A stretch of DNA of 62,265 nt, the filler included, from Trichosphaerium sp. ATCC 40318 (taxonomy: Eukaryota > Protista > Tubulinea), in NCBI GenBank assembly GCA_038496445.1. It is 3 parts of 3 records of this genome, joined end to end, with 100 filler letters (N's around TTAATTAATTAA, not from the genome) between each part and the next. Parts side by side here need not be neighbours in the genome. Positions count along the whole stretch, not along the records: positions 20,755 to 50,755 come from JALMLS010000245.1; 2 more parts are not named here. The stretch is one strand, 5' to 3'. How positions within the stretch are numbered: the first letter of the stretch is position 1; each line of letters opens with the position of its first letter. The position numbers and the translations under genes are program-made. Below the pieces are notes generated by a model. That model searched no databases. It saw only the letters and a list, made by a program, of their open reading frames with translations, and was not told the DNA's origin. This document shows, piece after piece, positions 1 through 62,265 of this stretch.

Positions 1-2954
1 CGTGGATGATGTCCTTTGTTATAGTCGTCCACGAAGACAAAACATTTCGAATGACTGGTCCGTTTATAATGACGACACCAGATATCGTTATGAGCATACG
101 GTTGAATATAATAGGAGAGAATAGTATGTATGTTATAAAGAATAGTAAATGAGTAAGCCATCGAGTAAGTGTTGGTACAAAACTCAAGAACCAAAAAGCG
201 CGAATGAACCAAGGATAAACTAGGAAAAAAGTGAGATTTCTTCCATGACACAAAAGTGTTCATTGTTGTATTATTTTTTTACCTTTACGATGTAGAATCC
301 ATCTCTGTGCACTACGTAAACAACCAAAACAACATAATCCACCACTTGAGCATTTCTTGGCATCCTTTGGGATAAAACTGCACAAATTATCGAGAATGAT
401 AAAAAGCCCATATCCCAAGATCCACAAGCAATCTAGTGCTACTTCTATACCCTAAAAAACAATATTAATCATCTACACGTGTAATAACATTTTAAGATTT
501 CATAAAACACGTGCCAGAATTATTTTAACAGGAAGCTGAGATTCGATATCGTAAATTTTTAGAGAAGAAATAACGGAGAATAAAGGAAGAACACCAAATA
601 GGCCAAAGTATATTGTAATTGAATAAATGTACTTTAGTACATTATCTCTCTCACAACTCCATGCATTAAAGGAACAACAGCAACTAAACAACAAGCAAAG
701 TGAGATATAATTTGAAGCAAAAACAAAGGAGTGATGGAATACTCTTTTGAAACAAAAAAAAGTAGGAAAAAAAAAAGATATGTTGACGTTTGTTTCGTAC
801 CATTTTTTTTTCTTGTCTGGTGCTCCTGTCACTTGTAGTTCTACCTCTTTTCTTATATCAATACTATCGTTTAATTTTGTTTTCATGTAATCATACTCTT
901 CTGAAGAACGACAACAACGCCAACAACAAGTACAAAATCTTGTTGTGAATACTTTGAAAAAATGAAATTGCTGAGAAAGTTCGTCTTTAGCAAGACGTTC
1001 ACCAACTGCATATGCAATAAATAGAGCTAAAACAAACGACACAATATAAAAGAATATTGTTCCGAACGTTCCCTTGACAGGGTCTCTAATGGTACACTCT
1101 GAAAGCTAAAAAGATGTGAGGAATGCAAACAAAAAAACTGCCAAAAAAACTGCCAAACAAATGAACTTGTACCTGCTTTTTACAACAATAAAGGGCGTCG
1201 CCATCACCCCTGTAACACGATGTAAATCGTGAAGGTAAGTAAGATAAGAATGGTGTGTCTTTAGTAAGAACAGGTTCTACTTCGCTATCTTCTTGGTATT
1301 CATGCATGCGGAACAACACCTACAACACAAAAATTAAAAAAGTTGTTAAAAGATGTAAATTAAAAAAGTACACTTAGGCCCCAACCTCCTATCAGTTGCC
1401 GTCTTTTCAATTCAGGGATAGAATCACATAACGGCTATAAAGAGAAAGGTTAAATAAGTAATATTACTAATAAGTTATACCTTGCGAAGCTTGAAGTCTA
1501 TATCAAGAGCGGGAAGAGATTTTGGAAAATGTCCATAAGACATAAAATCAACAAAATCAGCTGCAGCTTCCAACTCAACAAACGCAGTAAATAGCCATCT
1601 AGCGTATACTGTCTACAAATAAAGTTGTTACTAGGCGCATGCGTAATACATTTTTGAGACATACCTCATTCATGGTATCCATGACGTTAATTCTTAATTC
1701 TGAAATATCAGAAATTGTAGGAAGCTGTGCCACGAAGTCGTCCATTGTTTCTGTAGGTACCATGAAATCTTCAAATTCCTGAATATCGTATATATCTAAT
1801 TCAGCTTTATTGTTGCCACCTGATAGTGACCAGCAACCGTAGTCTCCTAAAGACAACTATAAATACAACAAAAGTTTGTACCTGATTTTTTGATTTTCCC
1901 AAAAAAAGGTTGATTTATCGTACGCTTGTCAACAGCCACTACTTCAGTTACATAAGCGGCTAAGAACCCATCTTCTCCGTAAAGGAACAATGCTAGATGG
2001 TATGATCCACTTTTAGGAAATGATACAGTCCACTGTTCACTCATTGTGAAGTTTTGTGTAGTTGTTTCAGTGCCTTCGTGAACTTGCACTTTAAGTACAA
2101 GGTTACCTAATAGAACATTAACGGCAAACCGAAATAAGAAGTGACAAGACAAAAATATTGATGTAGTACCTGTAGAAGGTATAGGATGCTTCTGATGAGA
2201 AGAATCATACAACAGTACATTCATAGGTAAATCTCTTTCTGAAGGCATATGTACAACGTTTTTTCTATCAGTCCATACATCAGTATCATTGAAGGTAACA
2301 TTGAGGTATCTAGGGATTCCTGCACGTTTGAGAGTATTAGGTTATAACAATCATACCGGGAGAGTAGTCAAATTAAATTAAATGGTAGCTCGTACCTGAC
2401 TTTACAAGTTCAATTGTAAATAAAGTTGTGATTGGAATTAAAGTTGGTTTACTTGTAATTCGTAGTCTGAAGCTTACACCAACCTCTCCAGTGAATAATA
2501 GTTCTACGAATATGTAAATAATAAATTGAAAGGATCTTCATTATATAAGATGCTCGTACTAGGGAATGAGACTGTTCCGTTTGATTGCATAATTGCTTTA
2601 TTTCCATAAGCTGTAACTTCAATACCCTCTGATACAATTGGCTCTATAATGATTTCTATACCTTCTACACTACTACCAGTCTCTGTATTACCTACTCGAT
2701 AATTAATATTCACGTGTATAATTGAGCATTCGCCTAAAAAAGAAAGTTCGGTTTCAGGATTTTTTTGTACCAAGTTTGTCTTTGACGAAAACTGTTAAAG
2801 GCGTTTCCTCAAAGGAAAGACGTTCTTCGACAGGTAGAACTACTAGAAATTGATCATGATTGTGTGGTGAGTATCCAAGGTGCGTTGCTTGGGTCGTTAA
2901 TGAGCCATACGCCAAAATGAGCACCAAAGCAAAGATTAACGCTTTTGACGCCAT
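1..2954 (-). CDS. Multi-exon secreted/membrane protein of unknown function (runs off the left edge)
   Basis: Signal-peptide-like start MASKALIFALVLILAYGSLTT (ATG at 2954); series of minus-strand ORF pieces separated by GT-AG introns; several hydrophobic TM-like segments at 1-1090. Confidence 0.55.
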
Positions 2955-3668
2955 TTTCTACTACCAGTGGTTTGTTAGAGAGCTCACACGGACAAGGAAA
3001 AGAAATAAACCCATTTCGCGCTAAAAGGTAGATGATACCGAAGGTACGCCCTCAAACGTTATAATAACTGCGCTTACTACGCAACCATTTACAGTTGAAA
3101 ATACGTACTTCGCGCTTTATTTTCCCGCTATATTAATTGCAGCGCGTACAGTGCCACTACAGGTTCTATTGATAAAGTAAAAGGCCAGTCTGAAAAAGTC
3201 TGTCAAAGCCTGTGGCATCATCGCCTAATATAGCTTCAAAGCTTGTTAGTACACACAGCGCTAGCGTTCTTTGTACTGCCAAACCGTCTACGCCAAATTC
3301 CGCTAGTTGAAATATTTTCGCCCAAACAGCGTCAAACACGTCGCGATAGGTGCCAAAAGCAATATACGCTCTTTCTCTTACTGAGTAAAACACTATAACT
3401 ACACGGAGATAAAACCAGGTCTGATCTTCCCAAAAAAATAGCTCCATCTATTGCTTGACGGTTGCGTACACTTCATGTGCTTAAAATAGACTTTTACGTT
3501 GAGCTCAAAAGCGAATTTATCACAAGTTCTTTACAGCACTCCAGAGTTACTCACTACGTCAAAACGAAACAATCACGTGATATTTCGCTTTTTGTTTTTT
3601 GTACTCGGTTTTTTTTCTTCGCTTCTTTAAACAAGTACACAATACAATCATTTCAAGCTTCCACCGCT

Positions 3669-6460
3669 ATGGCAACAAACGATAATGAACGAGGTCTTCC
3701 TCCCGTACCTGTGGAGGACGGTAGCCGCGCCCTTCCAGCAGCTCCAGACGACGCACGTGCTACGCCTCCACAAGACGATACGTACCAAAGCAGTGGTTAC
3801 AAAGAACCGCTTTCAGCCATTCAAACTGCGAGCCCTGCTTCTACAAATCCTATTCCTGCTACTAGCGGAGGTTATAGAAAATCAAAAGGCTGTTGTAGTA
3901 CCCTAGGCGACTACTGGACCAACGAGGGAGTCAAAGTGATATTTATTAGCATTTATGTAATTGTAAACCTTATTTTGATTGTAGAGCGCTATCATTGTAC
4001 GCTAGTGTTTACTACGAACTACAGTATTACTCACACGTATTAGTTTATTGGTTTAGACAAACTGCGGCTGATTTACCAGGGAATAGTACGATTACACCTT
4101 TCGATGTACGTTACGAAGAAATATAAAGCGCTAGCGCTCTGTTTAAAGAAGTTCATGTTAAAGACTTTACGAAAAGGGTTTTGACAACTTCTTATTTTAG
4201 GTTCTTGGTCACGGATTATGCGTAGCACGTGGTACAGCTGCTGCTATTAAGTTTAACTGCGCGTTTCTACTGATTTGCGTACTTAGAAACTTTTTATCTT
4301 TGTACGTGTTTTTCGAAAATTACGTTTTTTTTTTTTCCATGTTAGTGGCTTCTGACTGTTGTCACAGCCTTCGAGGTTCGTTTGTGGGAACGTACCTTCC
4401 CATCGATAAAAATATTGTGCTTCACAAATATATTGCGTGGTTTACCCTTATACTGGTTACACTTCATTCTGGGGCTCATTTCATCAATTTCTTTCGAGTT
4501 ACAGATGGCCGTGCTACAGCTGATGAATTACGTGCTTTGAACCTTGGTACTACGCCTGTCTCGTATTGGATAGTGGTATGTGCCTTCAAGCAGCCAGAAA
4601 AAAAATGCGAAAGTAACACGTAAAACGTGATACCTCTACACGTTTTTATTTTTACAAGCGACGTCAACAAGCACAGCTAGCGCTATCGCTTGTGAATTCG
4701 TTTCCTAGTGCTCCGGTTTTTTGTAGACTAACTCTGTTTTTTTAACTCCAGGTTGGTACTCGATTGCCTGGTATTACTGGCGTTATTACTAGTATCATTA
4801 TGATTCTAATGTATACATCTGCTGTCGAGTATGTTAGAAGTAATATGTTTGAGGCTTTTTGGTATACACATCATCTATTTATACTATTCTATGGTCTTAT
4901 TGCGGCGCATGGTACACATCTTAGTTCACAAATATAAAAAGCCAGTGCTTTTTCTTTAGAGATTTCGCTATCGCTTTTGCGTACTCCAGAAAACAATAAC
5001 AACAAGAAAACAGTGTCTTTGTGAGATTGTAAAACTGTTGTAAACGGTTTTTTTTGTAAAAATCAAACTAATCTCCTACTCTAGGTCAACTCGAGTTACT
5101 GGAGAGATCTAGCTTCTGGCTTTGGACTTTTGGACCTTTTGTATTCTATTGCCTTGAGAGATTAGTCAGGCTTATACGTGGTTCTCAAAAGACGATTATT
5201 TTAAAAGCTATACAGCATCCTTCGCGAGTTGTAGAGCTTAGAATGCGTAAAGTCAGTTTCAACTACCAACCAGGTCAATACGTATTTTTGCAGTGCCCTT
5301 TCATTGCTAACTACGAATGGCATCCTTTTACTATCAGTAGTAGCCCTGATGAAGATTTCTTGTCTGTACATATTCGCGTAAGTGGTTTTTCATCTACGCG
5401 ACAAATACTTCTCTTTAATCTCATTTTGGGGTGGTTTTTACTTCTATGCTTATATGCTAACTGTGCTCTTAGGTTGTTGGTGATTGGACAGGAGAACTTG
5501 CAAAACTTCTCAATCCTAACGGAGATATGGGCGTAGTGCAAGAGAACATGATTACAGCTCCAAATGGAACGCCTATCATGCTTATAGATGGTCCATATGG
5601 TGCTGCATCCGAAGACTTTTACAAGTTTAAGAATTTGATGTTATTCTCTGCTGGTATTGGTGTTACACCTATGGCATCCATCCTAAAGGATATGTACTAT
5701 CAGATGAACAATGGAAACCTAGTAATCAACAAAGTTCACTTTTATTGGAGTAACAGAGATCGTCATGCTTTCGAATGGTTTATTGATATTCTTACAAGTA
5801 CGTTTTTTACGTGCTACGTTTTTCTTTATGTCGTCAACAAAAACTGCCTTAACCACTCATCACTTAACATTTCAACAATCGTTCTTACAGAAATTGCACT
5901 ATGTATTTAAAAAAAACGGAGTTGGTGTATTTTTAGAGGGAAATCTGAGTTTTATTCAAAGTCACGTGATTTTTTCTAATCGTTATGTCTAGACATGGAA
6001 AAAAAAGCAGGGATTGATTTCATTGAGATAAATATATACCTCACATCCAGGCTTTCGCCTGATCAAATTAAATCTGTCATGGCTGCTGGTGATGATGTAC
6101 CTGATCAAGTAACAGGGTACTACATTTTTTCCTATTTTTTTCTTTGCTTTTTTGGAACTACAAAAAACCAATCGTACTGAAGTCGGACCTGTGCTAAGTT
6201 TTAATTTTGAACTACGTAATAGTTGTGTTATTGTTTGAGCTTCTTTTTTGTTGATTTTTTATTTAAGGCTTGAAGCAAGAACGAATTATCATCGTCCTAA
6301 GATTGATCAAATATTCCGTCAACAAGAACAAAGATACAAAGGACAAAAAGTAGGTGTATTCTTCTGTGGACCTCCTGTATTTTCTAAAAAACTGAACGCT
6401 GCTGCTAAAAAGTATACAAGACATGGTACTAAATTTGTATACCACAAGGAGAATTTCTAA
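3669..6460 (+). CDS. nox: NADPH oxidase catalytic subunit (gp91phox/Nox family), multi-exon
   Basis: Haem histidines (HKYIAW..LHSGAHFINF; FEAFWYTHHLF..AHG), FAD motif EWHPFTISS, IDGPYG, SAGIGVTP, FFCGPP and terminal HKENF; about 80-aa low-complexity N-terminal extension. Confidence 0.95.
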
Positions 6461-6830
6461 GTTAGTTACAAAGTACAAATTTGACCCAACCATATAATGT
6501 ATAATAAAGCCCATTAAGTTGACTCTTAATTTTAATTTTGAACGATGACGGGTTCAATGGCTTGTGGTGTTTATGGTAAAATACAACCTCTTTAGAAGTC
6601 ACTTCGATAAAATTTATCTGAAATGTGGCGATGTTTCGGCCTAAAGTTCAATGAAAGCTCGTTGGTTGTAACGCTTGCTACCTAAGCCAACTTATCAGAA
6701 GATAACTCAGAACAACACCAATACTCCAGGAGTATAAGGAGAAGACTCACCAAGAGTAACAACACAAGGTAGCGGCATCTGAAGTAAAATAACTGCTTGT
6801 GTAATAAAGCAATACTAAAACCTTTACAGT

Positions 6831-9800
6831 ATGACTTCAACGAGCATCTCAACTATTCCTACAGAGTTATTACATGATATATGCGCTGTAGCATCTGGAA
6901 AAGATTTACTAACAATATCTGCGTTAACTACACGCTTCGTTGACGCCTCAGGTAATTAAAACTGTTTTAACATGAATAATAACTTTAATCGTTTAGAATC
7001 GGCTTTCAGGCAAAAAATCAATAAGAAACTACAAAGACAGGTACTTCCACGCCCACTGACATTCTTAAATAGACAATAACAACAAATCGTTAACGTTTTT
7101 TTTTCTCATTCAAGCCGACACCTTCTGAGACCTGGAAAATGCAGTATTTTTGCCTACAGCACTTGTATTGTACTCATAAATCGAAAGGATGGAGAGGGCA
7201 AGAAATAAGTATTTTTCCAGATGGTACAGCGGTTATTTGAACTGAATTATTGTAAAAACCTTAAGGGCTCTTTATAATATTTATTTGACAGAGAGGGAAA
7301 TATCCCCACCTTTTAGGGAAATATCCCGTAGTGTGGATTTTTCCGAGTGCTGGTACTTTTTTTTTCTTCTTTTTTTTCAGATTCTGCACTACTACATACT
7401 AATTAAGCGGTTGGAAGAACTTTGAGCGATAGGTAACAGTGAGTAACCACATTATAGTGCCAACTCTTTTTTACACTGATTTTTTTTGGTACTACATCAT
7501 TTCATTTGTACCTTGACATCCTCAATACATTAGTTGTTGGTTTTTTCGCCTATGACAAAACTGGCAATTTGAAGCACAAAGAACTTAACAATGGACTATG
7601 GCATAATTCTGTAAGGACACAATTTATCGTAATTTACTTTATTATTTTTTGGTACAATAAAACAAGCTCCCTCAATCCTTCAATGTACTGTTAATCCGTG
7701 TTGTTTGCTTGGCTGTGATAGGTTATTGAGCTGTTATTGAAGTTGACAATAGTAGATTAGTAGTTGTGTAATTAAACAAGAATCTTACCAAATCTCTGAA
7801 TATACGATAGTAAAAAAAAAAAACCACGTGATTGCAGTGAGTTTAAATCACAAATAATTTTTGAGTATGAAAACGTACCTTTACCACTGGCATCATGTAT
7901 TTCAGACCTTATATCCCGAGAATTTAATTTATACTTGTATTTTCAACTTTTATCTTTCGTGAGTGTGAGAGTGTAATTATTGGTGTTGATTACATGACTA
8001 GTTGGAGTAAGTAACAAGTTGTTGTCATTTTGATCAAAAAGTACATAAACACCTTTGCTGCGCGTAGGGTTATGTGTTGATGTGGATATAAGCATGTTTC
8101 AAATTAAAACTACAACAAATTGTTATAAAGCTTCTTATGAGGGTTATTACGTTGACTACGTACTATGGGAACAAAAAATAGACAATACTGAGTTTTTTTA
8201 AGTGATTTGGGGAGTATAACACGTCAAACCAAAAAAACCTTATTGCAGTGTTTGGTGGCTTCTTGTGGCTGCTTTTCTGTGGTCCTTGTGTACTTTAAGC
8301 TGGTTAATTATCAAAACTGACTTATTAGCTATTCTCGGCACATCAATGGAAGAAGTGGTACCGGTAACACAATTGCCGTTGTTGCTGAACCACATACATG
8401 CGACTAAGACAAACTATAATGCACATTGGAAGCTAGAAACTAAAAAAAAGAAGGTTCAAACTCTTCGTTGTGGAAATGGAATCAAAAAGCAAACGGGTGT
8501 ATTAGGAGGTCCTTGCTTTAGCAACCCAAGATTCGCGGGAAAAGAAGCTCTTTCTTATTTTAAAATTCCAGCTGAACTTGCCGATAGAAAGAGAATTATG
8601 TGCAAAGAAGTCTTATTTTGCAATAGCTGCACCAACTGTAGTTGTAAGCTCACATGGACCATTTATTGCAATTCACAAGAAGAAGCCACCATTAAAATAA
8701 CTGGAGTACATGATTTAGCCTCTTTCCAGGCGAGAGAATCTATTCCTGAAGACTATTTTTTATACTTGGTGCGTTTTGGTTTTATTTGTTTAATTTCCGT
8801 GCTAAATTTAGTAGGCACGTAAAAAGTTGATTGAGGAAGATGAATATGGTACTTCAGAACGTTATGGTCGTGTCAAGCCAAGTGACTTTGATGACACTTT
8901 ACGAAAAATGAGACGTCAATTAAAGCGAGATAAATTAATTGTTGATGAAGAAGATAAGAAGTGGATAATTGATCAAAGCACAGTACATGACTGGCTCAAA
9001 AGTAATCAAAAGACTCCTCCGTAAGTTCCCCGAAAACAACAAACTAAACAAACATTAACTCACACAAGGTCTGAAAATATCATTCAAGAGCTGCGCAATT
9101 TTCTACAGGACCCTGTTAACAAACCATACATTGTGTACCCAGTTTTAGATGAATTTCGGCCCTCTGAAGACAAAAGCAACTTTGCAGTAGTTTTAGCTAC
9201 AGCAGAGTCATTAAAACTGCTAGCCAAGTATGGCCAGGGCGTGATTGGCATTGACAGTGTGTACAAATTTAATGCGTACTCATTTCCAATCTGGGGTGTG
9301 GTTTGTGAAGAACCTAAAACAGGAAGAGGCATTTTGTGTGCTTTATGCATTGCATCTAGCAGTAAAGCAGGTAATATTGCAGCATTTTTGAAAGCGTTGA
9401 AAGATAAAATGGAACAACTGCCAAATGGTACGTAAAACACGTCTAATAATTAAATAATTTATTGTACAGGCGTAAAAGAATGGAAACCAGTAGTTATGAT
9501 CGATAAAGATAAGGCGGAGAAAAAAGCCATTTTGATGCTGGGTTTGGCGTTTATATTGTGTCAGTTCCATTACCATAGAACGTGGGGCAAAAAAATTGTA
9601 AGTTTGTTCAAATACAGCCATGGCTCTAAAAAATAGTACGTACTGTTTACTTTGCTTTCAAGCTGATATTAGCACAGTGATGAGGTGATGGAACAGCTTT
9701 TGATTCTTGAACGAGCTACTTCTGTTAAAAACTTGAATATTCTAGAACGTGACTTTAAAAAATGGTGCCAAAAACGTACAAAATCATGGACTACGAATGC

Positions 9801-11412
9801 ATCAAAAAAAACTATTGAACCAGCCAACGAATTGTTTTTGTACTTCAAAAAAAATTGGTACGTGCACTTTGAAATAACATCCTAATTTCTCACAGGCTTG
9901 ATAAAGAATGGTGTGCAGCATGGGCTGATTTTGGTCGAAAGAGCCGTGTTGGTTTATATAACACCAACAATAAAATGGAGACACAGTGGAAGCAATTTAT
10001 GACTGTTTATGGTACGTAACAACAAAATAATAGCTAGCTAACTATTCATGAAAAGGATATTCTCAACATCGTTATGGTCTCTCCCGCTGTACAAAAATTA
10101 TGCCAGCAATTCTGGATAATCATTGCATTATTCAGCGAGAGATTGCATTAACTGGAGGCAAACACCTTCGAAAATCAAAAGCCAGGCTTGACAGAACTGC
10201 ACAAGAGAAAAAAGCACGTGAACTTGTTGAAAATGTAAGTATTTTATTTGATTTTGTGTTTTTTAACAGGTTTTACAGCATCATGTGGCTCTTGTTGATG
10301 ATTCCTATGAAGATCATAAGGTGTACACTGTTAAATCACAAACCTACAAACGTGTTAGATATCCTGTAGACTTGAAAATGGGCAGGTGTGGTTGTGGAGG
10401 CTTTAAAGCTTCTGGTAAAGAGTGTAAACACATTATTGCTGTTTCACTTTTTGAGCAAGATTATTCTGCTGAAACAGTTGTACAAGAGCAAGCCATTCAC
10501 GCTTTACATGGTAAGTAACATCAACAGTATATTTAATAATTATTGTAGAGCATGAAGAGAACATTCCTGAGTTAGACAAGGTAACAGCTCGTAAAAATGA
10601 CACTCAAAAACGAAAACGTAAAAATAAGAGAAAAAGAAAGTCAAAAAAAGAGGAAGAACCTGCCTCTCCATCACCCTCACAAGAGTGCTCAGAGTCATCC
10701 AATTCAATCTATTCAAGCGAATCCATGTCTCAATTCTATGTTGAAGACAAAGTGTCAGGTGAACTATCTGAAGTGCCAATTGTGCTACAAGTACAACAAG
10801 GTAAAAAACAATTGTTTTCATAATCTGTTCTCTGACTACTCTTAGCGAAGACATGCTCTACTTCAAAATTGTACAAAGCGATTGCTGCTGGACATGCTAA
10901 AATAACACCACGAAAAAGGACTCAAACACGTCGCTATGGACAAAAGTAAGAACAAGTACAAAAGTGTAAATAAAAACCTAATTAAACGTCACACTGTCAC
11001 AATAATGACACATGTGGGTCTTCTATATATGTAAATCACAGCTATTGCAAGCGGCAATCAAAAAAAAAAAGTAGCAGAGCAGGGAAATATCCACCAGTTG
11101 GGATAATTCCCCAGAAAGTGAGGATATTTCCCACTCTGCATTTATTTGGGTTAGGTACATTTAAAGGATTCTTTATTATTCACCAAGGATGTGGATGGTC
11201 ACATCGTTTTGAATTTGAAGGAACGTCTACATTCTCTTTGGTTGAAAGTGGCGTAAAAGGAACCTTTTTGCCTTCTTCTGTAGTTTACAGCTATCATAGT
11301 AAACGCAAATGGCAAATATGCGAAACAGTAAAAGTAACAGAAAAAAGTAAGTTAATTTAAAAATAATTTTTTTCAATTTTTTGCACTATTTTTAGCGTCG
11401 ACTTGGCTCTAA
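6831..11412 (+). CDS. F-box-like protein, 5 exons, with a MULE inside intron 3
   Basis: MTSTSISTIPTELLHDICAVASGKDLLTISALTTRF (F-box-like). Exon 3 ends ...QEISIFPD-G at about 7223 and resumes in frame after ...GGTTAG at about 11155 as G-TFKGFFIIHQGCGW; stop TAA 11410-11412. Confidence 0.65.
7288..11139 (+). mobile_element. Mutator-like DNA transposon (MULE-1)
   Basis: Imperfect TIRs of about 80 bp (left ACAGAGAGGGAAATATCCCCACC...; right ...GTGAGGATATTTCCCACTCTGC); exact 9-bp TSD ATTTATTTG at 7279-7287 and 11140-11148; internal transposase. Confidence 0.93.
8346..10949 (+). CDS. MULE transposase with SWIM zinc finger, multi-exon
   Basis: DDE motifs IGIDSVYKFN, VVMIDKDKAEKKAI and NTNNKMETQW; CxxH LCQFHYHRTW; SWIM RCGCGGFKASGKECKHIIAV; basic NLS-like stretch KRKRKNKRKRK. 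Confidence 0.9.
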
Positions 11413-12199
11413 TCAATTTTCCGAAAATCTGTGCTAACTGGCCGTGTTTTTATACAAACTTAACAAAGAATTCAAAACACGTGATTTCCTTGACAAACGG
11501 CAGCTGTTTGATCTCAAAATTAGCGGAAAGAGCCATCCAAGAATTAAGGGTTTTTTGCTTATGATTTACCTTCTGTCTAGATAGGAATGTTTTAGTACCA
11601 ACAGAAGGTGGTATGGTTGCGCCTGTAGAATTTAACATAACTTTTACACGCCTTGGTAAGGCTGAAAATGGATGGGATAAGGAAATGAAAGAACAAGCAA
11701 GTGCCGAATAAACTTTTTTCTTATTCACAATTTGATTAACATCCAACTTAGATGATCAGAAAGCATATAGGTGTATTTGGTTGTGGTATGGGATAGCACC
11801 TAGTATTACATAATACCATGCTGTAAAAATAATAAAAAACAAAGAAAATACAGAATGGGGAATCTGGAAGTATAAAGAAGTACTGTTCTCCCACACCATC
11901 AATATTTTGAGCCCTCAGTCTCCGAACACGGACTATAGCACCCCGGCCCTCATTATGGGGAAGATTGGTATTGATGGTGAGAAAAAAACACTTCCATCAA
12001 ACTTCCAGATTTTCCCTTCTAAGTTGTCCACATACCTTCAAAAAAAAGCGCTTGAGTTTAAAATACTTCCAGACAATGCTCCGTCAAGTGAGAACAGCGA
12101 ATTATTGTTGTTCATTGTACAAGTTAAAGACTCGTTTCTTGAAAGTGTTTAAAAGAGAACCCGTTACTTTTTTTTTGCAGACAGTCAAATAAAGTAATT

Positions 12200-12252
12200 A
12201 TCACGTGATAATTAGTGCTTAATTTTTCAGCACGTGATCGGTAACCACGTGA
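12200..12252. promoter_or_regulatory. Cluster of three CACGTG (E-box/G-box) sites upstream of the LRR gene
   Basis: ATCACGTGAT, GCACGTGAT and CCACGTGAC within about 50 bp, 160-210 bp before ATG 12413. Confidence 0.45.
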
Positions 12253-12412
12253 CTACCTTACCAAACTCACAACTCGGTTAACTTTATCAGTTACAACCCC
12301 TAACAGAAACTTATAAGTTCAAGTACGTAAAACATAACCAACGTATTTAACGGATATTAAGGTTAATCAACCACGGTTTGTACATTACGTTTTAGACCAT
12401 TATTTTACCAAA

Positions 12413-13216
12413 ATGGCGGAGAAATACATAAACAACGCTAATTCACACATATTTGACCTTGTTGCGCTTCCAATTGAACTGATAGTTCATATTCTCAAGC
12501 AAGGGAGTTATACACTCCATTCAGCCCAAACTTGTCGCCTTTTGCGAGATATTGTACATAACCATGTTGGATATAATGAAATCCGTATTGACCGTGTAAG
12601 CCAACTGAACATTCTTTCTGGCAGCCCATTACTCCTGAATACACCTATTTATGTGCGCCCTTCAATATCTGATAAGCATTTCAAGATGTTAGCAGGTGTA
12701 CATACAATTGACTTGCGATTTCGTGTAGCAATAATAGATGAAGGTTTAAAGGCATTGGCAGGTGTACATACGATAAATTTATCACTTACAAATGTAACAG
12801 ATGAAGGTTTAAAGGCATTGGCGGGTGTACATACGATACATTTATCATATACAGCTGTAACAGATGAAGGTTTAAAGGCATTGGCGGGTGTATATAAGAT
12901 TGATTTATCACTTACAGCTGTAACAGATGAAGGTTTAAAGGCGTTGGCGGGCGTACATACGATAAATTTATCATTTACAGCTGTAACAGATGAAGGTTTG
13001 AAGGCGTTGGCAGGTGTACATACAATTGAGTTGTACAAGTGTACAGCAGTAACAGATGAAGGTTTAAAGGCATTGGCGGGTGTACATGAGATTGATTTAA
13101 AAGACACAAATGTAACAGATGAAGGTTTAAAGGCATTGGCGGGTGTATATAAGATTGATTTATCACATACAGCTGTAACAGATGAAGGTTTAAAGGCATT
13201 GACGGGGTGTACATGA
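12413..13216 (+). CDS. Intronless F-box-like + LRR protein (21-22 aa repeats) with a frameshifted 3' tail
   Basis: LVALPIELIVHIL..AQTCRLL then 8 repeats ALAGVHTIxLxxTxVTDEGLK. An extra G at about 13205 shifts the ninth repeat; residual LRR coding continues to about 13354. Confidence 0.85.
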   Translation: MAEKYINNANSHIFDLVALPIELIVHILKQGSYTLHSAQTCRLLRDIVHNHVGYNEIRIDRVSQLNILSGSPLLLNTPIYVRPSISDKHFKMLAGVHTIDLRFRVAIIDEGLKALAGVHTINLSLTNVTDEGLKALAGVHTIHLSYTAVTDEGLKALAGVYKIDLSLTAVTDEGLKALAGVHTINLSFTAVTDEGLKALAGVHTIELYKCTAVTDEGLKALAGVHEIDLKDTNVTDEGLKALAGVYKIDLSHTAVTDEGLKALTGCT

Positions 13217-13713
13217 TATTTATTTAGCAGGCACAAAATATGAATACAGGTATGAAGCCATTGGAAGGCGTATGTATAATGGAATTGTAAATCAATAACA
13301 GTTGATGGTATTTTTGCATTGGGAGACAAAGGTGTAGCGATACAATGCAAATAAACAGACTCAGCTCTGAACACTTCAAAATATTTGATAATTGCAGCTT
13401 AAAATTTATACATACAGATTCTTAGAGCTTGTTTATCTTAGTAAACAACCTGGGGTACTTGTAGAAACAACACAAGGAATCTGTAACGCTGTCAGTGTCC
13501 TCTGGCATCAAGAGACCACACCAGTTAAATAACGCTCAATAAACACGTGATGGAATCTGAGCTTTGGAAATATGCAAGGCGATGTAAAAAAGCAGATTTT
13601 GGGCCACCTTTTACGGGTACCAGGTAGCAACTTAAAATGGTTTGTGCCATGCGGCTTAACTTCCTTTTCAACAATTGTGAATCTGTATTTCTTACTAGCG
13701 ATAGGATACATAA

Positions 13714-14918
13714 ATGGGGAACAAACAACCTAAGCAATATACGCAATCCGCACTGCTGAATATGCCCAATGAAGTGTTGGTTTGTATTTTGGTTCAATGT
13801 AAACCGAATCAGCTAAGCACTACAAGACTTGTAAGTACACACTTCCACGACCTCACACACGCAGCTGCAAAACAAAGAGTACGTTTCACAGTTAACTAAA
13901 AAAAAAAACCGTAAGACGATATCAACAAAGTGTTATTTCTAGAATCTACGATCATATACTCCACAGATGAAAGATTTAACAGTTTATATGATGGGAAGCG
14001 GTGGTAGACTACTATTTATTCATTGTTTCTTTCTATTTACTTATTATTTTGCGAAACCAGGGACCTACAAGTCATGTTTCATGATACAATTTTGTAGTAA
14101 ATATTTCGCACGTGATTTTGTTTTTTTTGTTGACAACGGATTTGACTAACTTTTTGTTTGTTTAGAGATGGCAACACGATGCAACAACAGAATTGGTACG
14201 TTTTTTCGTATTCAACTCTGTTTTACTTTGTCGTAATTCTCTTTTTTAGTCTGATTGGTGCGATACACGATTTCTTTGCGTCTCCTCTGACTAATACAAA
14301 GAAAAATTATGAAAGTGGATGGACTTGATGTACAGTTCGATATCATAGATACAAATGGAGAAAGAGACGTAATTGCTTTTTGTGCAGATGTTAGCAGTAT
14401 GTTCTGACATTATTCTTTGTAGAATATTTCCATGCATGAGTCATGTGTAAGGAAATATGATTCTTTTATTATTGGATACTCTATTACTTCACTGAACTCC
14501 TATCACTATTGTTATGAATACATAATTCCTACCATTCTAAGAATTAAACAGAATGACGATTTTAACAAAGTACATCACTTCTTCATTATGAGTACGATTT
14601 AATCTTGTTTTTTAGATACCAGCAGTATTAATTGGAAACAAGAAAGATCTAACCAAAGAGCGTGAGGTCTCATATGCAGAAGGAAAAGGTGAAAAACATC
14701 AGCATGGTTTTTTTTTTCTGATTTTTTTCTGAATTTTTTTTGTAGCATTGGCTGACAAGTACAGTCTTCCTTTTTTAGAAACATCAGTAAAAACAAGAGA
14801 AAATGTTGATGAGACTATGATGACCTTAGCAAGAGAGTATTGGAGAAAAAATTGCTCAGGTGGACAAGCATCATCGCCTAAAAAGAAAAAGAAGAAAAAA
14901 TGGTACAAAATTGAATAA
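13714..14918 (+). CDS. F-box + Ras-like GTPase fusion, multi-exon
   Basis: MGNKQPK..LLNMPNEVLVCILVQCKPNQLSTTRLVSTHF (F-box); spliced VYMMGSGGTYKSCFMIQF (G1), RKIMKVDGLDVQFDIIDTNGER (G3), VLIGNKKD (G4), FLETSVKT (G5); polybasic tail KKKKKKKWYKIE*. Confidence 0.8.
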
Positions 14919-15337
14919 ACCTGGTTTCTGCTGTCTAAAAGCAACAAGAAATAGAATTCATCATTGAAAAACAATAAATTGATAAACAACCTACTACATG
15001 CGCTCTTGAAATTACCTCAATATGTTTGAGTTTGACTGAGTATACATTGTCAAGATGTTGTGCATCATTAATTTTGAGTCTGCTTAGAAATATTGACAGA
15101 CTGATGGTGTATCCTACTACCAATCCAAAATTTGTTATTATGAACAAAGATAATGTAAGAAAGTTGTTAGCAAGTAAAACAGTTAGATCAAGAATAGAGG
15201 AGTTCATTGCATATACATTTGAACATTACTAAAAATGAACATGCGCTTATTGGGTCTGATAGCGTTTCCTTCAATATAGCGTACTGTCTCTTGGACAATA
15301 ATGTTTAATTACTTCAATAGCACCAAGTGAACACTTA

Positions 15338-15992
15338 TTGTGTGTTACATGCAGATCAAAAGATTGTACTGCAAATGTACATAATGATGTGACATACAAC
15401 AACAATGAATGTCACAACAACACACCAACAAAGTGACACAACAACACAACAAGCTGACGACAGTGGACAAAGTGCACAGTATGGCAAAATCTAATAATAG
15501 TACTACTCAATAAAAAGAACAAAGTTCACTGTTCTCAAACTTTGAACCAGAAAAATCAATCCACACGCCAGATAAGCCAGAAAAAAAAGACGTACGTTTG
15601 AGTTTGTGCGTTTTGGTAGTTTTCACTCACATGTTATTTTAGGCTGCACTTTTATCCTCAAAGGTACACCACACAAAGATAATGCTAATTTGATTAGTTT
15701 AGCGGAAAAGGCTACTCTGGATTTGTGAATAAGTGCAGTTTTTTTAATGTCATGGAGTAATATTTTCTGATTCTCAGACCATTGTGAGCTTTTACTGCAC
15801 ACAATGTGTACATATTTATGAACGCTGTGTTAAAATTGTACTGTTGTACATTTTGTCGTCAGCTTGTTGTGTTGTTGTATGTCGTGTCACTTTGTTGTTG
15901 TGTTATTGTGACATTTCATTATTGTGTTGTTGTATGTCGTGTCATTCTGTGTATCTTGCAGTGCAATCTTTTGATCTGCATGTAACGCACAA
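15338..15992. mobile_element. Non-autonomous MITE-like element
   Basis: Imperfect inverted repeats of about 130-150 bp (TTGTGTGTTACATGCAGATCAAAAGATTG... / ...CAATCTTTTGATCTGCATGTAACGCACAA), flanked by TA on both sides; no coding capacity. Confidence 0.8.
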
Positions 15993-16002
15993 TACAATGC
16001 TT

Positions 16003-17183
16003 TTACATAAATGGCGTTGCTTTGATAATTTTGTGTGAGTCAATAATGACCATTGATGTGGGCGAAGTAGGAAGAATAGGAGAAGGTACAGGACGCGAAA
16101 TTGTAGGAAGTGAGGTTGTAGGAGGGGATGTAGTAGGCCATGGAGTAGATGCTGGTGTTGGTGGATCTAGAAAAACTTAGTTTTCTATCAACAATTTGTT
16201 TTGTGTTTATCAAATGTTCAGTAACGTACTCTCAGGACAAGATATCACAAAGCTTTCTGGGTTCCAAAACCCAATGTAGGAGTTATTATTGTCTTGTTGT
16301 ATAACAACCTATGTGGATTGTTACGATGGATGAACAAAAGCTGGAATTGAAATCAAGTATACCGTGATAACACAAGAAGTCTTAAACACAGCACTTGACT
16401 TTGTCATTCCTCTTGAGTTTGGTATGACAATACCATTGACAAAACCGGTTGAACTGCCAACCTAAAACAAAGTTAAACATATAGAATAAAAACCACGTGA
16501 TATCCAAACTTTGCGAGGAACAAATAACAAAATCATTTGGTATTAAAAAACCAACTAGTACACACCATAAGTGTTATTTTAAGAAACTCAGCATTGCCAT
16601 AAACCAAAGCCACATCAACGTCAACAGCTGTAGGTACCGCAACAACAGATAATACATTACTGTTTAGACCTGAGACTGAGACATCGTTGAACCATACTTG
16701 TAGAGGAGTTTGCAATAATGTAGTTTCATTGCTACAATCTACTTCTGAGTAATATAGTGATACTATCCCTGGTACACCAGCAAAAGTGAACACGTGGTTA
16801 TTCGAATGGGTTGTAACTGAAGAGTCTATATCACCAATCATTGATGAAGCTCCAACTTCAGTTTTGAACTAAGTGTAAATGAGCAAACAATCGGATAGTT
16901 TGGTTTTTTTTTTTTAAGGCGTACGCTAGTTAAGTTGTATCGTGTGAACTTGATGTCTGAGTTGCTGAGAGAATTTGTTTTCCCGTTGAATAAAGGTTCT
17001 AACTCTTGTGTGTTCAAGAAAGTATTCATCATTGGGTTTGTGAACGCACAGAGAGCACCTGTACCAGTAAATTTAATCATCACACAATAACACGGATGTT
17101 ATAAGGTTATTCTAGCGGTGCCAATACGTACCTTGAATGTATAGTAGCAATAGAAAGGATATGATACAATTGTGGAAACTCAT
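16003..17183 (-). CDS. Secreted protein with Pro/Thr/Ser-rich C-terminal stalk, multi-exon
   Basis: Signal peptide MSFHNCIISFLLLLYIQGALC; exons join in frame; tail DPPTPASTPWPTTSPPTTSLPT. Confidence 0.55.
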
Positions 17184-18006
17184 TGCGAAAAGTAAACTAA
17201 ATACAAACAAAGGTTTCAATGTCAAATATGGACGAATACCGCTTTGGGAATTTGACTTAAAAGCCTCCAGAAAACGAAAAGGTTATTTCAATGTTGTTGG
17301 GCTTAGTGCCGTTTATGACTGTTCTAACAATAAAGTAGTTTGACCATATATTTTTTGACTTCAACTTTATCTTGTTGTAAATCACGTGGTAGCTAGTGAA
17401 GCCTTATGTGATAAGATGTTATTTTGGTTTTTGAACAAAATACTAAGCTAGATGATTTGCTCATTTATAGAAATCTAAAAGCCTCGAACAGTGTTAAATA
17501 CCAGTTTTCACGCGTAGAAAATAACGCCTGGCATAAAAGAAGATAAAATGATGCATTTGTTGCGTTCTTTTTATTTGTTTTTATGAAAACTATCCTAGTC
17601 AATAGAAACGAGCGTGCAAGTTGTTTTGTTGCACGAAAAGGCTGTGTGGGATAACAACACAGCAGTGATTTTGGTGTCGTCTTTACAAGCCTCCTATTGT
17701 TTATAAGGGATACGTAGAAGACTGTTTAGCCTATGCCAAATCGAGTTGATTATTGTTGGCGTTGACTAACGTTGCTTTTTAACAAAAAAAGTAACGGATA
17801 TCCCTACAGCACTGTCACATTCATTACTTGGCTGGAAGACTATTTTATTGTTTTGTTTACACTGGTACAACAATAACCAAATTAAATTTGAAAACTATGA
17901 GCTTATATCGCCATGTAGGTGTATTAACATATCATTACGGCGATAGAGGGGCATTTGTATTGAAATACTAATTCGGAAACTTCCAAACTCTGTTCTAATC
18001 ATCCAT

Positions 18007-20632
18007 ATGTATCACCAACGCGTTCTAATAGCATTACTCCTGCTATGTCTTTCATTTCCACAAATACAGTCCACAATACATTATATGCTTCCTAACGCGA
18101 CTGGTGATGGTACAGGCAAAACACTGTCAACGTACGTTGTGTTTACTTGTTTTTCGGCTTTAGTCGCTTATTTTGCCAAAAGAGCTTCACCGACACTCAA
18201 ACTGCTTTCGACGAGAGTAGAGCCTGGTGATATTATTTATGTTCAGGGCGGATTGTACCAGGTTAACTTTACAACAGACCTTCTGCAGGGATTCAGAGGG
18301 AACGAAACGCATCAAATAACTATCACTAATTATCAAGGTAAAGTATTGTTAGCCTTTAGCAACTCCAAGAACGTTTTTTTCTCGGACACAATCAGAAAAA
18401 AAAAAAGAAAAAGTTTTTGCGCACGTGTATTCTCAAGGCGTTCCTATCTATATACCACAACGATTACCCCGGTTACCATAGTGTGTATGGGTCATACGGT
18501 ACCACTGGTATATCTCAAACGTGTTCTAGGCTTCAAGAATTGAGAAAAGAGTCGTGGTGTTGCAAAAACTTTTTTTTTGAAAAATTCAAACTTTAGCTTA
18601 TTTTTTTTTGCAGATGAAGACCCGGTATTTGAAATGCGTTCAAATGGAAGTATAAATTTAGGCAATGTCAGCTGGGGTGAGCTTTCTGCTCGTGCAGCTC
18701 TATCATTCCATACTCTAGTACACGTTCATATGTCAAACCTTCATGTCAACTACTCAGAATGTACGTACAAGGGCACAGCCTCCTGTGCTTGTGAAGTTTT
18801 CTTTCGAATAATTTTTTGTTTTTAGCACGTTGCTTGGGTTGTGATCATTGCGAACATGTATCTTTTACTAATATGACTCTATCTGGATGCGGAAGACATG
18901 GTGTTGTTATTGCTTCTGGTAGCCATGATATAACTTTGGAGAATATCACTATTGTTGGTGGTTCTCTTAAACGTGAGTACTTCTTTAGGTTTTTTTCACT
19001 CAAAAGTTTTTACGATATTTCTTGTTTCCTGTCTTGATTTCATTGTTGTAATACTTATGCTTACTATAGATTACAATCTCACATTTAATCTACCAATAGG
19101 TTCGTATTTTTTAGAACAAGTCGTTGATTGATTCAATCAAAAAAGATAAAATAACATTCTTTTTTAGGCATATCGTTATACGACAATATTTCACGTATAA
19201 CAGTCAATAACGCTCATATAACAAAATGTATGTCACCTATAGCTTTTTATAAGGGAGTATCAAATGTTGTACGTATACATACCATCAAAATAGAGAACTA
19301 AAATCACTAAATGAAAAAAAAACTAACTGCCAGATCTCGACATTCTCTTTTATTAAATACTTTTTTTGTTATTACTTCAGTACATCACCTTATTGTTGGG
19401 TAACCGCCCAGGCTATCCTGTCCGTTTTGAAGCCAAAAAACCAAAAAAACTAAAAATAGTTACTCATTTATAAATAGCACGTGTCAAATATGTTCTATAA
19501 AGCAAATAGCTTGGATGAATGGTTTGGTATGATTTTTGACTCTAATGACCCTTTCGCTGAAGTATTTACGAACATAACTATCACAAGGTACATACACATT
19601 GTGACCACCATTTTTGTCATTTTTCCTTTGTCGCTTTTTCTTCTTTTTCACGTGTCTTCTTCTCTTTACTTTGAACTTTCCTCACCTTGTTTTCTTATTG
19701 CACACATAGGTCTCATTTAATATTTTTTCCGTCTTCTTCAGTGAAGTTTATACAAATACCCAACCCCATAATACTACTCAGAAATATAACACTTTCAAAT
19801 TCTATGATTGTTGATGCTCCTCTCTTCACAGGACAATCTTCTGTGCTAGAGAGTCTTCAATATGGATTTGATGTTATTTTCAATGTATTTAAGGTAAAAT
19901 CAGAGTATACTCCATTGGATGAATCATGCTGTGTGTTCAAAAACAACATATTTGTTGGGTACGGTTCAAATCATCGTTTTAGGCTCTTTTTTTTTGACTG
20001 AAATTTTGTTGACCCCATGTGACTTGTATTAACTTCATATCATAGTCCTGTAAACTTTTCAAGTATAAGCGTAATACCTGAAACATATTCTCATAATAAC
20101 TTCCATTCTACTTCATTTAATAATGAAGGAAACAGAACTGAAATTCCTGGTGAGAACACTTTTTATGATTCAAGGTTTGTTGGTACAATTGGAAGAGATT
20201 TTCCTCTAACAAACGCTGTACTATATCCTTCATCTCCAATACTTCAAAAAGGAACACCTCTAGATAATGAATTACTCGACTACGACATGATTCAGCGTGG
20301 TAATCCTCCTTCAATTGGTAAGCAAACAAGTTTTGTAATTTCTGATTGTTGAAGGCATGTTCGAGACACCGTCTGAATTTACAGCACCGTCAACCACTGA
20401 ATCTCCAACAACTGAATCTCCAACCACTGAATCGCCAACACCTATTGCATGTATTGGCGAAGGTGTTATAGGTTCGGAGTGCCTTAATGGCACATGGACT
20501 GTTGATGGAAACTTTGATAAGAATATAGGCTCTACCACACCTGAGATAGATTTTGACTTGCAAGATAATTTATTCACTGTTACAGGTACACAAAAAGACA
20601 TCATCCTAGGCTTCATAGAAAATACATCTTGA
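18007..20632 (+). CDS. Secreted right-handed parallel beta-helix (pectin-lyase-like) protein, multi-exon; may be truncated at the gap
   Basis: Signal peptide; VEPGDIIYVQGGLY..GNETHQITITNY..EDPVF motif; repeated I-T-x-x-N-x-x-I strands; TTESP tandem linker. Confidence 0.6.
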
Positions 20633-20654
20633 AACTTTTTCAAAACACAAAAAC

Positions 20655-20754
20655 NNNNNNNNNNNNNNNNNNNNNNNNNNNNNNNNNNNNNNNNNNNNTT
20701 AATTAATTAANNNNNNNNNNNNNNNNNNNNNNNNNNNNNNNNNNNNNNNNNNNN
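20655..20754. other. Assembly gap with artificial all-frame stop linker
   Basis: N44-TTAATTAATTAA-N44. Confidence 0.97.
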
Positions 20755-20870
20755 ACTGTTTATCAATACTGTGTTGCTCATGGCCACCACTGTTGTACAA
20801 TACTGAACAACAAGAAAAAAAAAAGCAATTTATTTGAAATACAACTTGACGGTGAGTACAAGCTGAGTTA

Positions 20871-22412
20871 TCACAAAAAGTCACGTATAGTGTACGATTG
20901 GTATGGTGAATGTTGTTCTAGATGTTCATATGCAGGTTTTTTTCCATTAATTATTAAAGTACCACAAGACCAAACAAAGAAATAAGACATTCTTGCTGAA
21001 ACAGAATCACATCTGCAATGCTTAAGAGGTCCAAATAAATACAAGATACCATAATCAGTGATAAGAGGACAATCATTTGCAGTCAAATTAGTGACTCCAT
21101 AGAGAGATATAATGCTGTCATCCGTAATATTTTGACATCCAGAAATATCAAGTTTTTCTACACCAACAAGATATTTTAATCCTTTATCTGTAATTTCACT
21201 ACAATTAACCAAACTGACATCACGTGCTCCTGAAATATACTTCAAACCTTCATCTGTTATAAAAAAACAGTGATCAAGTTTTATCTCTGAAACACCTCCC
21301 AGTGCTTTCAAAGACAAGTCGGTAATTAATGTGCAATTTTTTAGATTTATCTTGTATACTCCACGTAATGCTGAGACACCTTCATCAGTGATATAGTCAC
21401 AGCCACTTAGTGATATTGTGTGAACACCTGCAAGGTATGATATACCCAATGAAGTCACATTGAAACAGTTATCTAATAGAATTGTATGTACACCTTTAAG
21501 ACACTTAAGACCAATATCTGTTATAAATGTATCACAAATGTCGATTGTGTGAACTCCTGATAGCGCCTTCATACACTTATCACCAATGTTACAACGATTC
21601 AAGTTGATAGTGTGTATACCAGAAAGCGCTGATACACCTTTATCAGTGATATAAGGATTCCTGTGGATAATAAGCTTTTTAACACCTGCAAGTGCTTTCA
21701 ATCCAACATCTGTCAGATTATTTGATCCAAAGTTGTATCCAATAGGAGCAAGCTTTGCTTCTTTGACACCTGCCAAAGATGCGTATCCTTCGTCAGATAC
21801 TTTGTCACAGTTACTGATTCTTATTGTTTTAACACCAGCAAGTGCTCCAACACCTTTGTTAGTGATGTTGTTGCAAAAAGATAAGTCAATGGTTGGCACT
21901 CTAGAAATAGCTTCCAGATTACTGTCAGTAACACACTCCCCAATCAATGATATTTCTTTGAGTCTAGAGAGTGATTTTAGACCTTTTGGAGTGATTATTT
22001 CATTAGGAACAAAGGAAAGCTTGGTAATATTCGTAAGCGCTGACAAACCAACATCCGTGATAGTACTACGACCAATATCTAGTGTGCGGACGTTTCCGAA
22101 GTGTGTTATGACCTCATCGCTGATTTTTCTGATGTCCATCCTCAGATTATACGCTCCGTAAAGAAGAATGGCTATTTCTGGCCTCAATAGCATTGATACA
22201 TGAATATGGGTTGACTTTAAAAGTCCTTTGTTCTTGCAGAGGTCCAGTACGTTGTAATTTTTTGCGTCAATGTTAGCAAAGCCAATATCATTTCGTACTA
22301 CGTGTAGAAACTGTTTACAGGTCAAAGAGATAGATTTCAGATTTGAAGTGCGTAAGAACATCAGGATTTCGCATACCATCTCTCGTGGTAGCGATGACAT
22401 AAAGCAAGTCAT
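20871..22412 (-). CDS. Intronless F-box + cysteine-containing LRR protein (513 aa)
   Basis: FMSSLPREMVCEILMFLRTSNLKSISLTCKQF (F-box) followed by many LxGVxxIxLxxCxxITDxG repeats. Confidence 0.9.
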   Translation of the reverse strand: MTCFMSSLPREMVCEILMFLRTSNLKSISLTCKQFLHVVRNDIGFANIDAKNYNVLDLCKNKGLLKSTHIHVSMLLRPEIAILLYGAYNLRMDIRKISDEVITHFGNVRTLDIGRSTITDVGLSALTNITKLSFVPNEIITPKGLKSLSRLKEISLIGECVTDSNLEAISRVPTIDLSFCNNITNKGVGALAGVKTIRISNCDKVSDEGYASLAGVKEAKLAPIGYNFGSNNLTDVGLKALAGVKKLIIHRNPYITDKGVSALSGIHTINLNRCNIGDKCMKALSGVHTIDICDTFITDIGLKCLKGVHTILLDNCFNVTSLGISYLAGVHTISLSGCDYITDEGVSALRGVYKINLKNCTLITDLSLKALGGVSEIKLDHCFFITDEGLKYISGARDVSLVNCSEITDKGLKYLVGVEKLDISGCQNITDDSIISLYGVTNLTANDCPLITDYGILYLFGPLKHCRCDSVSARMSYFFVWSCGTLIINGKKPAYEHLEQHSPYQSYTIRDFL

Positions 22413-22637
22413 TTACGCAACACGTTGTAAGAATTGTTTTGAACGAGCTTTGACCAGCATTGGGTAAAAAAAAACTGCCAAAAAGATTGTCGGCGACGGT
22501 TCTGAGGCGCTTCAATGCAAGTCAGACTCTGGGCATGGATCTCTCGTATCCTGCTGTTAGGTGGAGTAATTCCATAACCAAAATAGTGTAATGATTGCTC
22601 GTGGTTTTTTTATTTGGTTTTTTTTTTTGATACAATT

Positions 22638-25600
22638 TCAAATGTGTGAGAAGTTATTGCTTGTTGAGAATACTGAAAAATTTCCTACGCCATCACATGA
22701 TGAGTCATTTACATAATTAGTATGTCCAATAGCCCAATAAGAAGTTAACTTTCTTTTAAAATCATCGTTAAAGTATCCTTGTAGTGTTAGTTTCTTTAAG
22801 CAAGATAAAACCAATAAAGATTCAGCAAATCTTTCTTCTTGATGTTCTTTGATATCTGGTAAAGTGACTGAAAGTTCTTTAATACTAGGTCTCCTCTCTG
22901 GTTGTGTTTTAAACGTATTAAACAATAATAAAACTCCTTCATAAGATAAAGATGTTCCACGTAGATCAAGAGTCTGTAAGCTTCTAGAAGTATGCAAAAA
23001 CTGAGCAAGTAGCCCACAAACCTCATCTGTAAGATTACAACGGCTGATATCTAAGTGCTCCTATGTAACAACAATATATTAGCTATCAAAGTAATGATGA
23101 AAGAGATGTACCAGTTTGTATAGTTTATACAAAGAAGGTATTAGATTTGAAAAACTCGAAAAAGAGAGGCATCTTGATAAGTCAAGTATTTGAATTGAAG
23201 AACTTAACGATAATCCAGAGCGCAGACCAGAAATGAATTTATCATCTAAATGACTACCCGATAAAATAAGTTTGTTCAGTCTTACTGTAACAAGAAAGTC
23301 TTTAAGAGCGACAGATATCCCAGAGCAACAAGAAGAACCAAAGTTATCTTTAAGGATGAAATTCTACAATAAACGCGTCAGCTTGTACAGAAAGAATGGT
23401 CTCCTTAGGTTGACATTGAAGACCCAGGACGCTCTACAAAATAACCCCAAGAAAAGCTCATACCTTTAGTGGGCACTGCCTATCAGCCCAATCTCTACTA
23501 TAATACAAAAAGAAATCTCTTAAACCTTCACCAGATATATTATTACGAGAAAGGTCCAAAGTATGTAGGCTACGTGCGTGGCCAAACACCTAACGATAAT
23601 CCCGTTAAACTAGTAAACGTGAGGCATGTTTTTGACGTACTTTCTGCTTTAGCAACAGAGAAATCAATGTTTGATCAATCCAGCAACCAGCTAGCTCCAA
23701 TACCTCTAGTTTACCACATTGTAGTAATACCATGCATAGCTGATGTATACTTGAATTGCAAAGGTGGTTATCTGAAAGGTTTAAAGTCTTCAAGTGCTTC
23801 AACCCACTGGCAGCCTTTAGAATATTGCTAATGTAAGGGTGTTGTAAGTTATTATCGCTGAAATCCAATAACGTGAGATTTGCTAAGTTTTCATGATGTA
23901 ACACTTGTGCGAATTGCTTAGCTGTGCTCTGTGCTATATAAGAGGTTATTTGCTGTAAAACAAACATAAACTAATCACGTAAAGCTCATAGCGCTACGTG
24001 AATAAAAAAACTACGAACCAAGCAAGGCACCACGCCAAAACATCAGCTTATTGATCTTAGGACGATGCGAGTCGCGGATAAGTTTAAGTGCAACATCAGC
24101 TTGGCTACGTTCTTCAACTTTGAGCTCGCTTTTCTCCTCAGATTCCTTCAGAGCTGATAACATACGAACTTTTGGGTTGTATTCGGAAGCGTAGATATCT
24201 GCCATTGTTTTTTCTTTAACTGAATGTTTCGTTTAGAGCAGGTTAGAAATCTCTTAACATACCTTCAATCTCTATGCGATAAGCATCAACGGATGGATCT
24301 ACAATATCATTATATACAAGATCATCAGGGTCCATGTCATATTCTCCTTTTAGCTTGAAAGCATTTACTTTTACAGCCTTTTCATCTATTTTAGTTTTTT
24401 TGCTGTATCGTGTTATCACAATCGCACAAAATCGCTCAACGGTCAACTAAATAGACGACTTAGAATAACATAGATGTGTTTAAGGCGTACCGCCTCAATA
24501 TCAACTCCTCGTGGTACTTGCACATAAAGTCTCATCTCTGAACCACCTTTAGGAGCAACAACAACCACAAATCCACTAGAACGCGACTAGTATGCTGTAA
24601 GAAAACATAGGTAATCCAAGATGGAAAAAGTCTGTAGACTAGTACATTTCGCCTAGAACTCGAAGAAACAGTATCAATAGCCATATCATCTTTACTTTCG
24701 TCATCACTGATATTGACACGTTCGTCTGGTTTAAACTGTGGAATTCTATTACTTGACTGGTGAGGTGAATCGATGATCATGATGTCGTTTACTGCAGAAT
24801 CTATACGTGCTCTACAATAATGGTGAGTTAAATAACAATAAAAAATAAAGGCATTACTCACTTTTTGCTTGGTCTATGATGCTCGTCGACTGTACTGCCT
24901 TCGTCATCGTCATGCACCATATCAATAAAATTTCTCTTTTTACGTTCCTTTTTAGGAGACAATCGCCGTTTGAATGGGGATTTCTTTTTTGGACTTGGGG
25001 ATCGTGTTGTGTCATTGGTAGGAAATAAAGGATCATAGACTAATACATTACTAAGAATTCGAAAAAAAACTTCAAGTACCCATTTCAACGTCATTGACGA
25101 TAAAGTCGTCTCGGAATGCTGGGATATCAGGTATCTAAAGTATGTTAAAAAGCAACCCTTTTGTTTGATATGAAGCTAACCTCATCCTCGATGTCGCTTG
25201 CTCTACAAAATAATCAACACGACAAAGCAAATATAACAAAAAACAAAACGCACTTTTCTAGGTTCTCCAAGCTATCTTCATCACTGTCATCCCTCCCAAA
25301 CACTGTTCTAGCACTCCTACCATTTGAGAATAATGTACTTCCGCTTTTTTGAGACCTACATAAAGTAAGAGAAATTAGAGTTGAAATGTTTTACAACAAC
25401 AAGTTTAGCCAACTTGCACGTGCAAATTGTATAGCTAAACGTACTGTGAAGGATCATCAAATATTGGAAGAGATTTTTTTGATCCATCTGGTATTGATAG
25501 AAGGTCTGGGATGGCCTGTTTTCGAAGTTTCGAGAAACGCGCCCGTTCTCTATCGCGGTTAAATTTCTAGGTAATTGTTATTCGTTTCTTGTAGGTTACG

Positions 25601-25943
25601 CTGAATTTAGGCGTTTGTGTACTTGTAGAGCTGATAACCGTTTTTCCTTTGATTTTTCTGCCGTAGGCGAGTGGAAATTGTCTGCTACGGGAGGTTCAAG
25701 CTCATGAAATGTCTGTACGAGTAGTTAGAAGAAAAAATAACCACTACAAACCTGTTTTTGTTTCAGCGTAGAGAAGTCGTCTACAAATATTATGTTATTC
25801 ATAACCAACGAGTTTTTAATACCTTTAGCAACGAAATCGCTCAATTGATTATTACAGGGTAGCGCGGCCTCATTTAAATGTATTTGAGCAGGAAATAGTA
25901 CTGTCTTGCCCTTCAGGCGCGCAGAGGCTCTCCCTGTCGACAT
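22638..25943 (-). CDS. Multi-exon protein with ubiquitin-like domain and RI-type LRRs (resembles the Tonsoku C-terminal half)
   Basis: Low-complexity charged N-terminus; UBL-like TVERFCAIVITRY..FKLKGEYDMDPDDLV; LRRs LTLLDFSDNNL, LKTLNLSDNHL, LEVLELAGCWI, LQTLDLRGTSL. Confidence 0.6.
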
Positions 25944-26115
25944 TTATTCGTCATCCATAATTGTTTCACAATTGTAACGGCTGTATTATTGCTGTCGTCC
26001 AAACACGACACCAAATGTGGTATTAACGCAATAAAACTTTGTTGGGTTTCGTGCTCAAATACGAAAAATGTAAAAAGTTTTTGTCGCCCAAATCTGTCCT
26101 TGTTGTTTATTCACA

Positions 26116-28959
<2,844 letters not shown>

Positions 28960-29110
28960 ACAATAATCGACACTAAGTCTTTTTTTATTTATTGCAGATA
29001 TCAATACAAAAGCAGCAATAAAATCAGTTTTATCAGTTCCTTTACAATACTAAATGTCACTATCACGTGATATCGTTTTTGTTTTTCGGAATGTTCGCGT
29101 GCATGCATCC

Positions 29111-29164
29111 GTCTAGATCCCGTAACCCTACAGTTAAGAGCTTCCCGCTCAACCAACTGAGCTA
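29111..29164 (-). pseudogene. Degenerate tRNA-Lys(CTT) fragment
   Basis: Ungapped 43/54 match to the tRNA at 40253-40306; acceptor arms lost. Confidence 0.7.
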
Positions 29165-29280
29165 AGGATAAAAATATGTTTATTAAGCCAAAAAGGCTGG
29201 CTTAAAGTACTTCACTTCGGTAACAAGATTGTTTCTTTAATCTTGACAAACAGTGTCCGTCGACCGTTTGTTCTTACAAC

Positions 29281-30405
29281 ATGGCTCGATACTCTAAAGA
29301 GGTATATGAACCCTTTTGATTCTTTTCGTTGAGCTTTGCTTTGATCAACGCTATACTGCCAAGACTACCATCATACCAATAGCATGCAAAATAGCGCTAA
29401 CAGAGCAAAGCATGAAACGAGTAATTTGATATATTGCATTGTTGTCTGTTAGCGGTGTTGTATGTTCTTCGTAGTCTTTGGCTATGCACTTTTAAAAAAA
29501 CTTCTTATTCTACAAAACTCTCCTGTTGTACAAAAAGCCTTTCTACCAAAGAAAATCACTCAATCTACTTCTTGCACGCTGACCAATTCGCAATCTACGT
29601 GTTTCTAAAACTCGCTTGTTTTGTATTCTCTAGTATCGTGTGTTCTGACCCAGACATTAATTAGATTAGCTCATTAATACCTGCAAATAACGCATTACTA
29701 CTACTCCCAATGGAGATTCAAATAGCAATAATCTACAGAGACTTCGAGGTTTACCTGAAATGGCCTGTCTTATCAAAGTACACGGCACTAACAACAAGGT
29801 TTGACGGCAACATCGAGAAAAACGGCAAATGGTTACAACGGAAGGTATTCTACGAAAACAATACACTCACAGCAATGATTGTATGTCAAGAGTTTTGGAT
29901 GCGCGGTCAACTACACGGTGAGTTTAAGTTATGGCATGACAACGGTGTCTTAAGGAACCTCTGTTATTTTGTCCACAATAAAAATGAAGGAGTCTACCAG
30001 GAGTGGTATGAGAGCGGCGAATTGTATTCTCAGTATAATTACCGAGATGGTAAGAGAGAAGGTGAGTACACTGAGTGGCATGAGAACGGTCAGTTGATGG
30101 AACTGTCGTATTTCCATCTAGACGGTCGATGCGGGCAGAAAAAGAGGTGGTATGAGGACGGACAGTTAATGGAGCTGTCTTATTTTGTAAATGGTGCTCA
30201 AGTGGGTCTGAAGACTCAGTGGCATCGTAATGGTATCTTGTATGAAAAAACCACTTATGAGAATGGTGTAAGAGAAGGAGAGCATAAGCTTTGGCATGTT
30301 AATGGTCAATTATGGGAAAAGGTTTTTTACGTAAATGGTAAGCCAAAGGGAGAATACAAGAGATGGTATTTTGATGGTGAACTGGAGAAGGCCACAATCG
30401 TGTAA
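29281..30405 (+). CDS. F-box-like + MORN2 repeat protein
   Basis: Probable short first exon MARYSKE (29281) spliced in phase to ISSLIPANNALLLLPMEIQIAII; repeats GEYxEWHENGQL..Y.NG. Confidence 0.8.
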
Positions 30406-30569
30406 TAAATACGTTGTACCACGTTAAATAAACAATTGTTATGAGTAGCCAAGTTCTTACCAAAGGAGTTCTACTTAGCTAAAAAAATTCAAAAATGTTT
30501 TTTTCGGGTTTGGCTCATGACGGTTTTATGAAATGCCTATACCTTATTATTTATTTTACACCTTATTTT

Positions 30570-32449
30570 TTAATCAAGCGGACAATCATTAGTTAAAATT
30601 TCACCATCATCATTCCCAGCACTTTGATCTTCAGCAGTGATGCTAAATATTTCTTCAAAGTGTTCAATCATCACTTTAATAACAGTTGCCAATTTTGGCG
30701 CATTTCGTAGAAGTTGCATGAGGTAAGCGTTTTCATCTTGGTCAGGGGTTGCAGGAGGAGCCTTTAGAACATTTTGAACCTTTAAAATAAAATAAGAAAA
30801 AAACGAGAAAAAAAACCGTTTTAGCTTATACTTACCCATACTACTGAAAGGTTATGGGCATCCATCTTATTTACTTTACTCTGTTTATGAATTTCATATA
30901 ATACGTCCATTAATTGTAAAAGCACGTGCTATAAAAAGTAAGCACCTAAAATCGAAGTAAAACCCAAACAAAATACTTACTCGATTGACAGCCTCCAAGT
31001 TTTTAACAAACGGTTTCAGGAGCATCACTATTTCGTTTTCTGGTTTCTTCTGTTCTGCCATTCGTAGTAGATCATAGTAAGAAGATGATGGAATAACAGA
31101 ATCAGGAAGCTCAGCAAAATAAAGCTACACAATAAATAAGAATGCGCATAGCAAAAGAAAACAAAAAAATAAACATACTTTGTACAGACAAGCAACCGTG
31201 TTCATATTAAACTGATCAAGTTTTAGTGTCTCTCCTGAATCTAAAAAGACTTGTTAATGAAGGATACGATAAGCCATTTACCGTACCAACTTGATCGCGC
31301 AACTTTAAAAGCGTTTTCTTGCTCGCAGCCAACCTGAAAATACCAACCGACTGTAAACCGTTTTCTCTAATATGTTTATAACAAGCAAATGCAATGTGTA
31401 TTTTTCCTTGATCGTCTGCTTTCTGAACAGAACTAGAAAGTGGTTGTCCGAAATGGGCTATTTTATCTAGGACATTGTGTTAATCGTTTATCAAACAAAC
31501 ACAAAGTAATACTACCTTCTTGTGGTGGTTCTCTAGCAATCATCAAAGCGTTGTGTATAGTATGCGGTGTATTTGCAATGCCTTCAGATGTTTTTGCGAC
31601 AAGATCAACTACACCGACAACAGGCTTTGTTACAACACTAAAACAACAATATCAGGACATCTGGTTTTCTGAAATATTCGAAATAAAAGTGCGTTGTTGG
31701 TCACTTAAAACATATGCATTGATAACGAATGTATCTAAACTCCCAACAATAGAAACTAGGTTCGTAGTCACTAGAATTACCTTCCTTAGGCGCTGATTTT
31801 TTACGAAGGCATAGAAATTCCACAACACGAATTCTGGTATTTTTTTTCTGTTCGTTCAAAAAAGAAAAAAAAAGGGTGGCTACTATGACCACGTGAGCTT
31901 ACCCTGTTAAACCAACTGCAACTCCCTTTAAAAATCCTACACCACCACTATGTTTTGCTCCTTTTACAGGCTCAACCTAACAAAGAGAAAACACTTCAGC
32001 CACGTGTATTATAAATAAATGTTTTTCTATGAGATTTGTGTACCACAATACCAGTAACGCCTTTAACTAAATTGTGACCAAGAGACAGCAATCCTTTTCC
32101 TACAGAATTATATATGGTTAACGACAGTCTGTTCCCAAGAATTGTCTAAGGGAGGATAAGGGTACCTAATCCGTCTGCTGCAGTCTTTGGTTTCTCGTTT
32201 ACGATGTCGTCAATGACACTGTCCTCTGATATTTTCTCTCCGTACATCATACGCTCAGTAAAGCCAGAAAAACTAATCGTTTTGGTTATAAATTCCAAAT
32301 TCTTTTTTTTTTTCTCCAAAAGATATCGTTACGTACGATTTAGACGCAGTATCTATATGAGTAAACATTTGAAACCTCTTATCTTTAACATCTGACGCTG
32401 AAGAACCTCTTTTGAGCTTCTTTGGATCAGCAACACGGGAATTTGACAT
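30570..32449 (-). CDS. RhoGAP with N-terminal VPS13/ATG2 ATG_C-like segment, multi-exon
   Basis: Spliced GLGKGLLSLGHNLVKGVTGIVVEPVKGAKHSGGVGFLKGVAVGLTGVVTKPVVGVVDL; GAP motifs GLQSVGIFRLAA (arginine finger), LYKLYFAELPDSV and NKMDAHNLSVVW. Confidence 0.88.
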
Positions 32450-32578
32450 TTAAGATGTTTGTATGGTTATTTTGATAATGCGAGGATTGTTGAGGAGAAT
32501 GGTGACTGAACTTGTCGTTTTAAGTTTTGTGTAATAACAAGTACACTACAGCTGCGCACTATCGTTTAGACAAGAAAT

Positions 32579-33475
32579 ATGGCTCATTTGATGGATTTTA
32601 AAATACAGAACGCTTTGCGTAAGGTCGTGTATGAGATTTTTATTCTAAATGATTTATAAGGTGTACAACGCATAGCGTCAGACGCTAAGAATGCGCAAAA
32701 TAGCGTTCAAAAAGGAACTGGTGAGTTAGGAATTTTGTTTTATTGCATGGGTTTCCGAATTCGGTTATGTTAACGCACTACGCTAGGTGGTCCTCTTGCC
32801 GGTTTGACAGCTGCAGATCGAGCCAAGTTAAACAACGCTCTCAGTAATCGCGCTGGGAATGGCCAAACTGGTAACACACACTCACCTAGCGGCGCCAGAG
32901 GTGGTTACCAACCAGAAGCACAAGGAAATGTACGTATTTACTTGCGGCGCTAGCATACGTCCAAAACGCAAACAACGCCACAAAAGCGCTAATTGCAGCG
33001 TGAAAGCTCAATACTACCAATTAATTTTATTCTTCGCCGTTTTTGGATACTGACGCATCTTGCTAGCTCATGCATTACATCAAAGGACCTCAAAAAGTAC
33101 AGTATTTCTCTTTCACTGCTCACAAACCTCAAGAAACTAACAAAAACACCCAGATGGCATTAGGCCAAACAGCTCGTTTCACAATTGAAACAAAGGATTC
33201 CATGTATAAACCAGTTTCATTTCAACCGTTCCGTGTTAATGCTAGTATCACTGGCGGCCCAGGTACGATATACAACTAAGCTCTTCCTTTTTCATTTTGT
33301 TCAAAGCTCAGTTTTTTTGTTTGTAGAAACCTTGTCTACTGTCGTTACAGGAGAGGGTAGTGATGTTATTATTTCTTGTAACATATCTGTTACTGGATCT
33401 TATGAGCTAGTTGTATATATTGATGATATGGACTACTTCCATCATGCCTTTAATGTCATAGATGACAACTTGTAA
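32579..33475 (+). CDS. Small protein with a filamin-type Ig repeat, multi-exon
   Basis: Spliced GPQKMALGQTARFTIETKD..VNASITGGP..ISCNISVTGSYELVVYID. Confidence 0.65.
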
Positions 33476-33673
33476 TGAATGCAGTTAAATGTCTCATTAG
33501 TTTTTGTAAAATATTGTGTAGGTGTAAAGCAAATAAAAACCAAGTATGTCCATAGTAGGGAATGATAGCTAGTAAAAAAGAAATGACCAAGGTGTCACTT
33601 TTTGGTCATTAAAGCAGTAGAAGGTGAAATGAGCTTGCTGAATTGTTGAGTGTCAATTCCAAAAATGAGTGTG

Positions 33674-33719
33674 GATACATCAACTGCATAGTTGAGAGCC
33701 GTGCGCTCAACCAACTGAG
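33674..33719 (-). pseudogene. Second degenerate tRNA-Lys fragment
   Basis: Ungapped 36/46 match to the tRNA at 40258-40303; several changes are CpG to TpG/CpA. Confidence 0.65.
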
Positions 33720-33793
33720 ATGAAGCAAATAAATATTTATTTATTAAACAAGTATTTATTAAATTTATTTTGCATACTCAGTTAACTGAGTTG

Positions 33794-33799
33794 AAAAAA
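33794..33799 (-). terminator. Pol III terminator (T6) of the interrupted tRNA-Lys gene
   Basis: TTTTTT on the minus strand immediately after discriminator base G73 (33800). Confidence 0.8.
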
Positions 33800-33812
33800 C
33801 TCCCGACGAGGG
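33800..33812 (-). tRNA. Displaced 3' end (positions 61-73) of tRNA-Lys(CTT)
   Basis: Minus strand reads CCCTCGTCGGGAG; GTCGGGA pairs with the 5' acceptor strand TCCCGGC at 40313-40307. Confidence 0.88.
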
Positions 33813-34716
33813 GAGTGTGATCTTAAACGTTCCATTGAGAGCAACCAGCTCAAACAAGACCAGTCATTTTGGGTGTTTTTCAGCTCAGTTGGGTCGTTTT
33901 AAAGGGGACAATGAGTTGTACAAAAATTGTTTCAAATTGTACATTCCACGCACCGAATTGTAACCAAATTTCTACCAAAATACCGCGATTGACGAAACGG
34001 TGCGCAAAACCAATACGTGCATGGCGAAGACAAACAAAGGTACGTGAATAGCGTTTGTTAAGTGTTACCAATTTGGTTTCAAAGTTAGCCGTTATTGGTT
34101 AATAACCAGTATTAGAGTATAAAACCGCGATACCATGCGTAGAGGAAGCGTTTAGCGACTACAATAATTAATTGTAGTTTTTTTTGTACTAAATCGAACG
34201 CATGTCACTCAAAACAAGCTTGCGCAGGTTAGTGCACGTTACAGACGCGCCACCGGTATGTGATTGGCACTAAATTTAACTAATAACGTTATTAGAGCCA
34301 AAATACAAAAAAAGGAGAAAAATCCTGCCGCTTGACCAAAATTGTAGCGTGCACGGTTTAGACGCGTATGCCGGAGTATGAAGGTTTTTTTTTTCTCAAA
34401 AAAAGCGAGTTTTTGCTTTTGCTCTAATTTGTAAATAGGTGTATATGGCCTACATATACCACGTAAACGCCAGTGGAGTACAAATTGGAAAAGTGGCAAA
34501 AAAAAAAAGAGGCGATTTGCCTCTTTTTGAAAATACAAAAAAAACCCGCGTAGTTTTTTACCTTTTCATCACAGGTGTAAGCCACGTCACTTCTAATACG
34601 AAAAAGTGACTGCATAATCAATAGAAGGAATATTTAGAGGTATGTTTATGTTGTAGAAAAAAAAAAACAAAATAAAAGCAATGTTAAAACTAACGTTCTA
34701 CTTTATTGGACACAAA

Positions 34717-37700
34717 TCACTGATTCTTGCAAGTCGTCTGCCACAACCCTATCATTGTGTGCGCGTGCCCACGCTTCATGCCACAACTTACCATGGCGTC
34801 CACACTTGTAAACTCCATGTACTCATACCCTTGCTCATGTAGAGTCTTTGCAACTTCTTCATCATAAAATGGGAATTTCAAGTAAAACGGGTGTACTGGC
34901 GTCATGCCTGAAAGTGACTCATGATGATTAGGAAACGGATTGATATCAAGCTCATCCGCTTCCATTGGTGTAGCTACTAGTGTTAAACAGGGTAAGGGAG
35001 TACAAAGTGTTACTTACGCATAACAAAGGTTGCTGGATCAATGCGATCAGGATCAATACTATCATCGCTAAGTTCATCAGATGAAATCTCATGTAGCTGT
35101 TCATCCAGCTGTTCAGAGATGCCATCAAATTCTGCAGTGTCAGCTCCCTCGTTAAGAAACTCCACTAGGTACAGTTAGGGTACATAGCAACTATGTAGGT
35201 GCAGAGGATTAATGCTCATACGTGGGTTGACATCTGGAAGCATTGCATCTTCTAATTCCACATTTTCGATTTGCCCTGCTTGCATCCGTTCTATGTCACT
35301 TGCAGACGGCTTAGGACAATATTCACCAGCGTCAAGACCATATACTGTTCGTCTCAATATGCCTTGTCGTAACCAAAGAAGCTTGGAGATGTACAGCTTT
35401 GCATTCTCTCTTTGATTATTCACTGCTATTCTCACACGATCATAATCTTTCTTGTCTTTATCTGTGGCCCCGGCTGCCATTTTTTTAATGAGCGCTCTCT
35501 CACGGAGGATTGGTTTGTATTTACTGTAGGTACAGAGCAGTGTTTCAAGGACCTCTTCAGGTATGTTCCTCTTCTTGAGTCTACAGTATAATTAGATGCT
35601 GAACTAATATAACAGAACAGGAAAAGCAACGTACTTTCTTAGAAAGTATACTCTTGAGCCATTCTTTGCACTGTACTTCTCTTTTGTTCGTATTTTGCGA
35701 TACATGGCCTTAGTTACCTTCAAGCAGAGGACACGGTCCATGTTGACAATGTCTACATCATAGGAGGTGTCGTCAAGCGTTACATGTGGCTTCAAAACGC
35801 GTAGCATCTCATCGTAATCAAACATTGGAGGAAGCTCAACGATATCCTCTGTCTGCATCCTGTTGTCATCCTTCCAGTACTCCATCATCTCTTCAACGTC
35901 GTCTGTGTCTACAGGAATAGGGTTGAGGTCTACGGCAGTGCCTATTTGCCCATTCAAGCACAAGGAACGTAAGAGCAACAAACGACCGACAATAATCTTG
36001 GCTTCCCTCTGTCCTTGAGCTGCTTTACGTTTAGCACAGATGATGTCACCTTTGGGAGCATTGCGGCTAATGAGGAGCTCTACTCCTTCAACAGACTGGT
36101 TGTACTTTGAGCAATATTGTCTTAAAAGCTTCTCTTTGTCATCTTGGATTAATACCTTGGCGTTGAAGCTGCAGATAACATTAATACAGGCAAGTACGTG
36201 CTTAGTGTGACTTACTATCTTTCAAAGTATAATTTCTTGTTCTTCATAATCCCGAGTTCCGTCTTCAACCCTTTAGGAATCCTCAACTCAAGAAACCTAT
36301 CCAATGAATATGTTCCATCAAATGAGCGTGTCTTGGATATTATCTCAACAGATATAACTCTTCCAATAGCTGCCATAAGCAACCTTTTGTGGACTCGCAT
36401 CTTTTCCTTTAAACTTGCAACTCCTTTTTTCTTTTTTGGATTGTTCCTGTGTTTTGTTATCTGCCGTTGCATTTTGAGAAGTGTAGAGTTGTTGTTGAGC
36501 GTTGTTTTTTCGTCATCAGTTGAGTACAAGTGGTATCTAGAGTGAGCGTCAATGGTTGTTTAAAAATGAACTCAAAAACTCACTGTTGGATGTAGAATCT
36601 TTTTACGACAACATCTCCATGGCTTTTGGTCTTGTAGTGAAGTGAACCATCTATAGAGGTGTAAGTAAAGACATAAAGGAATACAGGTAACGTACGGTTA
36701 GCCAACAGTTTGTTGTATGACGGAGACATGCTGAGGATCTGCGATCGCATCACGGGACTGAGAGTAGCAGTTGTCATTTTAGTAGCACCATCTTTAGGTA
36801 CATGTGGCATGTACCACGACCAAGCCATCTCTCTCGCTGTATAACGGCGTGGTTGCTTCTCTGCAAATAATGAGGTTGTATTCATGATTACCTCATGAAA
36901 GTGAGCATAGTAGACGTCCATCACCTGGTGAATTAAAGTCAGATAAACCAAAAAAAAAAAATACAAAATATTTTGGTTGTTTTTTTCTTTAAGTGTACCT
37001 TCCCGTCCTTTGACCACCCTGCTTGACGTGCTAGCATGTCTCTGTCAATAGGACGATTTTCATCTGCACAACGGATAATATGGTTCAAGATTAAACCACG
37101 TCTTGCTCCTTTGGAAGTTATTTGTCCCTTTTTGAAGCCGGCCTTAATTCCAGCAACTGTTACATCACGTTTTAGAGTCTGTGTTGTAATTGGAACCTTG
37201 GGCTCCCATTCATTTCTGTGACTGTTGATTTTGCAAAAGAATGGCTCTTCTAGCATTGCTTCTTTGATCTTGTAAGGTCTTCCTACTTCCCGGCTCTTTT
37301 CAATGGCATTGCAACTGGCAAGGTACTGCATTATAGCAATGACAGGGCAAAAAGATTTGTCAACGTGATTGCGATTGAAGGTCTTGTATTGGTTACACTG
37401 TGATGGAACCTTATCCCATGTAAAAAACACTTCAATAGCCATCTGAACAAAAACAAAGTTAATACAAGAAACAAAAGAGTTGTATTGTAAACGGTACGTA
37501 CATCATCATCACTACAACCAGCTATAAAGTTTATGTGTCTCAACAAAAGCACTGGGGCATCTTTCTTTGTTTGTGGACAATAAGAACCCACCCTCTTGCC
37601 GACAATGGCCTGCATAATCATGTAGCAGCGGAACCTCAAGTGTTTGAGGGATTGGACATCATAAGAGTTTGCTAGGATGTGCTTGTTCATGTCAGTTGTT

Positions 37701-39276
37701 ATGGGAAGTTTGTTTATCTTCTCCACATATCTCGGAAACATTTTATTCCACTCTTTTGTGTACCAAGTCTCTAGCTTATTCACTAACATAGAAATAAGCA
37801 ACAAAACACAAACGAAAAATGTAAAGCAAAAGCAAAGAGCTTACACCCAGTCGAGAAAGCCTTGTTCATGAGAGGAGATTCTCCAGAGTCTGAATTATCT
37901 CTTTGCCATCTACAAAGTGCTTTGGCATAGTACTGAACGGTTTTTGGTGTCAGAGGGCGTTTATCATATGTTCTGCTGCAATCTTTCAGGATAATTTTAA
38001 ACCACATGTTCAAGTTTGGTATAGTGAGAGGCATAGCTTGCTGTAACTCTTCATTTGGAGCTTCGGCTACCAGTTTTTCATTGTAAGCCTTGATGAACGC
38101 TTTCCAACGCTTGTAGACAAAGATTGTGCCCTTACAGGTGCTGGGAGCATAGACGACATCATTGGGAATCTCTGACATCATAGCACTAACAACACAGTTA
38201 ACTTAGAGCAAAGGAAAATGGTGGTAACAAACTTACAGTTCTTCGACAGTGTGTTGGCTGAGTAAATCTTCATATGAAATGTTTTGGGATTGCGCATTGG
38301 TTGTGTCTGCTTGTTGTGGTACTTTGGATACAGGAAACATCTTTTTGCGGTACTGGATGAGAGTTAGTACTTGACAATCAAAAAAAAAGGCCAGTACATA
38401 CCTCTTGAATCGCTGTTATCTGTTCTAGTACCAAAAATCCAATGTCGCCAGCGTCTGGATGTTCTGAGGCAAGGTTTTCATAACCTCTATGCAGACACAA
38501 CCATAACGAAAGCTTTCGCATGGTATCTTCTTGTGTAACAGGACTTCGTTCATAGGCATGGCGTACAATCTCTAAGTTGGGAAAGGATATGATCTTGCTC
38601 CAATCCAAAGTCTTTGGGAAAAAACAATCATCCTTAGGGCCAACCAAGAATGTATCAATTGAAACTGGGTTGTCGACAATCTACATAAGTTAAAACAAAT
38701 CAGTAAAGTGCTACAAAGTGGGATAAAAGCATACCAAGGGCGTCACCTGACTTGCAATAGGAATAGTTGGCGACTGCACCTGCTCTGATATAAAGGCAGC
38801 TCTTGCTTTGAGTGACAGAGAGAGAGGACCAGCTATTTCAGGGCTTTGTGACCTTATACGTTTTGATCTCCTTGGATTTGATTTGCTAACATGTTCTTTC
38901 CTATGAGATCTACCACGCTTTCGCTTCATCCTGCTAGGAATTAGAGTAAGTCAACAATTCCAAGATACTTTTACAAAGGCCTTGTACCACAAGTATGACA
39001 ACTGATCAATGTGAGGACTGCATGCACGCTGGAGAGCCTTTTTGGTAGAATGAGAAAACACACGACAAATAATTAACAATCACATTTTTATTGCAGATTA
39101 CTTTTACATTGAAGAGTGCCAACAATTATGCCTAAAACCATTAGGACACAAATGAAAAGATAAAAGGTTAAGGGTTTGTGTTTTGGGGTTGGGTGACAAT
39201 CACGCTTACAAAAAATATGTACTCTTGTAGTTTCTTCTTTGACTTTATTAATAGCTTCGGAATCAATCAACTTCAT
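34717..39276 (-). CDS. Large multi-exon tyrosine recombinase (5' exons uncertain)
   Basis: Core-binding-like APSTCKG..YKRWKAF..PKTVQYYAKAL; catalytic motifs LRFRCYMIMQAIVGKRVGS (R), FTWDK (K), FCPV, EPFF, ITSKGARRG (x-x-x-R), RQAGW (W), VMDVYY (Y); long C-terminal extension. Confidence 0.85.
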
Positions 39277-39939
39277 CGCAAAAGCCCTACAACAACACTA
39301 TCTCAATATCTTAAAAGTCACAATCATGTGATTATAATTTATCAAACGTGATTTTGTACTTCCGTGGTTTCTGGCAACAAAACTGATGAGATTGTAGTGT
39401 ACGTACGTTTAGGTAACTTGCTGTATTGCACAAATAATTGTAACAACATAGCGTATAGTAAAAAGGTGTTAATTGTGGTTGCGGATGTATAAAACAACGC
39501 TAAAAGGTACGCAGAACAAAAATACCACGATTTGTAGTAACAACGTACCTTTTGTCGCATGTGACAGGAGAAATGCCGTTACGCACCTGAAATGACGCGG
39601 CTGTTGTTTGTACTTAAAACTGTTACATTCCGGCATAATGTAACAGTTTTCGCACGTATGTTACTTTACCAACAGCATACCACTGTTCCGTTACTTATTT
39701 ACTACCTGTAGAAAAAATGGTAAGAAATTGTAAACACGTAAGTTTGTGCACCTTTCCTTTCTCACGTGGGTGTGCTTGCAATAATGGTAGCTTGATTGCT
39801 ACCATATATGCTTACATTGTATTTGTACATTACAATGTAAGCGCACAACTCAGCATAATTGAGCTACAAAGTGCTAAAACCTGTAATTTTCCCATTTTGG
39901 GCCAATAAACGAGGAGCGGCCAGCTCAAATTTCCTTGCC

Positions 39940-40211
39940 AACTCAGTTATTTTTTACAACTCAGTTGTGCGCACAACTCAGTTGAAATTTTGTAACTCAG
40001 TTGGCACTAACTGAGCTACATGCGCAACTGAGCTTAAAATTTTAACTGAGTTAGTGACGTTAACTCAGCTGAAAATGTAAAACTCAGTTGATGTCGTAGC
40101 TCAGTTAACAACGTTTTCAGCTGAGTTTTGGACATCAACTCAGTTAAAACTTTAGCTCAGCTGTTGCCAACTGAGCTGAAAACCAACTGAGTTTTCCCCG
40201 ACAACTGAGTT
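39940..40211. repeat. Array of 16 quasi-palindromic ARCTSAGYT motifs at about 17.5-bp spacing
   Basis: Copies start at 39940, 39958, 39975, 39994, 40009, 40026, 40044, 40062, 40081, 40098, 40119, 40137, 40154, 40169, 40185 and 40203. Confidence 0.92.
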
Positions 40212-40246
40212 CAAAGTACTTTTGCTAACCAATATACCACTCACAA

Positions 40247-40313
40247 ACGAGGGTCTCGATCCCTCGACCGTACGGTTAAGAGCCGTACGCTCTACCAACT
40301 GAGCTAGCCGGGA
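40247..40313 (-). tRNA. tRNA-Lys: tRNA-Lys(CTT), positions 1-67, interrupted
   Basis: TCCCGGC TA GCTC AGTTGGTA GAGC G TACGG CTCTTAA CCGTA CGGTC GAGGG ATCGAGA CCCTC GT; D, anticodon and T arms pair perfectly, but the following TTGTG cannot complete the acceptor stem. Confidence 0.93.
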
Positions 40314-41049
40314 CTTGTCGATGGGTTTGAGTAACGTTTATTGGGGTTCTATAAAATCTAAACCTGTCAATAATTAGTATTAGAGTAGTAAACACAAACA
40401 CCATAAACTTCCAGTAGTTTTCCAAAACGTACACTTTATACACATAGTGCTACACCGAAAGTTGCTAAATGTTGGCACCAGAAAAAAACACGCCGTGAAG
40501 ATCTTTAAGAAATGTTGAGTATGCTTTTGTCGCACAAATGAACAATAACGGGATATCTTACATTTACCATGGCCAAAACAAACCGCTAACACTGTAATTT
40601 TATGAAATAATGTGGCACGGTTACAGCGTATTAGCGTAACTGTGATACAACAGATTCCCTGCCATCAAAAATTACACATATACATAGTGTAGTCGCGGTC
40701 ACGTCTTGGCTTAGCCAGCTACAACAATTCTTCCGTTAATTGTCGTCTAAATAGAGATGTTAACAAAACAACGGTTGAGACCAAAATGAAGCTGCTTAAA
40801 AATGAGATAAATGAAGCAGTTTCGTTTCTTGTTTTTTTCGCATTTGTTGTTGTAGCTTAGTTATGTTTGACTTACTTTTAGCTAGCCGGTACACTCATGA
40901 TACAAACACGTGAGTATCTCTTACCACGTAAAGTAACATATAAGGATACTGTAATGTGTTATGTTGCAAGTTCTAACAGTACACTTCTATGCATACCTAC
41001 AGACTGCCAAAAATGTAGGAAAAAAAGAGGATTAGAACTCTACTTTCGT

Positions 41050-44000
41050 CGTGATAATAACTTTGTCAACTTTTTTTGTCAATATTTACGATGTTGTCAA
41101 CTTTGTTACAAAATGCTGTAAAAATTATTTTCAGCACGCACAGCCAGAAACAACGTATTTGAGTTGAAAATACAAAGTGATGCCCGATTTAGAAAAAACA
41201 CGTGTTGGGTTTTTTTTTTGCTTTAAATGTACCATGTGGTTTTACACGTATCTCACATGGTATGTACTACTACACCTTAAACAGTACATAGTGATGCATT
41301 TTGCACATTTTTAACCCGTTTAAGGTTTTTATTTCACAACAGCAGCATATTGTACTGTAAGAGAGTTTTTGCGCGTAGAAAAGCATAGTGTAGGTACTTG
41401 CGAGATGGTTTACTTTATTATCTTTTGATTTTGCCCCATACTTTTTTACAATTGGTGAAATATGTCTACAGTGCTTCTAACATACCATGAGATATCAATA
41501 GTTACTTTTTTGTAACATGGGAGGTAAGTATAACAAAAATCTGTAAACAACTTCAAGAAGTGTATACACAGCCTTGAACATTGTGTTATGAGCGTTTGAA
41601 AGATCCTACATCACTTAACAAGCCATACTTACTATTTGTGTTTGATGTTGGACGCTAATGAGCCACCATTACGGCCAGCAATACCATCAATAGGTAACGT
41701 CAAGCTGCTTGCATGGAACCAAGGAAACAACCCTGTTTTTTATTGTTCAAAAGAGAAAAAGTGGGCTCGACAATATAGTCACATACGCCATGCAAACACA
41801 CACAAAGGGATTACATGGTATTACCGTTGCAAAAGACGCAGGATTTGTACAGCTAAGTTACAGATTGTCTCAAGAGCTGGTAAAGACGCTGAACATGCTC
41901 AAGTGTTGGATATCAGACAAACAGAAGGTACTATAAACAACAACAGTTTAATTGAAGTTTAAAATAACCAAAATTGTTAGGGCATTCTCTACAGTGCCTC
42001 CCTATTCCCGTTCATAAATTAAAACTTGGAACTGGCGCAAAAACTAGCATTAAAAAAGATCTGGCACGCAAAATACCAAAATGAAGTGTGGTACGAAAAA
42101 TGACATCAGCATCTATCACTAATTGTTTTTATGTACTAGTATAAAGCTTTTTTACAAGATGAATCTAAAGATCCTCTTAATGGCTATGAGGTACCTAACG
42201 CTAATAACATGGCATACCTGGCGCGTAGAGTGCACCACGAAAAGGATATGCACCATGAGGTATTGGTTTTTTATTATGCTTGGATTAACATGCCCACAGG
42301 TTTACTCAAACATTCAGATGATGTACCCCGAATCATCTAGAATTGTTCAAGCCACAAATGATGTAATATCATTTGTCGAGCCAGATTGTGACAAAAAAAT
42401 ACGCAACCTTGATACCAGTGTCCTCTTTGTTGATGGCACCTTTGGCATTGCGGATATTAACGCTCAAGTACGTGTAGTAAAAGTAAACAAGATTTTTTAG
42501 CTCATATATTTTACTTTAGGTTTTGTTTTTTTGGGTAAAGGCTGTTGGTGAACACTACACCAAAGGAACTTGTATTAGCTTCGCCATTATGAAGAATAAA
42601 ACACTGGCAGAGTATGAATACGCGTTTATGCACCTAAAGAGTGTATGTGGTGCTCCTTTTGAGCGTTTGATGACTGACGGAGAGACAAACATGAAAAGAG
42701 GTACTTTTTTTGCCAACATTTGTTTTACAACTAGTAATATTTGTTTAGCCGCTACAAATGTACTGGGACCCTTAAAAATAGCCCAGTGTATTTACCATAT
42801 AGCAAAAGCTCATAGACGAAGGCGAGCAAGGCTAGGATTGAAAAAAGAAGGGCGTGAAGAAGAGAATAGATGGTGTAAGCTTGTTTCTTCTGAGCTGATA
42901 TACGAAAAAAATGAGAAAGCATTCTATCGTAAATGGCACGCCTTTAAAAAAGAAGTGATTGAGAAGAGCGATGACTGCAAACAATTTATTAAATACTTAG
43001 CTAATACTTACATTGAGGTTGCAAACGAAATAACCGAGTACACTACATAATTCATACCACAACCTTTTTCTTATTTTTTCCTTACTTTTCGTTTTAAACT
43101 TTTTTTTTTACTAGCTCTCCTCCATCTACTTGGGCTCTTTGGACTGTTAAGAATACGCCTTGGGAGCACTGTCGAACGAATAATATCAGTGAGGGCAACA
43201 ACTGCGATGTCAAGAATGTTAACATTTGAGGGTACTACTAAGCGAGCTTGTGATGTTGTGTTTTCTTCTCTGGCAAACTATGCAAAGTGCAGCTTAAAGG
43301 ATGGCATGCGTACAGTAGAAGGAATACCTGTTGGCACTCCCAAAGCTGTCACAGAGAAGAGGTGCAAAGAGCAAGCTGAGAAAATCAGAAAGCGGTGCAT
43401 GTGCTAATGCTACATTAATTTTTGCTTATAATGTTGTTTAGTGAAACGGCTTAATACTCCGCTGCTAAAATTAAAAGCACAACAAAAAGCTGTGAGAGAA
43501 GCTAAAGAAGCTAAAAGAATCCAAAAAGAAAAAAAACAACGCCTTCAACATAACCAACGCCTTACAGTGCCATTAAAGGTTAGAATCTTGGTAAATTTAA
43601 GCTATTAACTTTGCTCATAGCTTCGAAAGAATAAAACAATCATAATCAAAAAAAAATCAATGAAAAAATACCTTGCTACCAAACTTTAATAAACTTCATT
43701 TCCTCCTCTATTGTGGCGTTTACTTGTAGCTGATGAGATGCCTGTAGTATATATATAAACGGTGAAGTTCTTGGTTTGTTTTTAAATAGCTTAGTTGTGG
43801 TTCAGGGCTTCATTTCTACCAACTACTTACTGATTTTTTGGTCAACTTTCTGTCAACTTTTTGTGTCAGCAATTATTACTGTAGGTATTTCATGAAACGT
43901 AATATTAAAGGTCTTTCAACCTAAGCAATATATATGCGCTTCGCAGGATATGCTTTGTTAATAATAAAAAAACAGCTGAAGAGGTTGAGAACAGGTTCAC

Positions 44001-44050
44001 AGAAAGTTGACAAAAAAAAATTGACAGAAGTTGACATATTACCTGTCACC
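41050..44050 (+). mobile_element. Mutator-like DNA transposon (MULE-2)
   Basis: Degenerate TIRs built from TGTCAACTTT repeats; direct repeat ACTTTCGT at 41042-41049 and 44051-44058; internal transposase. Confidence 0.8.
41462..43689 (+). pseudogene. MULE transposase with FLYWCH/WRKY-like finger and a premature stop
   Basis: YYRCKRRRICTAKLQI..GHS; VLFVDGTF, LMTDGETNMK, AQCIYHIAKA, RTNNISEG; in-frame TGA at 42082-42084; ends approximate. Confidence 0.8.
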
Positions 44051-44350
44051 ACTTTCGTTCCCTTGAAGTATGCGAAATGAAACACCTAGATATGGCTGTA
44101 TTTTCTTAACTGTATGAAGGGGTTATGAAAACAAAGACTATTTATTGTACTCGACAATAATACAAGTTTTTCATGGGACGTTGTGGTGTTTGTACACGTG
44201 CAATAACATATTCATTCAACATCGCTAGAGTGTGGTGGGTGAATGATTTATTTGCGTTTGTACATTAAAAGAATGTATAACGTTCGTGTCAATACTACTG
44301 TCGGTAAAGGGATCAAAGAATGAGAAAACAAGTGATATACGATGCATACA

Positions 44351-45289
44351 TCAGTTTTCACAATAAAACCAATAGTAGTTAGCTCCTAAACCGACATACG
44401 CATAAATATTAAAAAGACAACCTTTCTTCTCATCTAGTTTTATAAGTATGTTCCCAAAAGTGTCCTTCTCTTCAATCTCATACTGTCTATTATCTTCCCA
44501 TCTACCATAAATATATTCATCAGTACTTTCAATAGAACTCTCATCAGCTTCCGCAACAACCACTTCGTCCTTACAAGAAGCAATATACTTATCGTCTGGA
44601 AGTCTTACACCATAAGCACCATCTTCAACATAGGCAAGCGTAAGAGAAGCTCCAATCAAAGGTCTTCTTGTTGTTACACATTTTGAGCAGTAATCCCTAT
44701 CATTCCATTTAAAACAAGCACTCCGTGTATCAGAAGAACAAACAGAACAAGTTAATCTCTTCCATGCTACATCAGGTGTACAACTAACAACACATGCGCT
44801 ACAAAAACGTACATTCTCTTTTGTAAATGAACAAACAGAACTTGAACAACCATCACAATACACGTGACTAGGAAGCTGTACATCATAATCGTTCACGTGA
44901 GATTCTTCGGGATTAGCAATTGCGTAAAAAAAGTTTGATCTTGTCCTTATAAGCATGTTCCAAAACGAAGGATAAACCTGGTTGGCTTCTCCTGTTTCGA
45001 AGAATGTACACGTTTTTTGTTTTAGATTGTCCATTATACGTATCGCATTGGCTTTTGTTACGCCCAGAAGTTGTAATAGTGCCATATCACGTAATATTGA
45101 TTCGTCTGCGTAATGGTATGTTTTAATACGCTTTCTTAATGTTTTGTTTGTTGCTCCTAGGTGTACAACGCTTGTTGCCTTCATAAATAGCAAAGCATCT
45201 ACGATTATCACCAGAACGTCATCGCAGATTGCTTCAATACTTCTGCTGATCTTGAATTCTTGGAGTAGTGGCCTCGTTGAGCTTCTCAT
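44351..45289 (-). CDS. Intronless hypothetical protein with an F-box-like start and Cys-rich (Zn-binding-like) centre
   Basis: 312-aa ORF; IEAICDDVLVIIVDAL..HLGATNKTLR; four CxxC pairs (CDGC, CSAC, CSVC, CSKC). Confidence 0.65.
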   Translation of the reverse strand: MRSSTRPLLQEFKISRSIEAICDDVLVIIVDALLFMKATSVVHLGATNKTLRKRIKTYHYADESILRDMALLQLLGVTKANAIRIMDNLKQKTCTFFETGEANQVYPSFWNMLIRTRSNFFYAIANPEESHVNDYDVQLPSHVYCDGCSSSVCSFTKENVRFCSACVVSCTPDVAWKRLTCSVCSSDTRSACFKWNDRDYCSKCVTTRRPLIGASLTLAYVEDGAYGVRLPDDKYIASCKDEVVVAEADESSIESTDEYIYGRWEDNRQYEIEEKDTFGNILIKLDEKKGCLFNIYAYVGLGANYYWFYCEN

Positions 45290-45636
45290 CCTAAAATAAC
45301 GTTAACCAACATGTACAAAAAAAAGTTGTTGAAAAAGCATCAAAAAGTAAAAGAATATTCTTCCCAACAACTTAAACAAGACAACGTCTAATAGCTCATA
45401 TTGCATACCTACGGAGCAACGTTGACTGATGAGGAGGTACGTTAACCAGAAGTCAAAATAAACAGTTTTCAAAGACTTTTCACTTGTATTGCCTTTGCTG
45501 ACTGATCAAGCTATTGGAAGTCTTAATTTCTTTCTCTATTATAAATCTAGAGTAAATCAAAGAAGATATTTGCTGATTCTCTTTCATGTTATGTCCACTT
45601 CGGACGTTTATTGATTTAATAAAAAAGGTGTCACCA

Positions 45637-48600
45637 TTACATGTATTTCTTCAGTTGTGCCATTTGACATGCTTCTACACAATCGACTACAGATCTAGCT
45701 AATCCTTTACAACATTTTATCAATGCTTTGTCCTCTGTAGTATTCGAGGCAGCCTGAAAGAACAGAAATTAACAAGACAAAAACGAATCTTTAAATTGAT
45801 TGTACCTTCACAGCAGCCAAAATTTTTAGTTGAATAGAGTGATTGTTAGACACAGAGGCATTGTCGGAAATTGTAGCTCCAGCTTTCTTGTTCCTACATT
45901 GCGCAGAAGCATCATTTGCAGCTTTTTGAACCTAAACGAAGTAAATAAATAACACGAGGATCAACTCGAAGCTAGAAACAAGTTTGTTGTACGACGTACG
46001 TCTTTTACCATATCTGCAATTTCTCTCGCTTTCATGATAATCTCCTTTGTAGATCCACTCTTAGATACCTAATAAAAACGGAAAATTAACCCAAATATCC
46101 CACGTGACACTCACGTTTTAAAAGAACAACCACAAATATAAAAGAAGTAAAAAAAATTACCTCTGAAAGTTCTTTCATGAGCATCGCTATCTTATTCGCT
46201 AATCCAACAAGTCTTCCTGCTGGTGTACCATCTTCTCTCCATCGAGCCATGTCACCTTCAATTTGAGCTCCTGCACGATAAATCTGGTCCTTATTAGCCA
46301 TTTCTCTTTCAAGTCTTTCGCGTTTTAACCTACAAACTAACTTAGATGGAATGAATATACTGCTTAGTATTACCTTGCTTCTTCTTCTTGACGATCTTCC
46401 CATGCTTTTCTTGAATCTTTCATTGCTTTACCCATAGCATCAGTTTCGTTAATAAGGTTCTTGAACCTTCTGATATCAGTCCTAACTTCTTCCAATGCTC
46501 CTTTATCATCTTTATCAGCTAACCTCCTCTTTACATCACCGACTAGTTTTTTGTACATATCATCAAAAACCTTCGCCTTTTGACGCATACGTTCAGCAGC
46601 TATAATAAAACGTCAAACAAAACACTTCGTCTAGAGCAACACAAGCAAAGGTCAATTTTTGTGTTTGTGAAAAAAAGAGAAAAGAAGAAAAACGATGACT
46701 CACCTGCTGGATCGTGTTCGCTGTTATTTGCGATCGCATTCATCAATGCTTTATGCTTTCTTCCGTAATTCAACAAGTCTTTCAAGCCACTTGCTGTTGC
46801 TTGAACATTATAATCTTCAACATCATTCAAAAGTCTATCAAGAATTCTGTTCAGTGTTTTAGCAGACCCAGCTAGTTTATCCTCAGCAGCAACTTCATCT
46901 GTCGCATTAACGAGTTGATCTGAAGCCCACTCAATCTCGTCAAGTAGTTTATCAAGATCAGCAATTGCACGTCTATCGTCATCAGACAAGGCAGCTTTTA
47001 TAGCAGGGAGTAATCCGTGTATCAAGTCTAAACAAAAGTTCTTTAGCTCAACAAAATAATCCAAAGCGAGGAGCAAGAAGAAAGTTGTACCTCTGTTCAA
47101 TTGCTCTGCTAGCTCTAGGAGCGTTCTACGTAGCTCTGGATCATCAATACCTTCAGCAATAAGACTTGCAAGTATTGCTTGAGCGTTGGTATCATCATTG
47201 AGGTTCTGTAGTGCATTGGCAATATCCTACCCCTTATAATAAGAAAGCGAGCATATAGATGTAGGGTAGAAAAAAGCGAGTAAGGAAATCACGTGCGTTT
47301 AGGTCACCAGCTTTGATCGCATCTCTGAGACGTTGTACATCTTCCTTCACTCTTCCGTTTATTGCTTCCATTTCTGCATCAGGAGATGAAATAGCTGCGT
47401 CAGCCAAAGCTTTATTAGCAGCTGCTACTGCATCCAAAGCTCGCTTCATATTTTTTTGAGCGTCACCACGTTGCTAAAAAGCAAACTGTTAATAAAAGAC
47501 CAAAAAAAAGAAAAGAGACTTACGGTTCCTGACGGTCCCAAGGCTTGCTTCGTAGCGGCCATAAGTTGAGCAGTAGAGTCTATAATACTTCTGTTAGAGT
47601 ATATACAAACAGTAATAAAGATTTACCTTTCAAGTTTTTGGCTGCATCTCCCATAACACGTCTAGTGTTTGGATCTTGTTTATTTCCCCATTGATTTGCT
47701 AGTTCGACTTGAGGTTTTACTGCGTTCACAACATCTCTTACACCTTTTTATGAGATAATTAATAGATGAGTATTTATATACACAGCCATACCTTGAGTGA
47801 CTTTCGGTTTATTCATAACACGTTGTGCAACTTCTGGGCGAAGTTTGTTTATTTTGTCATCAATGTTAGCTGCATTTGCCAAGATTTCTTGCGGCGTTGT
47901 TTTCTCACTGGCGTTTACTAGATTTCCCAATTTATCTCTTAGTCTATCTATAGCATCTTGTAGTCTCTTTCTAGCATCAGAGTCGCCAGGCTAATAACAG
48001 CAATAAGCACAAACTAAAAACTAACTTAAAGATAAGAAAAAATGTACCCTTCTCATGCAGTTTTCTGCGGCTTCTCTGAGCTCATCAGGCGCAGCTAAAC
48101 GCAGGTGAGTGTAACCAAATAATTATAACGTACCTCTAACATAGTCAGAAGCATCCTGAAGCCTTCCAGCACGAAATGGGTCGTCATCAATAACAGGAAT
48201 TAATGTATTTGCCAGATCAACAAGTTGATCTGCATTATCTTTTATTTCATCATTTATCTGAGCCACTTGTGGTCTATCTTTCTTATTTACAGCAGGTGGT
48301 AATTCATCCAATAAATCATCCATATTAGCTGCAGCTTGAAGTAGTTGATCTCGAGCAATCCCTTGAACTACCTTCGCACTTAAAGAAAAAACTGTTAGCC
48401 AATTTTCAAAAAACATAAAGTTTGTGACGTACTGTTCTTTTCCAAGTTCATCTAATAGTCCTTGTATTGCTGAAGGATCTCTTCTTCTTGCAGCTGCACG
48501 TGAAGCATCACCAAGCTTATCTATCATGTTACCCAACTTGTCACGCAAATTGTCTATTGCATCTTGGAGCTTTTTCCTCAGATTTGGATCTTTGATTCCT

Positions 48601-50028
48601 TTTAATGCGTCTTCAGCAGCATCCCTTGGATACAAGATGAGTAAAATAATAAAAATCACGTGCGTTTAATACGACAAATGCTCTTAAGGAGAAGTTTTAA
48701 CATAAGCGTACAATTGATCCTCAATTTCATTTCTTATCGCCTTAACAAGTTGATCTACGTCACCTAGTTCACCTGCACGTATAGCATCTTTCAAACAATT
48801 CATCAAACGTGGTACTTCCCTTTAAATTCAAAGCATTAGAAACAAACTCTGCCGACTTCCAAAGACACAACCGTACATGACCTGAACTCTATCCTGTGGA
48901 TTAATTATCATTGCGCCCATTTCGTGATCCAATAAGCTTAAATCAAATGGAGATTTAGCACTCTCTCTTACACCTTCTGCTAGTCTATATATCGCATCTT
49001 GTATTCTAGGAACTAGAGCATCCCTCTGGGAAACAGCACTCCGATCCTATTTAGGTATTAGTCTTGACCTTGGTTTTTCTCGTTTGCTTGTACCTTGCGT
49101 ATTGTAACACGCTCGCAAAGCGCTGTGAATTGTGGTGCTAATTGTTTTATATCCTTAGCTGCTTCGAACATCATCCCTTTAGCCTATAACGGATTTTTAA
49201 CCTTCAGACAGATAAAAAAAATGATAGTACCTTCGGCTCATGAACATTTTCAAGCCGGTAATCAACTAGGTCCAACGCATAATCAGTTGATGCTTTAAAC
49301 TCATCCTCTGCGAATGTAGGTGAACTATAACTCTATGAGAGCGTAAGCAAAGGAGTTACAAAAAAATAAAAGTGTACACAGTTTCTAGCGCGCAACTGCA
49401 AAAAAACTGAATAAACAGAAAAAAGAAAATGAATGCTCTCCTTTCTCTTTTTAGAGCAAAGTCACGTGCCTCTAATTTAGTTTTTGACATTTGGCAATGC
49501 TTTAATATTAATGTAACCTCATATAGATCGTTTAGCTGCAACAGCCTAACCATATGTCTCATTATCTCTAAAAAATAACGTTATTTTGATAAACAGAAAA
49601 AAAAAACTGTTTCAAGTCTCTTTTATCACGTGATGAAAGAATTTGCATTCCGAGCTTCGTACAGCATACTACCTACCTTTACCAGCGTCCAGAATGAGCT
49701 GTTTCGCATTCTTATCGTAATTGTTTCTTGAAAGCGAATTACAAGCACTCACGACATCGTTAACGCTATCTCTAATACCATCACAGCACTCTTGCATCTG
49801 ATCTGCCATAACAGCCGATCCAATCTTTCTCCATAGTGCTACGGTTTTAAGAGCTTCCTGAATGAGGTAATCTGTAGCTCCTTTAACCATCTTGGAGCCG
49901 TTAACGAGATTAGTCATAATCTTCTCATTGAGATGAGCTTCAGAGGCGAAGATAACCAAAGCAGATATAGCATCGGCTACAGACTCTAAGAGTGTTTCTA
50001 TTGATAGTCTTTCCTTAGGCCTTTGCAT
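45637..50028 (-). CDS. Vinculin/alpha-catenin family protein, multi-exon
   Basis: N-terminus SIETLLESVADAISALVI; repeated amphipathic helical bundles; tail IIMKAREIADMVKDV..AQC..SIQLKILAAVKAAS. Confidence 0.85.
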
Positions 50029-50400
50029 TTTCTAGGTGACTTTGGAATCCAACAAAAGAAAAAAATGTGGAGGATGAGTTTTGACTTTGGATTTTTATGG
50101 TTTTTGGCGCGCTGCGTGAGGAATGAAAAAAACCGCGCTCACCGCGCAAACTGTAGCCAATGGCGATGTCATTGACGGCTTTTTTGAAGAAGACTTCACT
50201 ATAAAAACTAATAACTTCACTTCACAGCATTGTTTTACTACGGCGTAACACTTGATGTTACAAGTTGCTTATCTAATAACTTTTTGGTGGAATGTAGTGC
50301 TTCTAGAACATTCTACGGTGAAAACGCACGGAAATTTCGAGATTTTTTCTCACTGACTTATTTTATCTTGGCGCCAACCACTACACCTTATCTATATCAA

Positions 50401-50755
50401 ATGGCTAACGCAGGAAACTTCTCCACTGTACCTGTACGTACATTACCAGCTATAATCTCAGCTAATAAAAGCCCTAGCAAAACATCCCTCAGTTCAAAGT
50501 CATCCTTTGCGGAGACGGTGGTACTGGAAAACTACCTTCGTAAAACGTCATCTTTCTGGAGAGTTTGAGAGGAGATACTATCGTACGTGCCATGAAATAG
50601 CCTTTTTTCCTTTTCTTTGCTTCGTCTGTACCGAACTCGTCTAATAACCTACTTAGCAACCGTTGGAGCTGAAGTTCATCCACTTCCATGGTAGGTTTTG
50701 GTTTTTTTTTCGATTTAGGGCAAGTTCTTACATCAATCAGGTACACTACACGCGG
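50401..50755 (+). CDS. ran: Ran GTPase, 5' part (cut by gap; 1-nt frameshift)
   Basis: Spliced [49 protein letters not shown]; one A is missing from the run at 50528-50531. Confidence 0.85.
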
Positions 50756-50855
50756 NNNNNNNNNNNNNNNNNNNNNNNNNNNNNNNNNNNNNNNNNNNNT
50801 TAATTAATTAANNNNNNNNNNNNNNNNNNNNNNNNNNNNNNNNNNNNNNNNNNNN
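50756..50855. other. Assembly gap with artificial all-frame stop linker
   Basis: N44-TTAATTAATTAA-N44. Confidence 0.97.
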
Positions 50856-52510
<1,655 letters not shown>

Positions 52511-53248
52511 AGCAGCCGGAAATACTGTTTAAATATGCTCTAACCGCCTGTAGTGAGTTGTTTGTACTCACCGTTAGTACAGAGCTGTTAATTGACTGCA
52601 AATTGACTTTTGTAGCCATTATTGCTGTTTGTTGGTATTCACAGCACTCAAGAATGGTTACGGTTGAGTATCGACGCCCTTAAAATACAGTGTTGCTGTT
52701 ATGAAGCCAGAATGTGATAAGTCAGAGTCAACCGACACACAATGGAATCAGTAGTGTCGGAGTGCCCTCGTACGCCTGTAAAACAGAAGAAGACGCCCTC
52801 AAAGCAAGATTGTGAGTGACTGTTCAGGATCTTTAGAGTAATACCGCGTTTTTATGACACCCAATAGCTCCTTCAGTCAAAAAGAGAAGAAAGAAGATAA
52901 AAAACTTTCGACCATACGCTCAGTACGTAACCGACACTTTACATCAACCAACATGACATAGATACCTATGTGAGAACGCATACTATGTTCCAGAGAACCC
53001 ACGAAGCCATACACTACCGTATAGTCGCATTACGTTAAAACGAAAAGAAGAGAACGAAAGAACACGTACGGTTAATGCTGACGCGTAAAAAAACCCGCTC
53101 ACTTACAGCTGACAGGTGAGTGGCTTTTGAATTTTTCTTACGCGGAAAAACCGCTTCATACAGCAACACCACATGCCCAGGAATTTCACGAATTTGAGTA
53201 CGGCGCCAGTTTTTTTCTTTAAACTTCAGTCTTCTTCGCCCACTGACA

Positions 53249-54282
53249 ATGTCAAAAGAGAAATTTGTGTTGAAGCAACTAGAGGTGATGCTTGCATATA
53301 CGGTATCATTATTTATGATCCTGTCCGTGAGAAATATTCTGTGCGTTGAGAGTGTTTCTTTTTTTTTGGAGCAGAATCATTGTGCTTATTTTGGAATAGC
53401 GCTATATAGGCAAGGCTAGTACTATACGTGCTCGATTAGGCGGTTCTCCTAAAGCTACGTCTGGTCCTCATAGTCGTGATGTATTAGAATGTCTTGAGTT
53501 TATTAAGGAATCCTCTAGAAGGAATGAACCTGAGGCAGTACTTGATTTTTTATTAAACCAAAACAAACAGCTAGTTGATGTAGTCACTGCAGCATCTGTT
53601 GTTCATTGTTGTAAATATCTAGCGGAACATAAAAATATATACTTCCGTAAGTCTATAAAACACCCAGAAGGTAAGCCATTCAAAGCTGATTACCTTGAAG
53701 CAAACGAAGAAGCATACGAGGTAAAAACGGAATTTATTGAGAAAGAAAAAAGCTTCCAACATTTTTTCTAAGTTTTCTTTTGCAGCATATGCCTCACTGT
53801 TGTCAGTATGGTAGTTGGATATATATCCTTTCAAAGCTTAGTAAGTCAGATCAGGACTTAGTAATAAAAGAAACATGGTTAAACGAGAATGAGGCAAAGT
53901 ACATTGAGGACTTTAACACAAAGTTACCAAACGGCTTGAACATAGTAGATGTAAGTTGACTTCAAATAACTCACTGGATTAATAGTACTAGGCACAAAAT
54001 AGAAATAGCCCGAAGAAACCATCACCAAGGCAGATAATAAAATCACTACGGATACAAAACAATCAATTAAAAAGCAAAGATGAAGAATACAAGGATTCCA
54101 TAAAAAAGTTAACAGAAGAACTTGAGAAACTAAAGATGATTTCAAAGAAAAGACAACAGTTGGATCCATTGGTACAGTATAGAAACGATATAGATAAAGT
54201 TGTAAAGAGAAGCCGTGAGAGAAATGAAGCAATGTATAGGAGAAATAGGCAACGTGTGCTTGAAATGCAAAGCCGACAATAA
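53249..54282 (+). CDS. Hypothetical coiled-coil protein (exon structure unresolved)
   Basis: Charged coding-like pieces (MSKEKFVLKQLE; DVLECLEFIKESSRRNEPEAVLDFLL; EEYKDSIKKLTEELEKLKM..LEMQSRQ*) between GT-AG introns. Confidence 0.35.
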
Positions 54283-54700
54283 ACGTATTTATTCTTCGTT
54301 CTCCTCCCAGTTATATCCACGCGAACTGTATGCTTCAACAACGGCATAACGCATACCATAGCATGTCTAAGCACGTGAACTGCCTCTCTCACTATGCCGA
54401 CTCATAAGACTTGCGTCTTGATATCGTAGCAGCCAGCGCTACACAACAAACTAACAAATCGTCAACTAACTGTATTTTACAACGCTGTGTCTGGTGTTCA
54501 TTGTCCAAAATATCACCCAAAACGAGTCAACTGCATTCGTACAACAAGTATCTGATAAATTTGTACTTTTAAGAAATATCTATCACGTGATAACCTATGT
54601 CTAAGGTATGTTTTCGCAAGAAATAAAGTCAACAATGTTTTAATGGCAACGACGCTCTCTAAGATATTTTAGACTCCAAAGGATCATAAATCGCCAAAGC

Positions 54701-55732
54701 GTGGGGTATACCCCAAACAATACCGTTCATACTCTACTAGACCTTCCCTTTGATATTCAACGGTATTTATGCACTTTCAACGCAGAAACGTTCTCAAAGT
54801 TCCATGTACTCTCGAAAAGAGCTGCGATGAACACTCATTACAATGCCAACCTTGAAAAAAAAGGTAAGTGGATGTATTGGTATAAGAGCGGCCAGTTATA
54901 CGCCACCGTCATGATGAAAGATGGTAAAAATACCGGAGAATACAAACAATGGCGTGAGAGTGGACAATTTGAGGCAGTCATTAAATACGTTAATGGTGAA
55001 GGAAGAGAAATAAAGCAATGGAATGAGAATGGAATACTTTGTATTGACTTGACTGTTGTTAATGGTAAGAAAAACGGAGAAGTGAAGCAGTTTTATGAGA
55101 ATGGAAAATTATCTACAGTGATTATATATGTAGACAGTAAGGAATATGGAGAAGCAAAGCAATGGCATGAAAATGGGACATTATCATCACATGCTAAATT
55201 TATTAATGGGAAATATATTGATTTGAAGAATTGGCATAGTAATGGACAGCTTCATACTTATACTCCTTTTTCTGATGGTAAACAACATGGAGAATTTAAA
55301 CAATGGAGAGAAGACGGTACACTTGAGTTAAGTGCCGTATATGATGATGGTAAAAAAGTTTATTTAAAAATGTGGAATGAGAATGGACTGCTTCAGCATT
55401 ACACTTCATTTACCGATGGCAAGCCAAATGGCGAGTGTAAGAAGTGGCATGATAATGGACAACTTGCAATATACACTAAGTATATTGATTATAAGATAGA
55501 GGGCGAGATTAAGCATTGGTATGACAATGGACAACTCGCTCTAGTTACCACAGTAATTAAGGGTATGAAAAACGGGGAGTACAAAGAGTGGCATCGTAAT
55601 GGCCAACTTGCTGTACAAGCGACCTATGCTGATGATAAATTAAATGGTGAGCACAAAGTGTGGGATGAAAATGGCCAACTTTCAAGATGGTCAATGTACA
55701 AAGATGGTGAAGAAATACCTGGGGACGCATAG
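54701..55732 (+). CDS. F-box-like + MORN2 repeat protein (true start unclear)
   Basis: LLDLPFDIQRYLCTF..FHVLSKR then about 12 repeats GExKxWHxNGQL..Y.DG; the ORF opens on GTG. Confidence 0.8.
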   Translation: MGYTPNNTVHTLLDLPFDIQRYLCTFNAETFSKFHVLSKRAAMNTHYNANLEKKGKWMYWYKSGQLYATVMMKDGKNTGEYKQWRESGQFEAVIKYVNGEGREIKQWNENGILCIDLTVVNGKKNGEVKQFYENGKLSTVIIYVDSKEYGEAKQWHENGTLSSHAKFINGKYIDLKNWHSNGQLHTYTPFSDGKQHGEFKQWREDGTLELSAVYDDGKKVYLKMWNENGLLQHYTSFTDGKPNGECKKWHDNGQLAIYTKYIDYKIEGEIKHWYDNGQLALVTTVIKGMKNGEYKEWHRNGQLAVQATYADDKLNGEHKVWDENGQLSRWSMYKDGEEIPGDA

Positions 55733-56354
55733 TTCTGTAATCCTCCAACCTAAAAACCTCAATAATTTTCTCCTGAGGTGGTGGATGTAGTTACTAGTTA
55801 GTTACATAAAGTGTTCAAATACAGAATAAACTTTTGTTGCTTAGTTCGTTAAGTTGTGCTATAGTGTTAAACTCTTGTCTGAACCTGATTCACTGGTTGG
55901 AGATAAAGCATATCCACCTTCGAATACTACTAGACAATCATTATTGCGTCTCTAATCAATGTTTAACAAACAGATATAGCACGTATGCTTTTCATAAACA
56001 GAATCACCAAAAGCAATAAAAACGTCTGTTGGTACCTTACAATATGACCAAAAAAATTACTAGTAAACTCCACGCGACATCAATAAGTGGTCAATAGTGA
56101 ATTCAATAGATACCATAGAGTTACTCCTCATTGTGTTTTAAACGTCATTGTGTTCCTCGTTTAGGACGCTTGGACTTTCATAATGTGAACTGCCACGTTT
56201 TTTTCAGACAAACCAGAGAAATCAAAACTATACGTCCTGTACCTGTGCTCAAAAGAAAATAGTGCTAACAAATTTCTGTCACGTAACCATGAACAAAGAA
56301 AAACTGTAAACGAAAAGAAAACTGTTGGTTCACAGTGAGTTCTTTCACGCCCCC

Positions 56355-57039
56355 ATGACATCTCTTCAACCAAATCATAGTATTAAGCCAACTAAAAACA
56401 AATGTAAGCCTTTCTACAACAGTAATGTAGTCTACGAAGTTCCATTGGAGATTTTAGGTTTGATTCTGCTTCCACTTGAGGATTATCAACTGAAAGCTCT
56501 AGCGCTTAGTTGTAAAAGCTTTTGATCGGTGATACATGACATTGTAGGTTATAAAAAGGTGTTTGTCTGTGACCCAACACAATGGCAGTTGATGTGTCAT
56601 AGCTATGGTATTTTGTTTAACACTCATGTTGTATTCAAATGTCCGGTAACAGCTTCTTTCCCTCTGTAAGGGACTTAAACACGCTACAATACTTAAACAG
56701 GGAAATATCAACTCTGGTTGTCGTTCATCTGGCATTCACTTCCTTGCTGGTGTACATACATTAAACATTAGAAATAACACTCTTGTAAGCGATGATGACT
56801 TCACTGCCGTTGCAGGTGTACATACGATTGATTTAAGTGGATGTGAGCAACTTTCTCCAAAAGCAATTCAAAGCCTTGCTGGCGTTCACACTATTGATTT
56901 ATCTTACACTAGTATGACGGATGAAGGTATTGTAGCATTGTCTGGAGTATATAAGATAGATTTAAGCGGTACAATAGTTACAGACATAGGTCTCAAAGCA
57001 ATTAGTGGTGGAGCTATAAGTCAAACGTACTCTCATTGA
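56355..57039 (+). pseudogene. F-box-LRR pseudogene
   Basis: YEVPLEILGLILLPLEDYQLKALALSCKSF* then LAGVHTIDLSGC/LAGVHTIDLSYTSMTDEG repeats with stops and frameshifts. Confidence 0.8.
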
Positions 57040-57519
57040 CTTTCTTCTTTATTATTCATTCTTACTTGTTTTTATTCTAAAAGCCAAGTTGATAGTGCTC
57101 AGCGTATAGCTCTACTTTCAGGATCAAGTGGTTACAGTAAATAGTATCTCGAAATCGTACTTTATGCTCTCCAATATGATCATCTTGAATAAACTATTCA
57201 CATTTAAAGTTGTAAGTTTAAACTGTTGGTGTATAGGCCGTTTGTATGAGGACTATACTATCACAATCCAATTTTACACGTGTCTATGTGTTACAAGAGT
57301 CAACGTAAATGACCAGCTGTTAAAAAGCACATGATTTGAACACAAACGACTGGTACACTGTCATAGTTTTTATTGGTTTTTATTTTACAACTGACTATCT
57401 TGAAAAAGTTGTTAAATATGATTCAGTACTCACAAAGCTTGGTAGTGTTAACTGTAGTAATTGCATCCACTCTAAGTTACATAACAGATCAACAATATTG
57501 TGGTAATAGATGTAGGGTG

Positions 57520-58575
57520 TCACAAAAAATAACTTGAGTTACGGTGAAAACGAACACAGCATGCAGCAAGTGCTTCAATATCCTTATCAGTTATTGATGT
57601 GTTACGAAGGTGAATAGTATGAACTCCCTTCAGTGCTTTTATGCCTTCATCAGTTACTGAAGTGTCGTTGAGGTGAATGGTATGAACACCAGCAAGTGCT
57701 TTGACGCCTTCATTTGTTATATTTCGACATCCATCGAGACGTATATCATATACACCCTTCAGTGCCTTTATACCTTTATCAGTTACTTTAGTGTTATGAA
57801 GGAAAATAGTATGAACTCCAGCAAGCGATTTTATACCTTCATCAGTTACTGAAGTTTTGCTAAGGCAAATCACAGGAGCGCCAACAAGTGACTTTACACC
57901 TTCATCAGTTATTGGAGTGCCCCTGAGGAATATAGTATGGACTCCGTTTAGTGCTTTAACACCTTCATCAGTTACTGAAGTGTTGTTGAGGTTAATGGTA
58001 TGAACACCAGCAAGTGCTTTGACACCTTCATCAGTTACTGAAGTACACCAATCTAGGCGTATATCATAAACACCCTTCAGTGCTTTTATACCTTCATCAG
58101 TTACTGAAGTGCCCTTGAGGTTAATAGTGTGGACTCCAGCAAGTGCTTTAATACTGTCATCTGTAACTGAAGTGTAACCAAGGCAAATAGTATGAACTCC
58201 AGCGAGTGCTGTGACGCCTTCATCAGTAACTGAAGTACCTCTAAAATGTATAGAATGAACTCCAGCAAGTGCTTTTACACCTTCATCTGTCACTTTCTTG
58301 CATCTACGAAGGACAATAGTATGAACTCCAGCAAATTGTTTAATATCATCTCCAAAATTATATCCTACAATGATCTTTGTGTATCTCAGAATCCCAGGAT
58401 GTTTTACAGCAGATTTTGCTTGAGTTGGCGTTTTAATTGTAATAGTGTGGTATCCAATAACATCGTGAACGATAGAAGCAAGCAAATGACAGGTTTGACA
58501 AGCTGCAAATCGCGATTTGGTCGTTTGACGTAAGATGTGCGCTAATATCTCTGTAGGTAGGTGTAACAAACTCAT
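57520..58575 (-). CDS. Intronless F-box-like + LRR protein (about 12 repeats)
   Basis: ATG at 58575: MSLLHLPTEILAHILRQ..AACQTCHLL; repeats ALAGVHTIxLxxTSVTDEGVK. Confidence 0.9.
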   Translation of the reverse strand: MSLLHLPTEILAHILRQTTKSRFAACQTCHLLASIVHDVIGYHTITIKTPTQAKSAVKHPGILRYTKIIVGYNFGDDIKQFAGVHTIVLRRCKKVTDEGVKALAGVHSIHFRGTSVTDEGVTALAGVHTICLGYTSVTDDSIKALAGVHTINLKGTSVTDEGIKALKGVYDIRLDWCTSVTDEGVKALAGVHTINLNNTSVTDEGVKALNGVHTIFLRGTPITDEGVKSLVGAPVICLSKTSVTDEGIKSLAGVHTIFLHNTKVTDKGIKALKGVYDIRLDGCRNITNEGVKALAGVHTIHLNDTSVTDEGIKALKGVHTIHLRNTSITDKDIEALAACCVRFHRNSSYFL

Positions 58576-58853
58576 TTGCTGATTTTTCGAACGCGATGGC
58601 TCTATGTGAAGATAAAAATATACCTTTCTTGCAATGCAGATACGTAGCAGCTTTGAACGCGAGTTAACTGCGATACAGCAAAGTATCAGACTTGACTTAA
58701 GAGATGTGTTAAGTAGGTGGATTAAACGAATGAAGGAAGTAGCTCCGAAAAGTGCCAAAACATACTATTACTTCGAAATACACCTGTGTAGTCTACCTCC
58801 AAGTTTATTGTGAGCAGTTAATTACCCGTGTTTTTAATTTTCGATGGTGGTAA

Positions 58854-58875
58854 GTCACGTGATGTATCACGTGAC
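58854..58875. promoter_or_regulatory. Tandem TCACGTGA sites upstream of the LRR gene at 58575
   Basis: GTCACGTGATGTATCACGTGAC, a near-perfect 22-bp palindrome. Confidence 0.45.
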
Positions 58876-59220
58876 TTAAATTCTTAATAAAAAAGCTACT
58901 TTCAAAGTTACCTTCTAAATAAAACACATCTAGCTGTGATAGACTGTTCTCACATGATTCGGTCCATTTAGGCCACTGGAAGTGTTCTGGTGTCAGCGTA
59001 AAATGGGCGTAAAAAACAAAGGTGGAAAAAAAAGCGCATTTGCACTGAGTACCACTTCACAAAAGATAAACCTCCCGCACATGATTCTACAGTTGGTATT
59101 GGTATTGAGATTGTTAGAGTATGTACCTGAGCTGTGGGTGTAGCTCATCCTGATCTTTTTTGGCAAATTTCAGTGGTCACATGCTTTTTCAATGAACATA
59201 TAGTACCTACGTAATGAATA

Positions 59221-59490
59221 ATCACGATTTGCAGCTTGTCAGACATGTCATTTGCTTGCTTCTATTATTCATGTTATTGGACACCACGCTATTTCAATTA
59301 AAACGCCAACTCAAGCAAAATCTGCTGTAAAACATCCTGGGATTCTTAAATACACAGAAATCACAGAAGCACACTATTTTGATGACAACATTATCAAACA
59401 ATTTGCTGGAGTTCGTACCATTTTCCTCAATTGCACTTTAGTAACAGATGAAGGTATAAAAGCACTTGCTGGAGTTCATTCTATTTTCTT
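59221..59490 (+). pseudogene. Truncated inverted paralog of the 57520-58575 LRR gene
   Basis: SRFAACQTCHLLASII..KTPTQAKSAVKHPGILKYT..KQFAGVRTIF..VTDEGIKALAGVHSIF; no start, stops after about 1.5 repeats. Confidence 0.85.
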
Positions 59491-59523
59491 CAGCAAACAT
59501 TTTTAGCACCTTTTGTTTCATAG

Positions 59524-60054
59524 GGTATTATCCTAAAGGTGTTGATTTTCAGTATCGGTGGGAATGTTATCCTAGAAGACAATATTGTAATACTATGACT
59601 GTGAAGGAGTTCTTTATTGATAAGTATCCTGTCACAAACAAGAATTTTGAAACTTTCTTGAAACAAACTAGTTACTTCGTGTATCTCAAATTAACCTGGC
59701 TTCAAAAAAAACCCCAACTGTACCCTCTTTCGTTTCTTAGCGCCCAAAGTCAACGCTTTCAGACAACCACCTGAATTTTCCTGAAGCCACAAACGCGAAT
59801 TTACTTCCTTCAACAGCAAAAACAACTTGAAATCCTGAAGTAACTTTTATGACAAAAAGCGTGTTTGAAATAGCTACAAATAAGAGATTTGTTTCAAAGT
59901 AGTGGATACTCATCTTTCTAATTTAAAGCTAGGTTCAAGCTGGTACCAACCACAGAGTTATAGTTTATTGAAACACACTAAATATTTACTAATGTCACCG
60001 AATCTGGATAGATCTGGTGGAATAGGGTTTAGATGTGTTGTTGATAGTAACTAA
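59524..60054 (+). pseudogene. Fragments of an FGE/sulfatase-modifying-factor domain gene
   Basis: GVDFQYRWE..VKEFFIDKYPVTNKNFETFL and KYLLMSPNLDRSGGIGFRCVVD*; central part missing. Confidence 0.7.
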
Positions 60055-60179
60055 TAAACAAAATCATGTCAAACATTTTTCAATTGAAGTTATCGTCTTT
60101 TTCTATTTCTAGGAGGCATTACTGATACATTACTGTGTGATAAAACTGCTTTTGTAACTTGAGGACAATGTGTCAAAGC

Positions 60180-60500
60180 TATGTGATAAATCTATGGTAT
60201 GAACGCCAGCCAATGATTAGCCTTCATCAGTTACACTTGTCTTTTCAAGGTTGATTGTATGAACACCGCCAATGCTTCGATACCATACTCTGTAATTGAA
60301 GTGGAAGCAAGATCAATTGTATGAATACCAGATAATGCCCTCACCTTCATTGGTCACCTTTGTACAACACAGACAGATCTTTTTAATACCACATCGTGAG
60401 AGTTGTTTAAGATGCTCGTCAGTGACTGAACTCATTGATTTGAGGTTAATACTCTTGTCATTATTTCAAAATCTGTCAAAATACGCTAAGTATTGTTTGA
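60180..60500 (-). pseudogene. Highly degraded LRR-family remnant
   Basis: Pieces GVHTINLEKTSVTDEG and LAGVHTIDL in broken frames. Confidence 0.65.
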
Positions 60501-61107
60501 GTAGTTAATGCCTTAAAATGTCGATAGGAGGCTTAAATTAAACGAAAAAAAAACTGATGACATTGCCAGCCAAAAGCGAAATAATGCCATCAGCTCTGGT
60601 ACATTATAAAAACCTTATTGGTATATAGAAGGTAGATTTGTTAATGAGTACTTAAGTATTATTTCAAACGTTTCTAGGTGATACAGAGCGTGGGACATCC
60701 CATCAACAAATTTATTTTTCAGTTTGTTTTAAATACTGTAATGGCTGTACACGTGTTTTCTCCGTTACAGACATTTGGGTAAGACTTGGTATACTTACAT
60801 AAATCAACTACAAACGCTCACAACGTGTATACAGAACATGGCGAGCAGCTATCACCCACATCCCACAAAAATTTGCTTTTCAATTTGTTTTTAAATACTG
60901 TAAAAACCTTTCTTATATTTTCCAAGTGTTTCTTGTATAATAGATAACAAAATGCTTGGTGCTACACTAGAGCCACAACATATTCATCTTTTTACTTTGC
61001 CAACATTGTCTAAAGTTGGTTAGTTGATAGAAAAGAGGACACTAAGTGCAATAACTCTAACTAGTGTATATTAAATACAAACTTGCCCCAGAAACAGTAA
61101 TTTTACA

Positions 61108-61840
61108 TTAGCAGTTAAACACCCTAATATATTTTGTCCCAATAAGTGCTTTAATAACTTCATCAGTAACTGAAGTGTTATCTAGGACAATAGTATGAAC
61201 TCCAGCAAGTGCTTTAACACCTTCATCAGTAACTGAAGTGTTATTGAGGGAAATATTATGAACTCCAGCAAGTGCTTTAATACCTTCATTAGCAACTGAA
61301 GTGTTATCAAGTTCAACAGTATGAACTCTAGCGAGTGCTTTGACACCTTCATTAGTTACTGAAGTGTTATGAAGGTAAATAGTATGAACTCCAGCAAGTG
61401 ATTGGACACCTTCATCAGTTACTGAAGTGCTATCTAGGTCAATAGTATGAACTCCAGCGAGTGCTTTGACACCTTCATTAGTTACTGAAGTGTTATCAAG
61501 GTAAATAGTATGAACTCCAGCAAGTGATTGGATACCTTCATCAGTTACTGAAGTGCTGGCGAGGTGAATATTATGAACTCCAGCAAGTGCTTTGGCAATG
61601 TTGTCATACAAATAAGGTACCGAGATTTTTGTATTTTTGAATCCCAGGATGTTGTACAGCTGATTTTGCTTGAGCTAATGTTGTAATGGTAATAGCGTGG
61701 TATCCAATAACATCATAAATAATAGAAGCAAGCAAATGACATGTCTGACAAGCTGCAAATCGCGATTTGGTCGTTTGATGTAAGATGTGTGCTAATATCT
61801 CGGTCGGAGGTGTAGCAAGCTTGTACAGTAGTATTGACAA
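61108..61840 (-). pseudogene. F-box-like + LRR gene with a frameshift between the N-domain and the repeats
   Basis: PTEILAHILHQTTKSRFAACQTCHLL (61604-61840) and 7 repeats ALAGVHTIxLxNTSVTxEG (61108-61611) lie in different frames. Confidence 0.8.
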
Positions 61841-62265
61841 TTCTACAACGCTTTGAGGTACAAAGCATCGTATCGTCTATATTTGTCTAATTAATAACAG
61901 CTAGCTGTGATAGAGGAACCCACAACAAGTTGAAAGTAAGTATAAAAGCCGTTTTATTACGAATTTAAGTCACGTGATACAGCAGTCGAAAATAAGAAAC
62001 GATATTTGTTTTTCCGTAAGAAACAACTGCAATTAGCTGCCGTAAACTTGGAGGCTGGTGTATTTCGAAGAAATCATGTTTTGGTGGAAGGCCTCTTACT
62101 AGATACATACTGTATCAATTTCAGCGAAGAACTCATGTACATGTGTATCCTGCGTTCTTGACATTAACAGTCTCCAAATTCAATGAATTTAAACTGAATA
62201 ACACTAAGGCATCACTAACATCAATAAAATGAAGCGTAGCGCATCATCATCGCTTTCCGAACCTC

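Follow-up and report, generated by a model that had tools for sequence, protein, structure and literature searches.

A 6.4-kb DNA element inserted precisely into a tRNA-Lys gene of the protist Trichosphaerium sp. ATCC 40318

Introduction

A tRNA-Lys(CTT) gene of the protist Trichosphaerium sp. ATCC 40318 (Tubulinea; GCA_038496445.1) is split in two by 6.4 kb of other DNA, which raises the question of which kind of enzyme placed that DNA there and whether it could be removed again. Few DNA transposons of eukaryotes are strictly target-specific, and one group to be considered is that of the Crypton DNA transposons, for which Goodwin 2003 is reportedly the source. Cryptons are tyrosine recombinase (YR) DNA transposons of fungi, oomycetes, diatoms, and animals that lack terminal inverted repeats (TIRs) (Kojima & Jurka 2011, PMC3212892), and Starships are eukaryotic DNA elements mobilised by YRs as well, namely by the DUF3435 'Captain' recombinases (PMC10104507, PMC9156397). 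For small RNA genes, a September 2026 review names Dada alone as specific (PMC13565253). Dada elements, which also occur in the protist Perkinsus, are DDE transposons whose insertions lie within tRNA genes and are flanked by 6-7 bp duplications (PMC3706591, PMC8869645). They had been overlooked in the initial annotation of this locus, which knew of no described protist family of this sort.

The window analysed here is a stretch of 62,265 nucleotides, filler included, made up of three parts of this genome; the locus lies in the 30-kb piece that comes from JALMLS010000245.1 (positions 20,755 to 50,755), and all coordinates count along the window.

Results

The split tRNA gene and the borders of the insert

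Read on the minus strand, the 5′ part of the tRNA gene (40313..40247) ends in ...GAGACCCTCGT and runs on into TTGTGAGTGG, and the 3′ part with its terminator (33812..33794) reads CCCTCGTCGGGAG followed by TTTTTT (Table 1). This direct reading bears out the split into positions 1-67 and 61-73 plus T6 that the initial annotation had proposed, as well as its statement of an identity of exactly 7 bp (ACGAGGG, + strand) between the two junctions, the flanking bases being different upstream (A/C) and downstream (T/C). In the 30-kb piece the + strand has two copies of the heptamer and the - strand one, and the chance of a 7-bp overlap exactly at the break point is about 4^-7 (~6e-5). Both the A box and the B box are unbroken within the 5′ part, for which the Rfam tRNA model gave 43.1 bits at 40306..40249 (gathering score 29), with only model positions 8-63 covered. 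ARAGORN found no tRNA in the occupied sequence, at neither of the two junctions, and recovered a canonical 73-nt tRNA-Lys(ctt) from the in-silico empty site (33813-40246 plus one repeat removed), with a 7-bp acceptor stem and the T6 directly 3′ of the discriminator. Two further expectations, a canonical cloverleaf at the empty site and a tRNA that is not rebuilt by integration, were thereby confirmed; of the tRNA, the element brings along the 7-bp core alone, without the 3′ segment, and the tRNA gene is therefore left split. In sum, a 6.4-kb DNA element is inserted precisely into the tRNA-Lys gene, at positions 61-67, on the boundary of T-stem and acceptor stem.

Table 1 Features of the split tRNA-Lys gene and of the inserted element, with positions in the window
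Feature	Position	Strand	Basis
Palindromic AACTSAGYT pair AACTCAGTT.AACTGAGT, outside the element	33777..33794		Motif and repeat search
T6 Pol III terminator of the split tRNA	33799..33794	-	Direct read
tRNA-Lys 3′ part, positions 61-73	33812..33800	-	Direct read, ARAGORN
Left 7-bp direct repeat ACGAGGG (tRNA positions 67-61)	33806..33812		Direct read
Inserted element, 6,434 bp between the repeats	33813..40246		Direct read, repeat search
19-nt sub-terminal inverted repeat, left arm (TGTTTTTCAGCTCAGTTGG)	33874..33892		Repeat search, 95% complementary
Single element gene, about 13 exons, 1,150-1,260 aa	34721..38929	-	Three-frame reading and intron search
Exon starting VMDVYYAHF, candidate catalytic Tyr557 or Tyr558 (codons 36912, 36909)	36584..36924	-	Motif reading, PSSM chain
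Core exon: candidate Lys415 (FTWDK), CPVxxxxxYL helix (436-445), KGARRG, Trp547 (QAGW)	36999..37442	-	Motif reading, PSSM chain
Exon with candidate box I (YMIMQAIVGKRVGSYC), candidate catalytic Arg374 (codon at 37594)	37502..37782	-	Motif reading, PSSM chain
AACTSAGYT array, 17 copies at 15-21 bp spacing	39940..40215		Motif count, DNA folding
19-nt sub-terminal inverted repeat, right arm	40167..40185		Repeat search
Right 7-bp direct repeat ACGAGGG	40247..40253		Direct read
tRNA-Lys(CTT) 5′ part, positions 1-67	40247..40313	-	Direct read, Rfam, and ARAGORN on the rebuilt empty site

Repeats and the AACTSAGYT motif

The element has neither TIRs at its tips nor long terminal repeats. Imperfect inverted repeats of 9 nt (7/9) are present; one, GAGTGTGAT, sits at the left tip, and the other, ATACCACTC, stops 4 nt (ACAA) short of the right tip. 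Further inward the two arms of the 19-nt inverted repeat, which contain tRNA D-arm sequence, lie exactly 61 nt from the left end and 61 nt from the right end. The near-palindromic 9-mer AACTSAGYT makes up an array that forms a 265-nt foldback 5′ of the element gene (DNA fold of -71 kcal/mol, z = -8.95); across the window the motif has 31 strand-wise matches vs. 2.4 expected, a count that was reached by no shuffle. Outside the element, the palindromic pair starts 13 nt 3′ of the core and adjoins the tRNA terminator, and the D-arm of the tRNA holds a copy of the 9-mer (AGCTCAGTT at 40305..40297) at a distance of 41-43 nt on the 5′ side of the core; in the empty target, the motif thus lies to either side of the 7-bp core (D-arm and 3′ flank). 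Searches of the 30-kb piece and of metagenome and viral contigs gave no second copy of the element.

The element gene

One convincing gene was found inside the insert. It is intact, 3.5 kb of open multi-exon sequence with at least 10 spliceosomal introns (40-74 nt, GTAAGT/GTATGT...YAG), and its modelled 3′ end is uncertain beyond 35184, an alternative end being an acidic tail that stops near 35012. The protein has a basic, NLS-like N-terminus (MKRKRGRSHRK...) and an uncharacterised C-terminal half of ~600 aa that looks helical and charged on reading the sequence. No Pfam domain above threshold was present in any exon, nor any RT, RNase H, rve, resolvase, or HUH domain; with no RT and with introns kept in its gene, the insert is not a retroelement. 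Most likely it is a mobile element of a eukaryote that is autonomous, moves as DNA, and integrates site-specifically.

Signals of a tyrosine recombinase

The initial annotation had taken the only gene inside to be an intron-containing tyrosine recombinase. The single intron-bearing gene stands, and the enzyme class is not established, as the standard profiles fail: no YR was recognised by Pfam PF00589, PF16787, NCBIfam, PHROGs, or phmmer against the PDB, PF00589 having no match in any exon or in the spliced 88-aa C-terminal segment. With Cre-family and CryptonF HMMs the protein scored no better than shuffles, and hhalign gave P=0.055, a value that ~12% of shuffles reach. A YR box-II HMM gave -0.2 bits for the protein vs. 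35-43 bits for Cre-like and Crypton YRs; among the controls only the Flp of K. lactis was as low (-0.0 bits), that of S. cerevisiae reaching 5.8 bits. In the comparison with Crypton, DIRS, and Starship-captain recombinases that had been proposed, the CPVxxxxxYL spacing is identical to that of DIRS1 and ZMYM-type YR domains, with CryptonF and DUF3435 staying below threshold.

Weak, mutually consistent evidence for a YR comes from a motif chain, from DUF3435, and from a Foldseek match to Cre. A chain of four PSSM blocks (box I, CPV helix, HxxR, and G[WH]..Y), built from published YR alignments, picked residues 364, 430, 512, and 543, which are the sites predicted by eye, with all four blocks positive and a total of 17.4 bits; this score was reached by 10, 11, and 7 shuffles out of 3000 each (p~0.003, in a test designed after the motifs had been seen), compared with -1.6 for the reversed sequence and 30-44 for Cre-family controls. 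The spacings R-K-[H/K]xxR-W-Y are 41/100/29/10 here vs. 28/88/23/9 in Cre, the R-to-W spacing being 6 residues above usual and the His-II position being Lys; KGARRG would supply Lys515/Arg518 as candidates in the place of HxxR, and the candidate Tyr557/558 lies 10-11 residues past Trp547. DUF3435 was the only Pfam family out of 24,736 matched by the core exon (E=0.18, 11.1 bits vs. a cut-off of 25.8), with the alignment in the register expected, after the CPV helix and before KxxR. When a low-confidence model of the core exon was compared with 350,542 PDB chains in Foldseek, Cre took rank 1 (E=2), and the top 50 contained 7 further Cre chains and an S. aureus integrase, all matches having E >= 2; the model of the N-terminal domain had no YR matches. 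The AlphaFold models are of low confidence (pLDDT 37 and 53), and at that low confidence the helix/hairpin order predicted for the core exon agrees with what the C-terminal half of a catalytic YR domain has. Judged by these signals, a highly divergent tyrosine-recombinase domain is most likely present at residues ~200-565 of the protein, which is presumably nuclear-targeted.

Discussion

A Crypton-like reading and what it would mean

We give about even chances to the insert being a Crypton-like, circle-mediated, tRNA-specific integrative element, a reading that presumes YR chemistry, a circular form, a role for the motif, and reversibility. The element would excise as a circle via recombination of the two 7-bp repeats, precisely restoring the tRNA gene, and would integrate when the 7-bp core of the circle, flanked there by the 9-nt imperfect inverted repeats, exchanges strands with the identical heptamer in the tRNA gene. 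Site choice may be aided by AACTSAGYT, on the element through the 17-copy foldback and the symmetric sub-terminal inverted repeat, and on the target through the copies on both sides of the core (D-arm/A box and 3′ flank), which could act as a guide. As a candidate catalytic set, Arg374, Lys415, Lys515/Arg518 (KxxR for HxxR), Trp547, and Tyr557/558 are proposed. Taken together, the element would be of the Crypton type and would have a specificity for tRNA like that of a prophage, but without rebuilding the tRNA on integration. More tentatively, and with less than even confidence, we propose it as the founding member of an undescribed family defined by a YR as divergent as Flp, a 7-bp core where the T-stem and the acceptor stem of tRNA-Lys meet, guidance by a 9-bp motif, and precise excision. 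The on/off switching of the tRNA gene put forward in the initial annotation would require both a YR enzyme and precise excision, and it is unlikely to carry physiological weight if several copies of the tRNA gene exist.

If the enzyme is a YR, the element would be an undescribed tRNA-targeting relative of Crypton transposons. It would parallel, in a eukaryote and with introns in its gene, the integration of prophages into tRNA genes, and would carry the 'integrate into tRNA' strategy of prokaryotes over to eukaryotic nuclei. The 'safe haven' problem would then have a second, mechanistically different solution, convergent with Dada in target choice, and the enzyme would be of interest for genome engineering as a site-specific integrase that is compact, self-contained, active in the nucleus, and provided with a natural landing site in the genome.

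Comparison with known recombinase systems

With Cryptons the element shares a single, often intron-containing gene, the lack of RT and TIRs, and a proposed circular intermediate, and with Crypton/DIRS-type YRs the CPVxxxxxYL helix and the GxW...Y tail. It differs from Cryptons in its direct repeat (7 bp vs. 4-6 bp, i.e., 1 bp longer), in KxxR instead of HxxR, in the 17-copy motif foldback, and in a much longer protein with its ~600-aa C-terminal half; moreover, the protein is below threshold for the CryptonF (PF16787), DUF3435, and DUF3504 profiles, and insertion into a structured-RNA gene is unreported for Cryptons, which have at most a pentanucleotide preference (e.g., TATGG). Phages, ICEs, and islands of prokaryotes that use tRNA genes resemble it in integrating into the tRNA 3′ half with ~7-bp identity, beside the dyad symmetry of the T-arm; their integrases belong to PF00589, whereas here there is no PF00589 match and the gene has spliceosomal introns. 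An element of this prokaryotic type was rejected on the missing PF00589 match and on the tRNA gene not being restored on integration, and a DIRS/Ngaro/PAT YR retrotransposon on the lack of RT/RNase H domains and of long terminal repeats. Starships have short direct repeats and site preference in common with the element, and DUF3435 is the only Pfam family resembling the core exon; they measure tens to hundreds of kb vs. 6.4 kb here and belong to Pezizomycotina fungi, and Starship membership was rejected because of the sub-threshold DUF3435 score and the single gene without cargo genes. The Flp-type recombinases of yeast 2-micron plasmids are similar in having Trp for His-III and in their extreme divergence from the canonical box II; in contrast to the element they are plasmid-borne and invert plasmid DNA instead of integrating into chromosomes, and no sequence similarity to them was detected.

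Alternatives to the recombinase reading

The 7-bp repeat is either a crossover core or a target-site duplication; as Dada inserts in tRNA genes with 6-7 bp duplications, the second meaning fits it equally. The heptamers would then be the duplication left by the 7-bp staggered cut of a divergent or new DDE-type transposase moving by Dada-like cut-and-paste, with the sub-terminal inverted repeats and 9-mers as transposase-binding sites, and excision would leave the tRNA unrestored. We regard this as a serious, if rather unlikely, alternative. Published Dada elements measure 4.7-11 kb, lack TIRs, have 6-7 bp target-site duplications, one gene for >1,000 aa with ~11 exons, and short sub-terminal inverted repeats that are equidistant from the duplication and have the same sequence in the target RNA gene, which may be a tRNA, U6, U1, or 5S gene, including in a protist (PMC3706591). 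The element agrees with this architecture point by point, in its insertion into a small-RNA gene, its 7-bp flanking repeat, the absence of TIRs, the equidistant 19-nt sub-terminal repeats that are found in the target too, its size, its one many-intron gene for >1,000 aa, and its 'safe haven' logic. Transposases of the hAT and CACTA types typically bind arrays of short motifs that lie sub-terminally in both orientations, and the AACTSAGYT array occupies such a position; the failure of the YR profiles also speaks for a DDE enzyme.

Against it stands the protein itself. All Dada transposases have CCCC and CCHC zinc fingers and DxxH (PMC3706591), whereas the gene model contains zero CxxC, Cx4C, or [DC]xxH motifs. 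HMMs of the Dada DxxH and E blocks, which detected left-out families (fish, brown alga, basidiomycete) at 40-85 bits, remained at noise level on the gene model and on every six-frame ORF of the 30-kb piece, and tblastn with four Dada-U6 blocks found no match in the element, a search with the zinc-finger block being negative too. Dada membership was rejected on these power-calibrated tests, the DDE/DxxH blocks and both zinc fingers being absent. The insertion site differs as well (positions 61-67 vs. nucleotides 8-13 or the anticodon stem in known Dada), no Pfam DDE, hAT, MULE, P, or rve domain occurs in any exon, the helical and charged look of the C-terminal half is unlike an RNase H fold, and the existing weak hints all favour a YR.

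An enzyme that is neither a YR nor a DDE transposase would constitute a new transposase class for eukaryotic transposons, with the YR-like motifs being coincidental, which we consider improbable. Apart from the lack of any above-threshold domain, it would account for the orphan status of the protein: among 1.84 billion representative proteins the core exon had no real homologue at E<=0.001 (the single match was a repetitive bacterial adhesin), a 5.8-billion-cluster search returned no candidates, and no relatives were present in metagenome contigs, viral contigs, or phages; all readings given here concern a single copy. However, transposon proteins that evolve fast are often orphans when their exons are searched one at a time, and the motif chain, the DUF3435 match, and the top-ranked Cre would all have to be coincidences. 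By far the least probable is that no mobile element is involved and that a rearrangement, foreign DNA captured at a break, or an assembly artefact split the tRNA gene, as might be argued from the single copy seen, from mobility being inferred, and from tRNA-Lys-like relics in the region, since the 7-bp overlap lies exactly at the break, the reconstruction is perfect, the sub-terminal inverted repeats are equidistant from both ends, the multi-exon gene with its NLS-like start is intact, and AACTSAGYT is common to element and target.

The relics, two decayed tRNA-Lys-like sequences in the surrounding region, indicate that this region was rearranged before.

The split tRNA-Lys gene and its empty site

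The tRNA-Lys(CTT) gene on the 30-kb piece of the window (JALMLS010000245.1) lies on the minus strand in two parts, separated by ~6.4 kb (see table). By direct reading, the 5' part holds nucleotides 1–67 of the gene, i.e., the acceptor 5' strand TCCCGGC, the D-arm, the anticodon loop CTCTTAA, the T-arm GAGGG-ATCGAGA-CCCTC and then GT, past which unrelated DNA begins (TTGTGAGTGG). The 3' part reads CCCTCGT-CGGGAG, then TTTTTT. Exactly seven bases (ACGAGGG on the plus strand, hereafter the heptamer) are common to both junctions, the adjoining bases differ on each side, and in the whole piece the heptamer occurs twice on the plus and once on the minus strand.

On the occupied sequence, the Rfam tRNA model reached 43.1 bits over model positions 8–63 only, and no tRNA was called by ARAGORN. 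Once the insert and one heptamer were removed in silico, ARAGORN called a canonical 73-nt tRNA-Lys(ctt) in which all 7 bp of the acceptor stem are present, with a Pol III terminator immediately downstream. Direct reading, Rfam and this reconstruction bear out the initial annotation, which had described a tRNA-Lys gene split at a shared 7-bp junction and had proposed scoring the empty site as a tRNA; ARAGORN on the junctions likewise agrees with its statement that the gene is not rebuilt upon integration. The split and its 7-bp repeat are thus confirmed, and are not reasonably due to chance.

The 5' fragment retains the A and B boxes, i.e., both Pol III promoter boxes, and the element's first T4 run comes after 64 nt, so that a chimeric Pol III transcript of ~130 nt spanning the element tip would be expected. 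The T-loop ATCGAGA, with an A at position 54, is unusual for an elongator tRNA.

Features of the 30-kb piece, in positions of the window
Feature	Position	Strand
Intronless gene, 513-aa F-box/LRR_6 protein	20871–22412	-
Multi-exon gene, FAD-linked oxidase (alkyl-DHAP-synthase-like or D-lactate-dehydrogenase-like)	26600–29000	+
Distal tRNA-Lys-like relic	29105–29170	-
MORN_2-repeat protein gene	29710–30405	+
Proximal tRNA-Lys-like relic	33655–33725	-
Palindromic 9-mer pair AACTCAGTT.AACTGAGT	33777–33794	
tRNA-Lys(CTT), 3' part with terminator	33812..33794	-
Heptamer, left copy	33806–33812	+
Element (insert)	33813–40246	
Core exon	36999..37442	-
Start codon (ATG) of the element's gene	38929	-
AACTSAGYT array	39940–40215	
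First T4 run inside the element	40182	
Heptamer, right copy	40247–40253	+
tRNA-Lys(CTT), 5' part	40313..40247	-

Anatomy of the element

The insert measures 6,434 bp and carries one gene, oriented like the tRNA; reading of its exons upheld the earlier view of a single gene with spliceosomal introns. The start codon is followed by a strongly basic, NLS-like stretch, and the model comprises ~13 exons separated by introns of 40–74 nt (donors GTAAGT/GTATGT/GTACGT, acceptors YAG), giving a product of ~1,150–1,260 aa, although the model is unreliable 3' of position 35184. As the introns are retained and an RT domain is absent from the element, it moves as DNA. No second copy or paralogue was present within the 30-kb piece, and a search of metagenome contigs with the junction 17-mer returned 19 matches, all due to chance (flank identity ~25%).

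Inverted repeats are absent from the very tips. Two 9-nt imperfect inverted repeats (7/9) were found, one at the left tip and the other 4 nt inside the right tip, which, if the ends were joined in a hypothetical circle, would lie on either side of an 11-nt spacer with the heptamer in it, together with a 19-nt inverted repeat (95% complementary) placed exactly 61 nt from each element end. Upstream of the gene, 17 copies of the near-palindromic 9-mer AACTSAGYT form a 265-nt foldback (DNA, -71 kcal/mol, z = -8.95), and in the window as a whole 31 strand-wise matches to this motif were observed vs. 2.4 expected. The 9-mer also occurs within the sub-terminal repeats, in the tRNA's own D-arm/A box (AGCTCAGTT) and, outside the element, as the palindromic pair, which lies 13 nt from the core on its 3' side, right against the tRNA terminator, so that the empty target has the 9-mer on both sides of the heptamer.

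The array is a long imperfect palindrome present at one element end only, and it might just as well be a nested foldback or MITE-like insertion as a promoter/enhancer of the putative recombinase gene or a platform for protein binding. The 17-mer AACTGAGTTGAAAAAAC at the palindromic pair resembles the right sub-terminal repeat of the element (AACTGAGCTGAAAAC); the pair is either a tRNA-cluster feature mimicked by the element or a trace left when the element was active earlier.

Is the encoded protein a tyrosine recombinase?

Searches of Pfam, NCBIfam, PHROGs and PDB sequences with the exons and the spliced 88-aa C-terminal segment gave sub-threshold noise only, with the exception of DUF3435, a eukaryotic tyrosine recombinase (YR) family and the sole Pfam family to appear for the core exon (E = 0.18, 11 bits), whose alignment has the register expected, with the CPV helix on one side and KGARRG on the other. 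For the core exon, no candidate homologues were retrieved among 5.8 billion clusters, no relatives in JGI metagenome and IMG/VR contigs or, by tblastn, in phages, and the sole phmmer match among 1.84 billion representative proteins was a repetitive adhesin and not a homologue. In a pairwise alignment with Cre, z was 2.6; the spliced protein did not rise above shuffles with a Cre-family profile (46 sequences; HMM and hhalign) or a CryptonF/NDC10_II HMM (67 fragments). An HMM of box II, for which eight YRs from eukaryotes were used, genuinely works across families, scoring the Cre family at 35–43 bits, CryptonF at about 39, Tn916 at 14.5, lambda and XerD at 9.4, and the Flp proteins of S. cerevisiae and K. 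lactis at 5.8 and -0.0. The element protein scored -0.2 bits, the level of K. lactis Flp, and thus, if it is a YR, would be as divergent as the Flp family.

A chain of four PSSM blocks derived from a published YR alignment (box I, CPV helix, HxxR block, and G[WH] block with downstream Tyr) picked residues 364, 430, 512, and 543, exactly those predicted by eye. Every block was positive and the total reached 17.4 bits, vs. 30–44 for Cre-family controls and -1.6 for the reversed sequence, a score matched by 10, 11, and 7 of 3,000 shuffles (global or local). The CPVxxxxxYL motif is spaced as in DIRS1 and ZMYM-type domains, and with a CPV-block HMM the core-exon ORF ranked second among 339 natural ORF pieces. 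The models that AlphaFold2 produced without an alignment were of too low quality to judge the fold (core exon, pLDDT 37; N-terminal domain, pLDDT 53); when the low-confidence core-exon model was compared with the PDB by Foldseek, Cre ranked first, and further Cre chains and an S. aureus integrase were in the top 50, all at E ≥ 2. Spacings between the candidate catalytic residues are 41/100/29/10 vs. 28/88/23/9 in Cre. The motif chain, CPV helix, DUF3435, Foldseek and spacings are independent signals that point weakly in the same direction, that of a YR. The YR identity given in the initial annotation is weakly supported: these signals agree with it, whereas the Pfam, NCBIfam, PHROGs, PDB, Cre, CryptonF and box-II searches fail, and the catalytic domain is probably that of a YR.

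Comparison with Dada transposons and mode of movement

The initial annotation knew of no described protist family of this kind and had overlooked Dada, which shares the architecture and includes Perkinsus. Dada is a superfamily of eukaryotic DDE transposons, 4.7–11 kb long, with one gene of >1,000 aa in many exons, no terminal inverted repeats, short sub-terminal inverted repeats that lie equally far from the duplication on either side and recur in the target gene, and 6–7 bp target-site duplications; its members insert inside tRNA, U6, U1 or 5S genes, and do so in the protist Perkinsus as well (PMC3706591, PMC8869645). Membership was assessed with the Dada authors' own alignment. Four conserved Dada-U6 blocks gave nothing by tblastn against the element, and DxxH- and E-block HMMs from fish, Ectocarpus, and Laccaria families, which recovered left-out families at 40–85 bits, stayed at noise level both on the gene model and on all six-frame ORFs of the piece. 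Two zinc fingers and DxxH are common to all Dada transposases, whereas the gene model contains no CxxC, Cx4C or [DC]xxH. On these grounds membership was rejected: the element resembles Dada in behaviour but is not a member.

The best-supported reading, to which we give about an even chance, has a Crypton-type element move through a circle, its heptamer core being fixed at the T-stem/acceptor junction of the tRNA. The 9-mer common to element and target would then act as a targeting and synapsis signal, and excision through a circle would restore the tRNA gene. The on/off switch of the tRNA proposed in the initial annotation depends wholly on the YR model, and would be minor if tRNA-Lys(CTT) is multicopy. 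Dada-like cut-and-paste by an unrecognised transposase is less likely: the architecture equals that of Dada and the 7-bp direct repeat suits a Dada-type duplication as well as a YR crossover, but the Dada DDE blocks, zinc fingers, and DxxH are absent from the gene model. Movement by a new enzyme class is improbable, and a rearrangement or artefact with nothing mobile highly so.

Known Cryptons have repeats of 4–6 bp and at most a pentanucleotide preference, unlike the 7-bp repeat and tRNA site seen here, and no tRNA-specific Crypton appeared in the papers searched, 2026 reviews included. Dada is the only described DNA transposon superfamily specific for small RNA genes, and the element lies outside it; it is either a highly divergent Crypton-like element with specificity for tRNA or one that resembles Dada but uses a new transposase.

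Genomic neighbourhood

The host, a eukaryote, has a GC content of 38% and short spliceosomal introns, and its genes include those for F-box/LRR and MORN-repeat proteins; an exact look-up of the products of the three flanking ORFs gave no match in a 15-billion-protein collection. Two tRNA-Lys-like relics accompany the split gene. The proximal one, ~65 nt downstream of its terminator, is decayed, with 77% identity to tRNA positions 8–46, an anticodon loop with CTC instead of CTT and a similarity that fades in the T-arm; it ends in ATCCACACTC and ATTTTT, resembling the left tip of the element (GATCACACTC), and may be a tandem paralogue or a remnant of an older insertion/deletion. The distal one (…TAGCTCAGTTGGTTGAGC…CTCTTAA…GGGATCTAGAC) received no Rfam call at E ≤ 1, and its tRNA similarity stops at about position 60, where the insertion site of the element begins. 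Taken together, the two relics point to an old tRNA-Lys gene cluster on the minus strand.

Follow-up and report, generated by a model that had tools for sequence, protein, structure and literature searches.

Site-specific DNA transposons are rare in eukaryotes, and the means by which they locate their targets are mostly obscure. A locus of the protist Trichosphaerium sp. ATCC 40318 raises this question in a particular form. There, a mobile element lies within a tRNA gene and carries, close to one of its ends, sixteen copies of a short word that also occurs in the D arm of the interrupted tRNA. The array copies may explain how the element finds tRNA genes, or they may have another origin or another role. 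In the following, the window designates the whole stretch of DNA that was analysed (62,265 nucleotides, filler included). All the features of the element and of its array are known from one copy, in one 30-kb piece.

The insertion and the split tRNA-Lys gene

Rfam recognised a single minus-strand tRNA (match at 40249-40306 with 43.1 bits, covering positions 8-63 of the 71 in the model); its anticodon loop reads CTT, that is, lysine. ARAGORN found no complete tRNA, because the 3′ acceptor strand is absent from this place (40247-40315). Past the T arm, the sequence is that of the element and shows no pairing with TCCCGGC, the 5′ acceptor strand (40309-40315). The displaced 3′ end is found at a distance of 6.4 kb from the 5′ part (Table 1). 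Its acceptor strand, GTCGGGA, pairs with TCCCGGC at seven positions out of seven, one pair being G-T; this match between the two halves was judged by eye, with each half in place. The heptanucleotide ACGAGGG is the sole word common to both junctions (33806-33812 and 40247-40253). Because the two halves pair and the junctions share this 7-bp repeat, the locus corresponds to a 6441-bp insertion that splits tRNA-Lys(CTT). The gene is broken at the T-stem/acceptor junction, at about positions 61-67 of the tRNA.

An earlier note on this DNA had proposed that a single DNA-binding domain, encoded by the element, recognises both the array and the tRNA. The structural premises of this idea, namely an insertion in tRNA-Lys bounded by a 7-bp repeat, with fitting tRNA halves and with the array at one end, are borne out. 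The same note spoke of a crossover core. There is indeed a 7-bp direct repeat, but it may be either a recombination core or a target-site duplication, the one copy seen fitting both. An inverted-repeat scan reported no inverted repeat of at least 14 nt at the extreme ends of the element, whose GC content is a little higher than that of the flanks. On the tRNA side, the truncated gene retains both internal promoter boxes. Its own B-box copy (40252-40262) overlaps the right copy of the 7-bp repeat. On the strand of the gene, four T in a row are not met before 40179-40182. The possibility that the element arm beside the left junction is tRNA-like was rejected on local alignment (p = 0.74).

Table 1. 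Positions, in the window, of the element, of the tRNA parts and of the repeated words.
Feature	Position	Strand	Remarks
Inserted mobile element	33813-40253	-	6441 bp including one copy of the 7-bp repeat; single multi-exon gene (predicted), minus strand
7-bp direct repeat ACGAGGG, left copy	33806-33812		CCCTCGT on the tRNA strand, about tRNA positions 61-67
7-bp direct repeat ACGAGGG, right copy	40247-40253		Word common to both junctions
Target tRNA-Lys(CTT), 5′ part: 5′ acceptor strand, D arm, anticodon arm, T arm	40247-40315	-	Rfam
Displaced tRNA 3′ end: T-stem 3′ strand, 3′ acceptor strand GTCGGGA, G, six T	33794-33812	-	Sequence reading
Predicted single protein-coding gene	34717-38929	-	Some 14 ORF segments resembling exons, with some 13 short GT...AG stretches between them
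16-unit array, A[A/G]CT-[C/G]-AG[C/T]T, spacers of 6-12 bp	39940-40211		Pattern matches
Stretch from the last array unit to the 7-bp repeat, 35 bp	40212-40246		Coordinates
19-bp sub-terminal inverted repeat, right arm	40167-40185		Holds array unit 14 and AGCTCAGTTGG; 61 bp from the 7-bp repeat
19-bp sub-terminal inverted repeat, left arm	33874-33892		Unit at 33882-33890, 11-mer at 33882-33892; 61 bp from the 7-bp repeat
tRNA copy of AGCTCAGTTGG	40295-40305	-	A-box region (5′ strand of the D stem, and D loop); distance to the 7-bp repeat, 41 bp
Palindrome in the host flank, made of two abutting units	33775-33792		13 bp outside the 7-bp repeat, right after the tRNA T-run

The array and the mirrored inverted repeat

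The word ARCTSAGYT has 22 exact matches in the whole window, compared with 1.88 ± 1.37 in shuffled sequences (maximum 6). Sixteen of them are located within 39940-40211, which agrees with the count previously given for one end of the element. The start-to-start distances (18, 17, 19, 15, 17, 18, 18, 19, 17, 21, 18, 17, 15, 16 and 18 bp) span the 15-21 bp announced, and the last unit ends at 40211 whereas the 7-bp repeat begins at 40247, leaving the 35 bp by which the array was said to stop short of the core. The isolated copies were also recovered, in the D arm of the target tRNA (40297-40305), near the other end of the element (33882-33890, 69 bp inside) and in the flank just outside it (33784-33792). 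Two terms have to be qualified. The array had been described as phased: its spacing is regular, with a mean of 17.5 bp, but simple arithmetic on unit spacing gives no whole number of helical turns, and the units share no helical face. They had also been described as occurring in both orientations. The word is however palindromic except for its centre, and what varies is the central base, C in nine units and G in seven when read on the plus strand.

Each array unit is a 9-bp palindrome made of two A[A/G]CT half-sites about one central C:G pair. The form AACT-S-AGTT, which accounts for nine of the sixteen units, is one position off the tRNA word, AGCT-C-AGTT. One AGCT half-site is present in six units, as in the tRNA word, and two are present in a single unit. 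When the units are oriented on their centre, six positions are invariant, two show mirror-image transitions, either C or G stands at the centre, and a purine is found at position 9. Conservation is confined to positions 0-9, i.e. 10 bp, and every spacer column is at background; positions 0-8 constitute the search pattern, hence conservation there is partly by construction. It should be added that the sixteen units are consecutive and regularly spaced, that all of them fit the pattern and that no degenerate unit is interspersed. As its spacers vary in sequence as well as in length, the array escaped Tandem Repeats Finder. Blocks of it recur, together with their spacers, as direct and as inverted copies (D1, D5, D7, D8, I1-I3 and I5). 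The flanks of the units do not extend the tRNA sequence.

The array is also predicted to fold. The minus-strand RNA of 39930-40246 has a predicted folding energy of -130.4 kcal/mol (z = -11.6). This fold is largely a by-product of the word, because controls in which the units are kept already give about -110 kcal/mol. In other terms, about -110 of the -126 kcal/mol of array folding is obtained however the self-complementary units are arranged. With the array permuted or flipped, the observed energy was matched in 6 trials out of 150, and complementarity between the spacers adds little (z = -3.2 with respect to letter-shuffled spacers). The idea of a specific giant palindrome was consequently abandoned, since these permutation controls mostly account for it by the self-complementary units.

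A second feature concerns both ends of the element. The two arms of a 19-bp sub-terminal inverted repeat (pair I9) match at 18 of 19 positions (95% complementary), and each is exactly 61 bp from its own copy of the 7-bp repeat, which amounts to a mirror-image placement. If the ends of the element were joined, the 7-bp site would be at the centre of a 167-bp dyad. Both arms contain, without any mismatch, the 11-mer AGCTCAGTTGG, which is the tRNA sequence from position 9 into the D loop. This 11-mer occurs four times in the window, where 0.01 occurrence would be expected: in the target tRNA, in a pseudogene and in the two arms. The premise that element and target share a word is thus strengthened, the tRNA form itself being found in both arms at mirror-image distances. 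The pseudogene that also carries AGCTCAGTTGG is a tRNA-like sequence near 29.1 kb.

The gene of the element and its affinities

ORF segments follow one another from 38929 to 34717 in changing frames, split by stretches of about 45-75 nt that start with GT and end with AG. This suggests a single gene with about 13 introns and a predicted length of roughly 1100-1200 codons. By reading, neither a stop codon nor a change of frame is met in it beyond the presumed introns. The predicted product was searched exon by exon, and no significant match was obtained in Pfam, PHROGs, NCBIfam, PDB sequences or 1.84 billion representative proteins. The best weak match of the exons was DUF3435, the family of Crypton and Starship recombinases (E = 0.24). 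A bacterial Ig-repeat protein, the lone match of phmmer among the 1.84 billion representatives, was obtained via its repeats and was considered spurious. No DNA-binding domain was recognised in the exon-wise domain searches of the product, and Pfam and other profile searches recognised no replication or partition gene in the element. Two single-sequence AlphaFold models of segments of the gene were too poor for use (pLDDT 37 and 51), and a fold search starting from one such low-pLDDT model gave no meaningful result.

The central exons were compared by reading. In them, an arginine within G-K-R-V-G-S and then a lysine within T-W-D-K are followed by D-K-S-F-C-P-V-I-A-I-M-Q-Y-L, A-G-I, S-K-G-A-R-R-G and G-W-S, with tyrosines 10-11 residues past the latter. 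In the portion of the Crypton alignments that was available, the succession is for instance P-L-C-P-I-Q...Y-I, aGi/vGl, T-H-a-G-R or N-H-S-L-R, G-H/G-R-W, then Y (PMC3212892). With respect to that portion, the protein of the element is collinear with the recombinase motifs in order and in spacing, the comparison being made by reading rather than by a statistical test. Tyrosine recombinase is the most likely class for the enzyme of the element, and we regard this assignment as probable; a lysine would then occupy the position of the histidine.

Cryptons are DNA transposons with a tyrosine recombinase, 4-6 bp terminal direct repeats, and neither terminal inverted repeats nor long terminal repeats (PMC3212892). 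One of their groups, CryptonV, is target-specific for microsatellites (cited in PMC8869645). The present element is similar to them in its single intron-containing gene, its size of a few kb, the lack of terminal inverted or long terminal repeats, and the short direct repeats at its ends, which are read in Cryptons as the recombination substrate. By reading, and as far as the available part of the alignments goes, the strand-lysine region, D..(F/L)CP...A...Y(L/I), aGi, the x-x-R-R-G box, G-(H/W) and the tyrosine are also in the same order. It differs from them in that the match is not significant (DUF3435, as above), a lysine would stand for the histidine of the R-H-R-Y set, the repeat has 7 bp instead of 4-6 bp, and a sub-terminal pair is located 61 bp inside the ends. 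In the Crypton literature searched, neither a specificity for tRNA genes nor a sub-terminal repeat array is described. If the element is Crypton-like, tRNA genes would join the known targets of Crypton-like elements.

In its architecture, the element resembles Dada. Dada elements have 4.7-11 kb, a multi-exon gene, a 6-7-bp duplication and a fixed site in tRNA or snRNA genes (PMC3706591). They lack a terminal inverted repeat. Short sub-terminal inverted repeats are found in them and again within the gene that they target, and their discoverers proposed a role of these shared repeats in target recognition (PMC3706591). It may therefore be asked whether the element is a divergent Dada member or a Dada-like element, in which case the 7-bp repeat would be a target-site duplication made by a DDE enzyme and the array units would still be end-binding sites. 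The architecture matches point by point (size, exons, 7-bp repeat, tRNA site, repeats). In both cases a eukaryotic multicopy small-RNA gene is invaded, and the targets of Dada include tRNA-Lys. The 7-bp repeat lies inside tRNA-Lys(CTT), as do Dada-type duplications in their targets, although a single copy is seen here. The 11-mer of the element recurs in the target; the target copy is at 41 bp and not at 61 bp from the 7-bp site. Moreover, the shared word is present here in 16 + 1 copies, compared with one pair in Dada.

The protein argues in another direction. All Dada transposases have two zinc fingers, CCCC at the N terminus and CCHC at the C terminus, and they have a DDE triad, the second D of which is followed by a C/DxxH motif (PMC3706591). 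The gene shows no CxxC or Cx4C pair in its ORF segments on the coding strand. No [C/D]xxH occurs in the ORF segments assigned to exons, the lone match being in an out-of-frame read-through. None of six short patterns drawn from conserved Dada blocks was found, these blocks being from the first part of the published alignment, which covers fish sequences only. By reading, and within the portion of the alignments available, the protein is collinear with Crypton recombinases instead. Finally, the known Dada insertions in tRNAs are concentrated at the A box and at the anticodon (PMC8869645), whereas the site of the element is at the T-stem/acceptor junction. Membership in Dada was rejected on the absence of these protein hallmarks from the ORF segments, the conserved-block patterns being those of fish sequences, and we consider the Dada or Dada-like reading unlikely. 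The element resembles Dada in its end-and-target logic, yet it is not filed as a member.

Two other types of systems deserve comparison. Phages and elements that integrate in prokaryotic tRNA genes use tyrosine integrases with arm-type sites, the paradigm of which is lambda Int. The element shares with them a short segment of identity in the 3′ part of the tRNA and repeated putative protein sites in its arms. Unlike them, it is found in a eukaryotic host and has predicted introns of the spliceosomal type. The prokaryotic elements carry the 3′ part of the tRNA and thereby restore the gene on integration. The present one does not bring a tRNA 3′ end with it, so that the gene stays broken with its 3′ end at the far junction. 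Its arm sites also repeat a word of the target, and they are several times more numerous. CACTA (En/Spm) and Ac elements, for their part, have many short transposase-binding words in both orientations, irregularly arranged within a few hundred bp of the ends. Clustering, both orientations and irregular spacing of short sub-terminal words are common to these elements and to the present one, but CACTA and Ac have terminal inverted repeats, DDE transposases, no RNA-gene target, and words unrelated to the target.

The principle of a target word repeated near the ends of an element is thus already published, for Dada. The combination observed here is not described in the literature searched: a eukaryotic host, a recombinase-like orphan protein, insertion at the T-stem/acceptor junction, an array of 16 units and an exactly mirrored 19-bp repeat with the 11-mer of the target. 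The locus would represent an extreme and clearer form of the shared-word idea put forward for Dada, with a protein that is not that of Dada and is, by reading, tyrosine-recombinase-like.

Possible roles of the array

Considering these features, we favour the view that the array is a set of binding sites for a dimeric protein encoded by the element, and that the copy in the tRNA D arm serves target capture. We give this view not quite an even chance. From the sequence we infer that a protein binds the units, that it originates from the element, that a tyrosine recombinase acts on a circular form, and that the tRNA copy has a role in target choice. In the corresponding model, a symmetric dimeric DNA-binding module encoded by the element would bind the 16 units of the array, as part of an apparatus that assembles the ends of the element for recombination. 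The core of this apparatus would be the 19-bp inverted repeat, whose arms flank the 7-bp site (of exchange or of duplication) at exactly 61 bp each, and through the other units one arm would grow into a platform of about 270 bp. The protein coating the element arm would also hold the tRNA gene, thanks to the 11-bp tRNA form present in the D arm. This grip, 41 bp away from the exchange site, would align the 7-bp site, located where T stem and acceptor meet. The D-arm word, being widely conserved, would provide affinity for tRNA genes in general, and the 7-bp site with its surroundings would specify the position of insertion.

Several observations are in favour of this model. Binding of a protein is suggested by the conservation of a 10-bp palindromic core next to spacers that are not conserved. 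Since the core is conserved and the spacers are random, with lengths of 6-12 bp, the sites would have been kept by selection rather than produced by recent tandem duplication. Symmetric half-sites about a centre that is C or G in every unit are what would be expected for a dimer. The density of the units (16 exact units in 272 bp, whereas about two are expected in 50 kb) supports binding sites too, as does the further pair of units in the host flank, 13 bp from the site. A role in the assembly of the ends is supported by the 18/19 inverted repeat, the arms of which are equidistant (61 bp) from the 7-bp repeats. Because the exact tRNA form is present in both arms and in the D arm, the same protein could hold the target. 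The role in target recognition that the authors of the Dada study suggested for shared repeats points the same way (PMC3706591).

Other observations weigh against it. The commonest unit, AACT-S-AGTT, is not the tRNA word, and the tRNA copy is at 41 bp instead of 61 bp, so that the geometry of the ends is not mirrored in the target. To our knowledge, sixteen sites are far above the number in known arm-type systems. The pair of units in the host flank, mentioned above as further support, is also left unexplained by the model. Lastly, the element is represented by one copy only, with no relative and no recognised DNA-binding domain.

Beside the Dada hypothesis discussed above, the array may be imagined as a by-product of descent. 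A piece of a tRNA D arm, captured at the end of the element, would have multiplied through slippage and through duplications, direct or inverted; its likeness to the target would reflect this origin, and the array would have no role in recombination or targeting. The duplicated blocks, which are direct and inverted and include the spacers, would be accounted for in this manner, as would the slight folding energy contributed by the complementarity of the spacers. However, the 9-bp pattern is kept by all sixteen consecutive units amid spacers that are near random and of variable length, and the units are not continued by tRNA sequence in their flanks. The element stretch at the other junction is not tRNA-like either, and a mirrored 19-bp repeat at 61 bp from both ends would be hard to obtain by drift. 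Descent without function is therefore distinctly unlikely in our opinion.

Binding of a host factor seems less probable again. The units would then either be an A-box decoy for TFIIIC that tethers the element to Pol III genes, as the earlier note had envisaged as its alternative, or bind a transcription factor regulating the gene located about 1 kb downstream on the same strand. The word does overlap the A-box region of the tRNA, the array is upstream of the gene on the coding strand, and the array unit contains what we take to be a match to the Myb recognition element. But the high-affinity determinant for TFIIIC is the B box. A search of the element for the tRNA B-box word with at most two mismatches returned nothing except the tRNA's own copy. 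In addition, the position of G10 of the tRNA is occupied by A in 11 of the 16 units, and the GG coming after it in the tRNA is missing from 13 of them. The decoy is disfavoured on these two grounds, the lack of a B box in the element and the departure of the units from the tRNA. As to a purely regulatory array, it would not account for the inverted repeat that stands at an equal distance from the opposite end.

Least probable is a structural or maintenance element acting in cis (a cruciform or hairpin, the precursor of a structured or small RNA, or an iteron set of the circular form), for which the strong fold and a possible Pol III read-through from the promoter boxes of the truncated tRNA up to the distant first TTTT may be invoked, iteron arrays of such a size being usual for origins and partition sites, but against which it stands that most of the folding energy comes from any arrangement of the units, that permuted arrays sometimes reach the observed value, and that no replication or partition gene is recognisable.

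Returning to binding sites for a protein of the element, a broader proposal may be formulated. The element would represent a new superfamily of integrase-type elements of eukaryotes, in which a very divergent tyrosine recombinase uses a dimeric module, able to read one and the same 9-11-bp word in the arm array and in the A-box region of tRNA genes, to bridge the two before exchange takes place at the T-stem/acceptor site. We regard this proposal as tentative and, on the whole, doubtful. If it were true, the superfamily would be a eukaryotic counterpart of the bacterial elements that integrate in tRNA genes, with a new targeting logic of "self-likeness". Should a family be found in the source genome, co-variation between the array word and the D arm of the target could be checked by sequence comparison alone.

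In this respect, relatives of the element were searched for at several levels. No second copy is present within the 30-kb piece, no homologous protein was found for the exon ORFs 36942-37442 and 35607-36221, and exact look-ups of element sequences in public collections returned no record. No related locus was found in viral contigs. There, a three-unit version of the array pattern retrieved palindromes resembling phage operators as well as perfect tandem repeats; none was accompanied by a tRNA, and these matches were discarded. The same pattern gave microsatellites and perfect minisatellites among the matches listed for metagenome contigs, also discarded; none of these listed matches was a mixed irregular array or had a tRNA. 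A 22-mer of the tRNA T arm had no match in metagenomes and three in prokaryotic genomes, which were judged to be due to chance. Two of the latter are GC-rich, gene-like sequences without a tRNA, and the third, checked for tRNAs only, has none. The genes neighbouring the element are of the F-box/LRR, MORN and FAD-oxidase types. For the F-box/LRR neighbour, the closest proteins are 30-46% identical and include sequences from protist transcriptomes, one of them from Trichosphaerium.

Possible transcription from the truncated tRNA

The 5′ part of the tRNA-Lys(CTT) gene, left at the right end of the element that splits it, retains the promoter regions of the D-arm and T-arm. Reading along the minus strand from this truncated tRNA, the earliest run of four T is met only inside the array, the 16 copies of the 9-bp unit ARCTSAGYT that occupy the right end of the element. 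Because the promoter regions are kept and the first such run lies only there, Pol III could conceivably make a chimeric RNA of about 135 nt that passes from the tRNA into the element.

Features around the element and in the comparison contigs. Positions are those of the window, except for the IMG/VR contigs.
Feature	Position	Strand	Basis or remark
Truncated tRNA to first T4 run	40179-40315	-	sequence reading
Two abutting units forming a 16-bp palindrome, host flank	33775-33792	.	unit word matches
17-bp word AATAA-N3-[G/T]TATTAGAG	34101-34117; 40369-40385	.	2 matches in window
16-nt word, direct orientation	33839-33854; 39914-39929	.	14/16 positions shared
Degenerate tRNA-Lys-like copy	33660-33725	-	similarity to 40244-40303
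Third tRNA-Lys-like pseudogene	about 29105-29175	-	exact 11-mer AGCTCAGTTGG and loop CTCTTAA
F-box/LRR protein, intron-less, 513 aa	20871-22412	-	host neighbour
FAD-linked oxidase gene fragment	27611-28045	+	host neighbour
MORN-repeat protein, 231 aa	29710-30405	+	host neighbour
GAACTCAGTTC palindrome clusters, IMG/VR contigs	L004:5446-5508; L014:2517-2579		four copies

tRNA-Lys-like copies and units in the host flank

The bounds of the element leave unexplained the unit pair of the host flank, which lies immediately past the tRNA terminator and 13 bp away from the 7-bp direct repeat of the junctions. Either a feature preferred in targets or a footprint left by a previous insertion could account for this pair. 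The degenerate tRNA-Lys-like copy, about 70 nt downstream from the T-run of the target tRNA, shows 73% ungapped identity to 40244-40303 in the repeat comparison within the window, and 41 of the 59 aligned columns match. Its stem pairing is lost, its D-arm word carries one mismatch and a T-run is found at its end. Candidate explanations for it are a tandem pseudogene or the relic of an earlier event.

The third tRNA-Lys-like sequence, which the Rfam search of the window did not report, also has broken stems, and its similarity to the real tRNA stops just short of where the 7-bp site would lie. With the degenerate copy it shares a variant of the D-loop and, upstream, an AT-rich stretch.

Other shared words

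The two matches to the 17-bp word compare with 0.07 expected. One lies in the left part of the element, the other outside it, at about 55 bp on the upstream side of the tRNA gene; each is part of a longer stretch of 39 nt, with 74% likeness between the two stretches, and a shorter variant of the word occurs near 34274-34289. As for the 16-nt word, one copy is located 26 bp inside the left end of the element and the other just interior to the array, each containing a unit variant with 2-3 mismatches.

In two phage contigs of IMG/VR, the palindrome GAACTCAGTTC is present in four intergenic copies with irregular spacing. These copies look like operator sites and have no relation to the element.

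Host neighbour genes

Among the neighbouring host genes, that of the FAD-linked oxidase must be intron-split. The nearest relatives of the F-box/LRR protein, protist transcriptomes among them, are only 30-46% identical.
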